Source: Prasinococcaceae sp. CCMP 1430 (lineage: Eukaryota; Plantae; Prasinodermophyta). From it: DNA of 25,276 nt. This document shows, piece after piece, positions 1 through 25,276 of the stretch (within the stretch, counting starts at the first letter, position 1; each line of letters opens with the position of its first letter). A model generated the notes under the pieces. It did not search any database. It saw only the letters and a program-made list of their open reading frames with translations, and was not told where the DNA came from. Both the position numbers and the translations under genes were made by a program. The stretch spans positions 1 through 25,276 of the forward strand of contig RQSC01000535.1 in NCBI GenBank assembly GCA_013416795.1. The letters are read 5' to 3'.

Positions 1-506
1 GTGCTCTTCACCAAGCGCTCCGTGTGCGAGTCAGAGGTCCCGCCGCGCGCGATGGCGGCGCCCGCGCCGGCGGCCGCCGTCGACGTCGTCGACTGGGAGG
101 GCACGCCCACCGGCCAGGTGCAGCTGAGCCTGACCGTGCCCGAGGGGGGCACGGCCGAGCACGTCGTCCACCGCAAGCTGGTGCAGGAGCTCGCCAACCG
201 GCGGCAGGGTTCGGCGAACACCAAGACGCGCGCCGAGGTCTCGGGCGGCGGCAAGAAGCCCTTTGCGCAGAAGGGCACCGGCCGCGCGAGGCAGGGCTCG
301 AGCCGCACGCCGCTCAAGCCGGGCGGCGGCGTCTCCTTCGGCCCCAAGCCGCGCGACTTCTCGCTCAAGATGAACAAGAAGGAGAAGCGGCTCGCCATCG
401 CGGCCAGCCTGCAGAACGCCGCGCCGGACATGACCGTCGTCGAGGACTACGACGACAAGTTCGCCGACGGGCCCGCCACCAAGGAGTTCGCCAGCGCGCT
501 CAAGAG
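1..506 (+). CDS. RPL4: Plastid 50S ribosomal protein L4 (uL4c), nuclear-encoded; 5'-partial, exon ends at a donor site, 3' exon not found in window
   Basis: uL4 signature RRQGSANTKTRAEVSGGGKKPFAQKGTGRARQGSSRTPLKPGGGVSFGPKPRDF followed by plastid-type KMNKKEKRLAI...VVEDY...TKEF. Similarity stops at AAG AG|GTGCGT (donor 507-512, same hexamer as MFS intron 1). N-terminus looks like the end of a transit peptide. Confidence 0.9.
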
Positions 507-542
507 GTGCGTTTCGCGCGCGCGGGAGACGGGCGGGACGCG

Positions 543-561
543 GCGCGCGCGCGCGCGCGCG
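543..561. repeat. (GC)n dinucleotide tract
   Basis: GCGCGCGCGCGCGCGCGCG read directly, followed by an A9 run at 569-577. Confidence 0.9.
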
Positions 562-577
562 GCGCCGGAAAAAAAAA

Positions 578-583
578 TGGGCC
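578..583 (+). promoter_or_regulatory. Possible site II-like element (TGGGCC) upstream of the complex I gene
   Basis: TGGGCC lies between A-runs about 180 bp upstream of the NDUFS1 core. TGGGCY is common in land-plant respiratory-chain gene promoters, but a 6-mer is weak evidence. Confidence 0.25.
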
Positions 584-762
584 ACAAAACCCCCGCGCGC
601 GACGCGTGGCGCGCGGGGGGGGCACGCGGGGAGAAGCGGCGCGCCCCGCGCGCCCCGCCCCCCCTGAGCTTGGACGTGGCGGGATGTTTGCACCTGCGGC
701 GACGCTCGCCGCCGCGGGGGAGGGGAGGGGGCGCCGAGGCGCCCGCGCCTCCACCCGACACC

Positions 763-2901
763 ATGTCGTGCACCGTCGACGGCCGCGAAATCCATGTCGC
801 CAAGGGCAGCACGGTGCTGCAGGCGTGCGACGCGGCGGGCGTGGACATCCCGCGCTTCTGCTACCACCAGCGGCTGTCGATCGCGGGCAACTGCCGCATG
901 TGCCTGGTGGAGGTCGAGAAAGCCCCCAAGCCCGTCGCGTCGTGCGCGATGCCGCTTGCGCCGGGCATGAACATCAAGACGGACACACCACTCGTCAAGA
1001 AGGCTCGCGAGGGCGTCATGGAGTTCCTGCTGGCGAACCACCCGTTGGACTGCCCGATCTGCGATCAGGGCGGCGAGTGCGACCTGCAGGACCAGAGTAT
1101 GATGTTTGGCTCCGACCGCTCGCGCTTCACGGAGGCCAAGCGCGGTGTCGAGGACAAGAATCTCGGCCCGCTCGTCAAGACGGTCATGACGCGCTGCATC
1201 CACTGCACGCGCTGCGTGCGCTTCGCGACCGAGGTCGCCGGCGTGCCGGAGCTTGGCACGCTCGCGCGTGGCCGCGAGTCGGAGATCGGAACCTACGTCG
1301 AGCGCCTCTTCGACTCCGAGCTGTCGGGCAACGTGATCGACCTTTGCCCCGTCGGTGCTCTGACGTCCAAGCCGTACGCGTTCACCGCGCGCAGCTGGGA
1401 GCTCAAGGCTACCGAGAGCATCGACACCAGCGACGCGCTTGGCGCGCACGTGCGCGTCGACTCGCGCGGTACCGAGGTGATGCGCGTGGTGCCCCGCCTC
1501 AACGAGGACATCAATGAGGAGTGGATCACCGACCGTGCGCGCTTCTCGTACGATGGCCTCAAGCGCCAGCGCCTCGACCAGCCGTACGTGCGCAAGGGAG
1601 GTGTGCTGCAGCCGGCGAGCTGGCCGGAGGCGCTGGGGGCCGCGGCGGCCGCAGCCAACAAGAGTGCCGAGCATGACGGCCTCAGCACAGTGGTGGGCTC
1701 GCAAGCCGACGCTGAGAGCATGACCGCCCTGAAGGACATGATGGCCTCGCTTGGGTGCAGCCGCTTCGCGTTCGAGGGCGACAATCTGAGTGACGCCGAT
1801 CTGCGCTCGGCCTACACGTACAACTCGGGCGTGGCCGCCACAAACGACGCCGACGCCGTCCTGTACGTCGGCTGCGACCCCCGCAAGGAAGCGCCCATCG
1901 TCAGCCTTTATGTCCAGCGCGGCGTGAAGGGCACGACCTGCCAGGCGGCCAACATCGGCGAGGCCCTCGACCTGCAGTACGACTGCGAGCACCTGGGCGA
2001 GACCGTGGCCGAGCTCGAGAAGATGCTCAAGAAGGGCGGCAGCGCCTTCGGCGAGGCGCTCAGGGGCGCGGAGCGCCCACAGATCATTGTTGGCTCGGGC
2101 GTGTTCAAGCGCGCCGACTCGGAGGCGGTCATGAACCTCGTGCAGCGCGTGGCCGAAAAGACTGGCGTGGTGAACGCCCAGACCGGATACAACGGGCTCA
2201 ACGTGCTTCACGCCGCCGCGGCGCGCACCGCAGCTCTCGATCTTGGCCTGGTGAATGGCCCCGGCGTTGACGAGAGCGCCGCGCCCACCTTCGTGTACCT
2301 GCTTGGCGCAGACGACTTCTCGGCCGCGCAGGTGCCCGAAGGTGCCTTCGTCGTGTACCAAGGCTCGCACGGCGATGCCGGTGCGAGCCGTGCAGACGTC
2401 GTGCTTCCGGGCTGCGCCTCGACCGAGAAGGCGGCCACCTACGTCAATACCGAGGGCCGTGTGCAGCGCACGCGCCCGGCGGCACCACTGGTGGGCGATG
2501 CTCGTGAGGACTGGACAATTGTACGTGCCCTCTCTGAGGTAGCTGGCTCGCCCATCCCACACGACGACGTGCACTCGCTTCGCGCGCGCATGGCGGACAT
2601 ATCTCCTACTTTTGACAACCTGGATGTGCTTGAGGAGGGCAAGACATGGATCACCCCCAAGGCTAAGGGCACGGTAGACAGTGCCACGCCGCTGGCGTCG
2701 GGCGTGGAGAACTTCTACCAGACAGACGCTGTGTCGCGCGCCAGCTCAACCATGGCGCGCGCTCGCGCGATGAAGGCGGGCATCACGCCCAGGGCTGGGC
2801 TCAGCGTGGCCGAGGCATCCAAGTGGGACGCCGCGCTCGGGCGCGCCAAGCAGGATCGCATCAAGGAGGCGTCTAACCCGGTCAACACACAAGCGGCGTG
2901 A
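763..2901 (+). CDS. NDUFS1: NADH:ubiquinone oxidoreductase 75 kDa Fe-S subunit (NuoG/Nad11 homolog); true start and presequence probably upstream of 763
   Basis: IPRFCYHQRLSIAGNCRMCLVE...ASC (N1b ligands), NHPLDCPICDQGGECDLQDQ (N5), MTRCIHCTRCVRF...DLCPVGAL (N4), INEEWITDRARF, TYVNTEGRVQ, NFYQTDAVSRAS. Intronless to TGA at 2899-2901. Upstream ATGs: 577 (in frame) and 684 (out of frame, before G-runs). Confidence 0.97.
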   Translation: MSCTVDGREIHVAKGSTVLQACDAAGVDIPRFCYHQRLSIAGNCRMCLVEVEKAPKPVASCAMPLAPGMNIKTDTPLVKKAREGVMEFLLANHPLDCPICDQGGECDLQDQSMMFGSDRSRFTEAKRGVEDKNLGPLVKTVMTRCIHCTRCVRFATEVAGVPELGTLARGRESEIGTYVERLFDSELSGNVIDLCPVGALTSKPYAFTARSWELKATESIDTSDALGAHVRVDSRGTEVMRVVPRLNEDINEEWITDRARFSYDGLKRQRLDQPYVRKGGVLQPASWPEALGAAAAAANKSAEHDGLSTVVGSQADAESMTALKDMMASLGCSRFAFEGDNLSDADLRSAYTYNSGVAATNDADAVLYVGCDPRKEAPIVSLYVQRGVKGTTCQAANIGEALDLQYDCEHLGETVAELEKMLKKGGSAFGEALRGAERPQIIVGSGVFKRADSEAVMNLVQRVAEKTGVVNAQTGYNGLNVLHAAAARTAALDLGLVNGPGVDESAAPTFVYLLGADDFSAAQVPEGAFVVYQGSHGDAGASRADVVLPGCASTEKAATYVNTEGRVQRTRPAAPLVGDAREDWTIVRALSEVAGSPIPHDDVHSLRARMADISPTFDNLDVLEEGKTWITPKAKGTVDSATPLASGVENFYQTDAVSRASSTMARARAMKAGITPRAGLSVAEASKWDAALGRAKQDRIKEASNPVNTQAA

Positions 2902-3001
2902 GAACAGCGAGTTCGATCGGGTAAATATTTTGTGACATTTTTCATCGCTGTTGTTGAGGCTTGCGTGAGCCGCCGACCGCGCCAGCTACAGCAGTCTACT
3001 G

Positions 3002-4670
3002 TCACAGTCTACTCGCACCCTTGCTTGGGGTGGTGTTCTCGGGCTGGGCGTCGGCGGCGGTGCGCGTGATCTTCTCCAGCGCTGTCATGCAGTACCAGCT
3101 CACGAGCATCATCACCACGGTGAGCATGAACATACCTGCGATGGGGAAGATCGAGGCATTGTAGAGGACCACACACACGAACAGATTCAGGGGTACGCGG
3201 AAGAGGTTGATGATGGTGGACCGAACGTCCTCTGGCACGTACTTGGAGCGCAGAGTCATGAGCGACGGCCAGAAGATTCCGACACAGCACTGCACCAGCG
3301 CGTGCGTGTGCGTGCGCGCGCGCGCATGCGTGTGTTGTGCGCGTGACGTGTCGATCGACCCTTTTGTCAGGTACAACGGGTGGCAAACAAAGCGCGCACA
3401 TGCACAAGGGCAGACGAGGCATGGCCTCCACGGCCAGTCCACGCGCACCTCGAAACAGAGAAACGCCATCAGCTTGATCTTGCCGCCAATCGGCAGGTTG
3501 CCACCTGGTTTGCCCCCGTCAGAGCTCGTGACAACGGGCACGAACAGGCAGAGCGCGGCCACGCCCATCACTGTGCGCATGTACGCCTCGACGCGCCTGC
3601 CTTGCGTCGCCATGAGCTTGTTGGCCAGCGCGGACCCGACCATCGAGCACGCCATCATCACCGCGAATATGAACCCATGCGGGATGTCCTCGTCGTTTGG
3701 CGACAGCGCTGGCGTCCAAAGGAACACGAAGGTGTACATGGCACCCTCAAAGCAGCTCTGGATGGCCCCTAGCAGGAGGACGCGGCGATCGGAGCGGATC
3801 GCACCGATCGCCACCTTGTACTGCTCCGCGATGTTCTGCTCGCTGACGTCGCCGAAGTTTTCCGCCCACTTGTAATAGATGATGGCCGCCCCTATGGCAA
3901 GCACGACAATCGCAGCGTCAAAAGGCGCCACTGGGCCCTGCTGCGCGGTGTACACGAGCGTGTTGGCGACCAGCCCGCTCAGGATGGCCACGAGGCCGTT
4001 GCCGAAGAAGACGGCCTTCGAGAACGTGCCACCCAGCCACTCAGCGGGGAAGTTGCGCTTGCCGTGCTCCGCCACCACCCACGCCTCGAACGCGCTGAAC
4101 AGAAGGCTCGTCGCAATACCTCCGAAGAACCTACCGAGCATCAGCACCGGGTAGCTGGGGGAGTGCTTGGTGATGCAACTGCAGATGTACGTCGCGCAGT
4201 AGAGCAGCGCCGCCTTCTTACGGCCGTACTTGTCGGCGAGAGAGCCGACGACCGTACCGAAGAGCAGCGAGGCACCAAACCCTGCGATGAAGAGCTTGCC
4301 GATGTCCCCGACGCCATAACCTTCGCCGGGGCCGCGCAGCGGGGCGTGGGCGCGTGTCAACAGGCGGCACGCGCGACCGTGGCGGTGCGGCAGGGAGCGG
4401 ACAGGGCGTGGCGCTCCCCGTTCGCGCCGCGGCGGCGCGGCCCGCTGCGCCGCGCCCGCAATAACACGCACCGTAGTGCGAGTACAGGGCGTACACGTAC
4501 GGCCCCTGCAGCCAGTCACCCGCCATCATGAGCGAGTACACCAGGAGGTAGTTGGAGCGGAAGGCCATGAACTCCTTGCTCATGCCGACGGTCCCCTTCG
4601 GCGCGCTGAGGTCCAGCGAGACGGCACCGCCGCCCGCGAGGAGCAGCAGCAGCCAGTAGAAGCCCTCCAT
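3002..4670 (-). CDS. MOT2: MFS_5 family transporter (MFSD5/MOT2; molybdate transporter or putative Golgi SAM transporter), 3 exons: 4670-4472, 4320-3449, 3289-3002, 452 aa
   Basis: FRSNYLLVYSLMMAGDWLQGPYVYALYSHYG / YGVGDIGKLFIAGFGAS, GRFFGGIATSLLFSAFEAW, FEGAMYTFVFLWTP, VGIFWPSL...R.KYVPEDVRSTIINLFRVPLN. Removing two GT-AG introns gives one continuous family-length frame. Confidence 0.93.
3290..3448 (-). other. Spliceosomal intron 2 of the MFS gene (159 nt, phase 0)
   Basis: GAG|GTGCGC donor, CCTGAC branch-like motif, TGCAG|TGC acceptor. Removes a non-homologous 53-codon insert and restores FLCFE-CCVGIFWP. Confidence 0.88.
4321..4471 (-). other. Spliceosomal intron 1 of the MFS gene (151 nt, phase 1)
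   Basis: TACG|GTGCGT donor, TTGAC branch-like motif, GAAG|GT acceptor. Joins two frames to give YSHYG-YGVGDIG. Confidence 0.88.
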
Positions 4671-5220
4671 GGCTGCGCGCGCCCCGTTGTTGGGCGGGTG
4701 GAGGGCGAACGCCGGGGGGGCGGAGGGGGGCACGGCCACGCCCTCGTGGCCCAGCCTCGTGCCCGCGCCCGCGGCGCGCGGGGTCTGGGCACAGCGGCGC
4801 CAGTCGGCAGATGATTGGGGCGCGATCGATCCGCCGGCCGGTGCCGCTTGATTTGAATGTCATCATCACAATCTGCATCAAGGCCGCGCCGAAGGTTTGG
4901 TTGAACGTGAGGCCATACCTACCCACACAACGTCAGTATCGATCGATGATGGGCCGGTCCGTGGCCCTCCGGAAAGCCGCGCAGACAGACCGGGTCTGAA
5001 TCAGGCGTGACCCCATTCGTCCGCAGACAGATGCCCCGTGGTCGCGAATCTGACCAGGATTCCGAGGGTAAAGGACCGCCCACCGTCGGGTTCCCCGCGC
5101 GCTCGCCGGGTCTGGTCGGGGTCTCGTACTGGACGAGTTGCGCTGGCGGTGGGGAGGGTGAGTCTGCCGCACCTGTCGCCAGCGATGGGGCAGCCACAGC
5201 TCGCACCTGTGCGGCGCTGG

Positions 5221-5267
5221 TGGGTGGGTGGGTGGGTGGGTGGGTGGGGTGGGGTGGGGGGGGGGGG
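5221..5267 (+). repeat. (TGGG)n / poly-G tract with G-quadruplex potential
   Basis: (TGGG)6(TGGGG)2 T G12, ending one base before the ATG at 5269. Confidence 0.85.
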
Positions 5268-5268
5268 C

Positions 5269-7746
5269 ATGGTGGTGGCATCGCGCGCCGCGGCGGACGC
5301 TGCGCTCGCCGTGGTGGCAATTGCGCTCGTTGCCGTCATCACGGCCACACACAGCCCCGCCGCCGCCGAGCGCGCAGTAGTAGCGGACGCGAGATCGGCC
5401 CGCGAGGCGTTTCCGTATGGGTTCCTGCACGTTCCGAAGACGGGCGGCACCAGCGTGAAAGCGAGCTTCGGTGCGGCGGGGGTCCAGCTTCCCGGTGGCC
5501 GCCAAGGCCCGTTCCCGCTCGATTCGCTGGACGTGCGCTACGAGGCGTGCTCAGCGTGGCATCGGCCCCCCGCCGAAGTCGCTGAGCGGCGAGGGGGGCA
5601 GCTGGCCGACGAGACATTCGCAGTCGTTCGCCACCCTTACGACCGCATGCTAAGCGAGTGGCGCTGGACGCACGCACTGCTTCCACTTTTCTACGAGCAC
5701 GCCGAGGCGGCGGTGCGCGGCGAGGTGTGCCCTGAGCTCGCCAATTCGACAGGCAGGGCTGTGCCTCAGCCACCGTCACACCAGGGGTGGCCGCCGACGG
5801 ACGAGGCGGCGCGCAGGGGACGGCCCCGTTCGATGGAAACGGCTGCATTGCGATTCGTAGCGCCGCAGTCCAAGCTGAGTGCGGGCTACAGCAGCTGCGC
5901 GCAAGGTGAGAAGGGCCCATGCAAGATAGCGCGGGCCATTCCGACTAGTCGAGAGAGCGAGTGGGCGCGAGCGGCGTGCAACTGCGGCTCCTTCCGGCGA
6001 TGGGCGCAGTGCGCTGTCGAGATTGCCACCAGTCGCTTCGAGCAGCTCGAGGACTGCCACTTTTTGCCGCAGTGGCGCATTGCGCGCCACGCCACGCGCG
6101 TACATCGCCTCGAAGACGGGCTCGATGCCATGTTCAGGGACGAGGTGTCACGGGCGGTGATGAGCGGGTGGAACCCGGGGCGCGGCGTGGTCGCACGTGA
6201 TGCCAATGCGTCGACAGTTGCAGTCGTCACGGCGACGCAGCGACGTCTCATATGTCCCGCGGGGAACGACGTGGGGAGGCACTGTTTCGATCAGGCCACA
6301 TACGCCGCGGTGCACCGCCTCTTTGCGGACGACTTTGTTCACCTCGGGTACGAGGCGCACAGCCTCGACGGATTCCCCCCCACGGCCGCGGCGGAAGTGA
6401 AGGTGTCAGAGGACGCGGGGACCCTCCGCAAGCCAAGTACGGGCAGAGTAACGGCCAGGCCAAAATGGGATGACACCACAGAGCGCGAGGCGCGCGGGGC
6501 GTCGTACACCAAGGTCCTCGATGATACGGCGGAAGTGAAGGTGTCGGAGGACGCGGGGACCTTCCGCAAGCCAAGTACGGGCAGAGTACCGGCCAGGCCA
6601 AAATGGGATGACACCACAGAGCGCGAGGCGCGCGGGGCGTCGTACACCAAGGTCCTCGATGATCTCGAGAAGAGCTACGGCAGCAAAGCTACTGGCTCGG
6701 CCTTTCCAACAGCTGGCAGCATGACCACCGCAACCGCCCGCGCGGGCATTCTCGCTGAGGCCTGCCGCTCGAACGGTCAGTCGGGGGAGGCGTGGCTAAG
6801 CGACCATCGTGCGCAGGCGCGCGCGAGAGAGCATCCTCACGGGTCTGCGGACGGGGTGCAACTGGTGGCATTCTCGCTCGGGGTCCAGTCCGACGCGCTG
6901 CTGGGCGTGCTTTTGGCGTCCGCGGCGACGCAGGGCTTCCGCCCTGTCGACGTCGTCCGGCCCGCCGGCACCCGCTGGGAAGGTTTCATCCCGACCAAAA
7001 TTGTGACACTGCAGGCACATTTTGCGGCTATCGCCAGGGCAAGCCCAGAGGGGGAAGGGGTGCTGTACGCAGTGACAGATGTCGACGCTGTAGTACAGAG
7101 CGGGCCCGAAAGGCTGGAAGCGGCGTACAGAGCATTGGCTGCGCTCGCTCCGAGCGGGCGGGAGGGACCGTGCAGCGACGGCCTGCTGGTGATGGGGTCT
7201 GAGTCTCAGTGCTTCACTAATACGTGTCGAGGTGCTTGGGTGCCACCGGTCACCGACTCACGAGGCCGCTTGAGGTATGTCAACGGGGGCTTCTTGATGG
7301 GCAACGCAAAGGCGTTGGCTGGCTATTACGAGGCGATCATAGCCGAAAGCAAGCGGCGTGGTGTGAAGGCGCGTTCTGGGGATGACCAGTTGGTGGGCTA
7401 TGGTCTGGTCGGGCCCAGATCGCAGCTGCTCTCGAGCGACGCCCCGGCCGTGCGTGCGGTGAAGCATCCGCGCGCCAAGATATGCGCCGTGCTCGACGCC
7501 GACTCGACCACGGCCTTCACCATGACGGCCAAAGAGACCGGTGACAGGGACATCGCCGTCTTCAACGAGCCGGCCGGCTTCACACTGGCGCCGCTGGGGC
7601 AAGCGCCTGAGCAACGCCCGGTCATTTTGCACGTCCCAAATTTGAGAAGCCCCGCAAGGCGCCAATTCTACTGCAACGTGGCGTTCGACTGGCTCAACGT
7701 GTCGCTCACAGGCGCCGAGGCGCTCGCGACCGCCGCCGAGGCGTGA
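5269..7746 (+). CDS. Type II membrane protein: Sulfotransfer_2-like sulfotransferase fused to a PLOD-like GT-A glycosyltransferase domain
   Basis: Signal anchor AALAVVAIALVAVITA. Sulfotransferase motifs: 5'-PSB FLHVPKTGGTSV, 3'-PB FAVVRHPYDRMLSEW, DCHFLPQW, LFADDFVHLGY. C-terminal motifs TDVDAVV, MGSESQCF, RYVNGGFLMG, DDQL, VLD, PVILH follow the order of the lysyl hydroxylase GT domain (TDxYDV, FSAExxCWP, LNSGGFIG, DDQL, LD, P..xH). Confidence 0.8.
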   Translation: MVVASRAAADAALAVVAIALVAVITATHSPAAAERAVVADARSAREAFPYGFLHVPKTGGTSVKASFGAAGVQLPGGRQGPFPLDSLDVRYEACSAWHRPPAEVAERRGGQLADETFAVVRHPYDRMLSEWRWTHALLPLFYEHAEAAVRGEVCPELANSTGRAVPQPPSHQGWPPTDEAARRGRPRSMETAALRFVAPQSKLSAGYSSCAQGEKGPCKIARAIPTSRESEWARAACNCGSFRRWAQCAVEIATSRFEQLEDCHFLPQWRIARHATRVHRLEDGLDAMFRDEVSRAVMSGWNPGRGVVARDANASTVAVVTATQRRLICPAGNDVGRHCFDQATYAAVHRLFADDFVHLGYEAHSLDGFPPTAAAEVKVSEDAGTLRKPSTGRVTARPKWDDTTEREARGASYTKVLDDTAEVKVSEDAGTFRKPSTGRVPARPKWDDTTEREARGASYTKVLDDLEKSYGSKATGSAFPTAGSMTTATARAGILAEACRSNGQSGEAWLSDHRAQARAREHPHGSADGVQLVAFSLGVQSDALLGVLLASAATQGFRPVDVVRPAGTRWEGFIPTKIVTLQAHFAAIARASPEGEGVLYAVTDVDAVVQSGPERLEAAYRALAALAPSGREGPCSDGLLVMGSESQCFTNTCRGAWVPPVTDSRGRLRYVNGGFLMGNAKALAGYYEAIIAESKRRGVKARSGDDQLVGYGLVGPRSQLLSSDAPAVRAVKHPRAKICAVLDADSTTAFTMTAKETGDRDIAVFNEPAGFTLAPLGQAPEQRPVILHVPNLRSPARRQFYCNVAFDWLNVSLTGAEALATAAEA
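6389..6663 (+). repeat. In-frame tandem duplication, 2 x 138 bp (46 aa)
   Basis: Copies start at 6389 and 6527 (CGGCGGAAGTGAAGGTGTC...CTCGATGAT). Three substitutions seen: TCA/TCG, CTC/TTC, ACG/CCG. Confidence 0.95.
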
Positions 7747-8320
7747 GGGCGCGTGGGCGGCGCCGAGGGCGTCTGCGGTCGGCTCGGGAGTGCACTGCAC
7801 ACGTAACATAGTACTAGTCACTAGTCTAATGTTTGTGAGGATGAACGCTCTCCCTCTAGTAGCTAGAGAGTGCCTCCCGACTTCGACTGATGACCCTGCT
7901 TTTGCTGTCGTTGCTTAGCACCAGTTGGTGGCCTTCCCGGACACGAGGAAGGCTTCGAAGCCTTCGATCCAAATTCCTCGCCGGGTGTGCGCGCGGCCGG
8001 GGGAACCGGAACCCGCGGGCATGCATTTCGCGACGTGCAGCAATGCAGTCTCTCGAACGAAAGCATTGAAAACGCGCGTCAGAAATTTCGAGAGAGCGCA
8101 TCTCGCAGCCGCCCCGCCCGCGCGCCCCACTGGCGAGCTGCGCGCGAGCGCAAGCTGGGTTGGTTGGACGCGCCGCGTCACGCGAGCGCCTCGGCGCGGT
8201 GCAGGCCGGCCACAGCGGGTGCGACGCGCGCGCGCGCGCGCGCACAATGAGCGGAGGCGCGGGCGCGATGCGGAGGCGCCGCGGCAGTGTGTGGCGGCGA
8301 GCACGCCGCAGAAGCTGTCG

Positions 8321-9295
8321 ATGGCGTGGGGGTGGCTGGCGGCGTGCTGGGCGGCGGCGGTCGCCGCGACCGCGTCCGCGTGGTGCGCGGCAGGCGCGGC
8401 AGCCGCGGCCGCGCCGCACGCATTCGACCCCGGGCGCGACAGCTACGCAGAGCAGATCCGCGTTGTGCACGGTCACCCGGTGATCGCGTATGCGATGCAG
8501 CGCTCGGGGAGCAACCTGTGGCTCATGCTGCTGAACGAAGCGTACGGCGTGAAGAACTACGTGGGCGCGCAGCCGCCCCACGCACGGCAGCTGCAGTGCA
8601 GGGGCGACGAGAACACGCCGCTGTGGAAGCACTTTCGGCCATTCGACGACGCAGGCCTCGCAGGGAGTGGCGGCGTCGCACGGCCAGTCGCTCCGACGGC
8701 AGCGGCCATGAGGGGACTGCTGCAAGCGGACATGTGTGAGCATGGGGCAGGCTTCTACAGGCTCTGCGAGGGCGAGCGTTGGGGGAGCGAGCCCACGGTG
8801 CTCGTCATTGAGAAAGCGCTCGGCCCATGGCTGGTCTCCACGCGTGTGCTCTGCCCGAACTGCATCGCGATGGACGCCGCGCAGCCGTGCTCAAATAGGA
8901 TCCCTACAGAGGCGAGTCGAGAGAGCCTGTGGCGGCGCTTCTACACCTTCTGGGGGACGGTGGCGACCTCGGCACGGGGCGCACCTGAGGGCGAGGGTCT
9001 GCGCGTCGTGCGCGTCACGTACGAGTCGCTGCTCTACTCTCCAGAGGGATGCGCCGACGCAGTCGAGCGCGCCTACGAGGCGATCACATCCGCCGCACCA
9101 AAGAGCGGCGCCGCGATGAGGGTGTGCCGCCAATTGCACGGCGGTGGCATGAATGTGCCGAGGTCGGGCACACGCAGTATGGATGCCGTGCGCAACATGG
9201 ACATCGGGGGCGGCTGGAAGCGGTCGTTCTCCCGAGCGCGCGCCGAGGAGATCCTGCACCGCGAGGGCGAGGTCAACTCCACGTGGCCCATCTAG
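8321..9295 (+). CDS. Secretory or Golgi sulfotransferase-like protein (PAPS-binding P-loop fold), 324 aa
   Basis: Hydrophobic N-terminus MAWGWLAACWAAAVAATASAW; 5'-PSB-like IAYAMQRSGSNLW; WKH; 3'-PB-like VLVIEKALGPWLVS; VRVTYESLL (YEDL motif). Confidence 0.68.
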   Translation: MAWGWLAACWAAAVAATASAWCAAGAAAAAAPHAFDPGRDSYAEQIRVVHGHPVIAYAMQRSGSNLWLMLLNEAYGVKNYVGAQPPHARQLQCRGDENTPLWKHFRPFDDAGLAGSGGVARPVAPTAAAMRGLLQADMCEHGAGFYRLCEGERWGSEPTVLVIEKALGPWLVSTRVLCPNCIAMDAAQPCSNRIPTEASRESLWRRFYTFWGTVATSARGAPEGEGLRVVRVTYESLLYSPEGCADAVERAYEAITSAAPKSGAAMRVCRQLHGGGMNVPRSGTRSMDAVRNMDIGGGWKRSFSRARAEEILHREGEVNSTWPI

Positions 9296-9372
9296 TAGCG
9301 CTACTGCTTGAAGCAGAGGCTCCTTCCAGTACAAGCGACACTGTAGTAGGAGTAGCTACAGTCGTGTGCGTG

Positions 9373-9377
9373 TGTAA
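9373..9377 (+). terminator. Chlorophyte-type polyadenylation signal TGTAA
   Basis: TGTAA about 80 nt after the stop at 9295. TGTAA also follows the AP2 and cyclophilin stops. Confidence 0.45.
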
Positions 9378-9889
9378 CCGCTGAGCATTGCTTACAACCG
9401 CGTGCTTCATCGCCCGCGGCCGCGGCGACCCCGGTCTCTGCGCTCGAATCCGCCCAATAGACCGGGTCTGTCGTTGGTGATCTCGGACTCCCCCGGTCGT
9501 CAGGCTCCGTCTCTTGGGTTGGGATCGGGACGGGTTCGGGCGAGCGCGCGGGGCGCCTGACATAACAACGGCGGCAAGATCAAAACCTGCCCGCACGCGC
9601 GCGCGCGCGCGCGCGTTTTTGCGCGCTGCGCGCGGGGGGGGGCGGGCGGGCGAGGGCGACGGGCGCCACAGCGGCGCGCGCCGGTGGCTCCTGCCACGGC
9701 GCGCACGCGCGCCGTGGCAGGAGCGGTGCGCGAGGGGAGGGGTTCACGGGGGGGCCGCCGCGACCAGGTTGAGGGCTCCTCGGGGGAGGGGGGCGCAGGG
9801 GAGGCGCGCGCCGCAGCGCGGCGCGCGCCGCCTTTTTGGTCTCGGTTTTGGGGTGGGAGGGTGAGGAGCGAGGCGGGGTAGCTCGCGGC

Positions 9890-11347
9890 ATGCCGCGGCA
9901 GCGCAGAGACGGGGGCGCGGGCATGCCGCGCCCGACGCCCGGGTCAGTGGCGGCGATGAGGCGAAGGCGAGCGCTGTACGCCACCGTGGCCGCCGCGGGC
10001 GTCTACGCCGCGTACAAGGCCTACACGCGACGCGAGGCAAACGAGACCTACGTGCGCCTGCGCGCCGCAGTGCGCCGCGCCGCAGAAGCTGTCAACGGGC
10101 TCAGCACGGGCGCGGCGGCGCTCGGCAAGCTCGCGAAGGATGTGGCTGTCTTCCTGGAGTCTGGAGACGACGAGGTGCCCCAAAGTGTCTTGCAGGCGTG
10201 CAAGCTGCTGCAGAGCGATGCCGTTGCAGGCGCAGCGCAGGCCATCGCTGGCGCCGCTGCCCGGGGTACGGCGGCGGCCATGTCGCCCGCCGGCAGTCAC
10301 GACGGCGCCGAGCAGCGGACCGGGGGGGGCCTGCACTCGCTGGTGGACCTAGTCCTCACCAAGGTCTTTTCGGAGCGAGGGGAGAAATTCGCGGCAGCGG
10401 TGTGCGGGCGCGTGGCGCGCGATGCCGCCGAGGTGCTCGCACAGCGCGCCAAGGAGGGCAAGAAGGGTGACGAAGGCCCTACCTTGAAGGCGCTGTATGA
10501 CGGCTTGGTGGCGTGGTCCGAGCGACCCGCCTCTCAGCATCTCGTGGCGACGTGTGCTGCAACCTTCGCGAGGTCGGCGACTGAGGTGTACATGGCCAAG
10601 TCATCGCGCCAAGGGGAGTACGCGCACATGCTCGATGCCGTCGCGGAGAATCCGCACCGCCGCGAGGTGGTCGTGGACATGGTGGAAACCGCGTGCCGCG
10701 TGGCGGTGAATGCGTTCAGGGAGGCCACGAGACCACACACGCCCGCTGCCGTCAGGTACAAGTATGCGGCGCGCGCGCGCGAGGCCGAGGCGGAGGCGGA
10801 GGCGCGGGCGAAAGACACGGAAGCGGAGCGTGCGGGGGCGGCAGTGGATGCGGCTTCATCCGTCGAGGGCGGCACTGATGGCGGGCGGCGAACGGGCGAC
10901 GCCGAGGAAGGGTCGGGCCCGCCGACGCCAGACCACTTCGACATCGTCACCCCGGGGGCGAGGAAGCAACGGCAACCGCAGTGGGCGAACGACGCGGGAG
11001 GAGAGCTTGCCGCGGGCGGCGGCTTGGCTGCCGCAGCGGCGGCGCTCCTTGGCCGCACTAGCGGCGATGGCGGCGACAGCTTCGTGGTGACAGAGCTTTC
11101 CAAGGTCCTGCCCTTGCTCGCCAAGCCCGAGCACCGACGCCTCGTGAAAGATGTGACCAGCGCGGCCACCGGGGAGGTATATCGCTCTATGGTTCATGGC
11201 AGCCGCCTCAGCCGCACCGAGCGCCGCGTGGCGTCGGACCCGGTGGGCTCGGTCGCCTACCAGGCTAGCCGGCTCGCGAGCAGGGCGATGGTATGCGTCA
11301 CGACGGGCCTCACCGTGCTGCTGTACGCGGTGACTGGGCCGGCGTAG
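9890..11347 (+). CDS. PHLOEM PROTEIN 2-LIKE A10-like membrane protein (alternative starts 9923, 9956)
   Basis: RRRR + hydrophobic AGVYAAYKAY, DVAVFLESGDDEVPQSVLQACKL, LTKVFSERGEKFAAAVCGRVARD, F...ATEVY, LVKDVTSAATGEVYRS and a C-terminal hydrophobic segment match the remembered plant PP2-A10 family pattern. Confidence 0.75.
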   Translation: MPRQRRDGGAGMPRPTPGSVAAMRRRRALYATVAAAGVYAAYKAYTRREANETYVRLRAAVRRAAEAVNGLSTGAAALGKLAKDVAVFLESGDDEVPQSVLQACKLLQSDAVAGAAQAIAGAAARGTAAAMSPAGSHDGAEQRTGGGLHSLVDLVLTKVFSERGEKFAAAVCGRVARDAAEVLAQRAKEGKKGDEGPTLKALYDGLVAWSERPASQHLVATCAATFARSATEVYMAKSSRQGEYAHMLDAVAENPHRREVVVDMVETACRVAVNAFREATRPHTPAAVRYKYAARAREAEAEAEARAKDTEAERAGAAVDAASSVEGGTDGGRRTGDAEEGSGPPTPDHFDIVTPGARKQRQPQWANDAGGELAAGGGLAAAAAALLGRTSGDGGDSFVVTELSKVLPLLAKPEHRRLVKDVTSAATGEVYRSMVHGSRLSRTERRVASDPVGSVAYQASRLASRAMVCVTTGLTVLLYAVTGPA

Positions 11348-11500
11348 GCCCGTCGGCCGGCGCCAGCCTGTGAGGCCTTCTAGCATTCATGTAGAGACTA
11401 CTGTACGATATGCACACGCGACTCCATCTTCTAATTTTAAGCCGGTGTTGTGCCCCCCTCCCAGTCTCCTCGCGCGGGTGCTGCCCAACGGGGCATTCCT

Positions 11501-11538
11501 CGCCCGCGGCGCCCGCGGCGCCCGCGGCGCCCGCGGCG
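11501..11538. repeat. 9-bp tandem repeat (CGCCCGCGG)x4
   Basis: Four perfect units plus CG in the intergenic region. Confidence 0.85.
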
Positions 11539-12018
11539 ATGCACTGACCGGCAAGGTGCAGGATGCGACCAACCTGTCGGGAGTCCAAAGCTCGCCGTCC
11601 CCCCCATCATCCGCCCGCCGTGTGCCGCGGGCGCACGCACGCGCACGCAGCCGGCGCCCCTTCGGAAGCGCCACGCCACCTGTCCTGCACTTTGTACCAT
11701 CAGATGGTATTTTCGGCTCTCGTTTGCAAACCAGTAAGGGTTTTATGCTTATATAGGGTCTACAATTGGCGTCTCACCGCCGCGCTGGAGCATGCGGGGT
11801 CGCCGCGGCGTCGGATCCGCGCGGGCGCCCTCGGTTTCCGCGGGGCAACTCCGCGAATCCAAGGCGCCCCGCACGCACGCACACACGATCTCCGCCAACC
11901 ACGCGCGAGCGGCACCAGGAAGAGGGCGAGCGGCGTGCGCGCCCCGCGCGCCGGCGGCGAGGAGGCGGCTAAGAGCAGCGCTCGGCCCCCGTCACCGTTC
12001 GGGCGTTCCAGCAGCTCC

Positions 12019-14253
12019 ATGGCGCCGCACCGCGTCGACAAGGTGACGCGCCGATGGGAGAGCCACATCTGGCACGACAAACGCCAGTGTTACCTGGGCT
12101 CTTTCGACACGGAGGAGGACGCGGCGGTGGCCTACGACCAGGGCGCGCTCAGGCTGAAGGGGCGCGAAAAGGCGGCGCTGAACTTCCCGGAGCGCGACTA
12201 CTCCGAGTTCGAGCGCGAGACCCAGGGCATGGGAGCGGAGGAGGCGATCGCCCACCTGCGCCGCGCGTCGTCGGGCTTCTGTCGCGGGCAGGCTAAGTTC
12301 CGCGGCGTGAGCTTCCGCCCCGCCACGAAGAGGTGGGAGGCCCGCATGTCGGGCATCACGAGCCGGAAGTACACCTACCTGGGCACCTACGATTCGGCCG
12401 CGGAGGCCGCAGCGGCGTACGACCGCGCCGCGATCGCGTGCAAGGGCAAGGAGGCAATGACCAACTTCGCCATCTCGAACTACTCGGAGGAGCTGGGGGC
12501 GCTGGCAGCGGCGTCCAAGTCGAGCCTCCGCAGCAACGATGGCAGGCCCTCCCGCGCAACGGTGGCCGCGCTGAATGCCATGTCCGCGGATTACTTCGAC
12601 AAGGAGGCCGAGCGCAAGCGCAAGGTCGCAGCGTCTACCCCCGAGAGCGCGCGCAAGCGTAGGAGGAGGCAAGCGGAGGAGCGGAAACGCGCGGGCATCG
12701 CGCGAGGCGCAGGCGCCTTTGGAGCGTTCGGCGGCATCAACAGGGATGGAGGGGCCTTTCGTCTTCAGGAGTCGCCCCGGCGTGGGCACGCGCATGGAGT
12801 TGAGTCGCAGCGACAAGCGGGTGAGTTGCACGCTGGCGGCGGGCTCGTCCACAACCCCTTCGGCGGCAGCGCCGGAGCGAATGTGCTGCAGCCGAGCGCG
12901 CGCGTCAACCTGAACGCTGCTTTCGATCAGGGAGGCAACCCGGCCAGCCCACGCCGCCTGCTGTCGTACTCGAGCGCACCTCCTCCTTACCAGCAGCTGC
13001 TGGCGGCGACGCTGCCCATTCTGGGCTCGCCGGTGGCGCCCCACGGCGGGATGCCCTTCACGCAGGCGCATGTCGCGGCGACTCTGCTGCTGACCCCGCC
13101 GGGACACGGCGACCCCGTCACCGACGAGAATCGAGGACCGCTGAGCGCTAACATTATACGCCACGAGGGTGCGGGTGCACACCTCGGGATGCCACCTGGA
13201 AATGCTGCCGCACAGGCTAAGGCGAAGCGCCGCTCGTCCATCGAGCTTTTCCCCGCGGCGAACGCCGCCTTGCACGGCCCAGAGCGCGACGGCAACGGCG
13301 TGTTGCCACCGTCTGGAAGCGAATCACCGGTGCCCCATCTGTCAGACCATTCCACGGGATGCGGGGGGGGGGCTGCCGAAATGCAGCAGCCGAGCGCCTT
13401 CGCCGAGGTCTCGCCGATTCCGGTGACACCAGCGGATCACCAACCACCTCACGACCGACCTGGTTTTGGTGGCGATGCCCAGCAGGGCGCTACGAACGCT
13501 GGTGGCAGTGGGCGCCGTGGTAATGCTTGTGCAGCTGCCGCCGAGCAGCCCGTGCCCGTGGTCTGGGACGAGCTCTTCCAAGCCGGGGGCGGAAGCGGGA
13601 ACGCGCCCCAGCCGGGCACCGCAAGGAGCGCCGCGAGTGCGGGGGATGGCGGCCGCGCAGATGCCAACGCCAACGACAGTCTGCGCTTGCCCGGGGACGC
13701 CTCGCTGCGCTCGCTGCGCTCGCTGCAGAGCCTGCGGCACCTGAGCTCAAGCTTCCAGGAAAGTCAATTTTCAAAGCTCTTCCCGCGCGAAAGCAGCAAA
13801 AGCCTCATGATGGGAGTCGATGCCACCGCGTTCGAAGAAACGCTGCGCGTTTGGCAGGACAACGCGGATGAGATGAAGACCCCGCTCCCCGGCCAGCGCG
13901 CCTCAGCGACGAACGCGGCGACGCCAGGGGCGCCGCCGGCTGCAAGGCAAGCGACCAGTGGCGCGAGGGCAGGCACGCAGGCGACGGGCGAGGACTCGAC
14001 CCCAGCCCCAACGACTGCGATATCCGGCGCGCATACCAACGCGAAGACTCCCGCAGACCTCCTGGTGAGGCCGACCCCCTTTCGTGCCGTTCCGAGCGGG
14101 CGCAAGCTCGGCGCGATCCCGAATGCCGATGAGATTGGCTCCGCTGTTCAAGCGTGGGGCGAGACCCCGGGAGCCTTGCGCACGCCGTCCTCACTCAGGG
14201 ATCTGCTGCGAGTGTTCGAGGCGGAGGGCACTGCTGCTGAAGAGCGCGGATGA
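12019..14253 (+). CDS. Double-AP2-domain transcription factor, euAP2-like; start uncertain
   Basis: R1 RWESHIWHDKRQCYLGSFDTEEDAAVAYDQGAL...LNF; linker LRRASSGFCRG; R2 KFRGVS...RWEARM...YTYLGTYDSAAEAAAAYDRAAI...TNF; basic NLS-like RKRK and RKRRRR; long low-complexity C-terminus. Confidence 0.9.
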   Translation: MAPHRVDKVTRRWESHIWHDKRQCYLGSFDTEEDAAVAYDQGALRLKGREKAALNFPERDYSEFERETQGMGAEEAIAHLRRASSGFCRGQAKFRGVSFRPATKRWEARMSGITSRKYTYLGTYDSAAEAAAAYDRAAIACKGKEAMTNFAISNYSEELGALAAASKSSLRSNDGRPSRATVAALNAMSADYFDKEAERKRKVAASTPESARKRRRRQAEERKRAGIARGAGAFGAFGGINRDGGAFRLQESPRRGHAHGVESQRQAGELHAGGGLVHNPFGGSAGANVLQPSARVNLNAAFDQGGNPASPRRLLSYSSAPPPYQQLLAATLPILGSPVAPHGGMPFTQAHVAATLLLTPPGHGDPVTDENRGPLSANIIRHEGAGAHLGMPPGNAAAQAKAKRRSSIELFPAANAALHGPERDGNGVLPPSGSESPVPHLSDHSTGCGGGAAEMQQPSAFAEVSPIPVTPADHQPPHDRPGFGGDAQQGATNAGGSGRRGNACAAAAEQPVPVVWDELFQAGGGSGNAPQPGTARSAASAGDGGRADANANDSLRLPGDASLRSLRSLQSLRHLSSSFQESQFSKLFPRESSKSLMMGVDATAFEETLRVWQDNADEMKTPLPGQRASATNAATPGAPPAARQATSGARAGTQATGEDSTPAPTTAISGAHTNAKTPADLLVRPTPFRAVPSGRKLGAIPNADEIGSAVQAWGETPGALRTPSSLRDLLRVFEAEGTAAEERG

Positions 14254-14411
14254 GGAGAAGTGGGCACGCCGTGCACCGGTGTACTAAATCATGGAGACAC
14301 AGATGCTCGCGTGCCGTCGCATGATATATCGAGCGAGAGTTGCCGCGAGCGCACGAGCGAGGCGCGCGGGTCTTATTATGGTGTCGAAAGCAAATATATG
14401 CCCGCGCCCGC

Positions 14412-14416
14412 TGTAA
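14412..14416 (+). terminator. Possible TGTAA polyadenylation signal of the AP2 gene
   Basis: TGTAA about 160 nt after the stop at 14253. Confidence 0.4.
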
Positions 14417-14780
14417 AATGTCGACCACTCGATGCACCCGCCCCAACATCGCCCACTCTCTGGGTCGGCGCGTGCCGAGGCACTACTCGCCACCTCTAGC
14501 CGGAGGCAGGCTCGCCGCCCGCGTCAGGCGCAAGCATTGCGGCCAGGCCGTCGCCGAAGTCTAGAGCGACAGAGCCATCGATGGAGCGGGATGCCATCGC
14601 ATATCCGTCCTGGGCGAGGGCCTCTGCCACCTCTGTCATCGCCGCGTCGTCAAAGCCCCAGTTCGGCTGGACTAGCAGGGTGGCGGTGCCGAGCTCATGG
14701 TCCGCGGCGGCGTCAACCACGCCAGAGGCACCGGGGTCTCGGCACGCTTGCATCCGGCGCGTGCGGAGTGTCGGGTACGG

Positions 14781-15273
14781 TAGGTGATCGAAGGTGAGCG
14801 CAACAAGGTTGCCATCCACCAGTTTATCGTCGCGATTTCCATCGGCTTCGCCCTCAACGCCGCCGCTGCTGCGCTCTTCGCCGGAGGACCGCCCGATCGC
14901 TTCGATAACCCAAGATGGAGCCTCAAGCTGGCGCTCGTCTTCCAGGCGGCCATCTTCCCGGCGCTGTGCGCGCTTTCTTTTTGTAGTGTCTGTGTCCAGT
15001 CTTGGTGTCGGTGATGACTAGGTCCGTGCGCAAGTCAGTGGGCTGGCCATTTTCGTCAGTACCGAACGAGTACTCAAACGAGTCGCTGGAGCTGGGGCCT
15101 TTGGTGTGCACGTGGTAGCCGGTGCGGCGAGCGACCTTCGCGAAGATGCGCACGAAGCGGTTATGGCGGTAGGTGCGCTCTCCAGCTGTCGACGTGCAGA
15201 CCGTGGCGTGGGCGCCGTTGATGCCTGCTGCGGAGTGGCACGAAGGAGCGTGTGACAACACTGAACGACGCAC
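14781..15273 (-). mobile_element. Probable decayed fragment of an RLE-type (CRE/R2-like) non-LTR retrotransposon: zinc-knuckle remnant plus restriction-like endonuclease
   Basis: SCHSAAGINGAHATVC-TSTAGERTY-RHN-RFVRIFAKVARRTGYHV...LRTDLVI fits the G.HA..C...RHN...RPD order. Downstream AAAAALRAK and LVALTFDHL lie in the other two frames. No RT domain seen. Confidence 0.55.
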
Positions 15274-15693
15274 TTACGTCGCAAGACCGGCGCAAGCGTG
15301 CGCTCATTTGAGGGACCGCCTGGCGCGCTTCACGTTCCAGACAGAGAAACAGAGAGGGCCGTCGGGATCCTTTTCGCGGAACTGCGCGCGCGAATCGCGC
15401 CCGTAATCACGCGGTCCCCGCGCTCGCGCGCGCCACCTGCTACCTCGCGCGACGGCCCTGGTGGTCCAATCGAATGAACCCGTCGGCATCCGGGCCGTGC
15501 CCCAGCCACAACCTGGCGAGATGGCGGACGGGGATCCAAAAAGCGCATGCAAGTCGTTGAGCAGAACGTGTCCATCACATTGCACGTGCACATTCGCATG
15601 CGTTTTGACGTCTCGGTGTTTTTTTTTGCGCGCGCGCGAAGCGACAGCGACAGCGACGGGGCGAGCCGCTGCGTGCCGCGCGCGGGCGCGGGT

Positions 15694-15767
15694 GCGGCGG
15701 CGCCACTCGGCGCACGCCAGGCGACGAGGCGCGTGCGTCCTGCCGACTTGTGCTCAACTCGCGCTCG

Positions 15768-15802
<35 letters not shown>

Positions 15803-15962
15803 GCTTCCTTCTGCGGCGCCATTCGCGTGCGGTGTGCGTGCGATCGCGGCGCCGCCGGCATTTTCGCGCGCGCTCGCGCGCGTGCAGGGCAGGGCAGGGC
15901 AGGGCGGGAGCCGCGTCGTGTGGGCGCAGCCGCGGCGGCGCCACTCGGCGCACGCCAGGCGA
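15694..15962 (+). repeat. 31-bp perfect direct repeat pair (15694-15724, 15932-15962) enclosing a C33 tract (15768-15800)
   Basis: GCGGCGGCGCCACTCGGCGCACGCCAGGCGA occurs twice, 238 bp apart, each followed within 3-4 nt by GCGCGTGCGT. Confidence 0.9.
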
Positions 15963-16052
15963 GAACGCGCGTGCGTTCTATCCAGTGCCCACCTGTCCTC
16001 AGCTCGCCCCAGTTTCTCCTTCCCCTCCCGCGCTTGCCTTTTCGGCGTCGCC

Positions 16053-18212
16053 ATGCCAGGCACTCGCGTGCGCTCCGGCGATGTCTGGAATGCGGTGAGG
16101 GGGGGCGATGCTCGCAAGCTCAGGCGGCTGCTCCGGGCGGGCGCCGACAAGGACGAGAGTGTCGCCTCTCCTGATGGTGGCAAGTTTACGGCATTGCTTG
16201 GCGCAGCGTCGATGGGCAACGCAGACTGCGTGCGATTGCTGCTGGAGGCGGGCGCCGACCCTGACAAGGGATTCCGGGGCCCAGATGGGGTCGAGTTCTC
16301 TTCGCCTGCACACATGGCAGCTCTTAGCGGGCATGCTGACTGCCTCCGAACGCTGCTCGAGGCGGGGGCCGACCGAGACATGGAAGGCGAGGACGGACTG
16401 ACTCCTGCGCTCGTTGCGGTCGACCAAGGGTGCACCGAGTGCCTGAAAATACTGCTCGAAGCGGGCGCCGACAAGGACAAGGCAGATCGCAACGGGGACA
16501 CTCCACTGCACGTCGCCGCAAGGAAGGGGCACATTGAGTGCGTCACAGTCCTGCTCGAGGCGGGCGCCGACATTGGCAAGGGTGGACTCGGGCCGGAGGG
16601 CCCAGACGACAGCGACTGGACTGCCGCACACCATGCAGCTTCTGTGGGGGGAACCGAGTGCCTCCGTGCGCTTCTCGAGGCGGGCGCTGACAAGGACAAA
16701 AAAGCAACGAATGGGGATGCCCCTACACACATTGCAGCTTGTTGTGGGCACCCTGATTGCCTCAGACTTCTGCTCGAAGCGGGCGCCAACATTGACCGCA
16801 CCGACCACGCACTCGGCGCCACGCCACTGATATGTGCGGCAGTACGCGGCGAAACCGAGTGTGTACGAGTGCTGATCGATGCGGGCGCCGACATCGCTAT
16901 CGTCACGACGGAAGGCGAGACGGCGCTTAGCTACGCCGAGAAGTACGGCCACAACGAGGCCGCCGCCTTGCTTCGCGCTGCCACTGCGCGCGCCGCGGGC
17001 GGCCCAGGACAGGCGATGGACTTCTCGCGCATCGTGTGCGTGTGGGACGCGCCGACCGGCGAGGCGGTGCACGTGCTCGAGGGACACGAGGAGTCTGTGA
17101 TTTCGACGCGCTGGAGCCCGGACGGCTCGCGCCTGGCGTCGGCGGGCGGCGACCTAACGGTGCGCGTGTGGGACGCGTGGACCGGCGAGGCGCTGCAGGT
17201 CCTCGAGGGACACGAGGATGCTGTGGACTCAGTGTGCTGGAGCCCGGACGGCTCGCGCCTGGCGTCGGCAAGCGACGACCTAACGGTGTGCGTGTGGGAC
17301 GCGTCGACCGGCGAGGCGGTGCACGTGCTCGAGGAACACGAGGATGTGGTGAGGTCGGTGTGCTGGAGCCCGGACGGCTCGCGCCTGGCGTCGGCAAGCG
17401 CGGACGAGACGGTGCGCGTGTGGGACGCGCCGACCGGCGGGGTGCTGCAGGTCCTCGAGGGACACAAGGGAGACGTGTACCTTGCGCGCTGGAGCCCGGA
17501 CGGCTCGCGCCTGGCGTCGGCGGGCGAGGACGCGACGGTGCGCGTGTGGGACGCGTCGACCGGCGAGGCGCTGCAGGTCCTCGAGGGACACGAGGATGCT
17601 GTGGACTCAGTGTGCTGGAGCCCGGACGGCGCGCGCCTGGCGTCGGCGAGCGACGACACGACGGTGCGCGTGTGGGACGCGTCGACCGACAAGGCGGTGC
17701 ACGTGCTCAAGGGGCACGACCATTTCGTGACCTCGGTGTGCTGGAGCCCGGACGGCTCGCGCCTGGCGTCGGCGAGCCACGACAGGACGGTCCGCGTGTG
17801 GGACGCGTCGACGGGCAAGCGAGTGCGCGTGCTCGAGGGACACACGAATTTCGTGTGGTCAGTGTGCTGGAGCCCGGACGGCTCGCGCCTGGCGTCGGCG
17901 GGCTGGGACAAGACGGTGCGCGTATGGGACGCGTCGACGGGCGAGGCGGTGCACGTGCTCGAGGGACACAGCAATTCCGTGTACTCGGCGTCCTGGAGCC
18001 CGGACGGCTCGCGGCTGGCGTCGGCGAGCTTCGACAGGACGGTGCGCGTGTGGCGATTCACTTTAGGACTGCCTGGCATATACCAGCGCTTGCGCTCGCG
18101 CGAAGTCCGGAGTCGATCCACTCGAGCGCACTGGAGCACTCAAGCGGCGCACGCATGGGCTTCTAGGCGAGAGCTCGCGCGCGGCAATGGCAGCAGCTCC
18201 GCTCCTCCGTAA
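16053..18212 (+). CDS. Ankyrin-repeat (about 9) + WD40-repeat (8) protein, 719 aa
   Basis: Repeated TPLHxAA..G...C...LLEAGAD units at about 16075-16980, then eight 42-aa VWDA.TG...VLEGH....SVCWSPDGSRLASA..D.TV units. Single open frame. Confidence 0.9.
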   Translation: MPGTRVRSGDVWNAVRGGDARKLRRLLRAGADKDESVASPDGGKFTALLGAASMGNADCVRLLLEAGADPDKGFRGPDGVEFSSPAHMAALSGHADCLRTLLEAGADRDMEGEDGLTPALVAVDQGCTECLKILLEAGADKDKADRNGDTPLHVAARKGHIECVTVLLEAGADIGKGGLGPEGPDDSDWTAAHHAASVGGTECLRALLEAGADKDKKATNGDAPTHIAACCGHPDCLRLLLEAGANIDRTDHALGATPLICAAVRGETECVRVLIDAGADIAIVTTEGETALSYAEKYGHNEAAALLRAATARAAGGPGQAMDFSRIVCVWDAPTGEAVHVLEGHEESVISTRWSPDGSRLASAGGDLTVRVWDAWTGEALQVLEGHEDAVDSVCWSPDGSRLASASDDLTVCVWDASTGEAVHVLEEHEDVVRSVCWSPDGSRLASASADETVRVWDAPTGGVLQVLEGHKGDVYLARWSPDGSRLASAGEDATVRVWDASTGEALQVLEGHEDAVDSVCWSPDGARLASASDDTTVRVWDASTDKAVHVLKGHDHFVTSVCWSPDGSRLASASHDRTVRVWDASTGKRVRVLEGHTNFVWSVCWSPDGSRLASAGWDKTVRVWDASTGEAVHVLEGHSNSVYSASWSPDGSRLASASFDRTVRVWRFTLGLPGIYQRLRSREVRSRSTRAHWSTQAAHAWASRRELARGNGSSSAPP
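17034..18053 (+). repeat. Coding tandem array, 8 x 126 bp WD40 units plus a short ninth start
   Basis: Units start at 17034, 17160, 17286, 17412, 17538, 17664, 17790, 17916 and 18042 (partial). The 33-nt core CTGGAGCCCGGACGGCTCGCGCCTGGCGTCGGC is identical in 6 units, with one mismatch in units 5 and 8. Confidence 0.96.
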
Positions 18213-18619
18213 GAAGCGTGTCGTGAGACCGCTCGCGAACATCGCCGCGTCGACCGCCCTCCCTTGCCCTCCCCCCCCTTTTGGCGGTGCGGATGGGTCG
18301 CCACGGGCCGTGACATCGCTCGTAACGCACCGGCCGCGTCCGCGGCGCGGTCCATCGCGCCCCTCTTGGGCGCCGAAGTGCATGCGCGCTCACCACGGCG
18401 CTCGCGCGGCTCCGCGGTTTCGCGGTTTGTTCGGAATTCGACGCGACATGACGTGGCTTCCGGCGGCGCCGATCGCAGCTCGCGCGAACAGGGCCCGGGC
18501 GCTCGGGGCTGTGGCGGCGCGGGCGCCGCCACTCCGCCCGCTGCAGCCTCCTCCCAACACACACACGTACGCTCGCACCGCCCCTCTCTCTTCACTCTCG
18601 CTCTCGTCCATCCGCCGCG

Positions 18620-19237
18620 ATGGCGCTCCTGCGCAAGGCCTTCGCGCTGTGCGCGCTCGCGGGCGTCGCGGCGCTCGCAGCGACGGCGCCGAGCGCGCGC
18701 GCCGACGCCGAGCCCAAGGTGACGCACAAGGTGTACTTCGACATCGAGGTCAACGGCGCGGCGGCGGGCCGCGTCGTGATGGGTCTGTATGGTGATGTGG
18801 TGCCCAAGACCGTGGAGAACTTCCGCGCCCTCGCCACCGGCGAGAAGGGCGTCGGCAAGGCCGGCAAGCCGCTCCACTTCAAGAACAGCGTCTTCCACCG
18901 CATCATCCCCAACTTCATGATCCAGGGCGGCGACTTCACGCGTGGCGACGGCACCGGTGGCGAGTCTATCTACGGCGCCAAGTTCGCAGACGAGAACTTC
19001 GACCTCAAGCACACTGGCCCGGGCACTCTCTCGATGGCCAACGCCGGCCCCGGCACCAACGGCTCGCAGTTCTTCATCTGCACTGTCAAAACGCCGTGGC
19101 TCGACGGCCGCCACGTTGTCTTCGGCAAGGTCATCGAGGGCATGGACATCGTGCTCAAGATCGAGTCGCAGGGCTCCGGCTCGGGCAAGCCCAAGGCCAA
19201 GGTCGTCATCGCTGACTCGGGCGAGATCGAGGCCTAA
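18620..19237 (+). CDS. Secretory-pathway cyclophilin-type peptidyl-prolyl cis-trans isomerase (cyclophilin B-like), 205 aa
   Basis: Signal peptide [21 protein letters not shown]; [63 protein letters not shown]. Confidence 0.97.
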
Positions 19238-19322
19238 GGCGGGTAGTTGCTGGCACACCGGTGATTGCGAGAATGGGAGGGCTGAGCTGGCCCGCTTGCT
19301 CGCCACAGGGCCAGCCACGCGC

Positions 19323-19327
19323 TGTAA
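19323..19327 (+). terminator. Possible TGTAA polyadenylation signal of the cyclophilin gene
   Basis: TGTAA about 85 nt after the stop at 19237. Confidence 0.45.
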
Positions 19328-19981
19328 GCATTGCACCGAAGGCGCGCTCTCGCTGCCGATTTTGAACATGACGGCGCTCTCCTCGCGCGCATGATTTGCA
19401 CACGTGATCGCACACCTCGCCAAAGCCACGTCGCAAGAGGATGGGGTGCAAACAGCCCTTCAAGAAATGTTAGCAAACCCCACCCGCCCCATCTGGAGGC
19501 TTGCTTCTCGTCGGCGTCGCCCTGCTCGCCGAGCTCAGCGCGCCTTGTGCGGCCTTTTGTGGCCGCGCCACCACCCCGCCACGACGACCGCTGCGAGCGG
19601 CAGCGCCTTGGTCATCTTGTGTTGTCGCTTCTCAGACTTCATCACATTTACCCACGGGCGCCTCTTTCTGGTACAGTACTTCTAGCTGGCAGAGCAGCTG
19701 CATTCCGCCTTTGTTGGCCCCCGCCGCGGCGCTTTCGTTTTGATGGGGGGCGGGCAGCCGTTTCCGTTTCCGTTCGTAGCGCGCGGTACCCCTTCGCGCC
19801 CGCGAGCGCCCCCGCGCCACGCACTCCACCCGGGCATCCGCGTCCGCGTTCGCCACAAGGAGCGCCCACGCCGGCGCGGCTGCGAGCGCGCTCGAGCGCG
19901 CCGCGTCAGGGGGCGCCTCGCACAACGCCCGCGCGCCCGCTGGCGCGAGGTCGGGCGCGTCAGCTGGCGCGGACGTGGGCC

Positions 19982-21133
19982 ATGCCCGCGCTCGCTATGG
20001 CGCTCGAGACTGACCTGGCGAGCTCCGCCGAGGCCGTGCGTGAGATCGACGCTTGCGTGAGGTCCTTCGACCGGTTCCGTGCGCAGGCTGCGGCCGTTGC
20101 TGCCGCTCAGGCTGCTGTAGCCGCCAATGCAGTCGCTGATGCTGGGGTTTCAGACGGGGGCGAGGCCGTCACCCCTGGATGCCCGGCCTCGCCGTCTCTT
20201 CTCTCCGCTCCGACGGTTTGGTCAGGCGCGCAGCCCGCCAATCGGCTCCTGAGCAGCACCTCGGCACTCACGCGCATGGCTGTGCTTGGCTCTAGAATGC
20301 ACCGAGCGCGTGACGCGCTCTTGCATGCGTCAGATGCACTCGTCGTATCAATCGGCGCCGTGACGCCAACGGCGCTCCTGGAGCGCGTCGGCATGCTCGA
20401 AAACGCGCTCGCGGAGCAGGCTGCCGCTACAGAGAAACTGAGGAGAGACGCCAAGAAGGAAGCCCTGGGCGAGCGCACCATGCGCCGCCAGGTGACTGCG
20501 GCCATCCGATGGTACGCGCTTGCGAGCAAGCTCCAAGCCAGGAAGCAGCGTTTGGAGGACGCGCGCCTTCTTAGGATCGCGCGCACGACCATCCGCACGC
20601 GTGTCGTGGCGGTCGACACTCCGCCGCTGTCACCAGAGTCCAAGGGTGGCTCGCGCCGTGGCCAGCGCGGCGGAGGTGGGGGCCGTGGCGGCCTCGGCAT
20701 TTCGGCATCGCGCGCGGGCTCGCGCACGGGCTCGCGCAGGGGTGCGCGGGCAGGCCCCGGGGCTCCTTCCCGAGCAGCCGGCGACGAGTCGGCGCCCACA
20801 CCATCGTCCGACGGCACGACGTCGCCCTGCACGACTGCACCCGGCTCTGCCGCCGCGTCACCACGCTGGGTGGTGCCCTCGCCGCCTCTGCTGCCACCGG
20901 GCGCGCGTGCACCCCCAGCCGCCTCCGCCCTCGGCGGTGGCCGTGCGGGAGGCGCCCGCGTGCCGGCGCGTCCGGAGCGAACGCGGCCTTCCGCGGAACT
21001 CGCGCGGGTCGCGCGGGTCGCGCCCGCGCGAATTACGCCGCGCGAAATCCCGAATCGCGGCCCGCGGCCGGCCGGGGGGAACGAACGAAGGCCGCGATCC
21101 GCGTGCGCAGGCGCAGTCTCTCTGCCTGACTGA
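19982..21133 (+). CDS. Hypothetical protein with helical/coiled-coil N-terminal half and low-complexity tail
   Basis: ATG in GCC-ATG context; protein-like amphipathic stretches (LLERVGMLENALAEQAAATEKLRRDAKKE). No family recognised; the 3' third may be non-coding. Confidence 0.5.
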   Translation: MPALAMALETDLASSAEAVREIDACVRSFDRFRAQAAAVAAAQAAVAANAVADAGVSDGGEAVTPGCPASPSLLSAPTVWSGAQPANRLLSSTSALTRMAVLGSRMHRARDALLHASDALVVSIGAVTPTALLERVGMLENALAEQAAATEKLRRDAKKEALGERTMRRQVTAAIRWYALASKLQARKQRLEDARLLRIARTTIRTRVVAVDTPPLSPESKGGSRRGQRGGGGGRGGLGISASRAGSRTGSRRGARAGPGAPSRAAGDESAPTPSSDGTTSPCTTAPGSAAASPRWVVPSPPLLPPGARAPPAASALGGGRAGGARVPARPERTRPSAELARVARVAPARITPREIPNRGPRPAGGNERRPRSACAGAVSLPD

Positions 21134-21596
21134 CCATCACTCCGCAGCCTCTGCCAGATCTCACAACACCGCAAAATCATCCGAGCAAAAAGCCTCACTG
21201 CGCATCATCATCACCCCGCGATCAGATTCGGCCCCGTCCCGCGCGGCGCCGAGACGCGTGTTGTTGTTTGTGCTTGGTTTTTTTGGGTCGTTCGTCGCCC
21301 GTTCCCGCTCTCGGTCGGTCGCGCGCGCGCGGGGTGTGCGGGACGCGCGGACGGGACGGGACGGGAAACGACGACGGCCGTTTTCCGGGTCGTTTCCTGG
21401 GCCGGGCGCGCCTCGCGCGCGCGCCGGACGGAGCGCCTCGCGACGCCGACGACCTGCCTGCGGGGAGGAGGAGTAGGGGAGGGGAGGGTGGCGCCTTATC
21501 TCGCGCTCGCCTGCAGCTGCTGCGGCGGCGGCTGGGCCGCGAGATGGGGGGGGAGAGGCGGGGAGGTGCGCGCGCGCGAGCGGCTGCGCGCGCAAT

Positions 21597-21633
21597 NNNN
21601 NNNNNNNNNNNNNNNNNNNNNNNNNNNNNNNNN
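21597..21633. other. Assembly gap (37 N)
   Basis: Run of N flanked by CG-repeat-rich sequence. Confidence 1.
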
Positions 21634-21641
21634 CGCGCGCC

Positions 21642-22709
21642 GTGGAAGTGCGGCGCTCGAGGCAGCGGACGGCCGCGGCGGCCGCGGCCGCCGTGGGCGT
21701 CGCGGGCAGCCTGGTGGTCACGCAGCACCAAAAACGGCGCCAGCACGCGGCCGGGGGGGGTGAACTGACGCTGGACAGCGCGACGAGGTCCAACTACGTG
21801 CCGGTCAAGAGGTTCAAGACCGCACGGGAGGCCGTGCGGCACCTGACGTCGGGCGCGCTCGCCGGCGCGCTCGCGAAGTGCCTGGAGGCCCCAGTCGACC
21901 GCATAAAGATCATCATACAGGTCTCGCCGGAGCGCTTCTCGTACGTGGCGGCTGCCCGCACCACCCGCGACATTATCGCGCGCGAGGGCGTCCGAGGGCT
22001 GTGGAAGGGCAACACTCCCGTGCTCGCACGCGTCGTCCCGTATGCGGCGATCAACTTCGCCGCGCACGACTTCGTGGCGGGGCTCCTGAGCGAGGACGGC
22101 GAGCTCTTGAGCCTCCAGATGAAGTTCGTCGCGGGTGCGGTCGCAGGCATGACGTCCACTTTGATCACGTACCCGCTCGACATGGTGCGCGCTCGCATGG
22201 CGGTGGCACCGCGCGGCTGCGAGGCGACGACCAACATGTGGAAGACGCTCCGCGGCGTGTGGCGCACGAGCGGCATCAGCGGGCTGTACGCGGGGCTCAC
22301 CCCTTCGCTCATCGGTATCGTGCCGTACTCCGGCACGACCTGGATGTGCTTCAACACTTTCAAGGAGCGCCTCGCTCGGTACAAGGGGGCGATGGAGGGA
22401 TGTGACCCCGCCAAGGTGAAGCTCACGCCATTCGAGCACGCGGTGCTCGGCGGCACCAGCGCTGTGATCGGGCAGGTCGTCTCGTACCCTCTCGACGTGT
22501 GCCGAAGGCGCATGCAGACGGCCAATCGCGCGGGGTTCGTGGCGCTCACCATGGCGGGAACCTTTCGTGACACGCTTGCCAAGGAAGGCATCAGAGGCCT
22601 GTACAAAGGCCTCAGCGTGAACTTGGTGAAGGCGCCGATCACGCACGGCATCAGCTTCGCGACCTACCACCAGATTAAGGACGGGCTCGAAAAGCGCAAC
22701 TGGCCGTAA
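21642..22709 (+). CDS. Mitochondrial carrier (SLC25), CoA/adenine-nucleotide transporter SLC25A42-like; start obscured by the gap
   Basis: Three Px[DE]xx[KR] signatures (PVDRIK, PLDMVR, PLDVCR). GNTPVLARVVPYAAINF, GIVPYSG and NLVKAPITHGISF resemble the SLC25A42/CoA carrier subfamily. Confidence 0.9.
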   Translation: MEVRRSRQRTAAAAAAAVGVAGSLVVTQHQKRRQHAAGGGELTLDSATRSNYVPVKRFKTAREAVRHLTSGALAGALAKCLEAPVDRIKIIIQVSPERFSYVAAARTTRDIIAREGVRGLWKGNTPVLARVVPYAAINFAAHDFVAGLLSEDGELLSLQMKFVAGAVAGMTSTLITYPLDMVRARMAVAPRGCEATTNMWKTLRGVWRTSGISGLYAGLTPSLIGIVPYSGTTWMCFNTFKERLARYKGAMEGCDPAKVKLTPFEHAVLGGTSAVIGQVVSYPLDVCRRRMQTANRAGFVALTMAGTFRDTLAKEGIRGLYKGLSVNLVKAPITHGISFATYHQIKDGLEKRNWP

Positions 22710-22954
22710 GCTCGCCGTCGGCGCAACGGCGACGGCGCCGACAGCACGGAGCTGCCGAGCTGCCCCCAACTGTGGCGGCCCGTGACTAATAATACCTCAT
22801 TTTTTAATACATTCATTGGCAGACGTGAGCCCCTCGCGCGCGCAACCCTGAATGATGCGCAGCGCGCGCGACGCGGCTGCTGCCGCGCGTCCGGTGTCTA
22901 CGGGGTCTTGCGCTGGCCATGTGGCAAGCGCGACCAGCGGCGTCTCGCTCGACG

Positions 22955-24769
22955 CTACAGACTGGGCTGCGCCCTCTTCTTGGCGTTCCACTTGAGGCGA
23001 GTGAGCACCTTGCTCATTTCCTTGGTCTTGTACATGCCAGGCGGAAAGCACTTGGTCACTTCGGCATAGTACGAGTCGGAGAGACAAGCCCGCTTGAAGG
23101 GCTGCGGCTCTTGGCCCTTGGCGTGCATCTCGGTCATGTGCTCCTCGTTGTTGCGTATTTCGATGAAGCGTGCGGACTCAATGAACAGCCTCTCCGAGGT
23201 GCGGTCCCACTTGAATTCGAGCTTCTTTGCGGCCGTCAGCACGGCGACCGAGGCTGCTTCGGCAGCCTTGTCGGCCGCCGACTGTTCAGAGGTGGCTTTG
23301 TCGGCGTTCCCATCTTGGAAGTCGTCCTCCTGCGACTGCTTCGCGGCGTTGCGCGCCTCCTCCGCTGCCGCGCGCGCCTTCGCTCCTGCCTCACCCAGCG
23401 TCTCGTCGACATGCTTGCGCAGAGCCTCCAACTTTCGAGACGATGCCCCGATCAGCGCCTTCCGACGCTGGCGCACCTGCGCGAGCGTGCCACAGATGTA
23501 CCTGCGGATGCCCACGTTGGCCGGCTGCACAGGAATCTCTAAAGGTGCGACGATGGGCGAGATTTCGTTGTAAACCGTCGTGTACGAGCTCTCGTCGATG
23601 CCGCCAACCTTGAGCTTGCGCTTGGCTCCGACGGCGCCCGTGTCGGCGATGAGCTCGAGCAGCGTGCGCGACATCTTGGCGCGTTTCGCCGGCGACGCGC
23701 TACCGCCAGCGTTTTTGGGAGGCAGCTTGGCTCGCCGCTCCATTTCAGCAGCGACGGCCTCCTTCAGCTTGGGGAGGATGTCCTTGAGCTTCGTGCCTAC
23801 CGCCGGCAGGCGGGGAGGAGGCGGGATTTTGATGCCCACCGTCTCCGCCGCGCTGTCGACCGCGGTCATGGTCTGGCTACCGTACTGTTCGCCCCCGACC
23901 GAGCGCCCGTCCGGAGACGTTACGACTGGCCACGCCTGGACCGTGTCCCCGCCTCCAACCTTGGCCTTCTTGGATGCCTTGCCGCCGCCCTTGCCCTTGC
24001 CCTTGCGCTTGAGAGGAGAGGCAGCTGCGGCCGCCGCGGCGGCCGCCGCAATGCGCGCGGCGCCCTTCTCGTTGACGGTAGTCTCGAGCGCCCCAGCGTT
24101 GACGAAGAAGCCGTCGTACTTGGTGTCGACGGCGGCGTTCTCCGCCGCGGCGTCCATCTCGTCGTACAGCTCCTCGTCATCGATGAAGGAGTCATCTGTG
24201 TCGTAGAACGAGTCATTGGAGTTCTCGCCCTTCTTCCCGCCACCCTTGCCCCCACCCGCGCCTCCCGCGTCGCCAGGGGCAGCATCCACGCCGCCTGTGG
24301 CATCGGCACCCGCGCCCGCGTCTCCGCCGTCGTCAGACGCGTCCGAGCCGCGACTCCGCTGCCCGGCAGCAGCGTACATCCGCTCGAACTTGGTGATGAC
24401 CCCAAGCATGGAAAACTTTGCGGGCTTGGCGCCCGCACCCCCGGGCGATTCTTTGCCTGCTGCGTCCGGGGCGCCTGCGGGCGCATCAAAGGCGCCGGAG
24501 GCTCCCGCCCCACCGCCCATGCGAGCCTCCAGCGCCGCTACGGCCGCCGCTGCGTCATCGCCGCCTCCTGCCGCGTCCGCTGCCGCCGCCGCCGCTGCGC
24601 CACCGCTGCCGATGCGCAGGCCCCCGACGGACTTGGCGTTGGCATGCTTGCCCGCCAACAGCTTCCTCCACGATATGATGTTCGGCGCCGACGTGTCGGT
24701 CTCGGTGGTGAGCGACACCTCGAACCGCGGCAGCGTCACCGCCGCCGCGGCCGCCCGCCCACCTCCCAT
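22955..24769 (-). CDS. UBN1: Ubinuclein/HPC2-like subunit of the HIRA histone H3.3 chaperone complex, 604 aa
   Basis: HUN/HRD motif YDTDDSFIDDEEL...GFFVNAG; plant-type blocks RFEVSL...IISWRKLL and VITKFERMY; C-terminal KWD...YAEVTKCFPPGM. Confidence 0.88.
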   Translation of the reverse strand: MGGGRAAAAAVTLPRFEVSLTTETDTSAPNIISWRKLLAGKHANAKSVGGLRIGSGGAAAAAAADAAGGGDDAAAAVAALEARMGGGAGASGAFDAPAGAPDAAGKESPGGAGAKPAKFSMLGVITKFERMYAAAGQRSRGSDASDDGGDAGAGADATGGVDAAPGDAGGAGGGKGGGKKGENSNDSFYDTDDSFIDDEELYDEMDAAAENAAVDTKYDGFFVNAGALETTVNEKGAARIAAAAAAAAAASPLKRKGKGKGGGKASKKAKVGGGDTVQAWPVVTSPDGRSVGGEQYGSQTMTAVDSAAETVGIKIPPPPRLPAVGTKLKDILPKLKEAVAAEMERRAKLPPKNAGGSASPAKRAKMSRTLLELIADTGAVGAKRKLKVGGIDESSYTTVYNEISPIVAPLEIPVQPANVGIRRYICGTLAQVRQRRKALIGASSRKLEALRKHVDETLGEAGAKARAAAEEARNAAKQSQEDDFQDGNADKATSEQSAADKAAEAASVAVLTAAKKLEFKWDRTSERLFIESARFIEIRNNEEHMTEMHAKGQEPQPFKRACLSDSYYAEVTKCFPPGMYKTKEMSKVLTRLKWNAKKRAQPSL

Positions 24770-24951
24770 CGCCCCACCCCAGCGGTCGCGCGTGCGCGTG
24801 CGTGCCGCCGCGCCTGCCGCTCCTCCCGCCCCAGCAGCCCCCGTCCCCCAGCCCGCCCTGCGGCACGTCCGACCGCTCCGCCGCTGCGCCGGCCGCTCCG
24901 CCGCGCGGCCCTTCCCGCCTGGACCCCGGGGCGCCCTCGGCTCGCTCTCTG

Positions 24952-24952
<1 letters not shown>

Positions 24953-25003
<51 letters not shown>
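24953..25003. repeat. Poly-C homopolymer (51 nt)
   Basis: Read directly; lies upstream of the ubinuclein ATG. Length may be a sequencing or assembly artefact. Confidence 0.85.
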
Positions 25004-25005
<2 letters not shown>

Positions 25006-25276
25006 GCAGCAACAACAGATCCAGCCCGCGCCCCACCCCGCCCACACCGCACCGCACCGCCTCCGGCACCGCCTCCGGCACTGGCACCCCGGCACTGGCA
25101 CCGGCACTGCTGCCCCCGCGATTTTTTCGCGCGCAGTTTTTCGAACTTCGAACCGAGCTCTTCGAACTCCACCACCCCCCCCGGGAAAAAGCACAGACGC
25201 CCAGGCCCCCGCGTGGCGGGCCCTCGCGAAACGGCGCGGCACAGCGCGAGCGCGAGCGCGCGTGGCGCCGCGGCGC

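Follow-up and report, generated by a model that had tools for sequence, protein, structure and literature searches.

The window analysed here, 25,276 nucleotides of the green alga Prasinococcaceae sp. CCMP 1430 (contig RQSC01000535.1, assembly GCA_013416795.1), holds a gene that joins ankyrin repeats to a WD40 array, placed inside an accessory segment that wild relatives lack. DNA of the window is 68% GC, a composition at which long ORFs are expected by chance. The features are the following, in positions of the window:

11895-18390, no strand: presence/absence segment of 6,496 bp, missing from spanning wild metagenome contigs
12019-14253, forward strand: AP2-domain gene (Pfam AP2 match), in the segment
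about 14821-15335: multi-copy element, in the segment, 0.7 kb upstream of the ankyrin-WD40 gene
15917-15979, forward strand: upstream 63-nt element, direct-repeat family D5, 86% identity
16053-18212, forward strand: ankyrin-WD40 gene, 719 aa, a single unbroken ORF with TAA at 18210-18212
16053-16986, forward strand: ankyrin domain, eight repeats and a cap, homologous to an ankyrin + zf-MYND family
16987-17033, forward strand: linker from the ankyrin homology to the array, unique, 47 nt, no paralog match
17034-18053, forward strand: WD40 array, eight 126-bp units and 12 nt of a ninth (unit k starts at 17034 + 126(k-1)), predicted 8-bladed β-propeller
18054-18212, forward strand: C-terminal tail, 52 codons, non-repeat, of non-coding-like composition

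None of the 19 wild metagenome contigs that span the site (L001-L010, L013, L015-L020, L022 and L023) contains the segment, although their flanks are 95-99% identical to the window. Most of them join position ~11894 straight to 18391. The junction filler in the eight contigs examined is AATGA (six) or else GAGA or TGA; in L015 and L022, some 160-200 unmatched bases stand at the junction instead. The segment ends carry no TIR, LTR, target-site duplication or other terminal repeats.

A Pfam scan of the 719-residue product returns Ank/Ank_2 followed by eight WD40 repeats. The ankyrin repeats begin directly at the N-terminus, with seven copies in register at a spacing of 99-120 nt, and the start codon aligns with residue 1 of the paralog P0247. 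Over 16053-16958, the gene is 72-77% identical to three ankyrin + zf-MYND proteins (P0247, P0248 and P0009). This family of the same alga group, to which contig L011 also belongs, shares with our gene the same start codon and a homologous 5' leader: the 63-nt element is common to the leaders of the ankyrin paralogs, L011 aligning from 15923 on at ~87%, and a second copy of it lies at 15679-15741, beyond a C33 run. Homology stops at ~16958-16986, where the paralogs run into their terminal MYND zinc finger, whereas our gene continues with the linker, the WD40 array and the tail. The gene is a chimera, with an N-terminal half taken from the ankyrin + zf-MYND family and, in place of the zf-MYND end, the WD40 array. 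Downstream of the array there is no credible zf-MYND remnant, the best tblastn match (E = 0.4) lying outside the segment.

In protein searches, the ankyrin half matched two ankyrin + zf-MYND proteins only; the WD40 domain alone found nothing above 62% identity and no paralog with the same framework; a feature search of the ESM Atlas gave generic ankyrin clusters only, with scores of at most 0.86. Eleven alternative-start versions of the segment's two genes are absent by exact look-up from a collection of 15 billion proteins, where versions starting with GTG or TTG are unmatchable, their first residue not being read as Met. The sole JGI metagenome match, L012, was rejected as a candidate ortholog or paralog: it is a WD40 gene from a soil bacterium that matches the WSPDG-RLAS motif by chance. 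Paralog copy number by read depth was uninterpretable, the depth being summed over collapsed contigs.

Contigs of four runs cover 15933-17082 gap-free and with 0 differences, and run contigs also cover 18041-18222. Two runs, X19 and X20, taken as RNA by a software guess, cover 15916-17082 and 18041-18222; the upstream spacer is covered by DNA runs and uncovered in these two. Resting on that guessed status, transcription of the gene is probable.

Tandem Repeats Finder places the array at 17034-18053, with a period of 126, 8.1 copies and 84% matches, together with a weak 378-bp super-period. The ORF reads through the array in frame, and Pfam finds eight WD40 repeats; the eight-unit tandem array named in a preliminary description of this DNA is borne out. 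A 32-nt framework core recurs exactly in six units and with one mismatch in two, and had 0 matches in shuffled sequence. The amino acid is constant across units at 22 of the 42 codons, including the stabilising tetrad of H18, S36, D40 and W4, invariant in 8/8 units.

The homogenisation is moderate. Units are on average 83% identical in nucleotides (77-95%) and 72% in amino acids (60-93%), and among units the 29 framework codons have a dS of 0.15 and a dN of 0.039 (dN/dS 0.28). Synonymous variants occur at eight codons of the unit, and "near-identical" framework DNA, as it was first described, overstates the case. At invariant residues, pS is 0.126 in the array and 0.247 in the ankyrin repeats of the same gene, twice as high. 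Units 2 and 5 are only 6 nt apart (93% in amino acids) and have the same post-GH contact codons and D-1, which points to recent turnover of whole units. We infer that homogenisation may be continuing. Duplication or conversion at unit level is also favoured by phylogenetic incompatibility at 170 of the 351 informative site pairs. The PHI test, on the other hand, gives no significant signal of recombination between units (p = 0.10) and does not back the repeat shuffling that had been proposed. We also considered GC-biased conversion as the source of the array's codon bias and set it aside, since the neighbouring cyclophilin gene has a GC3 of 92% as well and the two kinds of bias are inseparable.

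In each of the four runs the contigs are interrupted at 17082 and at every 32-nt core, and the order of units consequently rests on the window assembly. It is conceivable that their number and order are partly an artefact, a reading compatible with the other explanations, as Illumina assemblies cannot reconstruct arrays of this class (PMC12222747). We consider it extremely improbable. Independent runs contain the junction of units 1 and 2 (17115-17261, one difference) and that of units 6 and 7 (17749-17882, 0 differences), and a piece at 17659-17742 spans the boundary of units 5 and 6, again with 0 differences; moreover, eight units give a coherent closed propeller. The k-mer contigs of the four runs, within the reach set by these breaks, revealed no polymorphism in unit number or order, and the inter-core pieces in X5, X19 and X20 are identical or differ by one letter.

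The AlphaFold2 (AF2) model of the propeller has a pLDDT of 91.5, a pTM of 0.88 and 33 strands. Its best full-length fold matches are 8-bladed propellers, namely ODA16 (TM 0.88), Tako8, Rsa4 and Fbw7, and PF00400 matches in eight stretches with E = 1.9e-101; profile and model together describe a closed WD40 β-propeller. The array product is thus confidently predicted to be a closed 8-bladed propeller, with the strand number exactly as needed. Confidence falls at the ends of the modelled construct, to a pLDDT of 65-67 at the N-terminus and below 50 at the C-terminus.

Both borders of the array lie at the same phase of the unit, and GC3 drops from 92% in the array to 60% in the tail; in-phase borders and a tail that looks non-coding would be expected of a recent, possibly accidental fusion. 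One could go further and see here a young chimera with little or no function, in which a WD40 cassette was copied from another array into an ankyrin gene, within an accessory segment that had been rearranged, and brought its variation from the donor. The unique linker, the nearby multi-copy element, the lack of the segment in wild contigs, the absence of the exact protein from the 15-billion-protein collection and the length of chance ORFs in such GC-rich DNA all suit that scenario. Yet the array closes into a confident propeller, the framework dN/dS is low, the ankyrin part and leader are intact and transcript coverage is probable; we regard a functionless accident as quite unlikely.

Variation between blades is concentrated in six codons, 19, 20, 21, 23, 39 and 41, with five to seven amino-acid states each among the eight units. 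Our per-codon table reproduces every peptide string that had been reported just after the GH motif and around the conserved Asp. Without exception they are found among the 11 positions of the top-face loops (hypergeometric p = 9e-5). Codons 21, 23 and 39 correspond to the top-face hotspots R1-2, R1 and D-1 as defined in PMC3419727, and fit both the V-R1-R2-V bulge rule and the definition of D-1 given there. The preliminary description had also remarked that variable codons often end in T and framework codons hardly ever, which is true: T is the last letter in 10 of 48 hypervariable codons and in just 1 of the remaining 288 (Fisher p = 1.5e-8). However, nine of the ten sit at codons 20 and 21 (xAT, xCT), implying few independent events. 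W, Y, F, R, D and H are frequent at the hypervariable codons, whose unbiased third positions suggest recent change.

Among units, dN at the six codons is 1.28, about eight times the framework dS. An excess of non-synonymous change, as anticipated earlier, is seen in this comparison with the framework but not inside the hypervariable codons, where dN/dS, at 1.2, is saturated and gives no demonstration of positive selection. Selection for diversity may have acted nonetheless. What sets this array apart is its homogenised framework: at R1-2, R1 and D-1, any WD40 propeller will differ from blade to blade (PMC3419727).

This ordinary variation between blades also speaks for a scaffold with one constant partner, like that of common WD40 proteins, in which contacts are under purifying selection, only the framework is gene-converted and nothing diversifies. 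The agreement of the inter-core pieces between independent runs fits such a scaffold, as does a dN/dS that we count as not above 1. Units 2 and 5, on the other hand, have all five post-GH contact codons and D-1 in common, and contact codons are hence not shielded from unit turnover. A conserved housekeeping interaction also sits poorly with a gene absent from 19/19 spanning wild contigs, and the hypervariable codons are free of the framework's codon bias. A fixed-partner scaffold appears unlikely to us.

The array belongs to a known class, the highly repetitive WD40 arrays of fungi, bacteria and protists. Its internal identity of 0.72 lies above the mean of at least 0.7 used to delimit HR-WD40 proteins (Hu et al. 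2017, PMC5587647); like them, it has complete DHSW tetrads and diversity confined to predicted hotspots, entropy being highest at codons 19-21, 23, 39 and 41. By sequence, the closest solved structure is 2ymu, the "highly repetitive propeller" of Nostoc punctiforme (E = 6e-163), an HR-WD40 example beside PkwA of Thermomonospora (5yzv). The stricter definition of high internal conservation by Dyrka et al. 2014 (over 85% identity across at least 100 aa, PMC4986451) does not apply to an array with a mean of 72%, where units 2 and 5 alone reach 93%. HR-WD40 proteins are mostly bacterial or fungal, usually linked to a kinase or STAND NTPase, and often have at least 14 repeats. Our gene departs from this norm in its green algal host, its ankyrin partner domain and its restriction to a strain; a search of open-access papers turned up no account of arrays like this from this group of algae.

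The nearest sequence relatives of the array lie in NACHT, NB-ARC, nSTAND and kinase proteins. Those with NACHT, NB-ARC or nSTAND domains, from Penicillium, Pseudonocardiaceae and Actinomadura, show 55-60% identity across the full set of eight units; their own within-protein variability also peaks at positions 20, 21, 23, 39 and 41. They are 1,000-1,260 aa long and carry an NTPase or kinase domain; none among the listed matches covers the ankyrin half. Position by position, variability within the algal array tracks the variability within 28 arrays of fungal NACHT-WD40 and bacterial NB-ARC/kinase-WD40 proteins (rho 0.73).

The preliminary description likened the array to the HNWD receptors HET-E, HET-D and HET-R of Podospora anserina. 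In these as in the alga, the WD40 unit is 42 aa long and its framework is homogenised. In HNWD, the high-dN/dS positions 10, 11, 12, 14, 30, 32 and 39 lie on the predicted interaction face (PMC12222747). Six of these seven coincide with our codons 19, 20, 21, 23, 39 and 41, at identical spacing and a register shift of 9; the seventh, position 39, falls on codon 6, an invariant Ala in the alga, next to the varying codon 7. To this extent the resemblance holds. Membership fails: HNWD proteins carry an N-terminal HET cell-death domain and a central NACHT (STAND NTPase) domain, while the Pfam scan of the algal product shows no NACHT, NB-ARC or HET domain, so the gene, with its ankyrin N-terminus, is not a HET-E-type receptor. 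The ~11 HNWD repeats fold as two 7-blade propellers, against one of eight blades here. Repeats within an HNWD gene are 80-100% identical; the algal units average 83% in nucleotides, inside that range, and 72% in amino acids, below it. HNWD genes also vary in the number and order of their repeats from strain to strain and exchange repeats with paralogs.

A diversifying receptor on the HET-E pattern, sensing virus, pathogen or non-self, would shuffle units within or between paralogs and trigger defence or death through partners recruited by the ankyrin repeats. The shared hypervariable positions, the company kept by the closest array relatives, the residue content and unbiased third positions of the hypervariable codons, and the presence/absence polymorphism of the locus all speak for it; immune-receptor genes are often polymorphic in this way. 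The Pfam scan, however, found neither a nucleotide-binding oligomerisation domain nor an NTPase or effector domain such as NACHT, NB-ARC, HET, TIR or a death-fold. Nor was allelic or repeat-number variation seen in the four runs' contigs, which break at the core, or a same-framework paralog in the protein searches, where the best identity is 62%; signs of exchange with paralogs were likewise absent from these data. PADLOC returned generic repeat matches only, and a viral origin was rejected, the 32-nt framework core having 0 matches in IMG/VR; no link to the virus or non-self recognition once suggested was found. Nothing in our analysis shows an immune role for the gene, its recognition function is unproven, and we judge a receptor of this kind improbable.

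We tentatively favour, at a little under even probability, an 8-bladed, highly repetitive WD40 propeller with a variable top face, carried by a chimeric ankyrin adaptor. The blades would have been born by tandem duplication of a 42-codon unit and kept alike by duplication or conversion at the level of units, with the scaffold, including the His-Ser-Asp-Trp tetrad, held nearly constant. Residues of the top face vary by blade in the d-a loop (19-21) and at R1 (23), D-1 (39) and D+1 (41), and would form together an asymmetric, putative ligand-binding surface that is quick to change. The leader and the first ~300 residues derive from the ankyrin + zf-MYND family, and where its members have a zinc finger the WD40 cassette has taken over. 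The gene probably encodes an adaptor of two modules in the cytosol, whose conserved ankyrin half would tether a partner typical of the family while the top face of the propeller would bind a variable ligand.

Fungal and bacterial sensor proteins were already known to use this repeat design: sensing by fungal NLRs and by many bacterial STAND proteins is based on homogenised repeats with hypervariable contacts. Its occurrence in a marine green picoalga suggests that this principle is used outside the NLR context, in a version that has no NTPase switch, is joined to a borrowed ankyrin domain and sits in a segment that wild populations lack. For an ecologically abundant alga, the segment itself is also a concrete marker, its presence or absence being testable by PCR. 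It is imaginable, if very doubtful at present, that the picoalga has a whole family of NOD-less receptors, in which homogenised WD40 cassettes with quickly changing contacts are recombined onto varied N-termini (in our gene, ankyrin); the genes would be gained and lost between strains and would recognise viruses or conspecifics. If true, innate recognition in this alga would use the repeat principle of HET-E and dispense with the NLR switch.

The stretch 17034-18053 forms one tandem array with a 126-bp period, 8.1 copies and 84% matches (Tandem Repeats Finder); an alternative period of 378 bp fits only marginally better. The array is read in the frame of a long ORF and, cut every 126 nt, yields eight 42-aa WD40 units, followed by four codons that open a ninth. 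Pfam recognizes eight WD40 repeats in the product (E = 1.9e-101), with ankyrin repeats N-terminal to them. The eight-unit WD40 array of the preliminary description is thus borne out, and all the peptide strings quoted there are recovered in our per-codon table.

Over the eight units, codons 19, 20, 21, 23, 39 and 41 (hypervariable) take 5-7 residue types and codons 7, 10, 11, 13, 25 and 26 three each, while 22 codons keep a constant residue. Covarying codons 12-14, GTG CAC GTG or CTG CAG GTC, define two unit subtypes. A 32-nt framework core occurs eight times at ≤1 mismatch and never in shuffles. The framework, previously called near-identical, does share this core but is less uniform than claimed: mean unit-to-unit identity is 83% in nucleotides and 72% in amino acids, and framework dS is 0.15. 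The reported excess of T-ending variable codons holds (10/48 against 1/288 elsewhere, p = 1.5e-8); since nine of the ten lie at codon positions 20 and 21, few events stand behind it. The codon bias of the array is nothing special, as its GC3 (92%) equals that of the adjacent cyclophilin gene; the hypervariable codons lack the bias of the rest.

The AlphaFold2 model of the array, predicted with an alignment (A1) of eight-unit segments from 28 homologs, is confident (pLDDT 91.5, pTM 0.88, 33 strands). Over its full length, the model best matches 8-bladed propellers: ODA16 (TM 0.88), Tako8, Rsa4, TBL1XR1 and Fbw7. By sequence, the closest solved structure is 2ymu, a Nostoc 'highly repetitive propeller' (E = 6e-163). 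The model places codons 19-21 in the d-a loop and codon 23 second in strand a; codons 39 and 41 stand on either side of the conserved Asp in the b-c turn. With faces assigned from model secondary structure and published topology, all six codons of highest variability belong to the 11 top-face loop positions (chance 9e-5), on the face where the preliminary description had placed them. The stabilising tetrad H18, S36, D40 and W4 is unchanged in every unit. In the rule of Wu et al. (PMC3419727), R1 directly follows the first hydrophobic residue of a V/L/I-R1-R2-V/L/I motif, R1-2 stands two residues ahead of R1, and D-1 comes immediately before the tetrad Asp. As the motif reads V22-x23-S24-V25 in the array units, codons 21, 23 and 39 are the three canonical top-face hotspots.

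The top protein matches to the array show 55-60% identity and belong to three groups:

Penicillium: NACHT-WD40 proteins
Pseudonocardiaceae and Actinomadura: NB-ARC or nSTAND-WD40 proteins
Planctomycetes: kinase-WD40 proteins

Per-position entropy over eight units was computed inside each of 28 relatives; the mean profile correlates with that of the array (rho 0.73, p = 3e-8), with recurrent maxima at positions 20, 21, 23, 39 and 41. In HNWD (HET-NACHT-WD40) receptors of Podospora anserina, high-dN/dS sites are positions 10, 11, 12, 14, 30, 32 and 39 (PMC12222747). Once the register is shifted by 9, six of the seven coincide with our hypervariable codons; the seventh corresponds to codon 6, an invariant Ala adjoining variable codon 7. 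Hu et al. described 305 Highly-Repetitive WD40 proteins (internal identity ≥0.7) from prokaryotes, fungi and protists, with diversity located at predicted hotspots (PMC5587647). With an internal identity of 0.72, the array passes this cut-off but falls short of the 85% that Dyrka et al. require (PMC4986451).

Rates of change were estimated over 28 unit pairs.

Nei-Gojobori estimates by codon class
Framework, 29 codons: dS 0.15, dN 0.039
Six hypervariable codons: dS 0.84, dN 1.28
Seven moderately variable codons (c-d loop/strand d 7, 10-13; strand a 25, 26): dS 0.06, dN 0.40

An excess of non-synonymous change had been anticipated at the variable sites. Contact codons have indeed changed at ~8 times the rate of framework synonymous sites, unlike the prediction of simple duplication followed by neutral drift; within the hypervariable codons, however, dN/dS is only 1.2 and saturated, so this is no formal demonstration of positive selection. 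Units 2 and 5 are 6 nt apart and have all post-GH contact codons in common, which shows that whole-unit duplication or conversion was recent. Of 351 pairs of informative sites, 170 (about half) are incompatible with a single tree; a PHI-type permutation test for recombination among units does not reach significance (p = 0.10). At invariant residues, the array has a synonymous divergence of 0.126, half that of the ankyrin repeats of the same gene (0.247).

For the gene carrying the array, the most plausible start codon is the ATG at 16053, which paralog P0247 shares:

16053-18212, plus strand: ankyrin-WD40 gene; 719-aa product with eight ankyrin repeats and a cap, linker, array and tail
Linker between ankyrin part and array: 47 nt of unique sequence
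C-terminal tail: 52 codons of non-coding-like composition (GC3 60%)

Its first ~300 residues are 72-77% identical to P0009, P0247 and P0248, paralogs that end in a C-terminal MYND zinc finger. Homology to them takes in ~130 nt of leader and stops at about 16958-16986, and the array borders stand in the same unit phase, starting V-C-V-W-D and ending V-R-V-W. From these sequence features, the gene therefore looks like an ankyrin-family member whose C-terminal module was swapped for a WD40 cassette. A Pfam scan of the product finds no NACHT, NB-ARC, HET, TIR or kinase domain; identity as a HET-E-type NLR is rejected on the lack of NACHT, NB-ARC and HET. At the DNA level, the ankyrin half of the ankyrin-WD40 gene is ~86% identical to tandem ankyrin-repeat genes on L011, a TARA contig (385-4614). 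The product of one of them is annotated as ankyrin + zf-MYND, with 642 aa, and genes of this type form a multi-copy family with exchangeable C-terminal ends. A C33 homopolymer (15768-15800) separates two 86% identical copies of a 63-nt direct repeat within 15679-15979; the ankyrin + zf-MYND paralogs on L011 have the second of these copies and the 5' leader as well.

Contigs from four public runs span 15933-17082 without difference or gap, then break at the repeat. Two putative RNA runs, so labelled by a tool's guess, cover 15916-17082 and 18041-18222; the upstream spacer is covered in DNA runs and uncovered in these two. This suggests transcription without splicing, the RNA label being guessed and the contig ends perhaps set by repeats. 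Pieces for the unit 1-2 and 6-7 junctions and the unit 5/6 boundary recur in runs with 0-1 differences; they support the local sequence, not unit order across identical cores. Short reads do not reliably reconstruct arrays of this kind, according to a 2025 study (PMC12222747).

Using the downstream cyclophilin (18620-19237) as bait, we retrieved 22 marine metagenome and public-run contigs. The AP2 gene, a GC content of 68% and such near-identical ocean contigs point to a GC-rich marine green picoalga, putatively of the Micromonas type. Nineteen contigs span the site and represent four cyclophilin alleles and 17 or more different samples; in all of them, both flanks are 95-99% identical to the window and one segment is missing:

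11895-18390, 6,496 bp: two-AP2-domain gene, multi-copy element and ankyrin-WD40 gene

Most join about 11894 straight to 18391, with AATGA (6), GAGA or TGA as filler at the eight junctions examined; in L015 and L022, the interval from ~11500 to 18391 is instead occupied by about 160-200 bases without a match. No terminal repeats of the segment were found. The breadth and diversity of empty alleles favour an insertion in the window's lineage. On the other side, a probable AP2 transcript contig, which would begin about 70 nt outside the segment, would agree with a deletion. Twenty runs, drawn from 17 studies, do contain the ankyrin-WD40 gene. Because a short-read assembly of a carrier would break off at the array, the fetched set may include too few carriers; even so, no contig carrying the right-hand junction turned up.

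Inside the segment, contig depth over the multi-copy element (14821-15335) is 5-6 times that of the sequence around it in DNA runs, and in probable RNA runs the element forms part of longer contigs; it contains a 116-aa ORF (14923-15273, minus strand) with no Pfam match. Run contigs part from the window from about 14730. In public DNA runs X1 and X5, contig depth over the AP2 part (13100-14819) is about double that over the ankyrin part (15933-17082). The AP2 part also departs from the window by two fixed changes (13791 A>G, 14066 T>C), the ankyrin part being identical. Elsewhere, 7773-9034 (1,262 bp) is missing in fetched contig L001 and present in L013, a 138-bp tandem repeat (6389-6663) has one copy fewer in L001, 19585-19844 (260 bp) is missing in L001 and L004, and 11514-11685 (172 bp) is missing or strongly diverged in several wild contigs. 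A run of 51 C occupies 24953-25003.

The array is a genuine feature that follows the known highly-repetitive WD40 design, its variation concentrated at ligand-contact positions. Of the HET-E-like recognition module first proposed, the design and the contact-site variation stand, the HET-E-type NLR identity does not, and a recognition role would be plausible by analogy only. The analysis adds above all the chimeric origin that the gene appears to have, and its place in a strain-specific segment.
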